This document shows positions 1-64,000 of a stretch of DNA of 64,000 nt, one piece after another (the stretch's first letter is position 1; every line of letters begins with the position of its first letter). Source of the stretch: an uncultured delta proteobacterium (GTDB lineage Bacteria; Desulfobacterota; Binatia; UBA9968). The notes beneath the pieces are model-generated. The model saw nothing but the letters and a program-made list of their open reading frames with translations, did not search any database and was not told the origin of the DNA. Made by a program: the position numbers and the translations under genes. The stretch spans positions 96,001-160,000 of the forward strand of contig CAVYTU010000014.1 in assembly GCA_963771465.1 (NCBI GenBank). Direction: 5' to 3'.

Positions 1-651
1 CTGGCCGTAATACTTCGGGTCGGTGTAAAATTTCTCCGCATCCCATTTCTTTTGCGCCGCCTCGTCGAAATCCGGGTTGGGAAACAAACGCAAACCGACG
101 ATCCCGGTGGCGTAACCGTAATAAGAACCCACCGGCAGATTCTTGCCGCGCGCGCCGATCTTCACGCCGGGATACTTTTGCTCGTTCTCGAACGGATCGG
201 CCGGGCAATCCTTGCCGCGCGTGTCGAGCCACAAACCGAACCGATCGGAACGCGGCCCGTTCGCCTTCTCGAAGCAGGGCTCGTTGACGACGCCGAGATA
301 TTCCCAGCGTTTGTCGCGAGTCAGATGCGGCATCTTGGGGTGTGACGAGATAATTTTTAATAGATCGACGACACCGAAACTCTTGTTGACCAAGTGATCC
401 CAGAAGCGATCGTTGCCGCCGCTCCAAACGATCCAGTTATTGCGTCCTTTGACCTCGTCGGCGGTCAGCGCAACGCCGCCGTCCATGGCTTTGAAATAAT
501 CCTCGTCGGCCGCCGGAAAACTTTTCGCGTCGCGCCCGACTACGAGCGCTTCATCCTTCACAGTGCCAAACTCCGGCTTAGACTTACCGCATCCGGTGAC
601 AGCCACAATCGCCAGAAAAAACAGCCAAGCTGCCGACAATCGTAAATTCAT
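1..651 (-). CDS. Exported/lipoprotein hypothetical protein of the cytochrome c cluster (5' part; runs off window edge)
   Basis: Not in the ORF track (no stop in window). Manual translation from ATG 651: MNLRLSAAWLFFLAIVAVTGCGKSKPEFG...WIVWSGGNDRFWD...GLRLFPNPDFD. Lipobox-like VTGC; AGGAG RBS upstream; co-oriented with two di-heme genes. Confidence 0.8.
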   Translation of the reverse strand, partial: MNLRLSAAWLFFLAIVAVTGCGKSKPEFGTVKDEALVVGRDAKSFPAADEDYFKAMDGGVALTADEVKGRNNWIVWSGGNDRFWDHLVNKSFGVVDLLKIISSHPKMPHLTRDKRWEYLGVVNEPCFEKANGPRSDRFGLWLDTRGKDCPADPFENEQKYPGVKIGARGKNLPVGSYYGYATGIVGLRLFPNPDFDEAAQKKWDAEKFYTDPKYYGQ

Positions 652-727
652 CGTCCCCAAACTCCTTCCCATACGTCGGTTCCCCATCACGGTCGAAAGC
701 GATTTATTCAAGCATCAATCGACAACG

Positions 728-2191
728 TCACATCGTCTTGAGATATTCGATGAGCGCGTCTTTATCCTTGGCAGGTAGATTGGTGCCATATTCATGGCCG
801 TGATTGCCGCTAGCGCGTTCGCTGACGTCAAATTTGGTCCCCACCCGTTGCGCTTCCGCTCCTTGGGTGACGAAACCGACATCGCCGGGATCGTAGACAT
901 CATAACCGCGATAAAATATTTTCGGCCGTTCGGCAACGGGCTTGAGCATATCGCGCAGGGTCGGCACCGAGCCGTTGTGCAGGTAGGGCGCGCGCAGCCA
1001 AATCCCATCGAGAAAGGCGGCGATATAGCCGCTCGGCTCGATCTCAACGAGGCCTTTTCGCTCGATGCCGAAACTTTTTACCATCTTGTTGGAATCGATC
1101 GCCGCCTGTTTGCTCCAGGTCGCTAAGCGCTCTTTGTCCGTGCCAACTTCTTCCACCGGTACACGCGTGCCCGTGCGGTCGCTGCGATGACAGCTGGCAC
1201 AATTGTGATCGAATACTGTTTTGCCGGCAGCGGCTAGTTCTTGATCGATTGGAAATGGATATTTAGGCGCCGGCACTTCACTGAGATATTTTACCAGCCA
1301 ATCGACCTGGGTGAGAAACTCAGCGCGGTCTTTCGGCTCGGCGCTGAGCAGACCGAGCGCGGAGTCGATGATCACCGAGCGTGCGTCATGGCTGTCGCCG
1401 GCGAGATTCATCAGCATGCCTTTTTCTGGTTGGTACTTTTTGAGATTCCACACCGACGGCATATCCGTTGGACCGATGCTGTTATCCATCGGCGCGTTAA
1501 GCAAGAAATATTTAGTCAAATTCATCGCGTCATCGCGGCCGCGGCCCCACAGAGGGAAATCCTTATGGTAGACCCATTTGAACTGCGCCTCGCGCTCCAT
1601 CAGGCGTTTCTTGGTAATCGGAATCAGCAGGTAGCGGTAAATCAAGCGATCGAGAAACGGCAATTCGTAAACCAGCGCGATCTCGCGCATGATCTCGTCC
1701 GCATTGAAGCGCGGGTCTTTGGCGCAGTCGACGACGAAACGAAAAAATGCCTGCAGGTCAAGCGTGTGGTTGGGTCCGGTGGCGACGAAGACCGGATTCT
1801 CGTTGGGACTCTTGCGGTAGCTCGCCGTGTGGCAAGAAGCGCAGTTATTAGCGACCCGCGGAAAGCCGATGACCTTCTTGGTGAAACCGATGGGCAACTC
1901 CTGCCCTTGCTCCCACGCGACTCCTAATGATGCGTAACCGCCCGGGCCGGGAAGTTTTTCCGGAAACATCCGCGGCAGCACGAAAAATATCCAGTACGGG
2001 ATGCCGGCGTCATTTTCAGCGCCGATGGAACCGTACTTGAAGCGCATTTCCGCAGTGGCCGTCACCCAATCGGGCTGCGCTTCTTCACGGAAGAACTTGT
2101 ACCAGCCGATGGCAGCGCCGACGGCGCCGAATAGAATTAGAAGGGCGAGGCAGATTTTCCATACGGACATTTTCTTTCCCGCATCAGCCAT
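728..2191 (-). CDS. Di-heme cytochrome c, RoxA/MauG/CcP-like superfamily, N-terminal membrane anchor
   Basis: Two CxxCH motifs (NCASCH twice), WLRAPYLHNGSVPTL motif, N-terminal hydrophobic helix, GGAGG RBS. Confidence 0.85.
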   Translation of the reverse strand: MADAGKKMSVWKICLALLILFGAVGAAIGWYKFFREEAQPDWVTATAEMRFKYGSIGAENDAGIPYWIFFVLPRMFPEKLPGPGGYASLGVAWEQGQELPIGFTKKVIGFPRVANNCASCHTASYRKSPNENPVFVATGPNHTLDLQAFFRFVVDCAKDPRFNADEIMREIALVYELPFLDRLIYRYLLIPITKKRLMEREAQFKWVYHKDFPLWGRGRDDAMNLTKYFLLNAPMDNSIGPTDMPSVWNLKKYQPEKGMLMNLAGDSHDARSVIIDSALGLLSAEPKDRAEFLTQVDWLVKYLSEVPAPKYPFPIDQELAAAGKTVFDHNCASCHRSDRTGTRVPVEEVGTDKERLATWSKQAAIDSNKMVKSFGIERKGLVEIEPSGYIAAFLDGIWLRAPYLHNGSVPTLRDMLKPVAERPKIFYRGYDVYDPGDVGFVTQGAEAQRVGTKFDVSERASGNHGHEYGTNLPAKDKDALIEYLKTM

Positions 2192-2230
2192 TTTACCTCC
2201 GTGTCATTCCCGTCAGGGCCAACCCACGGC

Positions 2231-3760
2231 TCAAAACGTTTTGAGATATTCAACCAGCGCGTCTTTTTCCGCGGGCGTCAGCTCGGTGCCGTAACCTTTG
2301 CCCTCATGCCCTTTGTTGGAATTGCCCGGTTGTTTGATTTCGTCGGTATCGTAAAGAAAATATTTCTTGCCTTGCTCCGCCGCCACATCTGCAACGAAGC
2401 CGACCCTCTTTTGATCATAGACGTCGTAACCGCGATAAAATGTCTTGGGCCGCTTATCGCTCGGCTCCAGCAAATCGCGCAAGGTTGGCACCGAGCCGTT
2501 GTGCAAATACGGCGAGCGCAACCAAAGACCGTCGAGGGGACTGTTGGCATAACCGAAGGTCTTGCGGAAATGGCTGAAACGCTCAGCGCCGTAACCGGCA
2601 AAAATTAGGTTTTGATTGACCGCGACATCGTAGGTGTAGGAATCGAGTCGGCGCGTGTCAGTCGCGATCTCGCTGATCGGCACGACTTTCCCGGCCAATT
2701 CGCCGCGGAAGTCTTTGCCGTCGGCGCCATGACAGCCGGCACAGTAATTTTTGTAGATCGGCGCACCCTGGCCGGCTAAATTTTTATCTATTTTGAACGG
2801 ATAGGGCGGCGCATCGAGTTTACGCAACCAATCGGCGACCCGTTGCAAACTGCGCCGATCGCCGGTCGGCGGCGTGATGCCGGTGCCCATCGCCGCGCTG
2901 CGATTGCGCTCCTCCAGCGAAACGTTGTTGCCGTCCCAATGTAAGTTCATTTTCAAGCTCTCGCGCTGGCCCTGGTTCCAAATCGACGGGAAATCCGTAG
3001 TGCCGATGATTTCTTGGGGCGATAATTGCTCCGGCGGAAAGCTGAAATAGACTTTCAGCGGGTTGAAGGTGTCTACTCTTCCCGGTCCCCATTCCGGCTG
3101 CTGTTTGATGAATTCGAGGCGGTCGCGCAACGTGAGCAAACGTTCGCGCATGTAGTAGATACCGTAGAATCGCAGCACCAAACGATCGATCAGCGGCGTT
3201 TTGCCGAGTCCCTCACGTTTTCGAATAATGTCGATCTGGCGCAGTATATCCTGCGGCGTGAAGCGGCGGTCTTCACCGGTGGCAAACAGGAATCGCATGA
3301 AGCCGCGGAAATCGAAAGTATTGGCCGGCATGGCGGCATAAACTTTCGGCTCGCTCTGCGGCGTTTCGCGCACCGTGCCGGCGTGGCAAAAGGCACAATT
3401 GAGCCAGACCACGTCGAAGCCTAGATAGCGGCGCTGGGACATGCCGACCGGCAGCTGTTTGCCCTTCTCGAAAACGAACCCGACCGACTGCCAGCCGCTT
3501 TTATCGCCAGGTAGCTTATCGCGAAACAGTTCTGGCAGCGCCCGCCAAATCCAGTAAGGAATGCCGAACTCATGCTCACTGCCGAGCGAACCGTATTTGA
3601 AGTGATCGAGATCGTCGCGATACTCAACCGGCCGATCGGCGCCAAAGCGGCCGACGAGCACAAGCACTACGATAGAAGCTACAGCAAGAATTATTGTAGC
3701 GGAAAGTCCGAAGCGATAAAAAAAACGCTGGGATGCCGACATCGAGTTGTTATTCTCCAT
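2231..3760 (-). CDS. Di-heme cytochrome c, paralog of 728-2191
   Basis: CAFCH and CAGCH, WLRSPYLHNGSVPTL, shared FKYGS.G.E...GIPYWI start and KxALxEYLKT end. Confidence 0.85.
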   Translation of the reverse strand: MENNNSMSASQRFFYRFGLSATIILAVASIVVLVLVGRFGADRPVEYRDDLDHFKYGSLGSEHEFGIPYWIWRALPELFRDKLPGDKSGWQSVGFVFEKGKQLPVGMSQRRYLGFDVVWLNCAFCHAGTVRETPQSEPKVYAAMPANTFDFRGFMRFLFATGEDRRFTPQDILRQIDIIRKREGLGKTPLIDRLVLRFYGIYYMRERLLTLRDRLEFIKQQPEWGPGRVDTFNPLKVYFSFPPEQLSPQEIIGTTDFPSIWNQGQRESLKMNLHWDGNNVSLEERNRSAAMGTGITPPTGDRRSLQRVADWLRKLDAPPYPFKIDKNLAGQGAPIYKNYCAGCHGADGKDFRGELAGKVVPISEIATDTRRLDSYTYDVAVNQNLIFAGYGAERFSHFRKTFGYANSPLDGLWLRSPYLHNGSVPTLRDLLEPSDKRPKTFYRGYDVYDQKRVGFVADVAAEQGKKYFLYDTDEIKQPGNSNKGHEGKGYGTELTPAEKDALVEYLKTF

Positions 3761-3934
3761 GAGCCGTCAGCCTCCGTCGGGCGTAATACACACCTGCAAC
3801 ACACGATTACTATCACCGTCGACGATCGAACTTAGCGCTGCTCCAAGCAAATGAACCGCCGGCACTTGATCATCGCGTGGCCGTAATAGGCCAAACCGCA
3901 ACCCGTAAGACGGCCTTGCGAAGAGGAATTTAAT

Positions 3935-4378
3935 CTAATACGTCGCTTGAAATTTCAGCGCAAAATCGATCAGCCGAGTCTTGTCCCAGTAAACTTTTCC
4001 CAGGTAAAGACCGGGCTCAATCTGGCGAATCTCGTCGCGTATCCACTGCGCGACGATCGAAGTATCCGAGTAATCGAGGACGATGCACTCTTTGCCGTCG
4101 AGCCAACTCGGCCCTTTGTAGACCTTGGCAAGAATCGCATTGAGCCCGAAAGGAAGAATCTTGTTTTTCAGCACGCCTTTTTTGGCGTCGAAGACTTTTC
4201 CTTGCCAGGCGAAGTGGCTGACGAAGCGCGCGATATTCGAACTGAACGCCGTGCCGGGAGCGACGATCGCGGTGCCTTCGGCTTCGCCGTCGGGAATATT
4301 GCCCACCTGACTGTTGGTGAAAATCGAGTCAAGTTCCGCTTGGGAAAGCGTTAGGAGTTTCGCAACATCGTAGGCCAT
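3935..4378 (-). CDS. Conserved hypothetical protein (WQGKVF...LDYS...IRDEIR...YLGK type)
   Basis: GAGGAG RBS before ATG 4378 (MAYDVAKLL); natural protein composition; first gene of the cytochrome cluster. Confidence 0.75.
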   Translation of the reverse strand: MAYDVAKLLTLSQAELDSIFTNSQVGNIPDGEAEGTAIVAPGTAFSSNIARFVSHFAWQGKVFDAKKGVLKNKILPFGLNAILAKVYKGPSWLDGKECIVLDYSDTSIVAQWIRDEIRQIEPGLYLGKVYWDKTRLIDFALKFQATY

Positions 4379-4580
4379 TGGAATGCCCTCCTCATTTCGC
4401 GCGACGAATTTTAACCTGAGTAAACGAAATTTGACAAAATTAATTTCACATAACCATGTGCAATTCGTCAAGAAAAATCTATGATCAATGTTCGTCAACG
4501 AAATAAAAATTGCGCCAATGGCATCCGATGCAATTGCGCAATCTCGTCGATTTTGTCAGATTAGAAACAACCGAAGTCCA

Positions 4581-4790
4581 ATGGGAACAAAAACAGCAAT
4601 CCTTTCCATCGCCGACTTAAAAAACGAGAACCTTCCCGTTCTTCGCGACGCGTTCAACGCCGTTCCCGGAGTCGTGAAGATCGATTTCAACATCGAACGC
4701 AGCGTCGCCGTCCTCGACTTCGACCCGAGCCAATCCCACATCGATGATTTTTTGCGCGCAGCGTTAAAGGCCGGATTTCAGGTGCTGTAG
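4581..4790 (+). CDS. Small HMA/ferredoxin-fold-like protein lacking the CxxC metal motif
   Basis: 69 aa with VPGVVKIDF...A.LDFDP...AALKAGF pattern typical of HMA domains; no Cys. Confidence 0.6.
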   Translation: MGTKTAILSIADLKNENLPVLRDAFNAVPGVVKIDFNIERSVAVLDFDPSQSHIDDFLRAALKAGFQVL

Positions 4791-4904
4791 TACTTCGAAG
4801 GTGGAGGGTCGAGGATAGAAATTATCTATTCTCCATTTTTTCATTCTCCACTCTCGACACGAGTGTGACCCCACGATTGCGTTATCGCGATAACCTAGTG
4901 TAAG

Positions 4905-5100
4905 GGTGAGATCGGCAAACCGACTCACCGGAGGTAAAATTATTTGCGGCTCGCGTGACCTCGATGGTACTGATCAGGTAAGGTTACCGCGAGCCACGCC
5001 ATCCAACCGAGCCCATTAAGTCTGACTCCGCTCTGGCGTCAATCTCGACGCACAATTTCGAGCCCGAACGGTTTCAAACCGCGCGGGCTATTTTGTTTTC
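4905..5100 (+). ncRNA. Candidate structured non-coding RNA or leader, unassigned
   Basis: Consecutive hairpins GGTGAG-TCGG/CCGA-CTCACC, GGCTCGCG..CGCGAGCC, ACGCCA..TGGCGT, then AGCCCG..CGGGCT followed by a T-rich tail; no credible ORF. Confidence 0.4.
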
Positions 5101-5171
5101 TCAGAAGCGAATTCGGAAGTGGCCTTTTGTCCGCTGTTGTAAAAAGTTCACGCAAATTGGGAGAGAAGCAT

Positions 5172-5236
5172 GTGAATAAAAAACTACTGACATGGACAGA
5201 ATTCTGAAGGGCACAAAGCGCGCCGTGATCAAGTGA
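5172..5236 (+). pseudogene. Miniature internally deleted relic of an ABC_sub_bind paralog
   Basis: GTG AAT AAA AAA start-like piece, then GACAGAATTCTGAAGGGCACAAAG (DRILKGTK), then GTGATCAAGTGA (VIK*), matching the ends of the neighbouring paralogs. Confidence 0.6.
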
Positions 5237-5282
5237 TAGAGGTCAGAGATCAGAAGTCAGGTGTCGCGAGGAGAGAGATTGC

Positions 5283-6262
5283 ATGAGTAAAAGGGTAATG
5301 CGTCTTGCGGTTAGCTCCATGCTCTTCGCGCTTAGCGTGTCCGCCGAAGCGCAGCAGTCAGGGAAAATTCACCGCATCGGTTTCCTGGATGCCAGCACTG
5401 CTTCTGGTAGTGCGGCGCTCGTGGAGGTGTTCCGCGAGGAGATGCGCAAGCTTGGGTGGATTGAGGGAAAAAATCTCACCATTGAGTACCGATTTGCCGA
5501 GCAAAAGCGTGAGCGTGTCCCTGAACTTGCGACGGATCTGGTTCGTCTTAAGGTTGATCTAATTGTGGTCACAGGGGCACCACAGACGTTGGCGGCGAAG
5601 AAAGCGACTACGACCATCCCCATCGTAATGGTCAGCGTTGGCGACCCCGTGGGTTTAGGTTTGATTTCCAGCCTGGCGCGGCCGGGAGGCAATGTCACCG
5701 GCTTTGCGAGTTTATCACCCGAGCTAAATACGAAGAGATTGGAGATACTTAAGGACGCGGTCCCAAAGCTAACTCGAGTTGGACTTCTGATGCAGCAGGA
5801 AAGCGGCCTACACCAACTGAAAGAGCTTAGGGCTGCGGCTGTGGCTTTGAAGCTCAAATTGGAAGAGATAGACACTCCCTTCGACGCCAAAGGTTTGGAG
5901 CGCGCTTTTCAAACTGCAAGCGAAAGCAGGTAGGCGCAGTTATGACGCCCACCAGTCGCCAATTTTTCGCCGAACGAAAGCGGATCGTCGAGCTTGCCTG
6001 AAACACCGCTTGCCGGCTATATATTTTCAGAAGGAGTTTGTCGATGAGGGCGGCCTCATGTCCTACGGCGAGGATTACGCTGACCTGTTCCGCCGCTCCG
6101 CCCATTACGTCGATAAGATTCCTCAAGGGAACGAAACCTGCCGATCTGCCCGTACAACAGGCGACGAAGTTTGAATTCATCATCAACCTCAAGGCGGCAA
6201 AACAAATTGGTCATACGATTCCAGTCGAATTGCTCGCGCGGGCGAATCAAGTGATCAAATAA
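5283..6262 (+). CDS. ABC transporter substrate-binding protein (ABC_sub_bind/DUF534-type), frameshifted as assembled
   Basis: [50 protein letters not shown] motifs spread over frames; about three single-base indels at homopolymers (~5918, ~5998, ~6121). Confidence 0.85.
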
Positions 6263-6318
6263 CATGTTGGATTGAGATTGTATCTGAGGACAAGGACGTA
6301 AAGAATTTGAAGACTGCG

Positions 6319-7346
6319 ATGGGTGTTCAATCCGATTATCTAAAATCGAAAATTAAAAATCTGAAATTGGCTGGGCTTTCTGCCTCGTTATCGCCTTCGA
6401 GTATTGGCGCAGCGGCGAGGCGCAGCAGCCGAAGAAAGTTCCGCGGATAGGGTATCTATCGTCGGGCGATCCAGCTAGTGAGTCCACCCGTGCCGAGGCA
6501 ATTCGGCTGGCTCTGCGCGAGCGTGGCTACATAGAAGGACAGAACATCGCCATCGAGTACCGATATGCGGAGGGGAAGCTCGATCGGCTCCCTGAGCTTG
6601 CGGCCGAGCTGGTGCGTCTCAAGGTTGATATCATCGTGGTAGCAGGAGGGAGCCATACTGATCCGGGCGGCCAAGAATGCGACCAAGACGATTCCCATCG
6701 TTATGGCGGGCGCTGGGGTCGATCCTGTCGAGGCAGGCCTAATTGAAAGCCTTGCCCGTCCCGGCGGCAACGTCACCGGCCTTACAAACCTTGACAGAGA
6801 ACTAGGCGGTAAGCGGCTGGAGCTGTTCAAAGAAGCCGTTCCCAAACTTGCCCGTGTCGCGGTTCTCTACGATCCGGCCATTCCGGCCACTGTACGCGAG
6901 GTGAAAGAGGTTCTCCCAGTCGCGGCGCGCGCGCTGGGGTTGACTCTTCAGCCTTGGGAGGTACGAGATGCGGACGATTTCGAGAAGGTATTCGCTGCGC
7001 TAAACAAGCAGCGCCCGGATGGACTCTACGTGCTCGGCGGCCCGCTAATAAGTACTAACCAAAAGCGGATTGTGGGCTTTGCGTTAAAGAGCCGGTTACC
7101 GTCGATGTACAACAACAGAGAAGCTGTAGATGCCGGTGGGCTCATGTCCTACGGGGCGGACCAAGCGGAGAGCTACCGGCGCGTCGCATATTACGTGGAC
7201 AGAATCCTGAAGGGAGCCAAGCCTGCCGACTGCCGGTCGAGCAGCCGATGAAGTTCGAACTGGTGTTCAATCTCAAGACCGCGAAGCAGATCGGCATCAC
7301 GATTCCGCAGTCGGTGCTCTACCGAGCGGATAAGGTGATCAAGTGA
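6319..7346 (+). CDS. ABC_sub_bind paralog 2, frameshifted as assembled
   Basis: [50 protein letters not shown] in shifting frames; start approximate. Confidence 0.8.
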
Positions 7347-7390
7347 CAGAGATCAGAGATCAGGTTTCAGCAAAAGCGAGGAAAAGATTT

Positions 7391-8377
7391 ATGAGTAAAA
7401 AGGTAATTCGCCTTGCGCTTAGCACCATGCTCTTCGCGCTAAGCTTCTCCGCCGACGCGCAGCAGCCAACGAAAATCCCCCGGATAGGATACCTCACCGG
7501 CACATCCTGGGGCCTTAGCTCAACCCGTATTGACACCCTTCGCCAGGGTCTTCGCGAGCTGGGGTATGTTGAAGGGAAGAATTTCATCATTGAATATCGT
7601 TCTGCCGAGGGAAAGCTCGATCGCTTCCCCGCGCTGGCGGCCGAGCTGGTGCGGCTCAAGGTGGACATCATCGTGTCGGCTGGTCTTGGACCAACCCGTG
7701 CCGCCAAGGACGCGACAGCTACTATTCCCATAGTGATGACCAATGAAGGCGACCCGGTTGGAACCGGGATCGTCGCGAGCCTCGCGCGGCCTGGCGGGAA
7801 TATTACGGGCCTATCCACTCTTGCCCCGGAATTAAGCGGAAAGCGGCTGGAGCTTTTGAAAGAGATCGTACCTAAACTTTCCCGCGTCGCCGCTTTTCGG
7901 ACTTCAACCCAGCCAAGCACCGCACAAACGATACACGAGGTAGAGCTTGCCGCAAAGGAGTTAGGCGTTCAGCTTCAATATCTAGATGTAGTGGATCCCA
8001 AAGACATTGCGGCCGCATTCCGAGCCGCAGGCAAAGGGCGGGCTGAGGCAGGCCTTTGGATGGTGGCAGGCGGCGTCGGTAATGTTCACCAAACACAGGT
8101 CGTAGAACTTGCGGTGAAGGGTCGGCTCCCGGTGATATACCAGAGTCCCAGATTGGTCGAAGCCGGGGGACTAATGACTTACGGCGTGAACCTCAACGAC
8201 TTGGACCGGCGCGCGGCTATTTATGTGGACAAAATTTTGAAAGGCACCAAACCAGCTGACTTGCCCGTGGAGCAGCCGATGAAGTTTGAGTTCGTCGTCA
8301 ATCTGAAAGCCGCAAAGCAGATCGGCCTGACAATTCCGCCGAATGTGTTGGTCAGAGCGGACAAGGTGATCAAGTAG
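7391..8377 (+). CDS. ABC_sub_bind paralog 3, intact
   Basis: Signal peptide, [42 protein letters not shown]. Confidence 0.92.
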   Translation: MSKKVIRLALSTMLFALSFSADAQQPTKIPRIGYLTGTSWGLSSTRIDTLRQGLRELGYVEGKNFIIEYRSAEGKLDRFPALAAELVRLKVDIIVSAGLGPTRAAKDATATIPIVMTNEGDPVGTGIVASLARPGGNITGLSTLAPELSGKRLELLKEIVPKLSRVAAFRTSTQPSTAQTIHEVELAAKELGVQLQYLDVVDPKDIAAAFRAAGKGRAEAGLWMVAGGVGNVHQTQVVELAVKGRLPVIYQSPRLVEAGGLMTYGVNLNDLDRRAAIYVDKILKGTKPADLPVEQPMKFEFVVNLKAAKQIGLTIPPNVLVRADKVIK

Positions 8378-8417
8378 GCAACAGGCGTCAGGTGATGGGT
8401 TGAAATGTAAATTGGCG

Positions 8418-8843
8418 CTAAGAGCCCTCTTGATGCAGAACGGTCACATGTCTTTTGAAGCGATACTGTCGGAAGTGAACGTCAAAAGCGAAAGCATGAT
8501 CAAGCCGGTGATGATCGATCAACGCGAAGCTGGTGCAATCGACAAAGCTAAATTCTTTGTCGTCGTATCGTATAAAAATCGCCCTTGCTGTGTTTTCGAT
8601 GGCGTCGCTCACGTGGAGGACTTTGATCCCCGTCTGATCGAAACGTTTCATGAATCCAACCGCCGCGTCGTGGCTGACTTTGAAGCGGATCAAAGTGTAG
8701 GCTTCGGCAAGGACGAAATTCGATGTTAGGAGCTGAGCGTGAGCTTCGATTAGTTGCGCGTGAACTGACTTGGCAGCGGAATGATAATCGTCGTCTTCGT
8801 CAGCGAGAGCAAGAAACGCTCCGGTATCGAGAAATACCTTCAA
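8418..8843 (-). CDS. vapC: PIN-domain toxin (VapC)
   Basis: VFLDTGAFLAL, TSNFVLAE, SFVDCTSFA, AFAFDVHF: PIN acidic residues; overlaps the upstream antitoxin. Confidence 0.92.
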   Translation of the reverse strand: MKVFLDTGAFLALADEDDDYHSAAKSVHAQLIEAHAQLLTSNFVLAEAYTLIRFKVSHDAAVGFMKRFDQTGIKVLHVSDAIENTARAIFIRYDDKEFSFVDCTSFALIDHHRLDHAFAFDVHFRQYRFKRHVTVLHQEGS

Positions 8844-9118
8844 GGGTTATATTTCTGGCGATAGAGGTAATCGTCGTGATTTTTAGCGAGGTCGTGAGTA
8901 CCGCTCTTAAATAGCCCGACGATACACTGTGCAGGATGAGAGTTGACATCGGCTTGGCGAGTGACTTGCCGGCGCTTGCGCGTTGATTTTGCGACTCGCT
9001 TCAACGGTTTCTCGCTCTCGATCACGGTCAGCTTAACTCTTTGCTTATTTTTGAGGCGAACTTTTTCGAGAGGCTTGAATACTCCGTTCTCATACATCGC
9101 GTTAAAAGCTCTTGCCAT
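8840..9118 (-). CDS. Antitoxin, DUF104/AF2212-like
   Basis: AMYENGVFKPLEKVRL N-terminus and DLAKNHDDYLY C-terminus; 4-bp overlap with the PIN toxin. Confidence 0.85.
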   Translation of the reverse strand: MARAFNAMYENGVFKPLEKVRLKNKQRVKLTVIESEKPLKRVAKSTRKRRQVTRQADVNSHPAQCIVGLFKSGTHDLAKNHDDYLYRQKYNP

Positions 9119-9233
9119 GAGTGACCTCGTTGGAATAGGAAATTGCGTGAATCAAAGTCTATAGACCGGTCCTGGCTCTGTCAAATACAACGGGGCCATA
9201 ATGCTCTGACGGTCGAGAATAAAAACATCGGGG

Positions 9234-9294
9234 GCAGATCGGCCTGACGATGCCGCCGAATGTGCTGGTGAGAGCGGATAAGGTGATCAGGTAA
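9234..9294 (+). repeat. 61-bp direct repeat of the 3' end of the ABC_sub_bind gene (8317-8377)
   Basis: Hand alignment 54/61 identical, no gaps; encodes QIGLTMPPNVLVRADKVIR*. Confidence 0.9.
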
Positions 9295-9446
9295 CACGAA
9301 CTGGACGACGACTCGACCAGAGAGCGGTGCTAAAGGTGGGGTTTCGGTGCTGTAAGAATTTGAATGCGGTCGACGATGGAGGAGATCGATCGAGGATGGC
9401 GATTTCGATCCTCTATCTTCCACCCTCGATCATCGGCCCGCTCTGA

Positions 9447-10802
9447 TCAATTCCCTGCGACTGTCATCTTCGAGATCTTCACCGTCGGCGCGACGATGCG
9501 GCCGCGCATCTCGAGGTCGTTGCCGACCATTTCAATGTTTTGAAACATTTCTTTTAGATTACCGGCGACGGTGATCTCTTCGACCGGGTAAGCAAGCGCG
9601 CCGTTTTCGATCCACAATCCGGCGGCGCCGCGCGAGTAGTCGCCGGTCACCATGTTGACGCCGGAGCCGATCATCTCGGTAACGTAGAGTCCGTTTTTCA
9701 CCGAGCCAATGATTTGTTCCGGCGAATCTTTGCCGGCGGCCAGATAGAAATTCGCCGGCGAGGCGCCCGGCGGCTCTCCTACCGAACGAGAAGCGTTGCC
9801 GGTTGAAGCCATGCCGAGCTTTTTACCGCTGTAAGTATCGAGCAGATAACTTTTAAGTTCGCCTTTTTCGACGACGAATTTCTTTTGGATGGGTAATCCT
9901 TCGGCGTCGAATGGCCGTGAGCCGAGCGCGCCGGGGATAGTGCCGTCGTCGATGACGTTGAGTAAATCCGAGCCGATCTTGGTGTTGAGCTTGCCGGCCA
10001 AGAAAGAGGCGCCTTTGTACAGCGAATAACCGTTTATCGCCGATGCCAAGCTGCGTAGCAGCGAGGCGGCCATATCGGGATCGAAGACGATCGGCACTTC
10101 GCAAGTTTTCACTTTCCGTCCACCGAGCCGTCGCAGTACCCGTTGCGCGGCTTTTTCGCCGACATGTTTTGACGACTCGAGCTTGGCGAATTTACGATTG
10201 GACGAATACCAATAGTCACGCTGCATCGCGCCGTTATGTTTCGCCACCGGCGACACCGCGTGTCCGAAAGTCGAGCCGGAGTATTCGCCGGCAAAGCCGT
10301 GACTGCTGACGTAGATCACGCGGCCATACTGGTTGGAGAACTCGGCGCCTTCGGAGTTGGTGATACGGGAATCGAAAGCCAACGCATTTTTTTCGGTGTC
10401 GAGGGCGATTTGGATTTTTTCGTCCACCGAGACATGACGCGCCGAATCGTCGAGCAGATCGAGATCCGGCAGATCGCGCGCCAGCATCTCCGCCGCCGGC
10501 AATCCGCCGTGCGGATCTTGTGCCGTGACGCGCGCCATCCTGACCGTGTCGTCGACTAGCTTTTCAATGGAATTTTGCGAAATATCCGAAGTTGACGCCG
10601 AAGCCGAGCTGTTGCCGAGAAAGAGTCGAAGACCGAGCCGCTTCTCGCCGGCCTGGCTGATTTTTTCCACTTCGCCCATGCGCACGGTGACGAAAAACGA
10701 CTCGCTCTCCGCCATCACGACGTCGCCCGTTGACGCGCCTTTTTCTTTGGCTTGACGCAAAATTTCTCGACCCAAGTCTTGAGTCAATTCCAATCGTTCC
10801 AT
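9447..10802 (-). CDS. pmbA: Metalloprotease TldE/PmbA
   Basis: GLRLF, MQRDYWYS, PFDAEG, TGDYSRGAAGLWIENG..YPVEEIT.AGNL; adjacent to tldD. Confidence 0.95.
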   Translation of the reverse strand: MERLELTQDLGREILRQAKEKGASTGDVVMAESESFFVTVRMGEVEKISQAGEKRLGLRLFLGNSSASASTSDISQNSIEKLVDDTVRMARVTAQDPHGGLPAAEMLARDLPDLDLLDDSARHVSVDEKIQIALDTEKNALAFDSRITNSEGAEFSNQYGRVIYVSSHGFAGEYSGSTFGHAVSPVAKHNGAMQRDYWYSSNRKFAKLESSKHVGEKAAQRVLRRLGGRKVKTCEVPIVFDPDMAASLLRSLASAINGYSLYKGASFLAGKLNTKIGSDLLNVIDDGTIPGALGSRPFDAEGLPIQKKFVVEKGELKSYLLDTYSGKKLGMASTGNASRSVGEPPGASPANFYLAAGKDSPEQIIGSVKNGLYVTEMIGSGVNMVTGDYSRGAAGLWIENGALAYPVEEITVAGNLKEMFQNIEMVGNDLEMRGRIVAPTVKISKMTVAGN

Positions 10803-10852
10803 GTTCTCTCGTTTCTTAGTTCAAATCGTTCAACACTTTTAGATCATCCCAG

Positions 10853-10930
10853 CCCTCACCTGTTTCCCCGCGTCGCGGGGGAGGACGATGGAGGGGATTG
10901 AACTGAGCGGAGCGGTTGAACGGCTTGAAC
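10853..10930. repeat. REP-like palindrome plus TTGAAC iterations
   Basis: CCCTCACC...TCCCCGCGTCGCGGGGGA...GAGGGG and repeated (g)TTGAAC units between tldD and pmbA. Confidence 0.55.
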
Positions 10931-10939
10931 ATTATTTTA

Positions 10940-12385
10940 TTACGCCGCCGTTCCGCCGACCGTCAGTCCGTCAATCTTGATCGTCGGCAGTCCGACTCCC
11001 ACCGGCACCGACTGTCCGTCCTTGCCGCAGGTACCGACACCTTCGTCGAGCTTGAGATCGTTACCGACCATCGACACGCGGGTCAGCACGTCCGGGCCGT
11101 TGCCGATCAAGGTCGCGCCTTTGACTGGCTTGGTCACTTTTCCATCTTCGATCAAGTAAGCCTCGCTGGCCGAGAAGACGAACTTGCCGCTGGTGATGTC
11201 GACCTGACCGCCGCCGAAGGAAACCGCGTAAAGCCCCTTCTTTACCGAGCGCAAAATATCTTCCGGCGCCGACTCGCCGGCGAGCATGAAAGTATTAGTC
11301 ATGCGCGGCATGGGAATGTGCGCGTAGCTTTCGCGCCGGCCGTTGCCGGTGAGCGCCATTTTCATCAAGCCGGCGTTGAGCTTGTCTTGCAGATAGCCTT
11401 TGAGAATGCCTTTTTCGATCAGCACCGTTCGCCCGGTGGGCGTGCCTTCGTCGTCGACGTTGATCGAGCCGCGCCGCGATGGAATCGTGCCGTCGTCGAT
11501 CACCGTGCAAAGCTCCGACGCGACTTTTTCTCCGATCCGATCGGAGAATGCCGAAGTTTTCTTGCGGTTAAAATCGCCTTCCAAGCCGTGGCCGATCGCT
11601 TCGTGGAGGAGAATTCCCGGCCAGCCGGGACCGAGGACAACGTCCATCGTTCCAGCGGGCGCATCGACGGCGCTTAGATTCAAAATCGCCTGGCGTACGG
11701 CCTCGCGGCCGTAGCGTTGGTAGTCTCTATTATCGACGAAGAAACCGAACTCGACCCGGCCGCCGCCGCCGAAACTGCCGATCTGGCGGTTGCCGTTTTC
11801 CTCGACGATACAGGTGACGTTCAAGCGCGTCAGCGGCTGAATATCGCCGACAACCATGCCCTGGGAATTGGCCACCAGCACGACTTTGTACTCGGCGCCG
11901 ATGGAGGCGAATACGTTTTTGATGCGCGGGTCGAGGGCGCGGGTGAATTTATCGATCTCGTAGAGCAGCTCGACTTTCCTTTCCAACGCCACGTCGTTCA
12001 CCGGCGTCTTGACCGGATAGAGGTCGTGGCTCGCGCCGCGCGGCTGACCGACCGAAGCCGGAACTTGCGACGATCGATTCTGCGCGATGTACTGCGCCGT
12101 GCGTGCGGCGATGGCAAGATTTTCGATCGTAATGTCGTCGGTGTAGGCGTAACCGGTCTTCGCCTCCGCCAGCACGCGCACGCCGACGCCGTTAGCCGTC
12201 GACTGGGCGCAGTTTTTGACCATCCCCTCTTCCAGGCTGACGCCTTCGTTGCGCCGATACTCAAAAAACAGGTCCGCGTATTCGGCCTTCTTAGCGAGTG
12301 CCGCGTCGAGCACCTTGGCCAAATCGCCCGTGTCGATACCGAAGTTGCGGTTAAAAAACGCTGCTGGCAAATTTTCCTGTGGCAT
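10940..12385 (-). CDS. tldD: Metalloprotease TldD
   Basis: GWPGILLHEAIGHGLEGDFNRK, TGNGRRESYAHIPMPRMTNT, GTCGKDGQSVPVGVG; start set at MPQEN after AGGAAGGGGG. Confidence 0.96.
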   Translation of the reverse strand: MPQENLPAAFFNRNFGIDTGDLAKVLDAALAKKAEYADLFFEYRRNEGVSLEEGMVKNCAQSTANGVGVRVLAEAKTGYAYTDDITIENLAIAARTAQYIAQNRSSQVPASVGQPRGASHDLYPVKTPVNDVALERKVELLYEIDKFTRALDPRIKNVFASIGAEYKVVLVANSQGMVVGDIQPLTRLNVTCIVEENGNRQIGSFGGGGRVEFGFFVDNRDYQRYGREAVRQAILNLSAVDAPAGTMDVVLGPGWPGILLHEAIGHGLEGDFNRKKTSAFSDRIGEKVASELCTVIDDGTIPSRRGSINVDDEGTPTGRTVLIEKGILKGYLQDKLNAGLMKMALTGNGRRESYAHIPMPRMTNTFMLAGESAPEDILRSVKKGLYAVSFGGGQVDITSGKFVFSASEAYLIEDGKVTKPVKGATLIGNGPDVLTRVSMVGNDLKLDEGVGTCGKDGQSVPVGVGLPTIKIDGLTVGGTAA

Positions 12386-12671
12386 GGCGTCCCCCTTCCT
12401 AAACTTTGTACCACATATGAATCCTGCGAATAAGCCCGGATTCCGCGGTTGCAAAGTTAAATTGCTTAGTTGGCAAGCCGTTCCAATAGCTCGCTCGCGG
12501 GGCAACGATATTGGTACCTGCCCAGAGGCACAGGCCCATTGTCCCAATTACGGAAGGTTCACGCTTCGCTCGTTGCTTCAATTTCAACTGCGCAATCCGG
12601 CTTCAGGGCAGTGAACGGTTACTAAATTGTTAAAGGATCGCGCTGACACGTCCGATCTTCTGTTTTTGCTG

Positions 12672-12700
12672 TTGATCGTTTGATATTCTTGGGCTAACAT
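12672..12700 (+). promoter_or_regulatory. Sigma70-like promoter of the GAPDH-like gene
   Basis: TTGATC-N17-TAACAT. Confidence 0.45.
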
Positions 12701-12732
12701 CCAGCTACGAAATTTTGACAAGGTAGAGGGTT

Positions 12733-13800
12733 ATGGCGCAAAAGAAAATCGTTCACATCGTCGGCACCGGCACTATCGGCGAACCGCTGGTTGGCATCCT
12801 TTCCACGTTTAAGGAGCCATTTGGCATCGACGAAGTGACCTTTCACAAGCGCACGCCGCTACTGACCGACCGTTCGAAAGTCATGGTATCGTGCAACAAG
12901 GGCGCTAAGCTCGCCGTCGACAAAGAGCGCTGGCACAAATTCGTCGACATGGGCATGGCGCCGACCTTCGAAGCCGAAGAGGCGATTGAGCGCGCCAGCG
13001 TCATCATCGACTGCACGCCGGTGGGCAATGAGAATAAGGAAAAACTTTACAACAAATACGCCGGCAACGGCCGCGGTTTTATCGCCCAGGGCAGTGAAGA
13101 CGGCTTCGGCAAGAAATACGCCCGCGGCATCAACGACAAAGCGCTGGTCAGAGGCCAGGATCAATTTATTCAGGTGGTCAGCTGCAACACGCACAATTTG
13201 GCCGTGTTGATCGACACCATCGCGTTGGGGCCGGAGAAGGAAGACAATCTGGCCGAAAGCCGTTTCGTTTGCATGCGCCGCGCCAACGATTTAAGCCAGG
13301 AAGGCGATTTTATCCCGGCGCCGGAAGCGAGCAAGCATGACGACTCTAAGTTCGGCACCCATCAGGGACGCGATGCTCACGAACTGTTCGGAACCCTGGG
13401 ATTCGATTTGAATATTTTCTCGTCCGCTTTGAAGCTCAATACTCAGTACATGCACACGATTCACTTCAATCTCCGACTGCGCCGCGCCATCGACAAGGAC
13501 GAGTTGATGCGCCGCTTCCAATCGACCCGCCGGGTCGCGTTGACCAATAAAAAATCGTCCGCGTCGGTTTTTTCATTCGGACGCGACCATGGCCTGTTCG
13601 GCAGGATATTGAATCAGACGGTGATCGTCAGCCAGAGCCTCGCCATCCATAACGACAAGGAAATCATCGGCACCTGCTTCACACCCCAGGACGGCAACTC
13701 TTTGTTGAGCAGCTTGGCCGCCACTCTGTGGTTCCTCTATCCTGACTCCTATGAGGAGAGGCTTGCCCCGGTGCGGCCTTATTTCTTCGACGAAATCTAA
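12733..13800 (+). CDS. Type II (archaeal-type) glyceraldehyde-3-phosphate dehydrogenase-like protein
   Basis: Rossmann VGTGTIG, IIDCTP, catalytic VVSCNT, RRAND, HQGRDA, MH.IHF: class II GAPDH signature. Confidence 0.8.
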   Translation: MAQKKIVHIVGTGTIGEPLVGILSTFKEPFGIDEVTFHKRTPLLTDRSKVMVSCNKGAKLAVDKERWHKFVDMGMAPTFEAEEAIERASVIIDCTPVGNENKEKLYNKYAGNGRGFIAQGSEDGFGKKYARGINDKALVRGQDQFIQVVSCNTHNLAVLIDTIALGPEKEDNLAESRFVCMRRANDLSQEGDFIPAPEASKHDDSKFGTHQGRDAHELFGTLGFDLNIFSSALKLNTQYMHTIHFNLRLRRAIDKDELMRRFQSTRRVALTNKKSSASVFSFGRDHGLFGRILNQTVIVSQSLAIHNDKEIIGTCFTPQDGNSLLSSLAATLWFLYPDSYEERLAPVRPYFFDEI

Positions 13801-13820
13801 AGTATCGTTGTTACTTTAGG

Positions 13821-13852
13821 AAAAAAGGGCGAGCCAATCTCGCCCTCTTTTA
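13821..13852. terminator. Bidirectional intrinsic terminator
   Basis: AAAAAAGGGCGAG-ccaat-CTCGCCCTCTTTT between convergent genes. Confidence 0.8.
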
Positions 13853-14314
13853 TTCCCTGACGTTTATTTGAGGGAGGCCGTCGAAGCGCACGGCGTCGCC
13901 GGCTTTGATGGCGTGGCGTTTCGCCAAGCCGCCGTTGATTTCCAAGACAAACTGGCTCGGCGCGGTCACCGAGCGCGGATCCAATGAAAACGGCACCGTT
14001 TGCTCGACAATGCCGACGATCTTGCGCTCGCGATTGATGAAGATCATATCCAAGGGCAGCGGCGTATTTTTCATCCAGAAAGACTGCTGGGATTCCGCCG
14101 GAAAAAGAAAAATCATACCGCGGTCAGCCGCCAAATCGCGGCGATACTGAAGCCCCATCTCGCGCTTCGAAGGCGTGTCGGCGATTTCAACGCCGAAGCT
14201 GACAGTGCGCCCGTCCTTGGTGGTAATCGTCACTTTGGGCTCGGCTTGGCAAGCCGTCACACTTGCGATCAAGGGGATGAGGAGCCCGATGATTAGAATT
14301 GGGTTTTTAACCAT
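13850..14314 (-). CDS. DUF192 family exported protein
   Basis: VEIADTP..RE.GL, GMIFLF, FWMKNTPLPLDMIFI, VLEINGG. Confidence 0.92.
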   Translation of the reverse strand: MVKNPILIIGLLIPLIASVTACQAEPKVTITTKDGRTVSFGVEIADTPSKREMGLQYRRDLAADRGMIFLFPAESQQSFWMKNTPLPLDMIFINRERKIVGIVEQTVPFSLDPRSVTAPSQFVLEINGGLAKRHAIKAGDAVRFDGLPQINVRE

Positions 14315-14315
14315 G

Positions 14316-16313
14316 TCACTTAGCTAAATTCTTAGCGACGATTTCGGCGATATCGAACACTTCCATCGCTATCTCCGGCTCTTCCTTGGCGGTCTCTTCA
14401 GTGATCATGCGCATGCAGAACGGACAGCCCGTGGCGACCGTTTTCGCCCCCGTTTGCTTGAGCTCGCGATAGCGATTGGTACTGACCCGCTCAGCGCCCT
14501 TCTCTTCATCTTTCCAAAACTGACCGCCGCCGGCGCCGCAGCAAAAACTGTTGCTGCGATTGCGGCTTGGTTCCATCAATTTCGCGCCCGTAGCTTGAAT
14601 CAAACCGCGCGGCTCGTCGAAGATGCCGTTATGCCGGCCGAGATAGCAAGGATCATGATAAGTGATGGAATCGTTAGCATCGCCGCTAAGCTTGAGCTTC
14701 CCCGCTTTGATCAATTCGTCGATGAAATCGCTATGGTGCTTGACGACAAAGTTGCCGCCGAACTGCGAATACTCATTGCCGATGGTGTGAAAGCAATGCG
14801 GGCACGTGGTCACGATCGTCTTGGGTTTAATCTGGTTTAGCACGGCCACGTTTGCTTCGGCCATCTGCACGAATAAATACTCGTTGCCGGTGCGCCGGGC
14901 GGTGTCGCCGGTACATTTTTCTTCCTTGCCGATCACCGCCCAATTAATCCGCGCCGCGTTGAAAAGTTCCGCCATGCTGCGGGCGATTTTTTGCGCCCGC
15001 GGATCGAACGCCACGGCGCAGCCTACCCAATAGAGCACTTCAGGATCGGGGTTTTCCGCCAGCGTCGGCACGGTAAACGGCAATCCTTTTGTCCATGCCA
15101 CACGCTCGTCGGTGGACATGCCCCATGGGTTGCCGGCACGCTCCATGTGATTGAAGGTGTTTTGCAAACCTTTGGGGAACTCGGCCGCGCCCAACACACG
15201 CTCGCGGCGCACGTCGATGATATGGAGCATCTGCTCGTTGCCCACCGGACAGACTTCGATGCAGGCATTGCAAGTCGTGCAAGCCCACGCCGATTCTTCA
15301 TTGAGCGCGAAATCGAGCAACCGCCGGGGGCTTTCCTGACCCGTGGAAAAGCTCGGGAAGATCTTATTTAATTCATAACGCTCGTTGATCAACATGGCCG
15401 CCGGACTGAGCGCCTTGCCGGTGGCGCTGGCGGGACAGACATCCTGACAGCGGTTGCACATGATGCAGCTGTAGGAGTCCAACAGCCGCGGCCAGGTAAA
15501 ATCCTCCAACTTGGCCGCGCCGAAGACTTCTTCGTTCTCAAAATCCATCGGCTGGAGCACGCCGGGCTTGGTTTTTTTCAACGCCAGATTGATCGGCGCG
15601 AGAAAGATATGAATATGCTTGGAGCGCGGAAAATAGGGCAGAAAAAGCAAGATCGAAGCGAGCGCGCCCCACCAGAAAAAATGATTGAGCACCTCGAGTG
15701 TGCCGGGCGCAGTAGCGCTAAAGAAAACCGCGAAGAGCGAGCTCACGGGCTGAAACCAATCGCTCCCCTGCTGTGCCACCTGAGTCGCCTTAAACATCAG
15801 CCGGCAGCCGACATGAAAAATGATGAAGCTGGCGACGATCGTGGAATCGCGGAAGATGCCCGCGCGTACTTCTGGCTCCACCGGCGTGTTGTCGGCGAAG
15901 GCGAAATCTTTCGGTCGGACGAACAGACGTCGCACGACCATGGCGACAATCCCGGTCAGTACGCCTGCGGTTAGACAGTCGGCTACCAAGTTGAAAAAAT
16001 TCCACGCGCCACCGCGTGGATGAATGCCAAGGAAGCCTTCGATCAGGTCGACAAGATTGACGAGAAAATAAAAAACGAAGCCGTAAAAGATCAGCGCATG
16101 AAAAAAAGATATCAGCGGTCTGGTCTTGAACACTGATTGCTGGGTTAGGACAATCCATAGCGCGCGCCTGATTCGCTTGGGCAGGTCGTCGATGCGCGCA
16201 TCCGGCTTGCCGCGGGCGATGGCGCGGTACACGTCATAGAGTTTCGTGCCGCCCAAGTAGCCGGAGCCTAGCAGTAACAGCAAAAAAACAATTTTCTCCA
16301 AAGTCGTCAGCAT
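14316..16313 (-). CDS. Membrane-bound Fe-S oxidoreductase (FadF/HdrF-like, CCG domains)
   Basis: N-terminal TM helices, two CxxCxxCxxxCP motifs, TCPHC, YHDPCYLGRHN, CCGAGGG, GCPFC. Confidence 0.9.
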   Translation of the reverse strand: MLTTLEKIVFLLLLLGSGYLGGTKLYDVYRAIARGKPDARIDDLPKRIRRALWIVLTQQSVFKTRPLISFFHALIFYGFVFYFLVNLVDLIEGFLGIHPRGGAWNFFNLVADCLTAGVLTGIVAMVVRRLFVRPKDFAFADNTPVEPEVRAGIFRDSTIVASFIIFHVGCRLMFKATQVAQQGSDWFQPVSSLFAVFFSATAPGTLEVLNHFFWWGALASILLFLPYFPRSKHIHIFLAPINLALKKTKPGVLQPMDFENEEVFGAAKLEDFTWPRLLDSYSCIMCNRCQDVCPASATGKALSPAAMLINERYELNKIFPSFSTGQESPRRLLDFALNEESAWACTTCNACIEVCPVGNEQMLHIIDVRRERVLGAAEFPKGLQNTFNHMERAGNPWGMSTDERVAWTKGLPFTVPTLAENPDPEVLYWVGCAVAFDPRAQKIARSMAELFNAARINWAVIGKEEKCTGDTARRTGNEYLFVQMAEANVAVLNQIKPKTIVTTCPHCFHTIGNEYSQFGGNFVVKHHSDFIDELIKAGKLKLSGDANDSITYHDPCYLGRHNGIFDEPRGLIQATGAKLMEPSRNRSNSFCCGAGGGQFWKDEEKGAERVSTNRYRELKQTGAKTVATGCPFCMRMITEETAKEEPEIAMEVFDIAEIVAKNLAK

Positions 16314-16538
16314 AGCGATCGCACCGACCTCCGTTTCACGCCCTTCCTACTTAACGTTGCTGGAAACAGTTTGTCAAAACGGAATAGATTCGCTGGCAGG
16401 CTTTCATCGACCACAACCGCATCCAAGACAATTTGATTGGCGATTAAATCTAGTCGCCGGCCCCATGAGCCCGACTAGATTACCTAAACTGGGTCGAACG
16501 ACGGGTAGATGCTGTCGACGCGCGCGCGGCTCGGCATC

Positions 16539-17318
16539 CTAGCCGGGATAACCTAACCGCTTCGACAGTTCGCTCCCGGCCTTGAGCAAAGCCGGGGCGA
16601 TCTCACCATGGATCGCGTCATCGGTAAGCCGATGTCCCGGTCCCACGACCGCAAGAGTTCCGACCAGGGAGCGGGTGTAATCACGGATTGGCACGGCTAC
16701 GCCATTAACGTCTTCGGTAAACTCCCCGCATTCGATGGCATAGCCGGATTCACCAACTTTGATCATCTGCTCGCGCAAACGTCCTTGATCAACGATCGTC
16801 TTATCGGTGTAACGCGGCAATTTCTCGGGCAGACTCTGACTGGCGCTGCCGTCCGCTTCGAAAACCAAGTGCACCTTGCCCGCTGCGGTGCAGTGCGCCG
16901 GCAAAACCGTGCCGAGAAACGATACCACGCGCACCGCCCGTGGCGGTTCGACGAACTCCAGCGGAATGATCGAGCTTCCTTTACGAACCGCGACATAGGC
17001 GCTTTCTCTGGTCGCTTTGGACAAATCCGCGAGAATCGCTCTGGACTGCAACAGCAAACCCATTTGATGGATAAACGTCTGACCCAGCTGCAAACATTTC
17101 AAACCCAAGCGGTAGTTTTCCGAAATCCGGTTCTGTTCGATATAACCGCGCGCTTCGAGTGTCGCCAGCAGACGGAATACATTGTTCTTGTGGAGTTTGA
17201 GCCGTTTGCTTAACTCGGTCACACCGATCTCGTCGACATTGGCGTAAAACTGCTCCAACACGTCGAGTGCATGTGAAACGGATTGAATGACATAATTAGC
17301 CTTCTCGCGCCGAACCAT
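16539..17318 (-). CDS. IclR family transcriptional regulator
   Basis: QSVSHALDVLE, HTH with FRLLATL, HCTAAGK, VAVPIRD. Confidence 0.93.
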   Translation of the reverse strand: MVRREKANYVIQSVSHALDVLEQFYANVDEIGVTELSKRLKLHKNNVFRLLATLEARGYIEQNRISENYRLGLKCLQLGQTFIHQMGLLLQSRAILADLSKATRESAYVAVRKGSSIIPLEFVEPPRAVRVVSFLGTVLPAHCTAAGKVHLVFEADGSASQSLPEKLPRYTDKTIVDQGRLREQMIKVGESGYAIECGEFTEDVNGVAVPIRDYTRSLVGTLAVVGPGHRLTDDAIHGEIAPALLKAGSELSKRLGYPG

Positions 17319-17517
17319 ACTTCATCCCCCAATGATTTTTGTTAACTAACCGAGCTGTTTTCAGGCCACCCGATGGGCCGGGCCAAAAAAGCGTTTTAAC
17401 CTAACCCAGAGGTTCGCGCTTGTCAATTCGCTGACTGGAGAATTAAAACGACCTCAAATTGCGTCACAAACTGCCACCAAACAGAGTCTGCTCATGGCAT
17501 GACAGCCCGGCTATGGC

Positions 17518-17546
17518 TTGACGGTTCAAGGCCGATCCGGCAATAT
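17518..17546 (+). promoter_or_regulatory. Sigma70-like trp promoter
   Basis: TTGACG-N17-CAATAT ending 7 nt before the leader ATG. Confidence 0.55.
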
Positions 17547-17553
17547 GGAGATC

Positions 17554-17634
17554 ATGAACGGTTTTTTGGGAGCAGATAAATCAATGTTCGGCTGGTGGCA
17601 CTGGCGCGCAAAACCGCGTCAGCGCCATGGCTAA
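17554..17634 (+). CDS. trpL: Tryptophan attenuator leader peptide
   Basis: MNGFLGADKSMFGWWHWRAKPRQRHG*: three Trp codons in four, upstream of a terminator and trpE. Confidence 0.88.
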   Translation: MNGFLGADKSMFGWWHWRAKPRQRHG

Positions 17635-17659
17635 GAGTCGTCCCAGCAAATAAAGTAGG

Positions 17660-17700
17660 AAAGGGCCATAGGTGATCGACTTATGGCCCTTTTTATTTCT
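17660..17700 (+). terminator. trp attenuator terminator
   Basis: AAAGGGCCATAGGT-gatcg-ACTTATGGCCCTTT followed by T tract. Confidence 0.88.
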
Positions 17701-17820
17701 TATTGACCCGTCATTTCAGCGGGAACCAAAGATGGGATTTGCCACAGGACGCGAGCACCCATTGGTCAAGAAACCGATAAACCGCCGGGAAGTGGCTTAG
17801 CAATTTAGCTTGTCGCAAAA

Positions 17821-19308
17821 ATGATACAACCGAACTTCAAAGAATTCTGCCAGCTGGCTAAGCAAGGCAACTTGATTCCAGTCTATCAAGAGTTGTTGAT
17901 GGACTTGGAAACGCCGCTGTCTTTTTTTAAGCGACTGGAGCGTGACCGCTACGCCTTCCTGCTGGAAAGCGTCGAAGGCAGCGAGCGCTGGGCGCGCTAC
18001 TCTTTTCTCGGCACCCGGCCAGAGCGGGTTTTCAAAGCGCGCGGCGACCAGGTCGAGATTATCGAGAACGGCAAAGCAAATAAATTCACTTCTGCGGCGC
18101 CGCTGCAGTTACTCGAAGAGCTGATGAAAGGCTACCGGCCGGTGCCGCTGGCCGGTATGCCGCCATTTTTCGGCGGCGCTTTGGGCTATGTCGCCTACGA
18201 CGCGGTGGCGCAGTTTCACGACATCAAGAACGACAAAAAAGATCCCCTCGGCATGCCGGAAATATTCTTTTTATTCGTGCAGACGCTGATCGCGTTCGAC
18301 AATTTGAAACACACGATCAAAGTCATCGACAACGCCCACGTGGAGCCAACAACCAACTTGCGCCGCGCTTATGACGCGTCGGTCAAACGCATCCGCAAAG
18401 TGATCTCCAGCCTGCAAAAAAAGCCGCGCGGCATCGAACCGCGGGAGTTAAACCAAGGCATGGGCACGCGAAAGTTCCGCTCCAATCTCACCCAGGATAA
18501 GTTCCAACAAGCCGTGGCGCACGCTAAGGAATACATCAAAGCCGGCGATATCATTCAGGCCGTGCTGTGCCAGCGGCTCGAAACCGAGACCGACAGCGAT
18601 CCTTTTGAAATCTATCGCGCGCTCCGTTACGTCAACCCGTCGCCCTATATGTTTTACCTTGAGCTCGATGATTTAAGGGTCGTCGGCTCGTCACCGGAAA
18701 CCATGGTGCGACTCACCGGGGACATCATTGAACTTCGCCCCATCGCCGGCACGCGCCGGCGCGGCGCCACGCCGGATGAAGAGAGCGCGCTCGAAGCCGA
18801 GCTGCTTGCCGATCCGAAGGAACGGGCTGAACACATCATGCTCGTCGATCTCGGTCGAAACGACGTCGGCCGGGTCGCCGTGATCGGCAGCGTTGAAGTG
18901 AACGAATTGATGGCCATCGAGCGCTATTCCCACGTGATTCACATTGTCTCGAATGTACGCGGTAAGCTGGCCACCGGCAAGACCGCTTTCGATCTCTTCG
19001 TCGCGTCCTTTCCGGCAGGGACGGTTTCCGGCGCGCCCAAAGTCCGGGCCATGCAGATTATCAGCGAGTTAGAGCCGCAAAAGCGCGCACTCTACGCTGG
19101 CGCCATCGGCTACTTCGGCTACAATGGCAACCTCGACACCTGCATCGTCATTCGCACCATCGTCATGAAGGGGAAAAAAGTTTTTATCAACGCCGGAGCC
19201 GGCATCGTCGCCGACTCCGATCCCGCCCTCGAGTATCAAGAGACGTTGAACAAAGCGCGCGCCATGCTTAAAGCCGTCGAGCTCGCCGAACAGTGGAGAA
19301 AGCGATGA
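17821..19308 (+). CDS. trpE: Anthranilate synthase component I
   Basis: LLESVEG, NPSPYM, PIAGTRRRG, KERAEHIMLVDLGRND, FPAGTVSGAPK, AGAGIVADS; Trp attenuator upstream. Confidence 0.96.
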   Translation: MIQPNFKEFCQLAKQGNLIPVYQELLMDLETPLSFFKRLERDRYAFLLESVEGSERWARYSFLGTRPERVFKARGDQVEIIENGKANKFTSAAPLQLLEELMKGYRPVPLAGMPPFFGGALGYVAYDAVAQFHDIKNDKKDPLGMPEIFFLFVQTLIAFDNLKHTIKVIDNAHVEPTTNLRRAYDASVKRIRKVISSLQKKPRGIEPRELNQGMGTRKFRSNLTQDKFQQAVAHAKEYIKAGDIIQAVLCQRLETETDSDPFEIYRALRYVNPSPYMFYLELDDLRVVGSSPETMVRLTGDIIELRPIAGTRRRGATPDEESALEAELLADPKERAEHIMLVDLGRNDVGRVAVIGSVEVNELMAIERYSHVIHIVSNVRGKLATGKTAFDLFVASFPAGTVSGAPKVRAMQIISELEPQKRALYAGAIGYFGYNGNLDTCIVIRTIVMKGKKVFINAGAGIVADSDPALEYQETLNKARAMLKAVELAEQWRKR

Positions 19309-19868
19309 TCCTGCTCATCGATAATTACGATTCGTTCACTTATAACCTGTATCACTATCTCGGCGAACTGGGAGCCGATGTTAAAGTTTATCGCAACGAC
19401 AAAATAACGCTTGATGAAATCGCCGCATTGCGGCCGGAAAAAATCGTCATCTCACCGGGACCCTGCACGCCGAAAGAAGCCGGCATCTCCTGCGACACGA
19501 TCAAACGATTCGGCGCGGCCATGCCGATCCTCGGCGTTTGTTTGGGCCATCAGGCCATCGGCGCCGCCTACGGCGGGACCATTATCCGCGCGCCGTCGAT
19601 TATGCACGGCAAGCTATCCGACGTAAGCCATGACTCCAAGACCATTTTCCGGGACGTCAAGAATCCCTTCGCCGCCATGCGCTACCACTCGTTGGTGATC
19701 GATCCGAAAAGTTTGCCCGACGAGCTAACCGCCAGCGCGCGTACTGCCGACGGCGTCATTATGGCGGTGCGGCATAAAACCTTTCCGGTCGAAGGCGTGC
19801 AGTTCCATCCGGAATCGATTCTTGCGGAAGATGGCAAAAAGCTGCTGAAGAACTTTCTCGACCTGTAA
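19305..19868 (+). CDS. trpG: Anthranilate synthase component II (glutamine amidotransferase)
   Basis: IDNYDSFTYNL, SPGPC, GVCLGHQ, RYHSL, QFHPES; ATGA overlap with trpE. Confidence 0.94.
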   Translation: MILLIDNYDSFTYNLYHYLGELGADVKVYRNDKITLDEIAALRPEKIVISPGPCTPKEAGISCDTIKRFGAAMPILGVCLGHQAIGAAYGGTIIRAPSIMHGKLSDVSHDSKTIFRDVKNPFAAMRYHSLVIDPKSLPDELTASARTADGVIMAVRHKTFPVEGVQFHPESILAEDGKKLLKNFLDL

Positions 19869-19882
19869 TCAGCCCGTCATCC

Positions 19883-20302
19883 ATGAAGCTCCTCTGTTTC
19901 CAGGCCAAACGCTTCCGTTGGAAGACTCATTCAAAAACTCTGCCGCAAGCTGTCGATACCGAGATCGAAGTGGAAGTCCGGCAAACGGTTGTGATCTTCA
20001 TCCACTTGGAAGCCAGCGACGCCGAGGAAGTCCGCACAAGTTCGGTGCAACGTCAGGTCTTGAAGCACATCAAATGGCTCGCCAATAAGCGCGAGCTGAA
20101 AAACATCGTGCTCCACTCGTTTACCCATCTCGGCGGCGCCACTGCCGAGCCCGCCTTCGCGGAATCATTTATCACTACGCTGAGTCAACGCTTGAGCGAG
20201 ACCGGCTATAACGTATCGGCCACACCGTTCGGTTATTTCTGCGAATGGGATCTCGAAGTCTTCGGCGATAGTCTGGCAAAAGTTTGGAAAGAAATTCGCT
20301 GA
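19883..20302 (+). CDS. Stand-alone archaeal-type threonyl-tRNA synthetase editing domain protein
   Basis: MKLL start, VIFIHLE..D, IVLHSFTHL, TPFGYF..W.L.V.G.SLAK resemble the tRNA-Thr_ED family. Confidence 0.75.
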   Translation: MKLLCFQAKRFRWKTHSKTLPQAVDTEIEVEVRQTVVIFIHLEASDAEEVRTSSVQRQVLKHIKWLANKRELKNIVLHSFTHLGGATAEPAFAESFITTLSQRLSETGYNVSATPFGYFCEWDLEVFGDSLAKVWKEIR

Positions 20303-20419
20303 ATCCTAGTCCGTGACTCTGATCGCGGCCAGAAGACGAGTCTCCAAAGATCGCGAACGCCCCACATTTTTGGAAAGTATGTTATGATGCAAACGCGTCT
20401 ATGAGCTTGGAGGTCAGAA

Positions 20420-20971
20420 ATGTTTCGAGGTAAGCCTAAGATTGCCTATGGCCTATTGGTCGGAGTTATTTTCCTAAGCTTTTCGGCGTGCAAGGAAAAA
20501 GAAAAAGTCGACGGGATGAGGGCGCTTCCCGACTTAAACGAGCACGCCCGCGCTTACACGACCGTCGAAAGTACCAAGGTCCGCACGGGACCGGGGCCGC
20601 AATTTAAGGTGATCGCCGACATTCCCACTGACGCCAAGGTCACCGCGGTGGGCAGAGACGGCGACTGGTTGTTGATCGTTTCCAAAAAAGGCAATTCGCC
20701 CGGCTTTATCGAAATGGCGGCGGTGCAAGGCGGCGGCAGCGAAAGACGGGATGCGTCGCGAGTGGCGGCGGAGGGCAAGTACCAAACGATCAACGAGACA
20801 CAGGTGCGCAGCGGTCCAGGACTCCATTACCCGGTGGTCGCCGATCTTACCAAAGGCACCAAAATCACGGTTGTCGATAATGAAAACGGCTGGCTAAAAG
20901 TTGAGTCAAAACGGGGCAACAAGCCAGGCTACGTTGACGCGAGCTTCGCGCGACCAACGGAAGGGCCGTAA
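20420..20971 (+). CDS. Lipoprotein with two bacterial SH3 domains
   Basis: Lipobox FSAC; two VR(T/S)GPG...WL...G(F/Y) repeats. Confidence 0.85.
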   Translation: MFRGKPKIAYGLLVGVIFLSFSACKEKEKVDGMRALPDLNEHARAYTTVESTKVRTGPGPQFKVIADIPTDAKVTAVGRDGDWLLIVSKKGNSPGFIEMAAVQGGGSERRDASRVAAEGKYQTINETQVRSGPGLHYPVVADLTKGTKITVVDNENGWLKVESKRGNKPGYVDASFARPTEGP

Positions 20972-20995
20972 CCTCGTCTGCTGAATTCTCATAAA

Positions 20996-21964
20996 TCACA
21001 GCTTCAGCAAGCGCGCCGCCGTGCCACCCAAGATATCTTCTTTGCTCTGCGCGCCGAGCGGCAGCTGGCGAATGGTCTCGATATAATTGCGCAGTTCGGT
21101 CATGCCCTTCCCCGTGTCCGTATTTACGCCGGTGAAGTCCTGCGGATAATCGCTGGCGAAGACCAGCCGCTCCGGCTGTATGCCCTCAAGCGCGCAGTTG
21201 AGCGCGACGGTGCCGCCTTCGAATCCGGCCATGTCGAAAAAAACCATGTTGTAATATTCGCTGAAGGAGCGCTTGAGCGTGCCGAATCGATACCCCTTGC
21301 CCACCAAGCGGTCTTTCACCGCGGCGATGCCGCCGCCGAAGTGCGCCATGACTATTTTCAAGTTTGGATAGCGGTCGAAAATACCGCCGGCGATCAAGCG
21401 CGTGGTCGCAACGGTTAGATCGACTTCCCGCCCCAAAACTCGCGGCAAGTCATAATCTTTGAGATGTTCATAGCCGGTCGGTACCAGAGCGGGATGCACG
21501 AACACCGGCGCGTCCAACTCACACACGAGTTCGTAGAGATCGTAAAGTTTTGGCGAGTCGAGCGACAAGCCGCTCACCTGCGATGTTATCGTGACCCCGC
21601 GCAGGCCGAGATCGGTCAACGCCCGGCGCAATTCCGCCAGCGCCGGCTTGCCTTCCAACACCGGCGCCTGCGCCAAGCCGACGAAGCGGCGCGGATATTT
21701 TTTTTGGATCGCAGCAAGATCGTCGTTGATAAAGCGGCATTCGTCCAACGGCGCCGACCAACCGAGCAAACAGGACAGCACCGAGATATCGACGCCGGCT
21801 TGATCCATGTCTACGAGCTGTAAATCTAGGTCGTATAATCTTTGATGCATCGTCGTCGCCGGCAAGCCGCCTTCTTGCAGCAGGGTTCTACCCGTTTCGG
21901 AATAAAGTCCGCGCCGCTTGGCCAGTTCAACTGGAATATAGTGATGTTGAAAATCAACGACCAT
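20996..21964 (-). CDS. Amidohydrolase_2 family protein (ACMSD/decarboxylase-like)
   Basis: DFQHH, FVHP, AHFGG, FASDYP. Confidence 0.88.
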   Translation of the reverse strand: MVVDFQHHYIPVELAKRRGLYSETGRTLLQEGGLPATTMHQRLYDLDLQLVDMDQAGVDISVLSCLLGWSAPLDECRFINDDLAAIQKKYPRRFVGLAQAPVLEGKPALAELRRALTDLGLRGVTITSQVSGLSLDSPKLYDLYELVCELDAPVFVHPALVPTGYEHLKDYDLPRVLGREVDLTVATTRLIAGGIFDRYPNLKIVMAHFGGGIAAVKDRLVGKGYRFGTLKRSFSEYYNMVFFDMAGFEGGTVALNCALEGIQPERLVFASDYPQDFTGVNTDTGKGMTELRNYIETIRQLPLGAQSKEDILGGTAARLLKL

Positions 21965-21979
21965 TATTGCTCCATCCTT

Positions 21980-23440
21980 TTAGAAATTAGCTTTCATTGT
22001 CGAGCTGTGCCGGCTTTGCAGCGTCACAGCCACAGCTAGTAACCCGACCGGCACCAAGCACGCAAACGCGAACTGTTGAGCGCTGGCGAATACCGCGCCA
22101 TCCGTCCAAAGTCGTGAACCGCCGGCGCCTTCCATCAATGCGACCGTGATGGTAATGCCGATGGTTCCCGCGGCCGTCCCGAAAGAGCTGAGCATGGCGG
22201 CGAGTACGCCGTAATCTTCCGGGCGCGCGGAAGCGAAGGCAATTTTCTGATTGGCCGGCGTGAAAACCCCGATGCCGACGCCGATCAAGGCCAGCACCGC
22301 GCCGACAACGATGTAATGAGAAGCATGGCCAAGCGCCGCATAGCAAGCGATACCAGCCACCAGCAAGCCGATCCCCAAAGTGTTGATCATCCTAGCGTCG
22401 AAGCGATCAGCCAAACGTCCGCTAATCGGCGACGCCAGTGCGGTGGACAGCGGCAAGATCGCCAATAGTAATCCAGACGTGATGACTGACGCGCCCAGGA
22501 CGTTTTGCAAATAGAGCGGCGCGGCGAGCGCGATGGGATGATTGATCAGATGACTGAGCACGACGGTGAGAAGCGCAGCGGCAAGCAGGCGATCTTTAAA
22601 GATTGCGACATCGATCAGGGGTTTTGCGGCACGACGTTCAATCCAAACGAAACTCAGCAAACCGAGCGCCGCGACGGCGAATGCGCCGAGCACTGGCATC
22701 GATAGCCAGCCCTGACTGCCGCCGAAAGTCAGTCCGATGAGCAACGCGGGATAACCGACGAGGAGCGCCGCAGCGCCCCATATGTCGAAAATTTCCCGCT
22801 GGATCTCCTCGCCCGGACCATGAAATATTTTCAGCACAGCGAGCGTCACCACCGAGCCGACGGCGAAGTTCATCCAGAAGATCCACGGCCAGCCGCCCAA
22901 ATGAAGCAAGAAGCCGCCGACCGCTGGGCCGGTCATGCGGCCGATCGCGATCGCCGACGCAAAGAGGCCGAGCACACGACCGCGCCTTTCCGGCGCAAAA
23001 CTTGTAGCGAGAATTGCCGTTGACATCGGCAATGCCATCGCCAGCCCCAGCGCCATCACAGCGCGCGCACCCAGCAGTTGTAGGAACGAAGTCGAAATTC
23101 CGCCCAAACCGGCGCCGCCGGCATAAAAGGCCACGCCAACTTTGTAGAGCCGGCGCTGACCGAAATTGCCACCAAGCCTGCCGAAACAAAATGACAGACT
23201 GGAAATTGTCACTACGCCCATCAGCGTGATCCATTGGATCTCGGACAAACTGTTGGCGAATTGTTTTTGCATCGCCGGCAGCGCCACACCGATACTGCCG
23301 AAGCTGTTGAAAAATAAAAAAGCCGCGAGGCAGGTAACCGTGAGGATGGCTCGCTCTTCGGCGGGCGAGCACGCCGGCGCAACCGTAGTGGGGTGATCAT
23401 TAGACATCGGGCTGTTGTGATAGCGCTGCGGACTAGCCAT
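21980..23440 (-). CDS. MFS transporter (DHA2-like)
   Basis: About 14 hydrophobic segments, GRLGGNFGQRR, GPAVGG, GRLADRF; start may be MSNDH. Confidence 0.9.
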   Translation of the reverse strand: MASPQRYHNSPMSNDHPTTVAPACSPAEERAILTVTCLAAFLFFNSFGSIGVALPAMQKQFANSLSEIQWITLMGVVTISSLSFCFGRLGGNFGQRRLYKVGVAFYAGGAGLGGISTSFLQLLGARAVMALGLAMALPMSTAILATSFAPERRGRVLGLFASAIAIGRMTGPAVGGFLLHLGGWPWIFWMNFAVGSVVTLAVLKIFHGPGEEIQREIFDIWGAAALLVGYPALLIGLTFGGSQGWLSMPVLGAFAVAALGLLSFVWIERRAAKPLIDVAIFKDRLLAAALLTVVLSHLINHPIALAAPLYLQNVLGASVITSGLLLAILPLSTALASPISGRLADRFDARMINTLGIGLLVAGIACYAALGHASHYIVVGAVLALIGVGIGVFTPANQKIAFASARPEDYGVLAAMLSSFGTAAGTIGITITVALMEGAGGSRLWTDGAVFASAQQFAFACLVPVGLLAVAVTLQSRHSSTMKANF

Positions 23441-23649
23441 GTGAATAGCCGATGTTTACTGCGATCTCCAGCTCTTCTCTTTTTTCCCTCCGGATCGATC
23501 CCAACCCTGCCGCAACGGGCGGAAAAGCATTTTCGAACGGGTAGTTACAATTTTTACCTTTATTCACGATTTTGTTCGCTCCAAAGTTCTTGCACGGTCA
23601 GGAAATGGCCCTAAATCAGCGGTTTAGCCGTTCTTTTCGAATTTTGTGC

Positions 23650-23665
23650 TTGGCATAACTTTGGC
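23650..23665 (+). promoter_or_regulatory. Possible sigma54 promoter
   Basis: TTGGCATAACTTTGGC: GG-N10-GC spacing, -12 box imperfect. Confidence 0.3.
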
Positions 23666-23714
23666 GAAGTTGGATAATAAAACCGATCTTAACCAGCGTT
23701 AAGGAGCCCCTCAA

Positions 23715-25283
23715 ATGGAGAGTACATTTATTTGGATCGTCATATTTGCCGGCGCGGCGATCGCGTTGCTGGCCGTATTCTTGGTCGCGTCTGAACGGGA
23801 GCTTAAGAAAAAACGCCAGGAAGTCGACGAGCTTGGGGCCAAGTTGGGCGAGCAGCCGGCGGAAGTTGCCGCGCCGACCATGGCCATGGCGATGCCAGCA
23901 GTGGACAGCGAAAAGCTCGACGCATTGCAGGCGAAAACTCGGCAGCTTGAAAATGAGCTTGCGACAGCTATGAGTAAGTTGGAATTGAGCCGAAGAACCA
24001 TTGAGGAGTTACAAGACGATCAACGGCGCAGCGAAGCGACCCAGTCCAACGCCCAGTGGTTGCAGACTTCCAACGATCAGCTCAAATCCGAAATCGAAGA
24101 CTTGAAACAACGCGCGCTAACGAGCGAGGCCAGGATCAATGAATCCGCGCCGCATAATCAGGACGCCAGTGAAAGCCAACGACAGTTGGAGGCCCAAGTC
24201 GCGACCTTGCAACAACAGCTCACGGCAAATCAGTCAAAGCTCCGCGAATTCGACTCTATCGAACAGAAGCTGGCTAATGCCGAATCCATCGAAACCAGCC
24301 ATCGTGACGCGCGCCGAGGGCTGGAAACTCGGATCGCCGATTTGGAACAAGAGTTATCGTCACGCGCGGAAAAACTGCGTGAGTTGGACGCACTGCGGCA
24401 GCGGCTGGCCGAAGCCGAAAATAGCCAGCACACGCTGCGCGAGGAAAATCGGCGCTACAGCGACGAGATCGCTCGTTGGCAACAACGGGGTAACGAAGCG
24501 GAAGAGAGCCGACGGCGCCTCGCCGAATTGCGTGAGCCTTTCGACACGTTGCTCGCCAAGCAAGCAGCTTTGGAAGAGCGCCAGCGCGAATTCAAAGGCG
24601 AGCTATTGGCGTTCGCTCAAGTCATGTCCAATCCGACCGAACATTCGCGCCCGGCCGGCACCGATGATCAATCGAGAAGTGCAAACGCCGCGGTAGATAT
24701 CGCTCCACCGACAGCGGCAATGCTTGACGATTCCACTGTGGTCGTTGCGCCAACCCAGCTGGTTGCGGCCGAGACGATGGAGAAACCGAAACGGCGCTTC
24801 GGCATCTTTCCGATGGTGCTTATCGTCGCTGCGGGCGGGGCATTGATGGCAAACCTATGGAATTCACAAACCGTCGAAACGTCCACGCCGACGCTGACCG
24901 CCGTCCTGACGCCGGCGAGCGTGAAAAAAGATGTGGCGCCAAAAGTAGCCGTCGGCGAATCCGAACCCGACGCCACCAGCGCACCGGCACCGATTGCTGC
25001 GAAAGAACCAAGCAAAAGTCCAGCGAAAGAAACCAACGAGAAAGCCAAACCGGTACCAACCGCGAGCAATCAAACGCGCTTAACGGGGACCTATGAGATA
25101 ACTCAACTGAGCCGGGTTTATGCCGCGCCCAGTGAGAAATCGCAACTGGTCGGCGACATCGAGCCGGGCGTGAAAGTCAACGTGGTCAACGGCAAAGACG
25201 GCTGGCTGGAAATTCACTCCAAGTATGGCCGCCCGCCCGGCTTCATTCGCCGCGAGTCGGCGCGGGTTGCACCACAGAACTGA
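23715..25283 (+). CDS. Membrane-anchored coiled-coil protein with C-terminal SH3-like domain
   Basis: N-terminal TM, about 270 aa heptad region, second TM, Pro/Ala/Lys linker, GWLEIHSKYGRPPGFI similar to 20420-20971. Confidence 0.8.
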   Translation: MESTFIWIVIFAGAAIALLAVFLVASERELKKKRQEVDELGAKLGEQPAEVAAPTMAMAMPAVDSEKLDALQAKTRQLENELATAMSKLELSRRTIEELQDDQRRSEATQSNAQWLQTSNDQLKSEIEDLKQRALTSEARINESAPHNQDASESQRQLEAQVATLQQQLTANQSKLREFDSIEQKLANAESIETSHRDARRGLETRIADLEQELSSRAEKLRELDALRQRLAEAENSQHTLREENRRYSDEIARWQQRGNEAEESRRRLAELREPFDTLLAKQAALEERQREFKGELLAFAQVMSNPTEHSRPAGTDDQSRSANAAVDIAPPTAAMLDDSTVVVAPTQLVAAETMEKPKRRFGIFPMVLIVAAGGALMANLWNSQTVETSTPTLTAVLTPASVKKDVAPKVAVGESEPDATSAPAPIAAKEPSKSPAKETNEKAKPVPTASNQTRLTGTYEITQLSRVYAAPSEKSQLVGDIEPGVKVNVVNGKDGWLEIHSKYGRPPGFIRRESARVAPQN

Positions 25284-25452
25284 TCCGCTACTGCGTTCTC
25301 CGCGCAACGACGGCCAATCCTATTCCCGTTTCCCTCCCGTTCGTTCATCCCGGATTCCTTAGGAACTGACGCACAAATTGTCTCCGGCCCGCTAGACGCT
25401 GGCGCAATTGCCGTGCTATGACTCGGACATCCTAATTAAACAGGAGGTCAAC

Positions 25453-25833
25453 ATGGCAAGACGAAAATGCGTTCATGTCAAAGGCATGGAACATGGCGCG
25501 CCGATTCCCAATGGCGTGGTGATCGGCAACATGGTTTTCTCCTCAGCGATCGGCGGTAAAGATGCCAAAACCGGCGTACTGTCGGAAAATCCGGATGAAC
25601 AGGCTGAAGCTATGTTTCGTAACCTGGCGCTGTTCATGGAAAACGCCGGCGGCTCGGTCGACAACATCGCCCATGTGAAACTCTATCTGAAAGATGAAAA
25701 ATACCGCGACAACGTCAACGCCCCGTGGGAAAAAATGTTCCCCGACGAGCACGATCGCCCGGCACGCCATGCGCTCAAAGTCGACCTGCGCGGTAAGAAT
25801 CTGTTTCAAATCGAAATAATCGCAGTGCTGTAA
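25453..25833 (+). CDS. RidA/YjgF family protein
   Basis: AGGAGG RBS; W..MFPD...RPARH, QIEIIAV. Confidence 0.88.
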   Translation: MARRKCVHVKGMEHGAPIPNGVVIGNMVFSSAIGGKDAKTGVLSENPDEQAEAMFRNLALFMENAGGSVDNIAHVKLYLKDEKYRDNVNAPWEKMFPDEHDRPARHALKVDLRGKNLFQIEIIAVL

Positions 25834-25865
25834 TCAATTCATAAATTTCACCGAGGAGAAAACCT

Positions 25866-26252
25866 ATGCCCATAGAAATCATCGACATGGTCGATTTCGC
25901 TCACAAGGAAAAAAAGCGCAAAGAGATTTTCAACACGCCGCGCTTTCATGCCTGGATGCACTACTACCAACCGGGGCATAAAGACGAGCTGCACTGCCAT
26001 AACGCCGATCAAACGTTTTTCGTCATCGACGGCGAATGCACCATGCATTTCCCCGACGGCGGCAAAGCCGTGCTCACGCCAGGGATGGCCGCGACCATAA
26101 CCGGCGGCTCGTTCTATCAGCTGGAGAATGCCAGCGACAAACCGATGATTATGATGGGCAACCGCTCCGGCCCATCGGAGAACATTCAGATCATCGACTA
26201 TGTCACGCGCAAAGATATCCGCCAGAAAGTCCAAGCGAACGTCAACGTTTAG
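25866..26252 (+). CDS. Cupin domain protein
   Basis: LHCH.ADQTFFVIDGE, PG...ITGGSFY.LEN. Confidence 0.85.
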   Translation: MPIEIIDMVDFAHKEKKRKEIFNTPRFHAWMHYYQPGHKDELHCHNADQTFFVIDGECTMHFPDGGKAVLTPGMAATITGGSFYQLENASDKPMIMMGNRSGPSENIQIIDYVTRKDIRQKVQANVNV

Positions 26253-26343
26253 TAAAGATTGCGTCCCAGTCGTTTCAATCGTTCCGGCTGTTGCAATTGC
26301 ATCGAAGGCTGGAAACGATTGGAGCGGCTGGAACCCAAGGCTC

Positions 26344-27348
26344 TTACAGCCTATAAAGCTTCTTTGGATTTTCGCGGCCGATCTTCCGCTTCGACGCCGC
26401 GGGAATATCGTCACGATCCAAAAACTCTTGGACGGCTTTCTTCATGCTGACGATGCCTTCGTGGGGAAAGTCGGAAGCCCAGAACAGGCACTCATCACCG
26501 AGCAATTCTAAATCACGGCCGGTGGTCATCTCTTCGCCGCACTGAAAATAAATCTGGCCGCGCTCGATCAGCTTCGCCGGCGGCACGGCTTCGCCCATGC
26601 GGTTGCCCATTTTGCTCATCAGGTACGGCACCCAACCGCAGCCGGCTTCTAGAAAAGCAATTTTCAAATCCGGCAAGCGGCCGAGCAATCCAGAAAACAT
26701 GAAATTGGTGAACTGGCGCATCTGCGGCCAGACATGCGCCAAGGTCGCCGCCTCGCCGCGCCACATGAATAGATCGTTGTTGCGTAGAGAATTTTGCGAA
26801 TGCACGGCGAGCATACAGCCCAAACGATTTGCCTCTTCGTATACCGGATGAAACTCTGGATGTCCCAGCGGCCGCGGTAAGCCGTCAGCCGGCAACACCG
26901 CGCCGACCATGGCGTAATCCTTCACGACTCGGCGCAGCTCGACCACGGCCGCGGGTACATCCTGCAAAGGCAGAACCGCGACGCCTTTCAAGCGCGCATC
27001 ATGGCGCAGAAATTTATCGTGCAGATAATCGTTGTAGGCGCGACTTAAATCGACGGCGAATTCCGTCATGCCGACCTGGCCGATATGCATGAAGCGCGTC
27101 GGATAGACGACCGCCGCTTCGATATTGCCTTGATCGAGCGCCTGCTGCCAATCCGCCAGGGTGGGAATCAAGAATGAAGCGCCGATGCCGGCGCGACCCG
27201 CCTGGCGATGCCAGCCGTGATGCGGCAGTAGCGGAAAATAAAGCACCGCCTCGCGCCGCGCCTGATAGTAGTCCGGCAAGTACTCAAACACATCGCTCTC
27301 GACCTCGCGAATATGGCCGTCGGCGTCGATCATTTTCCAGTCTTGCAT
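26344..27348 (-). CDS. Amidohydrolase_2 family protein
   Basis: IDADGH, AVH, FLEAGCGW, WASDFPH. Confidence 0.88.
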   Translation of the reverse strand: MQDWKMIDADGHIREVESDVFEYLPDYYQARREAVLYFPLLPHHGWHRQAGRAGIGASFLIPTLADWQQALDQGNIEAAVVYPTRFMHIGQVGMTEFAVDLSRAYNDYLHDKFLRHDARLKGVAVLPLQDVPAAVVELRRVVKDYAMVGAVLPADGLPRPLGHPEFHPVYEEANRLGCMLAVHSQNSLRNNDLFMWRGEAATLAHVWPQMRQFTNFMFSGLLGRLPDLKIAFLEAGCGWVPYLMSKMGNRMGEAVPPAKLIERGQIYFQCGEEMTTGRDLELLGDECLFWASDFPHEGIVSMKKAVQEFLDRDDIPAASKRKIGRENPKKLYRL

Positions 27349-27375
27349 TACCAGCTCCTTTGCCGCGGCGAATCG

Positions 27376-27443
27376 GCAGGGCGCGATGAATCGCGCCTAC
27401 AAGTTCAATTTTCGATTCTGCGCTCTTTGCGTTCTTTGCGGCT
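27376..27443. repeat. REP-like palindrome and 9-mer iterations
   Basis: GGCGCGAT-gaATCGCGCCTAC (GTAG-type REP end) and TGCGCTCTT/TGCGTTCTT/TGCGGCT. Confidence 0.55.
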
Positions 27444-27455
27444 AATTATTCCGAT

Positions 27456-28211
27456 TCAGCCGTCGGCGATCATTTCGCCGAACTTGCCGCAAAACTCGCC
27501 GATGGATCCATTGTGGACAAAGTCCGCCGTGTCATCCAACGGGCCTTCTTCGCGATTGATAATGGCTAACAGCGCACCGTTGCGTTTGGCGACCACCGGG
27601 AAGGACGCTGCCGGCTGCACTTGCAGCGATGAACCCATGACGAGGAAAATTTCCGCTTGCTCGGTCCACTCCTGCGCCGTGCGCATGGCCTGCTCGGGCA
27701 TCGCCTGACCGAACGAAACCGTCGCCGATTTTAGGATACCGTCGCAGCTATCGCACTTGGGCGAAGAAAAATCGCCGACAAGTCGATTGATGATCAGCTC
27801 CGGTTCGAACTCTTTGCTGCAGTTCATACAAATGATCTTTCGGTTCGAGCCGTGCAGCTCAACGATCTGGTCATCCGGCAGCCCGGCCACGCTGTGCAGC
27901 CCGTCGACATTTTGCGTAATCAGCCCGATCAGTTTTTCCTTAACGCTGAGCGATTGGACGAAGTAATGGCCGACGTTGGGTTTGGCGCTTTTATATTGCT
28001 CCCAGCCATCGAGGCGGCGCTTCCAAGCTTCCATGCGCGCGGCTTCGCTGCTCATGTATTCTTGGAACGTTATCGGCCGATAACGCGTCCACAGACCACC
28101 GGGACTGCGAAAGTCTGGAATACCGGATTCGGTGCTAATACCGGCGCCGGTAAAAACCACGATCTGGTCGCTCTGACGAATTTTTACGGCAAATTCTTCA
28201 ATCTTGATCAT
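27456..28211 (-). CDS. cobB: NAD-dependent protein deacylase (sirtuin)
   Basis: FTGAGISTESGIPDFRS, ITQNVDGLH, ELHGS, two CxxC, GSSL.V.PAA; start MIKIEE. Confidence 0.93.
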   Translation of the reverse strand: MIKIEEFAVKIRQSDQIVVFTGAGISTESGIPDFRSPGGLWTRYRPITFQEYMSSEAARMEAWKRRLDGWEQYKSAKPNVGHYFVQSLSVKEKLIGLITQNVDGLHSVAGLPDDQIVELHGSNRKIICMNCSKEFEPELIINRLVGDFSSPKCDSCDGILKSATVSFGQAMPEQAMRTAQEWTEQAEIFLVMGSSLQVQPAASFPVVAKRNGALLAIINREEGPLDDTADFVHNGSIGEFCGKFGEMIADG

Positions 28212-28255
28212 GGCAAAACTTATAGAACAGCCAGAGTGGCGATGACAACTGAAAA

Positions 28256-29509
28256 TCAGCCCGCGCCGTTGCCGGCATCCGGTAATTTGAGGGACAGCGC
28301 AATAATGCCCCCGGCCGTGATCAAAATCCCGGTGATCATGAACCCTAAGGAAAAAAGCTTCGCGTCGCCCATCACACCGATAAAAGTCGGAATTGCGCCG
28401 CCGCCGATCAGATAGCCAAATGGAATCGTGAAACCGACCGCGAGATTGCGCGCCTGAGGCGGCGCAAGCACCGCCAAAGCGGCAAATCCCGCCGGGAAAA
28501 ACCACACCGCGAGCGCCGGTTGGATAATCACCGCGGCGTTCATCCAGCCGTCAGAGACTGTACCGAGCAGCAACGTTAAAATACCCGTAACGATCAAGCT
28601 CACGACCATCGTCCGCTTCGGTCCGAGCCGGTCCGAAACCCAACCACCAAGCACGCCGAATATCGGACCGTAGGAGCGCGAGAATGCTGTAACGGTGTTC
28701 GCCCAACTCGCATCCACATGGCGTTCGCTGACGAGGTAGAGCGGCAACATGGCGTAAATACCGACCGTGGAGCTCACGCCCATGCCGAAGAGAATCAGCA
28801 TGATCCAGAATGCCGGCGAGCGGACGAGCACGCCAAAGGCGTTCGATGCCGGTGATTCGCCGGCGAATCGGCCACCCCGACCGTAACGAAAGTAAGCAAT
28901 GGTGATAAGCGCCGAGAAAAACCCCAACACGGCCAGCGCCGCGCGCCAAGTCGAGTGACTAAGAAACAGTTCGGCGACAAACGGTCCGGTGAAAAACGCC
29001 AGATTGGGCGCCAGCTCGTGGATGGCGATCGCCTTGCCCCAGTGGCGCTGATCGACTAGCGCGGTAATCGTCGCGATCGCCGACGGCATGTAAAGTCCGG
29101 CGGCCAACCCTAACGCGTACAAGCCGGCGCGCATCGACCCAAGGCTGACCGAAGTCGACAGCAGCAAAAGCGCCGCTCCCACGCCGGCGCCGGAGATAAG
29201 AATGGTAAAGCGATGGGTCGTGCGCGATGACAGAAATCCCGAGCCGAGCAAACCGCTTAAATAGCCGGCGGAGATGAGAAAGAAAAAGAATCCCGCTTGG
29301 CCGTGGCTGATCGCCAATTCTTTTTCAATGGTCGGCAGGAGCGGAGAGAAAATAACCCGAGAAATAAAGTTGAGGAGAAAAATCAGCACGAGAAAGACCA
29401 GCGGAGCGATTTGCCGCCAAAACGAATCGGCCTGTGCACCGGTGGCTTGAACGATTTCCGGCGCGGCGCTTTTCTTCGTCGTCAGCTTTGAGGTATCTTC
29501 GCGTTGCAT
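28256..29509 (-). CDS. MFS transporter
   Basis: About 12 TM segments, GWVSDRLGPKR motif A. Confidence 0.9.
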   Translation of the reverse strand: MQREDTSKLTTKKSAAPEIVQATGAQADSFWRQIAPLVFLVLIFLLNFISRVIFSPLLPTIEKELAISHGQAGFFFFLISAGYLSGLLGSGFLSSRTTHRFTILISGAGVGAALLLLSTSVSLGSMRAGLYALGLAAGLYMPSAIATITALVDQRHWGKAIAIHELAPNLAFFTGPFVAELFLSHSTWRAALAVLGFFSALITIAYFRYGRGGRFAGESPASNAFGVLVRSPAFWIMLILFGMGVSSTVGIYAMLPLYLVSERHVDASWANTVTAFSRSYGPIFGVLGGWVSDRLGPKRTMVVSLIVTGILTLLLGTVSDGWMNAAVIIQPALAVWFFPAGFAALAVLAPPQARNLAVGFTIPFGYLIGGGAIPTFIGVMGDAKLFSLGFMITGILITAGGIIALSLKLPDAGNGAG

Positions 29510-29585
29510 AAATTATCGGCGACTCTCAATGTCTACAACGCTGTGATAAAAGAAGCCAATGCAGCGGCCACGCTCAGGAGGAATC

Positions 29586-30575
29586 ATGCTCGGTAGAAAA
29601 CTTGCGATGATGACTATTTTTATGATCGCCAACATCTTTTCGAGCGCGGCATTTTGCGCCACTACTCAGACATCCCTACGTCTACTCTATCCCAGCTTCG
29701 CCGGCAGCTGGGCGACGGCGTGGATTGCCAAAGAAGCAGGTTATTTCAGCGCTGAAGGTTTAGATGTCGAACTGATCCGCGTCGGCGGCAGCACGCGCAT
29801 GGTTGCCGCCATGCTCGGCGGCAGCGCGCCAATCATTCAGGCTGGTGCCATCGCGGCGCTCACCGCCAACGTCGCCGGCGGCGATGTCGTGATCATCGGG
29901 TCCACGGGCACCGTCTCACCCTTTCGCCTGATCGCGCGCCCCGAGATCAAGCAACCGTCAGACTTGAGAGGCAAGAAAGCCGGCATCACAACTTTCGGCT
30001 CGACCTCGGACCAAGTCGTGCGAATCGCGCTCAAGCAATTCAATCTCGAACCGAGCAAAGATGTCGCGCTGCTCACCTTCGGCGCGCAACCGGAGGCGTT
30101 CGCGGCGTTGATGAGCGGCATGGTCCAAGTCGCCGCGCTGAGCTACCCGCTTTATCCGAAGGCGGTGAAAAGCGGCATGCGTGAGCTGGTCAACTTTGCC
30201 GATCTCGGCGTCGAGGATATCAACGGCACCGTGATTACGACGCGCGCCTTCATCATTCAGCAGCGCGACACGGCCCTCCGTTTCATGCGCGCCTTCACGC
30301 GCGGCATGCAACGCTATCGCACGGATAAGGAATTCAGCAAGAAAATCCTGGGCAAATACGGCAAGATCAACGACGAAGAAACTTTAGAAGGCACCTGGCA
30401 AGACTACGCGCCGACGTTGCAGAAAAGTCCGCGCCCGTCGGTCAAGGCGATTCAGTTTATGATCGAGAACCAGTTTCCCGGAAAAAAACCACTACCGAAA
30501 CCGGAGCAATTCGTCGACTTCTCAATCGTCGAGCAGTTGGAGAAAAGCGGTTTCGTCGACGCGCTCTACAAGTAA
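29586..30575 (+). CDS. ABC substrate-binding protein (NMT1/SsuA-like)
   Basis: Signal peptide, GYFSAEGLDVEL, DLRGKKAG, C-terminal FVDFSIVEQLEKSGF. Confidence 0.88.
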   Translation: MLGRKLAMMTIFMIANIFSSAAFCATTQTSLRLLYPSFAGSWATAWIAKEAGYFSAEGLDVELIRVGGSTRMVAAMLGGSAPIIQAGAIAALTANVAGGDVVIIGSTGTVSPFRLIARPEIKQPSDLRGKKAGITTFGSTSDQVVRIALKQFNLEPSKDVALLTFGAQPEAFAALMSGMVQVAALSYPLYPKAVKSGMRELVNFADLGVEDINGTVITTRAFIIQQRDTALRFMRAFTRGMQRYRTDKEFSKKILGKYGKINDEETLEGTWQDYAPTLQKSPRPSVKAIQFMIENQFPGKKPLPKPEQFVDFSIVEQLEKSGFVDALYK

Positions 30576-30628
30576 TCCCGCAGGGTAGGAGGAAACTCGG
30601 GCCTCGACATTCGGCGATTACTCGATCG

Positions 30629-30940
30629 CTACTTGCCCTGCACCTGCAAGTTATTGACGACGCCTTTGACACCGCCGACGCCGCGGGTGACCTGTTCGGC
30701 GCGAGCACGATCGGCAGCCGATTCGACGACGCCTGATAACTGGACGACAGAGCGATTGGTATCGACCTGAACGCGCGTCAGCGTGGTGCCTTTCTCGGCG
30801 GCAAGCTTCGTTTTGACCGTTGTGGTGATCGTCGTGTCATCGATATTCTCGCCCATGGTTTCACCCGTGATCGCCTGACAGCCGGTGAGCAGCAACATCA
30901 AGGCGATTGCCGGAAATATTTTCTTTATCGACGTTAGCAT
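30629..30940 (-). CDS. BON domain lipoprotein
   Basis: Lipobox LTGC, DDTTITTTVKTKL, VQLSG, GVKGVVNNL. Confidence 0.92.
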   Translation of the reverse strand: MLTSIKKIFPAIALMLLLTGCQAITGETMGENIDDTTITTTVKTKLAAEKGTTLTRVQVDTNRSVVQLSGVVESAADRARAEQVTRGVGGVKGVVNNLQVQGK

Positions 30941-30976
30941 CGTAAAAACCTCCAATCCTTTGATACAAACTGAGCC

Positions 30977-31005
30977 CTTATACTTCCCGAACCGTACCGT
31001 TGCAA
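30977..31005 (-). promoter_or_regulatory. Sigma70-like promoter of the BON gene
   Basis: Minus strand TTGCAA-N17-TATAAG. Confidence 0.55.
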
Positions 31006-31192
31006 GACGAAAAATAGCTTACGCCACATTGCGCGCCAACTAGCGGATATGATCTATCGACTCCTTGAGCTCCGGCGCATCCTCGCGCGGCACGCACTCG
31101 CCGCAAATTAGGTCTCGTATTATTGAGCTAAACATTCAGCATTGAAAGCTACGCTGCTTTGATGCAGCGAATTCATGAATGGCTGCGACACT

Positions 31193-32326
31193 TCACACAT
31201 CTCCCCACACATCCCGCGCCACCTCCACGACTAACTTCATTTTCGCGATCTGATCGTCGACCGTCAATTTGTTGCCCAACACCGTGCTGGAAAAACCGCA
31301 CTGCGGGCTAATGCCCAACTGTTCGAGGGGGACCAACTTCGCCGCCTCATCGATGCGCCGTTTGAGATCGTCGGGATTTTCCAGCGTCCCCGTCTTTGTC
31401 GTCACCAAACCGAGAATCAGCTTCTTATCCTTCGGCATGTAGCGCAGCGGCGCGAAGTTGCCGGCACGCGGCGTGTCAAATTCCAAGAAGTAGCCGTCGA
31501 CTTTCAATTCATTGAACAGCACTTCCGCCACCGGATCGTAGCCGCCTTCAGCAACCCAGGCACTGGCGAAATTGCCGCGGCATAGATGCGTGCATACGGA
31601 CATATTCGCCGGCCGGTCTTTGATGCAATCGTTGATCAGGTTCGCATACAAAGAAGGCAGCTTGTCGGGATCTTCGCCGATCTTTTTTGCGCCTTCACGC
31701 ATCTTGGGGTCGCAGAGATAAGCGAAGTTCACATCGTCGATTTCTAAATACGTGCAGCCGGCGGCGCCAAGCTGAGCGATTTCTTCGCTAAACACCCGTG
31801 CCAAGTCGGTAAAGAATTCTTCCATCTCCGGATAAGCGACCTTATCGACGCCGCCTCGGCCGGTACGGAAGTGAACCAGCGATGGCGAGGGAATGCACTG
31901 CTTCGCCGTCTGCTTGGTCACTGAAGCGAGAAATTTGAAATTCTCAACTTCAATGCCGGCGCGTGGATGCCCTAACTTTCCCGTCACGACGAATTGGGTC
32001 GGCGAACGCTGCACGTCGGAGCCGGGGTTTTGAAAATGTTTGGCCGATTCCGGCAGCAGACCTTCGACAACTTTGATGCCGTCGAACCGACTCAAGAAGT
32101 CGGCGTGCCACAGCGTGCGGCGAAATTCGCCATCGGTAATGCCTTGCATCCCGACGTCTTCCTGCATCTTCACCGCGTCGCGAATGCTGTGATTTTCAAC
32201 ATCGCGCAGTTGCGCGACGGTTATTTCGCCCTTCTGATGTTTCTCTCTAGCCTGGTGCAACTCAGGCGGACGCAACAAACTGCCGACATGATTGGCGCGA
32301 AACGGCGCTTTTTTTTCTTGTGTCAT
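31193..32326 (-). CDS. Cobalamin-independent methionine synthase C-terminal-like protein (single barrel)
   Basis: HVGSLLRP, TDGEFRR, HLCRGN, FLEFD, SPQCGF zinc ligands. Confidence 0.9.
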   Translation of the reverse strand: MTQEKKAPFRANHVGSLLRPPELHQAREKHQKGEITVAQLRDVENHSIRDAVKMQEDVGMQGITDGEFRRTLWHADFLSRFDGIKVVEGLLPESAKHFQNPGSDVQRSPTQFVVTGKLGHPRAGIEVENFKFLASVTKQTAKQCIPSPSLVHFRTGRGGVDKVAYPEMEEFFTDLARVFSEEIAQLGAAGCTYLEIDDVNFAYLCDPKMREGAKKIGEDPDKLPSLYANLINDCIKDRPANMSVCTHLCRGNFASAWVAEGGYDPVAEVLFNELKVDGYFLEFDTPRAGNFAPLRYMPKDKKLILGLVTTKTGTLENPDDLKRRIDEAAKLVPLEQLGISPQCGFSSTVLGNKLTVDDQIAKMKLVVEVARDVWGDV

Positions 32327-32413
32327 AAATTTTTCTCGCTTTCATGCGGGTCTGTGAATTTGCCGCTGATTTAGCGATACCTTGAGTCATTCAGATTCTT
32401 CAAGGAGCGATTC

Positions 32414-33118
32414 ATGCGCACCGAGTTTATCAGAATCGAAACTCCGACGCATCCCCTCGACGGCTACGAGTATCTCGCCTTCAACCGGCGCGGCCACGAT
32501 TCCGTCAGCACCTATGACAGCCGCGAGTGCGTCGGCGGCGCCTATCAGACTGTCGCTGAAGGCGTCGAGGATAACGCGTTGGCCGCGAAATATTTGCATG
32601 ACAAAGGCTTCACGAATCCAATCGTCATCGGCCACTGCAACGGCGGCGTCCTCGCCAGCGAACATGTGGCGAACCATCCCGAGACAAAAGCATTGATCTT
32701 GCTCTCGGCGCACGCCGGCGGGAACCGGATGACGAGTCCAAGCGCAGCGCGCAATTTCTCGCTAGCAGGCGATACGGATACGCTACGAAAAGAAGCCGAG
32801 GGTTTCATCGCCGCGGGCAAGCCGAGACAGCTGATGCTTATCCCCGCTTGGTGGTGGGCGATCTCGGCGCGCACTTACTTGGACCGTCTCAGCAACGCCC
32901 CTGATCTCGTGGCTAATGCCACCAAAATCAAATGTCCCGTCCTGTTCATCCGCGGTGACCAAGAGCCGATAAAAAACTATCCAGCCGAACGCTTCAAAGA
33001 AAACTGCGCCGGCCCCTGCGATGTCGTGATCGTGCCGGACTGCGACCACTTTTATGTCGGTGCGGAAGATCGAGTTTCGAAGATCGTTTCGGAATGGTTA
33101 GAGAATACGGTTGAATAA
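32414..33118 (+). CDS. Alpha/beta hydrolase with Cys nucleophile, apparently shortened at the N-terminus
   Basis: NRRGHD, GHCNGG elbow, PVLFIRGDQE, DHFY. Confidence 0.75.
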   Translation: MRTEFIRIETPTHPLDGYEYLAFNRRGHDSVSTYDSRECVGGAYQTVAEGVEDNALAAKYLHDKGFTNPIVIGHCNGGVLASEHVANHPETKALILLSAHAGGNRMTSPSAARNFSLAGDTDTLRKEAEGFIAAGKPRQLMLIPAWWWAISARTYLDRLSNAPDLVANATKIKCPVLFIRGDQEPIKNYPAERFKENCAGPCDVVIVPDCDHFYVGAEDRVSKIVSEWLENTVE

Positions 33119-33224
33119 CGACGGATAAATTTTTCCGAAGAAAGAATCGTCGATCGCGATGCTCGGAAGTAGTCAGCCCCAGCTAGAAACAAATATACGT
33201 ATGGCCAACAAATTTGTCTTGTAG

Positions 33225-33287
33225 TCGTAACGCAGGGCTAAGCAGCGAGCGCCACAGGCGCGAGTCCGCTTGAGCACCGGGTTCGGC
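33225..33287 (-). mobile_element. Integron attC recombination site, solitary
   Basis: Minus strand GCCGAAC-ccggt-GCTCAAGC...GCTTAGC-cctgc-GTTACGA: R'', 5 nt, L'' with an extra base, central palindrome, L', 5 nt, R'; 63 bp. Confidence 0.8.
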
Positions 33288-33290
33288 GTC

Positions 33291-33482
33291 TCACCATGTG
33301 CCACCAGAAACCTGCACTTCAAACGTTGCTTCGCTAGGCTGAACGAATGTGTTGTTTTGCATGCGGATGTTGGAACCACGGGTGATCCGGATACCTCGGC
33401 CCCGTGAACCAACAAGACCGCGGAAGTAGCGCTCAACGATTTTCTGGAAGGCCTGATGATACGACGGACGCCGAATCCACCA
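33291..33482 (-). pseudogene. 3' remnant of an integron cassette ORF
   Basis: Open frame WWIRRPSYHQAFQKIVERYFRGLVGSRGRGIRITRGSNIRMQNNTFVQPSEATFEVQVSGGTW* ends 3 nt before attC R''; no convincing start. Confidence 0.55.
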
Positions 33483-33520
33483 CTAATCCAAAGGGTTTGA
33501 ACGAATTCGACGCTACTCTT

Positions 33521-34243
33521 TTATTCTTTCAAAGCCTGCCATTCTCTCAGCAATCTGCCAAAGCCAGCCATCGGATATTTCAGACCGAGCTTCGATAGCA
33601 CGTACCAAAACATCGCCGGATTGCTCGCGATGACGGTGGCATTCAGCTCAGACTCTATACGCTCCAGGCACTTGATCGGATCGAGCACCGCACCTTGAAA
33701 ATAGATTGCGTCGATCTTGCCCACTGCGGCGAGATTCTTTTTTGTTAATTCGAAGACTTCGTCCGGCGTCATACGCTTCGGGACAGCCAACTCATCGAAA
33801 GAGTTCGGCGAGATTGCCGTCACTCCCGCCTTGGCGAGATGGGCGACGATCAAGTCGTTCAAACGCGCATCGAACGGCGTGAGCAAGAGCACTCGCGGCG
33901 CCGAATAGACTCGGAGCGCCGCGACGCAAGCATTGAGCGCGGTGGTGAAGGGAATCGAGACGGCCGCTTTCAATTCATCGAACAATCCAGGATTGAGCAC
34001 TTCGGTCGGCGCAGCAGTAAGAATGAGTCCATCCCATTTCCGTTCGGCGATGAACTCTTTTACCCGCCGCAGAATAATTTCCTTCTTGTCCGCGATCTCG
34101 TACAGCGATTTTCCGTAGAGCTGTAATCCCTGGAAGTCGACCTCGACCTCTTTCGGAACGATCGGCAGAAAACTATTGTAGTGCGGCATCGAGCTCGTGC
34201 CACCACTTACGAAGCCAATTTTTGCTTTAACGCCATCAGCCAT
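33521..34243 (-). CDS. Maleate isomerase/Asp-Glu racemase family protein
   Basis: IPFTTA, LLTPF...N, DAIYFQG, IESEL...VIASN pattern; usual catalytic Cys positions not evident. Confidence 0.75.
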   Translation of the reverse strand: MADGVKAKIGFVSGGTSSMPHYNSFLPIVPKEVEVDFQGLQLYGKSLYEIADKKEIILRRVKEFIAERKWDGLILTAAPTEVLNPGLFDELKAAVSIPFTTALNACVAALRVYSAPRVLLLTPFDARLNDLIVAHLAKAGVTAISPNSFDELAVPKRMTPDEVFELTKKNLAAVGKIDAIYFQGAVLDPIKCLERIESELNATVIASNPAMFWYVLSKLGLKYPMAGFGRLLREWQALKE

Positions 34244-34315
34244 TGTACACCTCCGATCGATCCTCCATCCTCAATTTTCCATTCTCGACGAGTATTCTGA
34301 CAGTCCCCGACCCAG

Positions 34316-34783
34316 TTATCTCTTCTTCGCCTTATACCCGTCAATCGCCTTCTTGAGATCTTCGAACTCCTCGCACGTGCCGAAGAATGGACAGGCTTTT
34401 TTCAACGCTGCAAGTTGTTTCTCGGCGTTGTCGGGTTGATTCAAGTCGAGATAAAGCTCGCCGAGATATTCGTGAGCGCCACGGTTGTTGGAGTCGAGCT
34501 TGAGCGCGCGCTGATAGTGCTCCATCGATTTATCGAAGGTGCCGACTTTGCGGTAACTGTAGCCGAGCAAGTTGTGCGCATCAGAGTCGTTGGGCAACTC
34601 CTGCACCGCTTTAGAGAAATGTCCCACCGCCGTTTTGTAATCCTTGGCGTCCATCGCTTTGCGGCCGGCCACGATGTTGGGATTTTCCGGGCGCGACTTT
34701 GGTTCGGGTGCGTCCGCCAGAGCAAACGACTGCGCGATGGCTAACCCCAACACTACAAGCATGATTCGAACGAGATATTTCAT
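34316..34783 (-). CDS. Exported TPR repeat protein
   Basis: Signal peptide; DAHNLLGYSYRK, YQRAL, GAHEYLGELY. Confidence 0.9.
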   Translation of the reverse strand: MKYLVRIMLVVLGLAIAQSFALADAPEPKSRPENPNIVAGRKAMDAKDYKTAVGHFSKAVQELPNDSDAHNLLGYSYRKVGTFDKSMEHYQRALKLDSNNRGAHEYLGELYLDLNQPDNAEKQLAALKKACPFFGTCEEFEDLKKAIDGYKAKKR

Positions 34784-34872
34784 ACAACCTCCATTGACCC
34801 GGTAAGAATGATCGAATCTTACTCATCGGTGCCGGCCGGCGCAATACTCCCCAGTTTCACAATCTCGAAGAT

Positions 34873-35829
34873 TTATTTCTTTCTCAGCTCGGATTTGACC
34901 TCGCGAAGAACCGAGAGATCGAACAAACGATCGAGCGCAATCTCGCCGGTGAAACCCGACTCTTGGCGGATCTTATCGACGATCGATTTCAGCACCGGCT
35001 CTTCGATATCGCCATCGGTATTGATGACCTGCCGAAGAATGCTGTAAGTGTCCACCGCGATCTTCGGCTCCAAGGAAAAATCTCGTTGCAAATACGCGAC
35101 AACGTCAGCCTCGTTCCGAACAATGGCATCCATGCTCCGCAGCGTGCCGCGAATCATTGCTCGTACTTGCTCATGGCGATCCTTGATGTGACCAAGCCGC
35201 GCGACGAGGCCGCCCTGCAAATCGCGCACGTCGTAAGTGTTTGCCAAATCCGGATAGCCGGCGAGCGTCGCCATCGAAGTGTAAGGCGGACTCAAGATCA
35301 CAGCGTCGGTCGCTTTGGCCAGCAGTGCGGAATAACTATTCGCCGTCGTATTGGTCGACACATAGGCGACCTTTTCGTTGCCAAGCCGCTTCATCACCGT
35401 CTGCGCAGCGTAATGCGCCAGCGAACCAATGCCGCTCACCGAAACAGTTTTGATCCGCGCCGGCGTCATACCGGGCTGGCCGATCAGACTGAAACTCAAA
35501 CGCGTCTGGATGAAAGCGACGGTGCGTAGCGGCACGCCTTTCATCGCGGCGCGCACCGACAAACCGCCCGCCGCCGAGTAGTCGAGCTCGCCGGCAGCCA
35601 GCGCGGTCACGCCGAGCGGCGGCCGCATCACGATAATCTCAAGCTCAATCCCCTCGCGCGCATAGAACCCCTGCGCCTTGCCGAAATAAAACGGAATAAA
35701 AGTCAGTGACTTCGCCGGCACCGTTAGCCGCACGCGCTCAAGCGCTTTGCCTTGCTGCGCCAAAGCCGTCGATTGCAAGGCAAGCAGAAGCGGCAGTAGC
35801 GCGACTAGCCATATGAATATTTTTTTCAT
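34873..35829 (-). CDS. ABC substrate-binding protein (NMT1/SsuA-like)
   Basis: Signal peptide, GFYAREGIELE, C-terminal FDLSVLREV. Confidence 0.85.
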   Translation of the reverse strand: MKKIFIWLVALLPLLLALQSTALAQQGKALERVRLTVPAKSLTFIPFYFGKAQGFYAREGIELEIIVMRPPLGVTALAAGELDYSAAGGLSVRAAMKGVPLRTVAFIQTRLSFSLIGQPGMTPARIKTVSVSGIGSLAHYAAQTVMKRLGNEKVAYVSTNTTANSYSALLAKATDAVILSPPYTSMATLAGYPDLANTYDVRDLQGGLVARLGHIKDRHEQVRAMIRGTLRSMDAIVRNEADVVAYLQRDFSLEPKIAVDTYSILRQVINTDGDIEEPVLKSIVDKIRQESGFTGEIALDRLFDLSVLREVKSELRKK

Positions 35830-35863
35830 CAGACTTTTTTGCGACTTTTGCGTTCTCTGCGGC

Positions 35864-37291
35864 TTACTCTGATTTATTTTTACCCGCCAGACTCGCGCCG
35901 AATTTCAGCTTCACTTTTTCTTTCAGCGCCGCGCTTGCGCCCGACACTTTGGGAAACTCATTGATCCACTCGTAAGGCCGGCACGCGTCAATGATGCAGC
36001 GCGACTGAAAGCCGCGCTCGCTCGGCGGGATGATCGGATCGATGGGATTACTCCAGCAGCGTTGCAATATATCGATATCCTTGGCCGGATCAGTGCGCGT
36101 GCACAGCGCCCAGAGCAGTTCGTTGCTGTCCCAGATGTCGATATCGTCGTCGACGACCATCACATAGCGCGTGAGTAATGCCGCCGCGCGGCACTGGGAC
36201 GCGATCAGGGCCGCCTGGCGCGCGTGGCCGGGATAGCGCTGCTTGATCGACAGCGCAACCAACAGTCGGGTTTGATGATAGGCGACGCCGCGCACGTCGG
36301 GCACCCCGGCTTTGTCGAGGTAATTCCAAATGTATGCAGCGCGAATTAAATTATTTTCCGCCCCCGGCGCCGGCTTGAACGGCGGCGCGCCGGTGAGGAT
36401 CGGATCGTTGCGATACATGAGCCGTTTCACTTTGAGCATCGGCTCGGAGCGCAGACCGCCGGCGTAATAACCGGTGAATTCGCCGAAGGGCCCCTCGGGA
36501 ATGTTCGTGCCGGGAATCACTTCGCCTTCGATGACGATCTCCGAATAGGCCGGAATCGGCAATCCGGTGTGTTTGCCGAGAATCACTTCGTAACCTTCCC
36601 CACGCACGCCGCCGGCGTAATCGTATTCCGACTCCCCGGCTGGGATTTCCATCTGGCCGAAAAACCACAGCAGTGGATCGGGACCGAAGCTGATGGCCAC
36701 GGGGAACGGCTGGCCCTTGTCGAAATACTTTTGCCGATGGATGTTGCCGTGGTGGCCCGGCGAAATGTAAAGCGCCAAGGTGTCGCGGTCGTGCACCATG
36801 ACGCGGTAACAACCGACATTAATCCAACCGTCGTCTAAATCGCGCGTGATCGTCGCGTTGAGCGAGCCAATATATCGCCCGCCGTCGCCTTCGTGCCAAT
36901 GGGGCGAGGGCAGCGAGAGCAAGTCGATATCCTTGCCTTCAAAAACATTTTCCAGGACCGGTCCAGACTCGACCACGCGCGGCGGAATCAGCGCGGGCTT
37001 GTCGAGGCGCTTTTTCCACGCCTCGATGAACTGATCGCGCGTGTAGTCGAGCGGCAGATGATTGGTCAAACATTGACGCTTGAGTGTGGGATTGTGGATG
37101 CCCGTGAGTACGCGCCGGCCCGCCGGATAATCTTTGATCTTGTCGAACAATACCGCCGGTGATGGATTGGACTGCGCCGCGACTTCCGCCACCGCGCCGA
37201 TCTCCTGATTCCAATCGGCGCCCTCGACGATCCGTAATTCGCCAAACGAATCGACGCCCGCCAACCAGCCGCGCAAATCTCGGTAGTGCAT
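35864..37291 (-). CDS. UbiD family (prFMN-dependent) decarboxylase
   Basis: DLRGWL, DGGRY, NVGCYR, EGPFGEFTGYY, VVDDDID, WALCTR, IIDAC. Confidence 0.93.
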   Translation of the reverse strand: MHYRDLRGWLAGVDSFGELRIVEGADWNQEIGAVAEVAAQSNPSPAVLFDKIKDYPAGRRVLTGIHNPTLKRQCLTNHLPLDYTRDQFIEAWKKRLDKPALIPPRVVESGPVLENVFEGKDIDLLSLPSPHWHEGDGGRYIGSLNATITRDLDDGWINVGCYRVMVHDRDTLALYISPGHHGNIHRQKYFDKGQPFPVAISFGPDPLLWFFGQMEIPAGESEYDYAGGVRGEGYEVILGKHTGLPIPAYSEIVIEGEVIPGTNIPEGPFGEFTGYYAGGLRSEPMLKVKRLMYRNDPILTGAPPFKPAPGAENNLIRAAYIWNYLDKAGVPDVRGVAYHQTRLLVALSIKQRYPGHARQAALIASQCRAAALLTRYVMVVDDDIDIWDSNELLWALCTRTDPAKDIDILQRCWSNPIDPIIPPSERGFQSRCIIDACRPYEWINEFPKVSGASAALKEKVKLKFGASLAGKNKSE

Positions 37292-37382
37292 CCCTTCGCC
37301 TCCAGTCGCGCCGATCTTAGAACGGAGCACGGACTCGCACAACTACCGTATGATCTGATTTCGCTAGGCGAGAAATTGCGCT

Positions 37383-38654
37383 ATGTTTTTGATCATGAAT
37401 TACTTCCATCCGAACTTTGCGCCCTTTGCGTTCTTTGTGGCCTCCCTCATTCCGATGTCTTTCTCCCTATGCGTTGCAGCCGACTCCAGTCGCGTCATCG
37501 AAACCGGCCCCGCGGAAAAACTCGTCTTGCCGCCGCCTTATGCGACCCGCGGTGTCGCCAATCCGTCTCGCGTTGTTGGTTGGCCCAAAGGGAAAATGCC
37601 GACGGCGCCGGCGGGTTTCGAAGTGAATCTATTCGCCGAAGATCTCGACAATCCGCGCACGATCCACGTCTTGCCGAATGGCGACGTGCTGGTGATGGAA
37701 TCCCGGCGCCGCCAAGGGCCGAGCCGCATCATACTTTTTCGCGACGACAACAAAGACGGCAAACCCGAGCGCCGCGGGGTATTTATCGACAACCTCAACG
37801 GCGCGTTCGGCATGGCTCTGCACGGCAATCGTTTCTATGTCGGCAACACCGACGCCGTAGTCGTCTTTCCTTATCAGAGCGGCGACACCAGGATCACGCG
37901 CCAGGGAGAAAAGATTCTTGATCTCCCCAGCGGCGGACATTACTCACGCACCGTCATCATCGATCCCGACGGCAAGAAACTCTATATCAGCGTCGGCTCA
38001 GCGACCAACGTCGATGAGGAAATGATCGACGCCAAAGATTCGCGCCGCGCCACCGTCTTGCAAGCAAACCTCGACGGCAGCGCCATGCGCGTGTTTGCCA
38101 GCGGTCTAAGAAATGCTGTCGGCTTGGACTGGGAGCCGAAGAGCAAACAATTGTGGGCAGTGGTCAATGAACGCGACATGCTCGGCGACGAATTGGTGCC
38201 GGATTATCTGACGAGCGTAAAGGAAAATGCTTTCTATGGCTGGCCGTATGCTTACTTCGGTCCGAACGAAGACCCGCGCAAAAAAAACCAGCGCCCCGAG
38301 CTCGTTGCCAAAACGATCAAACCCGACTACGCGCTCGGCTCCCACGTCGCGCCGCTGGGATTGGCATTTTACACCGGTAAGTCATTTACGGCTCGCTACC
38401 AGGGCGGCGCATTCGTCGGCATGCACGGTTCATGGAACAGATCGAATCTGGTCGGCTACAAAGTCGCCTTCGTGCCGTTTCAAAACGGCAAACCGAGCGG
38501 CACCATGGAAGATTTCCTGACGGGTTTCCTCTCGAATCCCAAATCCAACGAAGTCTATGGCCGCCCCGTTGGCGTCACCGTAGCAAACGACGGCTCACTG
38601 CTCGTCGCCGACGACGGCGCCAACAAAGTCTGGCGCGTGAGTATAAAGAAATAG
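37383..38654 (+). CDS. Sorbosone/PQQ-dependent sugar dehydrogenase family beta-propeller
   Basis: ASGLRNAVG, VNERDMLGD.LVPDY, FYGWPY, HGSWNR, GRPVGV; true start probably downstream of 37383. Confidence 0.88.
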   Translation: MFLIMNYFHPNFAPFAFFVASLIPMSFSLCVAADSSRVIETGPAEKLVLPPPYATRGVANPSRVVGWPKGKMPTAPAGFEVNLFAEDLDNPRTIHVLPNGDVLVMESRRRQGPSRIILFRDDNKDGKPERRGVFIDNLNGAFGMALHGNRFYVGNTDAVVVFPYQSGDTRITRQGEKILDLPSGGHYSRTVIIDPDGKKLYISVGSATNVDEEMIDAKDSRRATVLQANLDGSAMRVFASGLRNAVGLDWEPKSKQLWAVVNERDMLGDELVPDYLTSVKENAFYGWPYAYFGPNEDPRKKNQRPELVAKTIKPDYALGSHVAPLGLAFYTGKSFTARYQGGAFVGMHGSWNRSNLVGYKVAFVPFQNGKPSGTMEDFLTGFLSNPKSNEVYGRPVGVTVANDGSLLVADDGANKVWRVSIKK

Positions 38655-38829
38655 GAATCGAATTATTGCCGCAAAGAACGCACGGGACACAAAAGAGAAT
38701 CAGCGATTAGGTCACTGCCAATGAGACATTCACTGGCGTGCCAATCGCCCGATCAGAGTTTTGCCAATTTTTCGTTCTTAAGAAACCATTTTGACGGTCG
38801 CTTTCGTATAGTCATTTGATCGCTAAACA

Positions 38830-40521
38830 TCACGCGTGCCCGTTGCGAGGATAGCGCGCATTGCGTAATACCGTCCCTGAAGTCGCACCGGTAGGCTTTT
38901 CGTGATCGAGCACTACCTCCCCGTTGACAACGGTGTAATGGATACCATCGGCCAGTACACGCATCCTCCATCCATTGTGCGGAAAGTCATGGACAACTTC
39001 TTGTCGTCTCGGCTGCACCGTGTTGGGATCGAACACAACCAAGTCTGCCGCCAATCCCGGCCGCAACAACCCTCGATCATAAATTCCATAAGCCGATGCG
39101 GAATCGAACGTGAGGCGCCGAACGGCTTGCTCGAGCGACATAACTCCTTGTTCTCGCACCCAGTAACCCAGTAGTCTTGTGCTATAGCCAACTTCGGAAT
39201 GATACTGGACATGCGCGCCGCCGTCCGACAAACCTACTACCGTATAAGGACTGTTTAAAATTTCGCCGACGGAATTGCGATCGGTATTTCTGTGGCAAAA
39301 ACCAAAGACGGTATCGAGTTTTTCCTGCACCGCCAAATCAAGAAACGCGTCTAACGGCTCCTTGCTCTGCATTGCGGCAATCTCACTAACCCGCTTTCCT
39401 CTCAGTTGCTGGTTTTGAGGTAAGGCAGTGTCATCGACCATGAGTATATCCCAACGCTTATCGAAGCCGTTGTCCGGAAGATCGAGATCGGCGCGTAGTT
39501 TCTCGCGCATCGCCGGATCATTGTACATGCGCAACTTCTCGTCGTCTGAGACCTGCATGATGGCCAGCCAGTTAGGCATTTGGCGGAAGAACTGGGAATT
39601 TTTCAAATTGAAGAGAATCACCGCGCTGTTTGGAGTGCAAAGCGGCACGGCTCGTGTCCCTTCTTTATAGCGCTCTTCGACAAGGTTGAGATGCTCTCGC
39701 CAGCGGCGCGGCGCGTGCAGGCTATGGGTAATGCTGTTGTACATCAAGGGGCGGCCCGAGACCCCGGATAGCCGGCTCATTAAGCCCTGCTTGAGTTCAG
39801 GAGCGGCGCCACCACCGCATTGCATGACCCCCGTGCCAACTTCTTGCAGCACTTGCGCCAGCGCCAGCATCTCCGCCTCCGGAGCAAACGCGGCAGGGAT
39901 CAGCTTCCCCCGTACGTCCAAATGACTCATGTTGCGCGAGACCGACAACCCAAGAGCCCCGGCCTCCAGCGCCTCGCGCACGACTCGCCGCATGACGTCG
40001 AGCTCACCCTCTGTCGCCGCGCGTTCCTGACTCGCTTCCCCCATCGCAAAAAGTCGCACTGCCGAGTGGCCAACCAACGTGCCCACGTTGATGGACAGAC
40101 GTTTGCCAATGGCGTCCATGTACTCGGGAAAAGTCTCCCAGTTCCACGGCACGGCTTCCCGCAAAATATCCATGGGAATGGCTTCCACTTCGGAAAGCAT
40201 GCCTGCCAATGTTTCATGGTCGTTAGGCCTGACCGGCGCGAGTGTCAGCGAGCAGTTACCGATGATGACGCTGGTGGCGCCGTGATAGCAGGAGTACGTG
40301 CAGAGCGGATCCCAAGTGACCTGCGCGTCATAGTGACAATGATTGTCGATAAAGCCGGGAGCGATGACGTTGCCCTCGGCGTCGATAACGCGCTTGGCCG
40401 GTCCGTCTAAACGGCCGAGCTCGACGATTTTGCCACCGCTGATCGCGACATCACCATGAAACGCCGGCATACCCGAGCCATCGATGATTCGGCCATTTTT
40501 TACGAGCAAGTCATAGACCAT
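38830..40521 (-). CDS. N-acyl-D-amino-acid deacylase family amidohydrolase
   Basis: APGFIDNHCHYD, GNCS, SDGGAHV, DRGLLRPG..ADLVVFD. Confidence 0.9.
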   Translation of the reverse strand: MVYDLLVKNGRIIDGSGMPAFHGDVAISGGKIVELGRLDGPAKRVIDAEGNVIAPGFIDNHCHYDAQVTWDPLCTYSCYHGATSVIIGNCSLTLAPVRPNDHETLAGMLSEVEAIPMDILREAVPWNWETFPEYMDAIGKRLSINVGTLVGHSAVRLFAMGEASQERAATEGELDVMRRVVREALEAGALGLSVSRNMSHLDVRGKLIPAAFAPEAEMLALAQVLQEVGTGVMQCGGGAAPELKQGLMSRLSGVSGRPLMYNSITHSLHAPRRWREHLNLVEERYKEGTRAVPLCTPNSAVILFNLKNSQFFRQMPNWLAIMQVSDDEKLRMYNDPAMREKLRADLDLPDNGFDKRWDILMVDDTALPQNQQLRGKRVSEIAAMQSKEPLDAFLDLAVQEKLDTVFGFCHRNTDRNSVGEILNSPYTVVGLSDGGAHVQYHSEVGYSTRLLGYWVREQGVMSLEQAVRRLTFDSASAYGIYDRGLLRPGLAADLVVFDPNTVQPRRQEVVHDFPHNGWRMRVLADGIHYTVVNGEVVLDHEKPTGATSGTVLRNARYPRNGHA

Positions 40522-40588
40522 GATTCTTCCTCCGTAGTCTAGAAGCCAACTATTAGGTTTCTGAGCGATACCACAGCCCATGAAAAAC

Positions 40589-40610
40589 TGTCAACGGCCT
40601 ATAGTTGACA
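40589..40610. promoter_or_regulatory. Inverted repeat carrying back-to-back -35 boxes, or an operator
   Basis: TGTCAAC-N8-GTTGACA gives TTGACA on both strands between divergent genes. Confidence 0.5.
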
Positions 40611-40674
40611 CGATCTGCGGAGTCGAGATATTTGTCGTCACCTAGAATCAAGCTGCATTGTCGGAGCACGCGTC

Positions 40675-41805
40675 ATGCCAAAACGTTTGCCTGCAAAGAT
40701 TTCGTTTCTCTCGTTTCTCATCTGGGCCTTCGTTCTCACATCCGTTGCCTTTGGAGCGGCGCCCAATGATGTCCTGTTGAAGGCTAAGCAAGAAGCTGAG
40801 TCCAGCGGTTACATCTTCGTCACCAGCCGTGACGAGATAATCGCCAAGGCCAAGAAGGAGGGACGACTTCGTGCGGTGAGCGGCCTCAGCGGGCCGGCGA
40901 TAAAACCGATGGTCGAGGCATTCAGGAAAAAGTATCCGTTCATCGACTGTGAGGTTGTGGAAATCGAGGGCACCGTGGCTTATCAACGGTTTCTCCTTGA
41001 ACTGAAAGCGGGGACATCCAAAAAATGGGATTCTACCTACCTCCCTTACGACAACTACAAGGCATTCCTTGCACATCAGATGAAATTCGACATTTTGGGG
41101 ATGGTTAAGGCGGGAATATTGGACATTCACCCAAGAATGGTAGACCCAGTCAACCGCAACACGGTCTCCGCCAACACGATCGCGAGCGTAGCGGTCTACA
41201 ATCGTAAGCTCATCGCGGAAGAGAAGGTCCCGTCCAAATGGGAGGACTTTCTCAAGCCCGAGTTTAAAGGAAAAAAATTTGCGGCGGATATTCGGCCGAG
41301 TTCGGTAGCTGCTCTGGTGCCGGCATGGGGATTGGAAGCGACGTTGGAATTCGCGCGCAAGCTGGCGGCGCAGGAACCGGTATGGGTCACGAGCGGAACC
41401 AGGGCGATTATCGTGGCGCAGTCGGGAGAGGCCGCCTTGGGTCTCGCGGTTCAGCAGAGCAGCATTAAACGGGTTCAAGCGAAGGATCCCACCAGTGTCG
41501 TAGGTTACAAGCTCGTGGAACCGGTACCTATCCGGGTGGTTTCGAGAATCGACGGTGTTTTGCAGATGGCTGAGAACCCGCACGCCGCTTTACTGTGGTT
41601 GGAGTTCGCCGCCTCTCCCGAAGGGCAAAAAGTGCTCGAGGATTACGGCCCGTCTCAGGCTTCCGTCTTTAAACCAGGCTCGGGAACCGAAAAGGAATTA
41701 CGAGGCAAGAAACTTTCAGAGGTCGACTGGGATCAATTCGGGAAACTGGACGAACATGAGGCTAAAATAATCGAGGCGTATGGATTTCCGAGGGCGGCGA
41801 AGTGA
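40675..41805 (+). CDS. ABC substrate-binding protein (Fe3+/thiamine/AfuA-like family)
   Basis: Signal peptide, AKKEG, P.KWEDFL.P.FKG, NPHAALLWLEF..S.EGQ. Confidence 0.85.
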   Translation: MPKRLPAKISFLSFLIWAFVLTSVAFGAAPNDVLLKAKQEAESSGYIFVTSRDEIIAKAKKEGRLRAVSGLSGPAIKPMVEAFRKKYPFIDCEVVEIEGTVAYQRFLLELKAGTSKKWDSTYLPYDNYKAFLAHQMKFDILGMVKAGILDIHPRMVDPVNRNTVSANTIASVAVYNRKLIAEEKVPSKWEDFLKPEFKGKKFAADIRPSSVAALVPAWGLEATLEFARKLAAQEPVWVTSGTRAIIVAQSGEAALGLAVQQSSIKRVQAKDPTSVVGYKLVEPVPIRVVSRIDGVLQMAENPHAALLWLEFAASPEGQKVLEDYGPSQASVFKPGSGTEKELRGKKLSEVDWDQFGKLDEHEAKIIEAYGFPRAAK

Positions 41806-41917
41806 AATGATCCAATGAAATTTTTCGCCGTTATGGGAGACACATCACGGCACGTAGCGTCGGTCCCGGGCAAACTTCAGGCAGCGACGACTCTAAGTTA
41901 AGTAGGGAGGGAAACCT

Positions 41918-43033
41918 ATGATATCAGAAACGCACGGACAGCGGTCGCGATTATTACTTTTATTTATCCTCTTACTTCTTGCGCCAACGTTGTTTGGCGA
42001 CGCTTTAGCTGCAACTCTGCCGGCCAATCTGGCTAATGATCCAGTCACCAAAGCTCTTGGGGCCGAAGTCATGAGTGCCGCAATAAAAGAAGGACGCGTG
42101 GTTTGGTATGCGGGCGACAATACCGGAGAATTTTTCCAAGCCGGCGGCAAAGAGGCTTTTGAAAAACGCTTCGGGATCAAAATGGAACCTGTGACTGGCC
42201 GCCTGCGCGAGCAGACCGACCGCCTGCGCGCGGAACATGCCGCCCGTAGAATAACCGCCGACCTATTTGACGGCGTTGACCAGTATCATATGGAGCTTTA
42301 CCGCGCCGGTGTGCTCGAAAAGTATACTCCCCCGGCGCCGACCCTCGCCGCTTACGACAAAACGGTTTTTACCAAGGACCCGGTCGGTTTCTGGACGCCG
42401 CTTTTTATCAGCGCTCAAGCGTTGATCGTCAATACCAACATGCTCAAGAAAGAGGAATATCCGAAATCCTATCAAGATATTCTTAATCCCAAATGGAAGG
42501 GACGTGTCGCCACGCGCGACCCCCGCAGCGCGGGGGGAGGTGGCTGGCAGTTCCTGCAGATGTACGACAACCCCAAGCTGGGCATTGAATACATTCGCAA
42601 GCTCAAGGAGATCGTCGACCCATTCATCGTTCCCGGTGGCAGTCGGGATATGCGCGACGCAGTTTTGACCGGACGCTTTCCGCTCGGCTTCAGTGGCCGG
42701 CCTGAATTTCTTACCGACGTGCCCAAAGGCTCCCCACTGGCCTACCTCGTGCCCAAGGAGGGAGTTACCTGGCTACCGCACTCCACGGCGTTGATAAAGA
42801 ACGCGCCGCATACTAATGCGGCCAAAGTCGCGCTGACCTGGTTTTATGAGATTCCCAACCTTCAGCTTTTGGCTAAGGAAGGCGGGCGCATGATCCCGCA
42901 TCCAAAAATCAAGATGCCCATTCCCGAAATGGAACTGTCAAACAACATCATGATGGAAGGTATTCCGTCGGAACATTTGGCCGATCCGGGCTTCTTTTTC
43001 AAAGAAATGGAGAAAGTCTTCGGAAGACGCTGA
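41918..43033 (+). CDS. ABC substrate-binding protein (same family)
   Basis: AAIKEG.VVWY, PKSYQDILNPKWKG, KNAPHTNAAK. Confidence 0.85.
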   Translation: MISETHGQRSRLLLLFILLLLAPTLFGDALAATLPANLANDPVTKALGAEVMSAAIKEGRVVWYAGDNTGEFFQAGGKEAFEKRFGIKMEPVTGRLREQTDRLRAEHAARRITADLFDGVDQYHMELYRAGVLEKYTPPAPTLAAYDKTVFTKDPVGFWTPLFISAQALIVNTNMLKKEEYPKSYQDILNPKWKGRVATRDPRSAGGGGWQFLQMYDNPKLGIEYIRKLKEIVDPFIVPGGSRDMRDAVLTGRFPLGFSGRPEFLTDVPKGSPLAYLVPKEGVTWLPHSTALIKNAPHTNAAKVALTWFYEIPNLQLLAKEGGRMIPHPKIKMPIPEMELSNNIMMEGIPSEHLADPGFFFKEMEKVFGRR

Positions 43034-43201
43034 TCGCTCGCAGGAAAATGGAACGAATGATGGAGTGGTGGAATTTTGGATTGACATCATAGCGGTTTAT
43101 CCGACACTGCCAGCTTCTATGCTTCCATCATTCCATTTTTCAGTGATTTCATCCCGTCACTTTTTAGTACTTTCCTGACGGTGTTGATTTCTTAACCGTC
43201 A

Positions 43202-44908
43202 ATGCTCTCCAAGTTAACTCTCGCTCTGCGCTCCTATTCGCAGGTCACTATTTTTTACTATCTCCTGTTTTTTGTCCTGATCTTCCTTGTCCTGTACCCA
43301 ATTTTGATGCTGCTCACCGCGAGCTTTTTCACCGGCCAACCGGGGGCATGGGGGCAATTTACCTTGGCGGGCTACCGAGAACTTTATGAAACAGAGGGAA
43401 TTGCGGAAATATTTTTTAACAGTTTGATTTACGCTTCGGCGCGCACAGGCATCAGTCTCCTATTGGCTTTGATCTTCGCGTGGGCGGTTGCCCGCAGCCA
43501 AATTCCCTATCGGGGTCTCATGGAGGTTTTGCTCCCGATACCCTTTTTTATACCTGACCTGCTTACAGCAATTTCATGGGTCATGATCGCCAACCCGCAA
43601 AATGGTCTCATCAATCAGTTTTTTTTCTCGTATTTTGGCGTGCGCGAACCCGTGGTGAACATTTACGGGTGGGGCGGGCTCATTTTTCACTCCGTTTTAA
43701 GCACGACGGCTTTTCTTTACCTGCTGCTGGTTGGATTTTTCTACAATATGGACCCGTCCTACGAGGAAGCCTCGACGGCCTGCGGCGCTAGTCAATTCTT
43801 AACCACCTTCAAGATCACGCTGCCGATGCTTTTGCCAGCCATACTGGGCGTTTCGATTCTTTCATTCATTCGCGGGCTAGAATCTTTTGAAGATCCCTAC
43901 CTCTTTGGCACGCCGGGCGGCGTTTACGTATTCGCCAATGAAATTTACCGCGTCCTGAGGCACCGCCATCCGCCCCAGTACAACGCCGCCACCGGGCTCG
44001 CCGTTATCCTCATGATCGTCACCTTCATTTTGGTCGCAACGCAGTGGAAGATCTTGGGCAACCGGCAATTCACGACGATCAGCGCCAAAGGTTACCAGCC
44101 ACGGCGCATCAAACCTCATCCATTAATCGGCTGGTCCATTTTTGCTTTATTCATTGTTTATTTCACACTGGCGATTCTCATTCCCTTGACACAAATCTTC
44201 GTTAGTTCGTTCTTCAAGGTGTTCGGTCTCTACAACCCGGAGCACTTCACCTTCGACAATTGGCTTAAGGTGCTCCGTGATCCACGCACCATGGGAGGCT
44301 TGCGCAATACGATTATCTTTTCCACCCTCGCCGCCGCCGGGGTGATCACTCTCGGCGGCTTTATCGGTTACATTCGGATTCGAACAAAACACTGGCTCGG
44401 ACCGACGATGGAACTCACGGCCTGGTTGCCCTGGACTCTACCTGGCATCGTGTTGGGATTGGCTCTGCTATGGGCCTGGATATCCCTGCCCCAACCCTTC
44501 AATCTCTACGGGACTTCAGCAATTGTCATCCTCGGCTTTATCGTCAACGGGCTTCCCCTGGGAACTCGCACCATGCAATCCGCGATCATGCAGGTAAGCA
44601 AGGACTTGGAGGAATGTTCCATGGTCCACGGCGCGTCTTGGCTCCAGACCATGGCGTACATCGTGTTGCCGTTGTTACGCATCGGAATTGCTGGTGCCTT
44701 CGTGATTGTCTTTGCGCTATCCGCGCGCAGCCTGACGATTCCACTGCTCCTATACTCTTACGGGACGGAGACTTTGACGATATCTCTGCTCTATTACTAT
44801 GAAGAAGGCTATCGCAATATTACGGCTGTCATTGCCGTGATCCAACTTGCACTGGTGATGGGACTGCTACTGCTTGAGAAGTTGACAAGGCCGCGCAGCA
44901 CAGATTGA
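43202..44908 (+). CDS. ABC permease, FbpB-type, two EAA domains
   Basis: DPSYEEASTACGA and DLEECSMVHGA loops, about 12 TM segments. Confidence 0.9.
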   Translation: MLSKLTLALRSYSQVTIFYYLLFFVLIFLVLYPILMLLTASFFTGQPGAWGQFTLAGYRELYETEGIAEIFFNSLIYASARTGISLLLALIFAWAVARSQIPYRGLMEVLLPIPFFIPDLLTAISWVMIANPQNGLINQFFFSYFGVREPVVNIYGWGGLIFHSVLSTTAFLYLLLVGFFYNMDPSYEEASTACGASQFLTTFKITLPMLLPAILGVSILSFIRGLESFEDPYLFGTPGGVYVFANEIYRVLRHRHPPQYNAATGLAVILMIVTFILVATQWKILGNRQFTTISAKGYQPRRIKPHPLIGWSIFALFIVYFTLAILIPLTQIFVSSFFKVFGLYNPEHFTFDNWLKVLRDPRTMGGLRNTIIFSTLAAAGVITLGGFIGYIRIRTKHWLGPTMELTAWLPWTLPGIVLGLALLWAWISLPQPFNLYGTSAIVILGFIVNGLPLGTRTMQSAIMQVSKDLEECSMVHGASWLQTMAYIVLPLLRIGIAGAFVIVFALSARSLTIPLLLYSYGTETLTISLLYYYEEGYRNITAVIAVIQLALVMGLLLLEKLTRPRSTD

Positions 44909-45147
44909 CCTGGATACCGTTGTTAAACCGCCGGGCCTGCGTGAGCGAGAGCAGAACATCGTATGCCGCCTCCCGTGGTTAGAGTTTACTTTCAGAGGTA
45001 GACCGACAGCACCTCGCTAAACTGGATGAGGCAATATCCAACAGTCTGCAAAATAGGGCGTCTATTTGACCACCCCTTGACGATCACCCACCATTCGCTG
45101 TTAGATAAGGAAAATGACATCGCCAACGAGGAGGTTCGCGGGCAACA

Positions 45148-45549
45148 ATGGCTATCCCTGGTGAAAAAGCGATACAAATGGTGCGCAGCGCGCACGCTCA
45201 AGCGGCAAAGTTAGACATAGCGGTAACTGCTGTGGTGGTCGATCCAAGCGGGCGCATGATCGCCCTCGGGCGTATGGATAGGGCGCGGCCGATCACGGTG
45301 GAGATCGCCATGAACAAGGCTTACACGGCGGCAAGCTTTCAGCAGCCGACCAAAGATTTGGCCGGCGTGGCAAATCAAGCTTGGTTTCAAAGTCTGGTGG
45401 TATCGAGCAACGGCAAGGTCATGCCGGGCGGCGGCGCGGTGCCGATTAACGAAGGCGGTAACATTGTCGGCGCCATCGCGGTCTCGGGCGGCACTGACGA
45501 TCAGGATCAGCAATGCGCCGAGGTAGCGCTGGCAAACTATCAAGGGTAA
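45148..45549 (+). CDS. GlcG/HbpS (PduO C-terminal-like) tetrapyrrole-binding protein
   Basis: AVVVD..G, RMD.A, IA..KAYTA, GGAVPI, GAIAVSGGT..QD..CA. Confidence 0.92.
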   Translation: MAIPGEKAIQMVRSAHAQAAKLDIAVTAVVVDPSGRMIALGRMDRARPITVEIAMNKAYTAASFQQPTKDLAGVANQAWFQSLVVSSNGKVMPGGGAVPINEGGNIVGAIAVSGGTDDQDQQCAEVALANYQG

Positions 45550-45634
45550 GATAGACACAGAGAATAGAGACACCTCGCTTTCCCTTCTCGGTCTCTAGCT
45601 CGTGTCTCTACCTGATTTAACCGGAGGACCTAAA

Positions 45635-46951
45635 ATGTCAAAGGCTGAAAAGCTGGAGCCATCGCCTAAAAACAACGGCAGCGCCGAATTCCCCACTCCC
45701 TATCTCGGTCGCAGCGTGCGTATCGTCGACAAGTTCGTCAACGTCGATATGAATCAGTCGCCGCATCCGAAGAATCAGCGCGGCGAGTTGGGTAAGCCGC
45801 TCTTCAACTGGTACCACAACACGGTGTCGAAAGACCCGCTCACACGGGTTTCTGCGCCGAATCATTTCGCCGACCGGCGCCATTTTCTGAGCACGGTGGT
45901 CAACCAAGCGGCCAAAGGCAAAGTCAATCCAAAGAAAGTTCCAGTAAGCGATCCCGCCGCAATGGCGCGCCATATCAAAGCGGTGGCGCGCTACATGGGC
46001 GCCGACATCGTGCAGATCGCCAAATCCCATCCGACTTATCTTTACGCCGTCGGCGGCGGCCGCTATGTGCAGGACGGCACGGCCAAGGACGAGCACGGCG
46101 CTGCCACGCCGGAAGACTTGGCGCGCAAGTTTCCCTACATCATCATGTCGACCACGGCGTGGGACTACGACAAACTGCAAGCGCACCGCCACCTGATCGG
46201 CGACTCCGCGTATCATATCTCGCAGATCAAGGGCAACATGATTCTGAAAGCGCTCGAAGGTTACATCAAAGAACTCGGCTACACGGCGCTGCGCGGCGTG
46301 GCGGTGCCGCAAGCCGTGGGCATCGCCTCGGGAGTTGGCGAACTGGGACGCAACGGGCTGGTGATCAACAAAAAGTATGGCGCCCGCGTGCATATGCCCG
46401 ATCCGATCATGACCGACCTGCCACTCGTCGCCGACGAGCCGGTCGACATCGGCGTCGAGGATTTTTGTAAGATCTGCCGCAAGTGCGCCAACACCTGTCC
46501 GACCAATAGCATCCCCTTCGGCGATAAAGTCGTCCACAACGGCGTCGAGAAATACAAAATCAATTGGCTCACCTGCTATAAGCTTCGCCCTTACGTCCAC
46601 GACCAATGGGGCAGCTGCCTCACCTGCGCCGCGGTTTGTCCGTACACCAAGCCGCAGGCCTGGTGGCACAATCTCGCGACTTGGTCGTTGCACAGTTGTC
46701 CGTTCGCCCTGCGGCCGATTCTCGTCCGGTTTCTAAAATGGATCGACGACACGTTCTGGGGCGTGGTGCGTAATGGCCGCGTGCAGTGGCTCGGCTACGA
46801 CTCGGGCGTGAAACCCGGCGAGCATGCTTGCACGGTCTCCGGATGCACCGCGTCGCACGAAAAAGCTGGAACGACCGCCGTCACCGGCAACGTCGGCTAC
46901 TACGCGCCGCTCAAGGAGAATACCAACCGGTTCGTCAAGCGAGACGCATAG
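45635..46951 (+). CDS. Reductive dehalogenase-like cobalamin/2x[4Fe-4S] protein, cytoplasmic
   Basis: HIKAVARYMGADIV, YIKELGY.A, GVGELGRNG, TDLPL, CKICRKCANTCP and C-X13-CLTCAAVCP; GGAGG RBS; no N-terminal Tat signal. Confidence 0.85.
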   Translation: MSKAEKLEPSPKNNGSAEFPTPYLGRSVRIVDKFVNVDMNQSPHPKNQRGELGKPLFNWYHNTVSKDPLTRVSAPNHFADRRHFLSTVVNQAAKGKVNPKKVPVSDPAAMARHIKAVARYMGADIVQIAKSHPTYLYAVGGGRYVQDGTAKDEHGAATPEDLARKFPYIIMSTTAWDYDKLQAHRHLIGDSAYHISQIKGNMILKALEGYIKELGYTALRGVAVPQAVGIASGVGELGRNGLVINKKYGARVHMPDPIMTDLPLVADEPVDIGVEDFCKICRKCANTCPTNSIPFGDKVVHNGVEKYKINWLTCYKLRPYVHDQWGSCLTCAAVCPYTKPQAWWHNLATWSLHSCPFALRPILVRFLKWIDDTFWGVVRNGRVQWLGYDSGVKPGEHACTVSGCTASHEKAGTTAVTGNVGYYAPLKENTNRFVKRDA

Positions 46952-47520
46952 TGGCGTTTAAAATTCCCTGGTCGGGCAAAGATTCGCACCGCGACGATCC
47001 CTACTGGGATTTTTTCATTAACACGGCGCCGGCCGATCTCACCAACACGGTGACCGAGCTGATACGCAAGGCGCCGGCGGGAAATATTTTTCCAACCAAG
47101 GCAGAGCTGCACTCGCCGGAGATCACATCGAGCCACGTCAAGGGCATGGCGCAATACTTCGGCACGGAGTTGATCGGCATCACCAAGCTTGATGCCAACG
47201 ACACTGGCAATACTGACAATCTTCCATTTGCTGTCATCTGCGCCGTCCATGCCGATTACGATCCGCGCCGCTCGCCCGGTATCGGCGGACAAATGCCGGT
47301 GCAAAACGGCTTGTTCATCACCTTCGTCCTGAGTGCCTGGATTAGAGAACTCGGCTATCGCGCCATCGTCGTCCGCGACGCCGACACCGACGCGCTCGCG
47401 GCACGAGCCGGATTAGGGACCTTGAATGGCCAAGGCCGACTGGTGACCCGCGAATTCGCCGCCGACGTCTACGTCGCCGACGCCATTTATACCGACTTGC
47501 CGCTCGCCGCGGACGGCTAG
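46951..47520 (+). CDS. Truncated Rdh-like paralog (cobalamin-fold domain only, no Fe-S domain)
   Basis: GTG overlapping the upstream TAG; HVKGMAQYFGTELIGI, WIRELGYRA, AGLGTLNGQG, ends TDLPLAADG*. Confidence 0.8.
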   Translation: MAFKIPWSGKDSHRDDPYWDFFINTAPADLTNTVTELIRKAPAGNIFPTKAELHSPEITSSHVKGMAQYFGTELIGITKLDANDTGNTDNLPFAVICAVHADYDPRRSPGIGGQMPVQNGLFITFVLSAWIRELGYRAIVVRDADTDALAARAGLGTLNGQGRLVTREFAADVYVADAIYTDLPLAADG

Positions 47521-47675
47521 GCCCGGCCATTGCAGATTCGATATTTCAGATTCCAAATTCCAGAAATCGATCGTCGACTTTTCACGTGATCGAACATCGC
47601 GCGAAATTCGAGCGGCCGTGCGTTCTCGCCTGAACCCGCGTTGAATCTGCATTTGGCTCGTGTACATTGTTCCAA

Positions 47676-49079
47676 ATGCGCCGCACCAAAATCGTCTGCA
47701 CCATCGGTCCCGCCAGTTCGTCGGATAGAATGCTCGAACGCTTGATCCGCGCCGGCATGAACGTCGCGCGGCTAAACTTCAGTCACGGCGATTATGCGTC
47801 GCACCGCCGAGTGATTCGCAAGCTGCGCCAGCTCGAGCGCAAACTCCACAAGCCGGTGGCGATTCTTCAAGACCTGCCCGGCCCGAAAATTCGCATCGGC
47901 GCGATCGCCGGCGACCGCGTGCGTTTGCAAACGCGCCATCTTTACACCCTCACCAGCAGAAAAATTCTTGGCACGGAGCTGGCCGTTTCGGTAAACTTTC
48001 CGGGCCTGACCCGCGCTGTGAAAAAAGGCGATCCGATTCTGCTCGGCGACGGTGAGATCGAGCTCGAAGCACTGCAAGTCAGCAAGGATGAGGTCAAATG
48101 CCGCATCATCGTCGGCGGCATCTTGGGCTCGCACAAGGGCATTCATTTTCCGCGTAGCAGTTTGAATATTCGCGCCCTCACCCGTGACGACAAGAAAGAC
48201 CTGGCCTTCGGCATCGCCAACAAAGTCGACATGATCGCGCTGTCCTTCGTGCGCAACAGCCAGGACATTCTGTACGCCCGGCGCGAGATGCATCAGCGCG
48301 GCGCTAATATCCCGTTGATCGCCAAGATCGAAAAGCACGAAGCGTTGGACGAGCTCGAAGGCATTCTCGAAAACGTCGACGGCATCATGGTCGCGCGCGG
48401 TGACTTGGGATTGGAAATCGCCCAGCAGCGCATCCCCGCCATGCAAAAAATGATGATCCGCCAAGCCAATCACCTCGGCAAACCGGTGATCACCGCGACC
48501 CAGATGCTGCGCTCGATGGTATGGAATCCGCGGCCGACGCGCGCCGAAGTCGCGGACATTGCCAATGCGATCCTAGACGGCACCGATGCGCTGATGTTGT
48601 CCGAGGAAACCGCCGCCGGCGAATATCCCCTGGAAGCGGTCAAGATCATGGCGCAAGTGGCCGAGGAAACCGAAATATTGCTCGAACCGCGCGAGCGCTT
48701 CGCTGGCCTGGCTAAGACCGTGCCCGAGGCGATCAGCGTGAGCGCGATCTCACTGGCCCGCGATCTGCAAGTCAAAGCGTTTCTGATACCGACCACTTCA
48801 GGCAGTACGGCGCGGCTGATCGCGCGTTATCGGCCGCGCCAACCGATCATCGCCGTCAGTCCCGATCCTCAGACGGTAAAAATGCTTTGCTTGGTTTGGG
48901 GCGTTTATCCGCAACCGACGCGCGGCTTTAAGAACACCGACGAGATGATCCGCGTGCTCCAGCAAAAGGCGCTCGAATCCGGCATCGTCAAACGCGGCGA
49001 CCTAGTCGCCATCACCGCAGGCCTGCCGCTGCACCAATCCGGCACCACCAATATGATCACTGCTAAAGTGATTGAGTAA
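47676..49079 (+). CDS. pyk: Pyruvate kinase
   Basis: RRTKIVCTIGP, ARLNFSHG, IAKIE, MVARGDLG, TATQML, PTRAE. Confidence 0.97.
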   Translation: MRRTKIVCTIGPASSSDRMLERLIRAGMNVARLNFSHGDYASHRRVIRKLRQLERKLHKPVAILQDLPGPKIRIGAIAGDRVRLQTRHLYTLTSRKILGTELAVSVNFPGLTRAVKKGDPILLGDGEIELEALQVSKDEVKCRIIVGGILGSHKGIHFPRSSLNIRALTRDDKKDLAFGIANKVDMIALSFVRNSQDILYARREMHQRGANIPLIAKIEKHEALDELEGILENVDGIMVARGDLGLEIAQQRIPAMQKMMIRQANHLGKPVITATQMLRSMVWNPRPTRAEVADIANAILDGTDALMLSEETAAGEYPLEAVKIMAQVAEETEILLEPRERFAGLAKTVPEAISVSAISLARDLQVKAFLIPTTSGSTARLIARYRPRQPIIAVSPDPQTVKMLCLVWGVYPQPTRGFKNTDEMIRVLQQKALESGIVKRGDLVAITAGLPLHQSGTTNMITAKVIE

Positions 49080-49249
49080 CAATTCATAATCACAAAGCGT
49101 AGCCTTAGTCAGGAGACTATCCATAGAGTCGCGGAACGATCCCTATCCGTACGACGTCCTTAACGTCAGCGAGGCGCTGCCTGCTTCCGCCTTGCATCAC
49201 TAGCTCACTTTGGGCTAGATAAGGCCACGTATACCGTCGGAGGTGTTCC

Positions 49250-50263
49250 ATGTCCGAAGCGCTCAAAGCGTTCGAAGAAGAACTCCAAGCAAAAAGTTTC
49301 AAAGGCTATTGGCAGAACCAGCAGGGCGATTTCAAGCGCGAACCGGTAGCGTCGTTCGATTCCTGTATGTGGAAAGGGAAAGATCTTTTCGCCGCCATGG
49401 AAAAGGCAGGCGACGTGGTCGGCCTCGACGTGTCGTTTCGCCGCGTCATTCAGATGTGGAATCCAGCGCTCAAAAACGGCACCACGCGGACCCTCGTGCT
49501 CAATCTCCAGATGCTCAAGCCCGGCGAAGACGCGCTGTCACACCGCCACATGGCCGGTGCGATTCGTTTCATCTTGAAAGGCCACGGCACGCGCTTGATC
49601 GTCGAGGGCGAGTCGTTTGAGATTGGCGAAGGCGATTTCGTCACCACGCCCAGTTGGACGTGGCATGATCACGAAAACCGCGGCGAGACGATGATGTGGC
49701 TCGACGGCCTGGACGCGCCGCTGGTGCGTTTGCTCGAAACCGATTTTCACGAGCCCGACCCGCGCCGCAAGCAAACCGTGACGAAGCCCGAAGGCTACAC
49801 GCTGGCCACGGTCGGCGCGCTGCGTCCGGCGTGGCTGAAGCAAGACTCAGTTCAACCGCCGGCATTTTGTTACAAGTGGGCGGACACGGAGCGAGCGCTG
49901 AGCAAAGTCGGCGAGCAGCCCGGCGATCCCTATGACGGCATCGTGCTCGATTATGCCAATCCGTTGACCGGCGGACCGACCTTGCCGACGATGGCCTGTC
50001 AGATTCACATGCTGCGCGGCGGTGAAAAAACCAAGAGCCACCGCCACACGGCTTCGGTCATTTACCATGTCTGGCGCGGCAGCGGTGTGAGCTACGTCGG
50101 CGACAAGCGCTTCGAATGGGAACAAGGCGACTCCTTCGTCGTGCCGCTATGGCAGAATCATCGCCATGAGAATACGTCCAAAGATCCCGCGATCTTTTTC
50201 GTCATGTCCGACAAACCGTTGATGGACGCCATCGGCCACTACCGCGAAGAAGCCGCGGCGTAA
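49250..50263 (+). CDS. Gentisate 1,2-dioxygenase-like bicupin
   Basis: HRH...AIRF, TPSWTWHDH, WLDGLD.P, YANPLTGG, second HRHT. Confidence 0.9.
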   Translation: MSEALKAFEEELQAKSFKGYWQNQQGDFKREPVASFDSCMWKGKDLFAAMEKAGDVVGLDVSFRRVIQMWNPALKNGTTRTLVLNLQMLKPGEDALSHRHMAGAIRFILKGHGTRLIVEGESFEIGEGDFVTTPSWTWHDHENRGETMMWLDGLDAPLVRLLETDFHEPDPRRKQTVTKPEGYTLATVGALRPAWLKQDSVQPPAFCYKWADTERALSKVGEQPGDPYDGIVLDYANPLTGGPTLPTMACQIHMLRGGEKTKSHRHTASVIYHVWRGSGVSYVGDKRFEWEQGDSFVVPLWQNHRHENTSKDPAIFFVMSDKPLMDAIGHYREEAAA

Positions 50264-50311
50264 CGCCGTTTCGCAATACTCGTAAGGCCACGGCGAAGAG
50301 GAATTCCGTTC

Positions 50312-51085
50312 ATGTTCACGCTCTCGCAAAAATTAAATCCCGATGAATTCATCAAGACCTTCTTCGAAGCCAACCGGCAGGATCATCAGCGGCCGGCCCA
50401 TCCGTGGGACGAGATTTTTCGTAACGGCAAGTGCAGCCGAGAGCAGCTGCAAGGTTGGGGCAAGGAACGCTACTACTTCACCAAGCAGGTGCCGATCAAA
50501 GAGTACTCGATACTCTATAATTGCCCGCACACCGACGTGCGCCGCAGGTGGCTGCCCAAAGCGATCGAGGAGGAGGGCGAAGATTTGATCGGCAAGTCGG
50601 GCAAACCCCATCCCGAATACTGGCTCGATGTCTGCGTCGGCATGGGCATGGAGCGCGACTTCGTCAAGCATTCAGAACCGCTCTACGGCGTCAAATTTGC
50701 CGTCGACAGTTTCGCCAACGCGGCATTCAAAACCTCTTGGCTGCTCGGCGTCGCCGTTTCCGAAGGCGACGATACGGCGAAAGCGATGTCCCGCGACTTG
50801 GATATTTTCCGCAAGCACTATCCATGGGTGCCCGACGACGCCTTAACTTTCTACAAACTGCACGCCGATGTTGACGTGGAGCATGGCCTGATCCGCAAAG
50901 AGATTTTGCAAAAATACGCCGATACCAAAGAACTGCAAGAAGCCTGCATCAACGCCCAGCTGATGAAAAATAATATGCGCCGGGTGATGGCCGACTGCAT
51001 CTACATGACCTACGTGGTGCAAGGCATGAAGGTGAACGAGAACGGCGCCGCCAGCGTCGGTGAAAGCGTAGTTCCGATCAATTGA
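50312..51085 (+). CDS. PqqC/CADD/TenA-like heme-oxygenase-fold redox enzyme
   Basis: HPW, RYYF, EEEG...HPEYW, SE, FYKLH..VD.EH putative diiron ligands. Confidence 0.8.
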   Translation: MFTLSQKLNPDEFIKTFFEANRQDHQRPAHPWDEIFRNGKCSREQLQGWGKERYYFTKQVPIKEYSILYNCPHTDVRRRWLPKAIEEEGEDLIGKSGKPHPEYWLDVCVGMGMERDFVKHSEPLYGVKFAVDSFANAAFKTSWLLGVAVSEGDDTAKAMSRDLDIFRKHYPWVPDDALTFYKLHADVDVEHGLIRKEILQKYADTKELQEACINAQLMKNNMRRVMADCIYMTYVVQGMKVNENGAASVGESVVPIN

Positions 51086-51178
51086 TAGACTCGCCGACTC
51101 TATCATCCTAAGCGCGAGCGAAGGATCGCTTGATCGAAAGCGGACCTTTTCAACGAATCGCATCGAACCAACATTCCG

Positions 51179-52150
51179 ATGAGATGCCGCATAAATTTTA
51201 TCCTCGCGCTAATTCTTCTGCTGACGGTGAATCATCCGGCCCACGCCGCCCCCGTGCGTATCGCCTACAGTTCCATCAGCGCCGCGATGCTGCCGCTGTT
51301 CGTCGCCAAGGACAAAAAGCTTTTCGATAAATATGGCGTCGACGTCGAACTCACCTACATTCGCGGCGTCGCCATCGAAGCTTTGATCGCCGGCGAAGTG
51401 CAGTTCGTGCGCGCCTCGCCGCCATCCGTCGTTCGCTCCACCCTGCGCGGCGCCGATCTCGCCGTCATCGCCAACACCATCAACGTCCCGGTCTTCTCTC
51501 TCATGACCCGCGCCGACTTGAGACGGCCCGAAGACCTCAAAGGCAGAAAGATTGGCGTGACCGGTCTCGGCGACTCACCCGATTTCGTTCTGAGCATGAT
51601 TCTTGAAAAGTTAGGCTTTCAGCGGAGCAGCGATGTCACAGTCCTGGCGATCCGCGGCGGCATGCCCGACTTGATGATCGCCGTGAGCAAAGGCTTCGTC
51701 GACGGCGGCATGATTTCTGCGCCGAGCAATCTGCGCGGCATCAAGCTCGGTTTGCGCGAATTGATCGACTCCGCCGATCTCGGCGTGCCGTATTTAAACT
51801 CACCGATGAGCACTCGACGCGCCTACATCAAAAGCAACCGAGACACCGTGCTCAGAGTTCTCCGCGCTTATTACCAAGGCGTGCAAGAAACCCACAATGA
51901 CCGCGAAGGCAGCATGAAAATCCTCGCCAAATACACCCGCGTCACCGAGCCGGAAATCCTCGCCGAATCCTACCGCATCTATGGCCAGAGACATTTGCAG
52001 AAGTCGATCAACGTAGATTTGGACGGCGTCCGGCAACTGCTGAAGCACATCGGCAAAGACGCTGCCGGCGCAAACGCGGCAAGCTTTGTGGATGCTTCGC
52101 TCGTGCAGGAATTGGAGAAAGACGGGTTCTTTCAGCAGAAGGCACGGTGA
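51179..52150 (+). CDS. ABC substrate-binding protein (NMT1/SsuA-like)
   Basis: Signal peptide, LFDKYGVDVEL, EDLKGRKIGV, FVDASLVQELEKDGF. Confidence 0.88.
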   Translation: MRCRINFILALILLLTVNHPAHAAPVRIAYSSISAAMLPLFVAKDKKLFDKYGVDVELTYIRGVAIEALIAGEVQFVRASPPSVVRSTLRGADLAVIANTINVPVFSLMTRADLRRPEDLKGRKIGVTGLGDSPDFVLSMILEKLGFQRSSDVTVLAIRGGMPDLMIAVSKGFVDGGMISAPSNLRGIKLGLRELIDSADLGVPYLNSPMSTRRAYIKSNRDTVLRVLRAYYQGVQETHNDREGSMKILAKYTRVTEPEILAESYRIYGQRHLQKSINVDLDGVRQLLKHIGKDAAGANAASFVDASLVQELEKDGFFQQKAR

Positions 52151-52311
52151 CTCAAGCATTCATCCCGTGCCACTGTTGAAGCTACGCTAACGGTTGAGTG
52201 CTGGGCGAGCTTGGAGTGGCCGCTTTCCGGCATGCCGAAGATAAGGTTGACAGCTGTGCCTGCGGTTGATAGCAGTGCAGTCAACCCAGCGATTCATTCC
52301 TTAATGCGACT

Positions 52312-53088
52312 ATGGAAAGCGTCGACGATAAATTTATTCTTTTCACCCAGCCCGGTTGAAGCAGTTGCCTAAGAACGAAAGAGTTTCTTTCGAAAAAAGG
52401 CATCGACTTCATCGCGCTCGATATCTTGAACGATCCAACGGCACTAGAGCGGCTGGGCAAATTCGGCGTGCGCACCGTACCGGTTTTGGCGAAAGGCGAT
52501 CAGTATATCTTTTGCCAGAACCTGGAAGATGTCGCCGAGTTCGTCGGCTTGCAAGGCAGTGGGCATACGCCGCTCCCGCCCACGGCATTGATGACGAAAT
52601 GGATCACAGTGCTACGCGCGGCCCAGCGCTACATTCGTCAAATCCCCAGCGACCGGCTGGCCGAGCGCGCGATCGATAATCGCGCTCGCTCGCTTCGACT
52701 CTTGAGCCACCACATCTTTCGCATCGGCGAAGCTTTTCTCGAAACCGCCATTGACGGCGTCGAATACCGGACCAACAATGCCAACGTCCCGCCGCCCGAG
52801 GACGGAACCTGTGCCGCCGCAGAGGAAATCGCCGCCTACGGTGACGCCGTTGTTGAGCGTCTTGAAAACTGGTGGAGCCAACTCGAGGACAAATCCTGCC
52901 AGCAACCGGTGAAAACATTCTATGGCACGCCGCCGATGCACCAGCTTTTCGAGCGCTCCACCTGGCACTCCGCGCAGCATACGCGCCAGTTGATGGCCGT
53001 GCTCGAGCGCTTCGGTATCGAGCCGCAGGGGCGACTCACGGCCGAAGATCTCGCCGGTCTGCCGTTGCCGCAAGGCCTGTGGGAATGA
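52312..53088 (+). CDS. Putative selenoprotein: glutaredoxin (UxxC)-DinB fusion
   Basis: ATG 52312 is in frame with the ORF 52426-53088 through TGA 52357-52359: MESVDDKFILFTQPG-U-SSCLRTKEFL...RTVPV; DinB His motifs HHIF and WHSAQH. Confidence 0.85.
52366..52402 (+). promoter_or_regulatory. Candidate bacterial SECIS hairpin
   Basis: TGCCT/AGGCA outer stem, CGAAAGA-GTT-TCTTTCG apical stem with loop G about 24 nt after the UGA. Confidence 0.6.
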
Positions 53089-53319
53089 CCAAGAGATAAA
53101 CGCCTGGCCGAAAAATGTTTCGTATAGACACCAAGATTAGAATCCTGCCTTTCGATTTTCTCTAAGCAATTAATCAGCTCGTAAAATTCTCGCCAAAGTC
53201 GGCACTCTGCAAACGATCTCTGCCATTGCTTGCCGAGATTTCCTCTTGAACTCGATCGTAAGCCTGTGCCATGTTGCGCCAAAGCCGTACGGCGGCTGCT
53301 ATTCGGAAGGGACGGTCGG

Positions 53320-54786
53320 ATGGGACTGACGCAAGAAGTTGCCCACTTTGTCGCGCGGACACGCTACCGGGATATTCCCAAAGAGGTCGTCCAACTGGCG
53401 CGAGGATTCATCCTGGATGGACTCGGCGTCGCCTTGGCCGGTTCGACCGATGAGTGCTCGCGCATCGTTCAAGCACAAATCCGGCAAATGAACGGCAAGG
53501 GCGAGTCGTCGATTGTCGGCACCGCGCTCTCAGCGCCGGCAGCCAAAGCGGCTCTGGCCAACGGCGTGGCCGGCCATGCGATGGATTACGACGACACCCA
53601 ACTGTCAACTTCCAAGGAAGCCGTTTACGGTCTTTTGACGCATCCGACGACGCCTGTGCTCGCCGCCGTGTTGGCGATCGGTGAGAAAGAAAAAATCAGC
53701 GGCGAGGAATTTGTTTTGGCCTATCTCTTAGGCGTCGAAGTCGAGTGCCGTATCGCCGATGCGATCAACCCACGCCACTATCAGTCTGGTTTTCATTCCA
53801 CCGCGACCATGGGCGGCATCGGCGCCGCCATGGCGGTGGGGAAAATCCTTCGTCTCAACGAGGCGAAGTTGATGCAAACGTTGGGCATTGCCGCCAGCAT
53901 GGCGTCGGGCTTGCGCGAAAATTTCGGCACCATGACCAAGCCGCTGCACGCGGGACGCGCTGCGGAGAACGGCGTGAGCGCCGCCTTGTTGGCGCGCGAC
54001 GGCTTCACGGCGGCGGCGAATATTCTCGAAGCCCGCCGCGGCTTTTTCAACGCCATGGCCGGCGGTTGCGACGAGAGCAAGATTACCGGGCGCCTCGGTT
54101 CGCCTTACTTTATGATGGAGCCGGGAATTTCCATCAAGCCGTATCCATCCGGCTCACTCTCCCACCCGGCGCAAGATTTGATTCTCGACCTGGTCAAACA
54201 GCATGATCTTGGCGTGGACGACATCGATCACGTCGAGGTCGGCACCAATTCCAACGTGCCCAACGCGCTGATCTATCCGATGCCCAAGACCGCGCTGGAA
54301 GGTAAATTCAGCATTCCATTCTGCATGGCGATCGCTATCCTCGAGCGCAAGGCCGGCATCGCCGAGTTTCAAGACCGCAAGGTGCGCGACAAGAAGGTCG
54401 TCGAATTGATGAAGCGAGTGACGCTCTCTGTCGACGATGAACTGGAAAAGCTCGGCTACGATCAGGTGCGTTCACGGATTCGCATCGGACTGAAAAATGG
54501 CCGGGTGATCGAAGGGCGCTACGATGTCGCGCGTGGACACCCGGAGAAACCGATGAGCTGGACCGAGTTGGGCGATAAATTTCGCGACTGCGCCGGGCTC
54601 GTGCTGGCGGATAAGGACGCCGAGACGGCGATCCAATTGGTCGCCCGCATCGAAGCACTGAAAAGCTTAAGACCCCTGTTCCGCGCTCTGACCAGCGGCG
54701 GGGTGAACGCAGCCAAAAAGTCTAAAACCACAAAACGCGGCAGTCAAAAGCGCCGCGTTGAATCGGTAAGGAGGAAAAGATCATGA
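53320..54786 (+). CDS. MmgE/PrpD family protein
   Basis: ANGVAGHAMDYDD, HP, GFHST, TMTKPLHAG, KPYP, GKFSIPF, RGHP. Confidence 0.93.
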   Translation: MGLTQEVAHFVARTRYRDIPKEVVQLARGFILDGLGVALAGSTDECSRIVQAQIRQMNGKGESSIVGTALSAPAAKAALANGVAGHAMDYDDTQLSTSKEAVYGLLTHPTTPVLAAVLAIGEKEKISGEEFVLAYLLGVEVECRIADAINPRHYQSGFHSTATMGGIGAAMAVGKILRLNEAKLMQTLGIAASMASGLRENFGTMTKPLHAGRAAENGVSAALLARDGFTAAANILEARRGFFNAMAGGCDESKITGRLGSPYFMMEPGISIKPYPSGSLSHPAQDLILDLVKQHDLGVDDIDHVEVGTNSNVPNALIYPMPKTALEGKFSIPFCMAIAILERKAGIAEFQDRKVRDKKVVELMKRVTLSVDDELEKLGYDQVRSRIRIGLKNGRVIEGRYDVARGHPEKPMSWTELGDKFRDCAGLVLADKDAETAIQLVARIEALKSLRPLFRALTSGGVNAAKKSKTTKRGSQKRRVESVRRKRS

Positions 54787-55799
54787 GAACAAAAATTTTT
54801 CTGACACTGATCGCCTTAGGCTGCTGGCTTTCCCGTGCTGCGGCGCAAGATGCCGCGCTGGTTCAGGCGGCCAAAAAAGAAGGATTGGTGGTTTGGTACA
54901 CTTCTGTGGCGCTTCCGACCGCCACGGCAATCGCCCATGGCTTCAAGGAGAAATATACGGGAATCGACGTCGAGGTCCATCGCACGGGATCGGAGCGGGT
55001 ACTGCAAAGATTTATGCAGGAAGCGGCGGCGGGAATAAAGAACGCCGATATCATTGACACCTCCGATGCCGGTCACTTCGAGCTTCTTAAGGGCAAAGGG
55101 ATGCTGCTCAAATTCACGCCCCAGGGGGTCGCTGGTTTTTCCGACGGCTTTAAGGACAAGGCCGGCTTTTACTACGGCATGCGGTCGACACTTTCGGTCA
55201 TCGCTCACAATCCCAAGATCCTGCCCGAAAAGGACGCGCCAAAAACCTGGAAGGATCTTTTAGATCCCAGATGGAGCGGTAAGCTGGTCACTGCCCATCC
55301 GGGCTACAGCGGCATAATCGTGACTCATGTGCTGGCGCTGGTGAATCTCTACGGGTGGGACTACTTTCGCGACCTGGCGAAAAACAAATTGCATATCGTT
55401 CAGTCGGCCCTTGATCCGGCCGGTATCGTCGCATCGGGGGAGCGGCCGGTGGGGGTCAACGGCGCGGAATATTTCTATTACAGAACCCAAAAACGAGGCA
55501 ATCCGATCAAGATCATCTATCCCAAAGAGGGCGTTCCGCTCATCGTCTCGCCAGTGGCGATTGTCAAGGACGCGCCCCACCCCAACGTCGCGAAGCTATT
55601 CACCGAGTATATTTTCGCCAAACAGTCGCAGCAGTTGTTGGCGGATAAAGAAGGCCTTTATACCGGTCATCCGGACGTCACGTATCCAGCGGACAAGCCT
55701 AAGCTCAAAGATTTAAAACTTCTGCCGCCGGACGCGGCCGAGCTGGAAAAGCGCAATGCCGAAATAAAAAAACGCTTCGTTGAAATTTTCGGCGCCTAG
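54783..55799 (+). CDS. ABC substrate-binding protein (Fe3+/AfuA-like family)
   Basis: AAKKEG.VVWYTS, PKTWKDLLDPRW.GK, APHPNVAKLF. Confidence 0.88.
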   Translation: MRTKIFLTLIALGCWLSRAAAQDAALVQAAKKEGLVVWYTSVALPTATAIAHGFKEKYTGIDVEVHRTGSERVLQRFMQEAAAGIKNADIIDTSDAGHFELLKGKGMLLKFTPQGVAGFSDGFKDKAGFYYGMRSTLSVIAHNPKILPEKDAPKTWKDLLDPRWSGKLVTAHPGYSGIIVTHVLALVNLYGWDYFRDLAKNKLHIVQSALDPAGIVASGERPVGVNGAEYFYYRTQKRGNPIKIIYPKEGVPLIVSPVAIVKDAPHPNVAKLFTEYIFAKQSQQLLADKEGLYTGHPDVTYPADKPKLKDLKLLPPDAAELEKRNAEIKKRFVEIFGA

Positions 55800-55813
55800 C
55801 AACGAAAACATTT

Positions 55814-57541
55814 ATGCCCGCTTCTCAAACCGGGACCCTCGATCGAGTCGGCCACGCGGGCTGGTCCGCGCTGCGATTCAAGGATCCGACCTTGCCCGTG
55901 TGGATCGGCGCGGCGCTGCTTCTAATCTTTTTGATGCTCTTGCCGCTGGGCGCAATTTTTCGCTCCAGCGTCTGGGGTGATACTGGGTTCACGTTCAGCA
56001 GATATCTTGAAGTCTTTACCAACCAACAATTTCTCAAGGCGATCTGGAACACCTTGATCATTTCCACCTGGGTGGGAGTGATCGCGGTGATCATCGGCGC
56101 TCTGCTCGCCTGGTTGGTGACGCGCACCGATTTGCCCTGGAAAAAACCGATCCGCGCGCTGGTGATGGCGTCGTTCGTGACGCCGCCGTTCCTGGGAGCG
56201 TTTGCCTGGACGTTGCTCGCCGGACCCAACGCCGGTTCGCTGAACAAACTCTACCGCGCCGTGACCGGTTCCGAAGAAGCGCTGTTCAATATATTCACCA
56301 TGCCGGGGCTGATTTTTGTCATGGCGCTCTACAGCTTCCCATTCGTTTTTTCCATGATCGCCAACGTCTGCGAGCTGATCTCGTCGGATCTTGAAGACGC
56401 CGCGGAGATATTGGGCGCGAACAAATGGCGCACGGCTTGGACCGTCACCCTGCCCTTGGCGCTGCCGGCGCTGATCAGCGGTTTCATCCTGGCTTTTCTC
56501 CAATCGCTGTCGCTCTTCGGCGCGCCGGCGATACTCGGCCTGCCCGCGGGCTTGCACACGATCACGACGCAGATCTGGACGCTGTTTCAATATCCGCCGC
56601 GCCTGGATATGGCTGCCGCTTTTTCCGTGCCGCTGCTGCTGGCGACGATGCTGTTGCTTGCCGTGCAAAAAAAAATCCTCGGGCGAAAAGGCTACAGCAC
56701 GGTGGGCGGTAAAGGCGGACAGAAACGTTTAATCCGGCTGGGCTGGGGCCGAATTCCAGTGCTGCTTCTCGTTTTTGGAATTCTTTCGCTCTCAGTCTTC
56801 TTGCCTTATTGGATTCTGCTTAAAGCGGCGCTCTCCAAAGCCTGGGCGCTGCCGTTAACCTGGGATAATTTTACGCTGCACAACGTTTACTTTAGTTTTT
56901 TCGAGTACGGCGATACTCAACTGGCGATCTACAATACGTTTAAATTGGGACTGATCACGGCGACCGTCGGCACGCTGTTGGCGACGCTCATCGCTTACAT
57001 CACCAATCGCAATCTGTTTCGCGGCGCGCGCTATCTGAGTTTTTTCGCGCTGGCGCCGCTGGTGATTCCCGGTATTGTTTTGGCCGTCGGTCTGTTCATC
57101 GTCTACACTCGGCCACCGCTGGTGCTCTACGGCACCCTATGGATTCTTTTCGTGGCTTTTTTAACTAAAGAAATGCCGATTGGATTTTCCCAGGCAGAGT
57201 CCACCTTCAAGAGCATTCACCCGGAGCTCGAAGATGCCAGCCGGATTATCGGCGCCAACCGGCTCATGTCCCTCAAAGATGTAACCGCGCCGCTGGCGCG
57301 CTCCGGACTGATCGCCGGGTGGTCTTTTATCTTCATCGGCGTCATCCGTGAGCTCAGCACCGCAATCCTGTTATTCGCGCCCAAGTCGAAAGTTGTTTCG
57401 GTGGTCATCTTCGATCTGAAAGAAGAAGGACAAGTGGGAGTTATCGCCGTTTTAGGAATTCTTTTGCTGGTGGTTTCCTTCGCGGTCATACTTGCGGTCC
57501 AGTGGTTCGGGGGACGGGACGTGATGGCGACGCGGGAATAG
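55814..57541 (+). CDS. ABC permease, FbpB-type
   Basis: LEDAAEILGA and LEDASRIIGA loops. Confidence 0.9.
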   Translation: MPASQTGTLDRVGHAGWSALRFKDPTLPVWIGAALLLIFLMLLPLGAIFRSSVWGDTGFTFSRYLEVFTNQQFLKAIWNTLIISTWVGVIAVIIGALLAWLVTRTDLPWKKPIRALVMASFVTPPFLGAFAWTLLAGPNAGSLNKLYRAVTGSEEALFNIFTMPGLIFVMALYSFPFVFSMIANVCELISSDLEDAAEILGANKWRTAWTVTLPLALPALISGFILAFLQSLSLFGAPAILGLPAGLHTITTQIWTLFQYPPRLDMAAAFSVPLLLATMLLLAVQKKILGRKGYSTVGGKGGQKRLIRLGWGRIPVLLLVFGILSLSVFLPYWILLKAALSKAWALPLTWDNFTLHNVYFSFFEYGDTQLAIYNTFKLGLITATVGTLLATLIAYITNRNLFRGARYLSFFALAPLVIPGIVLAVGLFIVYTRPPLVLYGTLWILFVAFLTKEMPIGFSQAESTFKSIHPELEDASRIIGANRLMSLKDVTAPLARSGLIAGWSFIFIGVIRELSTAILLFAPKSKVVSVVIFDLKEEGQVGVIAVLGILLLVVSFAVILAVQWFGGRDVMATRE

Positions 57542-57544
57542 CTC

Positions 57545-58633
57545 ATGGCCATAGTTTCGATACGAGGGCTGACTAAAAAATTCGCCGACGCCGCCGCGGT
57601 CGACGATCTCCATTTGGACATCGGCGACGGCGAATTCGTGTCGCTGCTCGGTCCGTCCGGTTGCGGCAAGACCACGACGCTAAGATTGCTCGCCGGCTTC
57701 TTGCAGCCCGACGGCGGGGACATCCGCGTCGGGGGTGAAGTTGTTTCATCGCCGTCCATCCTGGTACCGCCGGAGCGGCGCAACATGTCGATGATCTTTC
57801 AAAGCTACGCCGTCTGGCCGCACATGACGGTGGCGCAAAACGTCGCCTATGGCCTCAAATTCAAAAAACTTACGAAACAAGAAATCTCGGCGAAAGTTGC
57901 CACGCTGCTTGGCGTCGTGCGCTTGGCGGAGTTGAAAGATCGCTATTCCGCGGAGCTGTCCGGTGGCCAGCAGCAGCGGGTAGCGTTGGCGCGGGCGTTG
58001 GTGGTCGAGCCGCAGATTCTTTTAATGGATGAGCCACTGAGCAACCTCGACGCCAATCTGCGCGAAGAGATGCGCTTCGAGATCCGCCGGCTGCATGAAG
58101 AATTCAAAATTACCACCATCTATGTCACCCACGATCAGTCGGAGGCGATGGCGACCTCGGACCGGATCGCCGTGCTCAATCGCGGCCGTCTAGTTCAGGT
58201 CGGACCGCCGGCGGAAATATTCGACCGGCCGAAAACCCGGTTCGTTGCGGAGTTTGTCGGCAAAGCGAATATCTTGAGTGGACGCCTCGACGGCGATGGC
58301 CGGTCAATTCTATCCGACGGCGTAAAAATTCGCCTGGCTGACGGCGGCGATGTCGCGCCGGCGAGCGAAGTGTCGGTGTGCTTGCGTCCGCATAATATCC
58401 AGCTGGTCGCCGGGCAAGAAGCAGCGCGGCAGCTGACCGATCAAGGTTACAATCTCTTCTCCGGTGTCATTCGCCGCTCGATCTATTTCGGTGACGCGGT
58501 CGATTATACGGTCGAACTCCCTTCGGGGAGAATTTTACACGTCATCGCGCCGCCGTCCCAACGATTCGAGCCCGGCCAATCGATATGCGCGGCAGCCGAT
58601 CCCGAAAATTGCGTCGTCGTGCGTGAAGATTGA
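57545..58633 (+). CDS. ABC ATP-binding protein (FbpC/PotA family)
   Basis: GPSGCGKT, LSGGQQQR, MDEP, VTHD, C-terminal TOBE-like region. Confidence 0.95.
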   Translation: MAIVSIRGLTKKFADAAAVDDLHLDIGDGEFVSLLGPSGCGKTTTLRLLAGFLQPDGGDIRVGGEVVSSPSILVPPERRNMSMIFQSYAVWPHMTVAQNVAYGLKFKKLTKQEISAKVATLLGVVRLAELKDRYSAELSGGQQQRVALARALVVEPQILLMDEPLSNLDANLREEMRFEIRRLHEEFKITTIYVTHDQSEAMATSDRIAVLNRGRLVQVGPPAEIFDRPKTRFVAEFVGKANILSGRLDGDGRSILSDGVKIRLADGGDVAPASEVSVCLRPHNIQLVAGQEAARQLTDQGYNLFSGVIRRSIYFGDAVDYTVELPSGRILHVIAPPSQRFEPGQSICAAADPENCVVVRED

Positions 58634-58664
58634 CGCGGCACAGCCGCAATTGAAATTCGGATTA

Positions 58665-58795
58665 TCTCGCGCGAAGCATGTCCTGAGCGAGGTCGAAGGG
58701 ACGCAAAGACCGCAAAGGTCATAACGGTAAAAAAATTCTCCAGACAATTCATCTCTTGCCTCCGAACCTGGCGTGATTTGCGCCTTGGCGGGAGT
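58665..58795. repeat. Composite REP-like element
   Basis: TCTCGC..GTCCTGAGCGAGGTCGAAGG..CGCAAAGACCGCAAAG and an inverted TGGCG..TTTGCGCCTTGGCGGGAG arm. Confidence 0.5.
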
Positions 58796-58948
58796 CAATT
58801 CCCCGTGCTCCAGTATTCCAGATCACTGGTAAATTTGCTCCTTTCCGCAGATGCCCGGCGGCCGGTTGTTGTAGGGGAAGGATTCGGGTAGAAATTGTCA
58901 GGCTTTGGTTTCGATTCATCGTCTCTGCCCAACTAGAATAAGCAATTC

Positions 58949-59154
58949 GTCAGCGAACCAGAAATCCTCGCCGAATCCTACCGCACGGCCAGAAACATCT
59001 GCAGAAATCGATCAACGTCGATTTGGAAAACGTCAGACAACTGCTAAAAACTCTCGGTAAAGAAGCCGCTGGCACAAACGCGAGCCAGTTTGTCGACCCG
59101 TCGTTGGCGCAGGAATTGGAACGCGAAGGCTTATTTCAGAGCAAAAATCGCTGA
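58949..59154 (+). pseudogene. 3' remnant of a paralog of the 51179-52150 SBP gene
   Basis: VSEPEILAESYR..KHLQKSINVDL..VRQLLK..FVDPSLAQELEREGLFQ aligns by eye to 51941-52150; small deletion near 58985. Confidence 0.85.
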
Positions 59155-59300
59155 TCTCGATTGACACCCAAACAAAGCGGTGCCGCTGGTTATCGAAGCT
59201 ACGATACATTTGACCAAGGTAAGGCAATGCTGATAATTTCCCTTTTGAATTCATTCTCATTGAAAGTATTTTATCGATCTTCAACTAACCCGAGTCGCAC

Positions 59301-60625
59301 ATGCTTTCACAGCAAGAAAATGAACTCCTCACTAGGGTGGGCCCCGGCACGGTGATGGGCGAATTCATGCGGCAATATTGGCTGCCCGCGCTCTTATCAA
59401 AGGAACTGCCCGAGCCGGACGGACAGACCGTGCGGGTTCGTCTCCTGGGAGAAAACTTGGTGGCGTTTCGCGATAGCCATGGCAATCCTGGCATGCTAGG
59501 CGCACACTGCCCGCACCGCGGCGCGCCGCTATTTATGGCCGTAATGAAGCGGGCGGCCTGAGATGCGTTTACCATGGCTGGAAATTTGACATCGGCGGGC
59601 AGTGCGTCGATATGCCCAACGAGCCGCCGGAAACGGTATTCAAGGATAAGATTCGCCACAAATCCTATCCCTGCCGCGAGTATGCCGGCGTCATTTGGGT
59701 TTACATGGGCACGCTCGCTACGCCGCCGCTCCCGGAACTGGAATGGACCTTGGTGCCGGATGAAAATCGTTATCTCGCTAAGCGGGTGCAAAATTGCAAC
59801 TTCGCGCAGGCGCTGGAGGGCGAAATCGATCAGAGCCACAATTCCTTCCTGCACGCCCCCGGTAGCCAGCTCAAACCCGAGGTTTTCGACGGCACCACTG
59901 ATGTCGAACTCTGGCGCAAACGGGATACCCACCCGCACTTTTCCGCCTTCGATACCAACTACGGCGTGTTGATCGGCGCGCGGCGCGACATCGATGAAGT
60001 GAATTGTTATTGGCGCCTGACCCAATTCCTGCTGCCCTTTTACGTCATGACCGGTCCCTACGGCGAGAATCCAACGCGCCACACGCGCATGTGGGTGCCG
60101 ATGGATGATGACACGACGATGTTGGTTGCGTGCAATTTTCATCCGCTGAGACCGCTCACCGAGCAGGAGATCGACCGGCTGCAGCGCGGTTCGGGCGCGG
60201 GATTTGTCGGCACGGATCATTTCCTCCCGACGGACAGCTCACCCGGCGGCGCTTGGCGGCCCAAGGCGAGCCGAGAGAATGATTTTTTCTTTGATCGCGA
60301 ACTACAACGCACGAAATTTTTCTCGGGCATTCGGAGTTCTGGGCGCAGGATGCGGCGGTGCAGGAAGGCATGGGGCCGATTTACGATCGCACCCAAGAGC
60401 ACCTGGGGACAACCGACATCGGCATCATCCATTTCCGCAAGCGTTTGATCGATAGCGCCACAGCCTTGCGCGAGAGCAAGACCGTGTCACCGAGCGCTGT
60501 TGATCCCTCAATGTATCGGGTGCGCGGCGCCGCGGCGCTCTTGGCCAAAAACGCTGACTGGATCGAAGCTACTGAAGAAATCCGCAAAGTCACCCGGCAC
60601 CAACCCCGCAGGACCGGGACGCTGA
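59301..60625 (+). CDS. Rieske non-heme oxygenase alpha subunit (phthalate 4,5-dioxygenase/LigXa-like), frameshifted as assembled
   Basis: LTRVGPGTVMG, CPHRGA...RCVYHGWKF, EG.ID.SH.SFLH, EHLGTTD; single-base losses near 59535, 60330 and 60595; end approximate. Confidence 0.85.
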
Positions 60626-60652
60626 GCGCGAAACAGTTAAAAGGAACCGTCT

Positions 60653-61736
60653 ATGAATCGTCGCCCGGATCGCAAAACAATCCTTGCTCGCGCCATTATA
60701 TTGGGCCAGCTAGTGTCGCTCTTGATCGTCGCGCCGTCTTGGTCCGCGGACGTTGGGCAATACTTCACCGGCAAGACACTCAAGATCGTCGTCGGCTACG
60801 CGCCCGGCGGCGGCTACGATACTATCGCGCGCTTGTTCGCCGTGCACTTTCACAAACACCTGCCGGGCCAACCGCTGATTCAAGTCGTCAACATGCCGGG
60901 CGCGGGATCTGAAATTGGCTTGCGCTACGTCATGAAGGCGAAAGCCGATGGCCTGACGATACTCAACATGCCGAAAGTTTTTATGATTCGCGAACTCCTC
61001 GGCGAAGATATCAAGGAGTTCGATTACCAGCGCGCTCTCTACCTCGGCCAGCCCGACGCTGTCGCGGACGCCGGCGTGCTGATGGCGCGAACCCAGATCG
61101 CGACTTCGTGGAAAGAGATCGCCAATCGCGGCAAACCAGCGACCAACGGCGAGACCGAAGTCGGCACCTCGGTGAGCATTCCAGCGGCCTGGCTCGAACT
61201 CATCGGCGCACCGATCAAAAACGTCTACGGTTACGGCGGCGGATCGGAAGTTCTAGGCGCGTTCAATCGCGGCGAACTCGATCTGACGACGCGAGCCAGC
61301 GAGATCGCGCTGATCAAGCGCAGCTTTCCCGAATGGCTCGAAAAAAAACCGGCGTATCTTACACCCATCGTGCGCTGGCGCGGCTTGCTCGGCAAGGACT
61401 TCCTGGAGGCTGGCAAGTGGCCGCAGCCTCCCGACATTTTTGAAGTCGCCAAAGGAACCGAAGCTCAACGGGCGGCGCTGGAAGCCTGGATGGAGGTTGG
61501 GGACCGGATCAAAAGTATTTACGCTGCCGCCCGGCGTCCCCGCCGATACTTATCAGGCACTTAAAAAATCTTTCGAGGCCACTGTCGCCGATCCCGCCTT
61601 CGTCAAAGACGCCACTGCGCGCGGCATCGACGTAACCCTCTTAAAAGCAGAAAATCTGATGACGTCGGTGAAGAAGGTTACGACTGCTTCTGACGAAGTG
61701 CGGCAAATTCTTCGAAAGCTCTACACCGGCAAATAG
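60653..61736 (+). CDS. tctC: Tripartite tricarboxylate transporter substrate-binding protein (Bug/TctC), one frameshift
   Basis: VGYAPGGGYD..AR, NMPGAG, GYGG...A..RGE.D; C-terminus LPPGVP continues in the 61440-61736 frame after a G run near 61500. Confidence 0.8.
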
Positions 61737-61848
61737 CTTAGCTTTGCCGCTAAAAGCGAGCTATCCGGACCGGTTTCACGCCGCGCAATTCCCAGACCAC
61801 TGCATTGTATCAGCGGTAAAATAGCCACCACACCGCGGGAGAATCAAT

Positions 61849-63975
61849 TTGATCGACGCCTACTTCGACGCCGCGGCTAAGCTCTTCACGCTCTGGCCGA
61901 TGTTCGCGCTCCTCCTCGGCGTCACCATCGGACTAGTCAACGGCGCCTTGCCGGCCGGCGGCAGCATCCCGCTGTTGATCATCTTGATGGGTTTTGCCTA
62001 CGGCATGGACCCCGCCGTCGCTATTCCATTGGTGATCGGCGCCATGGCGGTGAACGGCACCACGGATCCGATACCGTGCATCCTGCTGGGAATTCCCGGA
62101 TCGGCCTCAGCCCAAGCGACCGTCCTCGACGGCCACCCGTTGGCCCAGCAAGGGCGCGCGGGCTACGCATTGAGCGTGGCTTACACCAGCTCTCTGATCG
62201 GCGGTTTGATCGGCGCCGTCGCCTTAGCGTTGTTCGTGCCGGTGGCACGGAGTTTTCTAACCTTGTTCGGCTCGGTAGAGTTTTTTGCTTTAGCTCTGAT
62301 CGGAATCGCCATCGTCGGCGTGGTCAGCACCGGCGCGATGATCAAAGGACTTCTCGGCGCCGCCTTCGGTCTGGCCATCGCGTTGATCGGCGTCGACCCG
62401 ATTACCGGTACCGAGCGCTTGGTCGCGGTGGAATATCTTTGGGAAGGAATTCCGCTGGTGCCAGCGATTGTCGGCTTATTTGCCATCCCGGAGATTCTCG
62501 ATCTTGTGGTCAGCGATCGACCGATCGCGCGTAAAGCGCTGGATCTGGAAAAGGTGCAAGCCGACATTCGTAGCCAGCGCGGCGAGGGCATTCGCGAGAC
62601 CTTTCGCCACAAGTTTTTAGTATTGCGCGCCTCGCTGATCGGTCTGTTTGTCGGCATGATGCCTGGCGTCGGCGGTTCGGTGGCACATTGGCTCGCCTAC
62701 GCGCAGGCGCGCCAAACCGAGAAAGGCGCGTTCAAGACTTTCGGCACCGGCGACATCAGAGGCGTGATCGCGCCGGAAAGCGCGAACAATTCAATCGACG
62801 CCGGGGTCCTCATGCCGACGGTGGCTTTTGGCATCCCGGGCAGCGGCCAGATGTCGATCTTTCTTGGTTTTCTCATCCTGCTCGGATTGCAGCCCGGACC
62901 GGCGATGTTGAACCAGCATTTGCATCTGACTTTGCTGATGGCATGGTCGTTGGCGGTCGCCAACGTGATTGCCACGGTGGTAGCGCTCTACTACACGCCG
63001 CAACTGGCGCGCATCGCCGCGATGAATCCCAACGTGCTGGCGCCGATCGTTTTGGCAATGTTGTTTCTCTCGGGATTTCAGAGCAATCGCTCCATGGGCG
63101 ATCTCGTCTTGATGTGTCTGTTGTTCGCCGTCGGCTGGTTCATGAAGCGTTACGGTTGGCCCCGTGTGCCGATCATCCTCGGCTTGGTTCTCGCCGAGCC
63201 GCTGGAGAAATATATGTGGCTCTCGCTTAATACCTATGGTGTAACGATGCTCGCCCGACCCCAGGTTTGGATCATTTCCGCTCTCGCGCTGTCATCATTG
63301 TTGTTATCATTACGCGCCCAGCGCGCCACCCGAAGCATCGACATTGCTAGCTCGGTGACTTCAGAAAATGAGCGCTCAACCCCCGAGCCTCGTCAAGGAG
63401 ACAATAGTTACGATGCGCCGGCATCGGGCGTACTTCGCCGCGACGCTTTGAAAGCGAAAAGAATCTCGCTCACGACCACTCTCGAGTCGCTTTTCCTGGC
63501 AGCTAATTTTGCTCTGTTTATCTATTTCATCGTCGCAGCGCGAAACTGGCCGCTTTCGGCGGCGCTGCTGCCGCGCCTGGTTGGCGCCGCCGGCTTGGTT
63601 CTTCTCGCCTGCTTTCTCATCCAGAAAGCCGTAGGCACAGCGCGCGGCGTAACCGAAGGTGGCATCCTCGATATCGGCTTTCGGGATTCTGATCTCACCC
63701 ACGATGAAATCACTCGGCGAATTCTCCGCGTCGTGGGATCGATGGCTGCCCTGCTCGCCGGCGTTTGGCTAGTTGGGTTTCATATAACGATCCCGCTCTA
63801 TTTGTTGGTTTACTGCACGGTGTTCGGCGCCATGCAGTGGCGCAACGCATTTCTGATCGCAGCCGGTTTTGAAGTTTTCATCGTCGGCGTTTACGATATG
63901 CTGGTTCATGTAATTTGGAACGAACCACTCCTGTTGAAACTCGCCGCGGTTGTAGAGCTGCCGATGTTCCGTTAA
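61849..63975 (+). CDS. tctA: TctA permease with fused C-terminal TctB-like domain
   Basis: GIPG...AT.LDGHPLA, G..APESANN, FGIPGS; extra 4-5 TM segments after a hydrophilic linker. Confidence 0.85.
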   Translation: MIDAYFDAAAKLFTLWPMFALLLGVTIGLVNGALPAGGSIPLLIILMGFAYGMDPAVAIPLVIGAMAVNGTTDPIPCILLGIPGSASAQATVLDGHPLAQQGRAGYALSVAYTSSLIGGLIGAVALALFVPVARSFLTLFGSVEFFALALIGIAIVGVVSTGAMIKGLLGAAFGLAIALIGVDPITGTERLVAVEYLWEGIPLVPAIVGLFAIPEILDLVVSDRPIARKALDLEKVQADIRSQRGEGIRETFRHKFLVLRASLIGLFVGMMPGVGGSVAHWLAYAQARQTEKGAFKTFGTGDIRGVIAPESANNSIDAGVLMPTVAFGIPGSGQMSIFLGFLILLGLQPGPAMLNQHLHLTLLMAWSLAVANVIATVVALYYTPQLARIAAMNPNVLAPIVLAMLFLSGFQSNRSMGDLVLMCLLFAVGWFMKRYGWPRVPIILGLVLAEPLEKYMWLSLNTYGVTMLARPQVWIISALALSSLLLSLRAQRATRSIDIASSVTSENERSTPEPRQGDNSYDAPASGVLRRDALKAKRISLTTTLESLFLAANFALFIYFIVAARNWPLSAALLPRLVGAAGLVLLACFLIQKAVGTARGVTEGGILDIGFRDSDLTHDEITRRILRVVGSMAALLAGVWLVGFHITIPLYLLVYCTVFGAMQWRNAFLIAAGFEVFIVGVYDMLVHVIWNEPLLLKLAAVVELPMFR

Positions 63976-64000
63976 TGGGAGAAACTATGGCGACGACAAA

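Follow-up and report, generated by a model that had tools for sequence, protein, structure and literature searches.

A putative cytoplasmic RdhA-type corrinoid enzyme and its separately encoded core-domain paralog, a predicted heterodimer, in an uncultured delta proteobacterium

Introduction

Oxygen-tolerant reductive dehalogenases of the catabolic type are sought both for bioremediation and as models for the chemistry of B12, and to our knowledge those described to date are single chains to which a dummy domain is fused. The locus described here raises the question of why a gene for a cytoplasmic enzyme of this kind is followed directly by a second gene that encodes its core domain alone. It lies in a window of 64,000 nucleotides (the whole stretch of DNA analyzed, to which all coordinates refer) from an uncultured delta proteobacterium of the Binatia that lives in soil. 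An initial annotation, made from the sequence alone, had suggested either a heterodimeric B12 reductase or an enzyme accompanied by a B12 chaperone. We hypothesize, with a probability of roughly 0.6, that the two proteins, RdhL and RdhS, pair 1:1 in a heterodimer, which would rebuild from two genes the architecture found in NpRdhA, a catabolic dehalogenase that is a monomer.

Gene Organization and Conservation of the Module

All three genes that the initial annotation had read here, for a GlcG/HbpS protein, an Rdh-like enzyme and a short paralog, are present in the sequence on the forward strand. GlcG1 (45148..45549) encodes a DUF336/HbpS-like protein of 133 amino acids (PF03928, E 1.8e-31). 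RdhL (45602..46951) is an open reading frame of 449 amino acids from GTG 45602, to which all residue numbers refer, although its likelier start is ATG 45635, preceded 6 nt upstream by GGAGGA (45623-45628) and giving 438 amino acids, the same length as the ortholog P0121. RdhS (46951..47520) encodes 189 amino acids, and its GTG start and the TAG stop of RdhL have one base in common in a TAGTG overlap (46949..46953), the one that the initial annotation had read as translational coupling. Scanning 44800-47800 gave no promoter-like sites, and five terminator-like sites compared with 3.5 +/- 2.3 in shuffled sequences, which is uninformative.

The pair is conserved well beyond this genome. RdhL stands immediately 5' of RdhS in 47 of 47 loci carrying several phylum labels, with the length and position of RdhS kept, and of 41 related genomes 23 carry both genes and the others neither. 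In 46 of these 47 loci the relatives of RdhL share 58-95% identity with it, and in the remaining one, from Dehalococcoidia, 43%; GlcG1 orthologs, found in 39 loci, are 74-91% identical. In the window and in all 11 relatives' loci, the junction reads TAGTG or TAAGTG. One part of the initial annotation had to be revised: rather than three genes, the module comprises four, as relatives have a gene for a putative 7Fe-ferredoxin-DUF336 fusion (GlcG2) after RdhS. This gene is found 3' of RdhS in 42 of the 47 loci, and four of the five loci without it end at, or within about 160 nt past, RdhS. In the window its position is taken by the spacer between RdhS and a pyruvate kinase gene (47521..47666), and the genome's copy lies unlinked on another contig (G000:C16, L040 1477-2169, minus strand), so that its co-expression with RdhL and RdhS is not assured.

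Beyond these four genes no conserved neighbors were found, the next most frequent being a gene for an NMT1-type binding protein (13 of 47 loci), and at E 1e-5 the 11 relatives' loci contain no counterpart to the window's ABC transporter, pyruvate kinase or cupin genes. The genome also encodes a second RdhL paralog (on C16), which is 42% identical and has no RdhS adjoining; because of this, enzymes of the RdhL clade may not always need an RdhS-like partner. Bicupin dioxygenase-like genes are found near each of the two paralogs, no more than a few kb away.

RdhL-RdhS genes are plentiful in soil metagenomes and present in soil RNA libraries. Metatranscriptome contigs from two soil studies span the RdhL/RdhS junction (X13, 46910-47133; X16, 46781-47215); contigs from RNA libraries can contain DNA and are no proof of a single transcript, and the stretches that they leave uncovered are uninformative. 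Our literature search found no description of the RdhL-RdhS module.

RdhL Groups With Reductive Dehalogenases but has a Changed Active Site

On family-model and fold scores, RdhL groups with the reductive dehalogenases and not with QueG; a grouping with QueG had been named by the initial annotation as one that would overturn its reading. The reductive dehalogenase model TIGR02486 scores 155.4 bits on RdhL, narrowly missing its cut-off of 160.35, and 163.0 bits, above the cut-off, on the C16 paralog. By contrast, the QueG model TIGR00276 reaches 54.5 bits against a cut-off of 200, whereas a separate gene of the same genome, its own QueG, scores 407.2 bits. Searching the RdhL family profile against solved structures gave 210 bits for NpRdhA, 180 for PceA and 54 for QueG, and the structural model of RdhL superimposes on residues 269-677 of NpRdhA with Z 29.4 (rmsd 3.2, 324 residues aligned), on DhPceA with Z 28.8 and on SmPceA with Z 27.5, compared with Z 14.4 for QueG. 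Pfam recognizes only Fer4 families in RdhL at E <= 1.

The predicted architecture is that of RdhA, a nitroreductase-like corrinoid core followed by a two-cluster ferredoxin domain, with the cofactors predicted to be a corrinoid and two [4Fe-4S] clusters. Both Fe-S motifs that had been noted are indeed present, C289xxC292xxC295xxxC299P (46466..46501; Fer4_7, E 2.7e-7) and C325 ... C339xxC342xxxC346P (46574..46642), and their eight cysteines are invariant across 23 aligned sequences. The features of respiratory RdhAB systems are absent, in agreement with the earlier reading: the polar N-terminus contains neither a twin-arginine leader nor a hydrophobic stretch, and no small membrane gene of the rdhB kind adjoins RdhL, whose neighbors are GlcG1 and RdhS. 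A sequence resembling a Tat motif, RRHFL at residues 92-96, was set aside as a chance match, being internal, followed by no hydrophobic region and absent in the C16 paralog. RdhL also lacks the fused N-terminal vestigial domain of the catabolic NpRdhA type, its own start corresponding to residue 269 of NpRdhA.

The active site departs from that of known dehalogenases, in which a catalytic Tyr is paired with Arg or Lys. RdhL does not keep this pair. Gln208 (codon 46223..46225) occupies the column of the catalytic Tyr (PceA Y246, NpRdhA Y426), and His264 of the GARVH motif (codon 46391..46393) that of PceA R305 and NpRdhA K488, which bears out the His that had been read by eye at the Lys/Arg position. 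Gln is found in 19 of the 23 aligned sequences and His in 20, and both placements are the same in single-sequence and in profile alignments to the solved structures, among which 6zy0 is the NpRdhA variant K488Q. R329 falls in the column of NpRdhA R552, where 19 of the 23 sequences have Arg and two have Lys. Given the changed Tyr and Lys/Arg, RdhL may not be an ordinary dehalogenase. Further, its tail carries a C410-x4-C415-x3-H419 motif (46829..46858), which is conserved in 21 of the 23 sequences and is modeled with a pLDDT under 50 in the monomer.

RdhS is a Conserved Core Domain Without an Fe-S Domain

RdhS is homologous to residues 90-278 of RdhL (26% identity, E 1e-15). As had been observed, it ends at TDLPLAADG, the point at which RdhL goes on TDLPLVADEPVDIGVEDFCKIC into the first cluster motif. 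Its homologs of near-equal length number 1582 at E <= 0.001 among 1817 candidates, far beyond chance, and its median dN/dS is 0.146 (range 0.106-0.208; 39 usable of 45 pairs), figures that are rough, as dS is near saturation (about 1-1.5). The short gene is therefore conserved rather than a neutrally evolving duplication. An ESM Atlas search returned only clusters named hypothetical protein.

The structural model of RdhS is confident (pLDDT 89.5), and its best fold match is the vestigial domain of NpRdhA (residues 38-220; Z 17.7, rmsd 3.2, 161 aligned), ahead of the PceA core (Z 13.7) and QueG (Z 12.0). The vestigial domain of NpRdhA is free of cobalamin and mimics the monomer-monomer interface of PceA, according to the accessible part of the source (PMC10463259). 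RdhS retains the IRELGY, AGLG and TDLPL motifs of corrinoid-binding cores, and a ligand site in it is conceivable from these motifs. The comparison does not support an origin of RdhS in the vestigial domain that is fused N-terminally in other enzymes: in the fused homolog P0318, whose two domains are 39% alike, RdhS is 28% identical to the N-domain and 30% to the C-terminal core, and is thus equally near to both. Because RdhS is not specifically related to the fused N-terminal copies, its duplication was probably independent.

Predicted RdhL-RdhS Complex

Complex modeling of the two protein chains supports the RdhL-RdhS heterodimer. Three runs gave ipSAE values of 0.88, 0.88 and 0.86, compared with 0.00 for the best of three controls, with at least 86% of the contacts in common between runs and a partner pLDDT of 88. 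The same ipSAE mark was passed by 58 of 80 solved complexes and by 2 of 110 mismatched pairs, which serves as a rough guide, as our own alignments were used here; the passing score may also owe something to recall of NpRdhA and of PceA dimers by the prediction model.

The predicted interface, of 130-143 contacts, would be pseudo-two-fold, since homologous helices are used in both chains (RdhL 117-132 and 206-225; RdhS 54-70 and 111-135). Segments 84-94 and 396-449 of RdhL, disordered in the monomer model, lie inside it, among them residues 410, 412, 414-415 and 417 of the C-terminal motif. Interface residues of RdhS are somewhat more conserved than the others (0.68 vs 0.59, Mann-Whitney p 0.013); for the invariant residues of RdhS, enrichment there falls short of significance (11 of 29, Fisher p 0.057).

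DUF336 Proteins of the Module

GlcG1 and the C-terminal part of the module's fourth protein belong to the same family as PduO-C, OrfY and HbpS, PF03928, with 109.2 bits for GlcG1 and 91.6 bits for GlcG2 against a cut-off of 25. The closest solved relatives of GlcG1 are OrfY (2a2l, 3.2e-16), NahX and PduO-C (5cx7, 4.2e-12), and its median dN/dS is 0.042. The N-terminal domain of GlcG2 matches the 7Fe ferredoxin 1bc6 best among solved structures (E 8.6e-19), and two FdxA models score 69 and 53.5 bits on it, with cut-offs of 125 and 135 that are set for whole proteins. In the literature that we searched, no fusion of DUF336 to a 7Fe ferredoxin and no link of DUF336 to an RdhA-like enzyme was found, and a search on NahX gave nothing relevant.

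A role of these proteins with the corrinoid is suggested by analogy. As far as the available part of the source goes, OrfY and PduO-C come from the B12-dependent dha and pdu loci, and HbpS binds aquo-cobalamin in vitro with a Kd of 34 uM (PMC4923194). The heme-ligating His18 of PduO-C is replaced by Ile9 in GlcG1, and the same column holds Gln in OrfY, as reported (PMC4923194). In a set of 40 sequences, His16 of GlcG1 shows a conservation of at least 95%, and heme binding in some other mode is conceivable.

Proposed Explanation and Alternatives

Taken together, the adjacency and co-occurrence of the two genes, purifying selection on the shorter one, its fold match to the NpRdhA vestigial domain and a predicted complex that outscores its controls favor the heterodimer that had been one half of the initial proposal. 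In this heterodimer RdhL would be the working subunit, with the corrinoid site and the two [4Fe-4S] clusters, and RdhS would be a copy of the core domain without cofactor, placed where the second monomer stands in PceA and the N-terminal vestigial domain in NpRdhA. The stop/start overlap would supply both subunits in matched amounts. Each heterodimer would hold one corrinoid; electrons would probably arrive via the ferredoxin-DUF336 protein GlcG2, acting with GlcG1, and the DUF336 proteins may provide an oligomeric scaffold or a relay that binds tetrapyrroles. The reaction would be a cytoplasmic, Co(I)-based reduction.

The other half of the initial proposal, in which RdhS is a handler of B12 in the manner of CblD/CblC that binds the corrinoid and escorts it into RdhL instead of being a permanent structural subunit, fared poorly and seems to us quite improbable. 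In its favor, AGLG and TDLPL are kept in RdhS, DUF336 proteins, whose relative HbpS binds aquo-cobalamin (PMC4923194), stand in the operon, and the genome appears to salvage corrinoids (at 99% completeness CobS was found and CbiC was not). RdhS also has the nitroreductase-like fold in common with CblD (Z 7.6) and CblC (Z 6.9; 9mrs, 5cuz), but scores of 6.8-7.6 are common among unrelated models, RdhS has no sequence match to either protein, and the match to the cobalamin-free vestigial domain is far better (Z 17.7 vs about 7). Nor does RdhS have the Fe-S/C-terminal half of the enzyme. DhPceA has six listed corrinoid contacts, namely N68, H395, K399, N454, H461 and S479, in the accessible part of the source (PMC10624902); going by that list, four of the six (N454, H461, S479 and the N-terminal N68) fall outside the region that RdhS covers, and the columns of H395 and K399 hold Val and Ala in RdhS in our own alignment mapping (offset 48). 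The large pseudo-symmetric predicted interface likewise suits a stable partner. Still less can be said for RdhS as a functionless, decaying remnant of a tandem duplication, a reading that is already contradicted by the conservation data and to which we give next to no chance. The truncation exactly at a domain border would fit decay, as would the RdhS copies that are split into two frames in the long-read MAG loci L086 and L089 or 18 residues short in L034, but RdhL is split too in loci L055 and L059 of the same MAG set, so that the split frames point to sequencing errors. A dN/dS of 0.11-0.21, the 1582 homologs of near-equal length, the kept length and position in all 47 loci under several phylum labels, perfect co-occurrence with RdhL across 41 genomes and a confident structural model all speak against it.

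What the enzyme reduces is a separate matter. RdhL-RdhS may be a plain catabolic dehalogenase for natural halo-aromatics in soil, with His264 in place of Lys/Arg and another proton donor, which is a tentative reading and probably not the correct one. Dehalogenases are nearest to RdhL in both sequence and fold, R329 is kept as the equivalent of NpRdhA R552, and bicupin dioxygenase-like genes lie within a few kb of both RdhL paralogs. Against this, two of the three key residues of NpRdhA are changed (Y426 to Gln, K488 to His), RdhL falls slightly below the family cut-off, and the conserved neighbors in the 47 loci include no catabolic gene. In addition, RdhL and GlcG1 are more alike between phylum labels than is usual for a xenobiotic enzyme, and a common endogenous substrate therefore fits better than a xenobiotic one. 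It can be speculated, though we regard it as rather unlikely, that GlcG1, RdhL, RdhS and the ferredoxin-fused GlcG2 constitute a self-contained B12 reductase system, a third functional class of the RdhA/QueG superfamily, with a Gln/His active site whose substrate would be a common endogenous metabolite or one ubiquitous in soil, instead of xenobiotic organohalides, and with the DUF336 proteins either handling the corrinoid or forming a tetrapyrrole relay fed by the ferredoxin.

If the two-gene reading is true, the dummy domain would be a modular, separately evolvable partner that has arisen more than once, and the pair would offer a natural system for asking what this domain does. Chemistry beyond dehalogenation is suggested by the Gln/His pair and by how highly conserved the module is among several uncultured phyla from soil. 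Two DUF336 proteins in constant company, one of them fused to a putative 7Fe ferredoxin, provide a testable handle on a family that stands beside B12 enzymes in PduO-C and OrfY, and, should the third class exist, this would be the first defined role of DUF336 beside a B12 enzyme.

Comparison With Known Systems

CblC and CblD (MMACHC/MMADHC) resemble the RdhL-RdhS pair in logic: a functional B12 protein with a nitroreductase-like fold is paired with a degenerate paralog that shares this fold. The fold is only distantly related, and the likeness is one of logic and not of membership; CblC, unlike RdhL, lacks an Fe-S domain and acts on its cofactor rather than on a substrate. By length and domains RdhL would fall among the "simplified cytosolic" RdhA-like proteins of Desulfobacterota and Chloroflexota, which are about 400 amino acids long with no fused vestigial domain, as described in the accessible portion of the survey (PMC12219181); that portion of its text mentions neither a separate partner domain nor DUF336 neighbors.

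Respiratory PceA (Sulfurospirillum multivorans, 4uqu; Desulfitobacterium hafniense, 8q4h) has the core fold and Fe-S domain of RdhL (Z 27-29), and its functional unit is a dimer of core domains, as proposed for RdhL-RdhS. However, PceA is a homodimer with two active sites that is exported via Tat and anchored by RdhB, whereas RdhL-RdhS is predicted to be a cytoplasmic heterodimer with one active site, and the catalytic Tyr246 and Arg305 of PceA are not kept in RdhL.

The closest known system is NpRdhA from Nitratireductor pacificus (4ras, 6zxu, 6zy0), with its relatives BhbA and JtRdhA. Like RdhL, it has no Tat leader and no RdhB; as predicted for RdhL, it is cytoplasmic and combines a corrinoid core with two [4Fe-4S] clusters, and in it a cobalamin-free second copy of the core packs against the active one, as predicted here for RdhS. 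It differs in having Y426 and K488 where RdhL has Gln and His, and in its fused NAD(P)H reductase, which is absent in RdhL, where the associated redox partner would be the putative 7Fe-ferredoxin-DUF336 protein. Finally, the vestigial domain of NpRdhA is fused in front of the catalytic part, whereas RdhS is encoded by its own gene, after the catalytic one.

Three genes of the module

The GlcG/HbpS-like gene, the cytoplasmic RdhA-type gene and its short paralog all lie where the initial annotation had placed them. The first, GlcG1 (45148–45549, 133 aa), matches the HbpS-like family PF03928 (E = 1.8e-31). The second, RdhL, is an open frame of 449 aa from a GTG (45602–46951), but an ATG at 45635 is the likelier start, because GGAGGA lies 6 nt upstream and the resulting product of 438 aa is as long as that of the ortholog P0121; residue numbers here nevertheless count from 45602. 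The third, RdhS (46951–47520, 189 aa), begins with a GTG that has one base in common with the TAG stop of RdhL, the TAGTG coupling proposed earlier. RdhS is 26% identical to RdhL residues 90–278 (E = 1e-15) and, as had been read from the sequence, terminates in TDLPLAADG exactly where RdhL continues into its first Fe-S motif. The two motifs in RdhL are indeed present (C289xxC292xxC295xxxC299P and C325...C339xxC342xxxC346P), and their eight cysteines are invariant in an alignment of 23 sequences. The absence of a Tat signal and of rdhB also held, the RdhL N-terminus being polar with no twin-arginine leader and no small membrane gene lying beside RdhL.

An RRHFL sequence at 45875–45889 (RdhL residues 92–96) looks like a twin-arginine export motif and is kept in orthologs as RR[HNQ]FL, while it is missing from a paralog that this genome encodes on contig C16. 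Being internal, with some 90 residues before it, and followed by no hydrophobic stretch, it was rejected as an export signal and is read as chance or a fossil. Toward the other end, a C-x4-C-x3-H motif is conserved (residues 410–419, 46829–46858) and the C-terminal GYYAPLKENTNRFVKR tail is nearly invariant; the monomer model is of low confidence for both, part of the region from residue 410 onward falls in the predicted RdhS contact, and the region may be an extra metal site.

RdhL is an RdhA-type protein with an altered active site

RdhL is an RdhA, not a QueG. With the reductive dehalogenase model TIGR02486 it reaches 155.4 bits, below the cut-off of 160.35, and with the QueG model 54.5 bits, where the cut-off is 200. 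Compared with solved structures, a profile of the RdhL family scored 210 bits against NpRdhA (a catabolic dehalogenase), 180 against PceA (a respiratory one) and 54 against QueG. In the AlphaFold model the pLDDT averages 70.9 and is well above 85 in the core; this model aligns with NpRdhA residues 269–677 at Z 29.4 and with PceA of D. hafniense and S. multivorans at Z 28.8 and 27.5, as against only 14.4 for QueG. The grouping with QueG that could have overturned the initial annotation is therefore not seen, and a true QueG is encoded elsewhere in the genome (TIGR00276, 407 bits).

The active site is altered, as read from both single-sequence and profile alignments. The column of the catalytic Tyr (PceA Y246, NpRdhA Y426) holds Gln208 in RdhL, and Gln in 19 of the 23 sequences. 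The Arg/Lys column (R305, K488) holds His264, the His that had been noticed by eye, and is His in 20/23. Arg329 is retained at the column of NpRdhA R552 (NpRdhA residue roles from excerpts of PMC10463259; structure 6zy0 is its K488Q variant). The chemistry of RdhL is thus probably not textbook dehalogenation.

A second RdhL-type gene lies on contig C16 (L038 6474–7670, minus strand); its product of 398 aa is 42% identical to RdhL and reaches 163 bits on TIGR02486. No RdhS adjoins this gene, which is flanked by genes for solute-binding proteins and by two cupin genes. The K488 column is again His in its product, and the C-x4-C-x3-H tail is also retained. Related genomes G002, G009, G012, G014 and G018 carry similar paralogs.

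RdhS is a conserved gene

Among 1817 candidates of near length, 1582 are RdhS homologs at E ≤ 0.001, and the 120 of these that were listed are 187–223 aa long; a 50%-identity library gave 193 matches at E ≤ 0.001, mostly of 180–215 aa. RdhS is present in 23 of 41 genomes, own and relatives together (including G005, which carries an unpublished flag), and an RdhL ortholog occurs in exactly the same 23 and no others; the four same-genus genomes lacking RdhS are 60–82% complete. The order GlcG1-RdhL-RdhS, followed by one further gene, is kept in 11/11 loci taken from relatives; the RdhL stop and RdhS start overlap as TAGTG in six of these as in the window, and abut as TAAGTG in five. Pairwise Nei-Gojobori dN/dS, with two loci of broken or short RdhS left out, had a median of 0.146 for RdhS (range 0.106–0.208; 39 of 45 pairs usable), compared with 0.042 for GlcG1, 0.107 for RdhL and 0.150 for GlcG2 (the fusion gene described below), with dS near saturation (~1–1.5). 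RdhS is therefore not the neutral, non-conserved duplication that the initial annotation had allowed for.

RdhL or RdhS appears split over two frames in loci L055, L059, L086 and L089, all from MAGs whose record names share one series (MFD...), and these splits are probably assembly indels rather than pseudogenes.

A fourth gene in relatives

The proposed module stands as to its three genes but not as to its size, since it comprises four in relatives: the gene behind RdhS in all 11 loci encodes a two-cluster ferredoxin fused to a second DUF336 domain, 42–49% identical to GlcG1. A wider scan covered 47 loci with an RdhS ortholog (L045–L091, several on the same contigs as the 11), labeled Binatia, "Deltaproteobacteria", Rokuibacteriota, Methylomirabilota, Chloroflexota/Dehalococcoidia, Acidiferrales, Eisenbacteria and Gammaproteobacteria. 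RdhL is immediately upstream of RdhS in 47/47, and the ferredoxin-DUF336 gene follows in 42. Four of the remaining five stop at or within ~160 nt past RdhS, leaving L046, whose RdhL is 95% identical to that of the window, as the only locus with room for the fusion gene and yet without it. In 39 loci GlcG1 lies upstream in the same orientation; four could not be assessed, and four labeled Chloroflexota lack it. No further neighbor is conserved among the 47, the next cluster occurring in 13.

In the window, RdhS is followed by a 146-nt spacer (47521–47666) and pyruvate kinase. Downstream of the latter lie a bicupin gene (49250–50263) with two Cupin_2 domains, whose product resembles a gentisate-type dioxygenase, and a gene of the TENA/PqqC family (50312–51085), neither conserved beside the module in relatives. 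The genome's own fusion gene is on contig C16 (L040 1477–2169); PF03928 and Fer4 are both recognized in its product, the N-terminal domain of which most resembles 7Fe ferredoxins (1bc6, E = 8.6e-19). The gene has been lost from behind RdhS in the window genome and in its close relative L046. At the C16 site (G000:C16:105065–105451, L040) it adjoins an NMT1-type binding protein gene, and because this is also its neighbor in relatives, a rearrangement breakpoint in the spacer between RdhS and the ferredoxin gene is suggested.

Predicted partnership of RdhL and RdhS

The RdhS model (pLDDT 89.5, pTM 0.84) retrieved NpRdhA and PceA with Foldseek (E ~2e-8 to 3e-8) before QueG (5e-5). With a second aligner its best match was NpRdhA residues 38–220 (Z 17.7, rmsd 3.2, 161 aligned), followed by the PceA core (13.7), QueG (12.0), CblD (7.6) and CblC (6.9). 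Residues 38–220 make up the N-terminal, vestigial domain of NpRdhA, which has no cobalamin and imitates the contact between PceA monomers (PMC10463259). Predictions of the RdhL-RdhS complex gave ipSAE values of 0.88, 0.88 and 0.86, the best of three controls giving 0.00; at least 86% of contacts agreed among the three runs, with a partner pLDDT of 88. The ipSAE mark used is reached by 58/80 solved complexes and 2/110 mismatched pairs, counts that are only rough here because our own alignments were used, and the pass may stem from likeness to solved complexes, as PceA dimers and NpRdhA exist. The predicted interface consists of homologous helices of both chains (RdhL 117–132 and 206–225, RdhS 54–70 and 111–135), together with the RdhL N-terminal arm and C-terminal tail, two parts that the monomer model predicts with low confidence. 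In RdhS, conservation is modestly higher at the interface than elsewhere (Mann-Whitney p = 0.013), but enrichment of invariant RdhS residues at the interface was not significant (Fisher p = 0.057).

Taken together, the NpRdhA fold matches, the complex prediction and the conservation point to a heterodimer of RdhL and RdhS, one of the alternatives first put forward and the best-supported reading, to which we assign a probability of roughly 0.6.

On whether RdhS itself holds a corrinoid, the evidence points both ways. RdhS retains the IRELGY, AGLG and TDLPL motifs, and the genome looks like that of a corrinoid salvager: CbiC (PF02570) was not found in the whole genome (99% complete), while CobS (PF02654) was, in two adjacent frames at C14:485022–485635, so that the organism's corrinoids may be salvaged, not synthesized. 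However, the best fold match of RdhS is a cobalamin-free domain, and RdhS lacks the Fe-S/C-terminal half, in which three of the six polar corrinoid contacts listed for DhPceA lie (N454, H461 and S479; excerpts of PMC10624902); at the columns of contacts H395 and K399 it has, by our own mapping, Val and Ala.

The closest solved relatives of GlcG1 are OrfY (2a2l, 3.2e-16), NahX and PduO-C (5cx7, 4.2e-12), and OrfY and PduO-C stem from B12-dependent loci. According to excerpts of PMC4923194, His18 is the heme ligand of PduO-C, and aquo-cobalamin is bound by HbpS in vitro with a Kd of 34 uM. The His18 column is Ile9 in GlcG1, in which another His, H16, shows ≥95% conservation across 40 sequences. 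The fusion of a ferredoxin to DUF336 argues for a redox role of these proteins.

Parts of the stretch are present in six RNA-labeled soil or sediment runs; among four runs compared, X13 matched with 8/8 pieces at ≥99%. Contigs of X13 (46910–47133) and X16 (46781–47215) bridge the RdhL/RdhS junction, which fits co-transcription but is no proof of it, because RNA libraries can contain DNA.

Comparison with known dehalogenases

Neither a separately encoded vestigial domain nor an RdhA-DUF336 link turned up in full-text literature searches, in line with the initial view of the arrangement as undescribed. The module is of real interest to B12 enzymology. By itself, RdhL would belong among the "simplified cytosolic" RdhA-like proteins without a vestigial domain, as defined in excerpts of PMC12219181. 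RdhS is 28% identical to the fused N-terminal domain of the related protein P0318 and 30% to its C-terminal core, the two P0318 domains being 39% identical to each other, which shows no special kinship of RdhS with the fused copy; these identities thus suggest more than one origin for the partner domain. Since RdhS matches the N-terminal domain of NpRdhA and RdhL matches its remainder, both products together would rebuild NpRdhA, from genes arranged in the reverse of its domain order.
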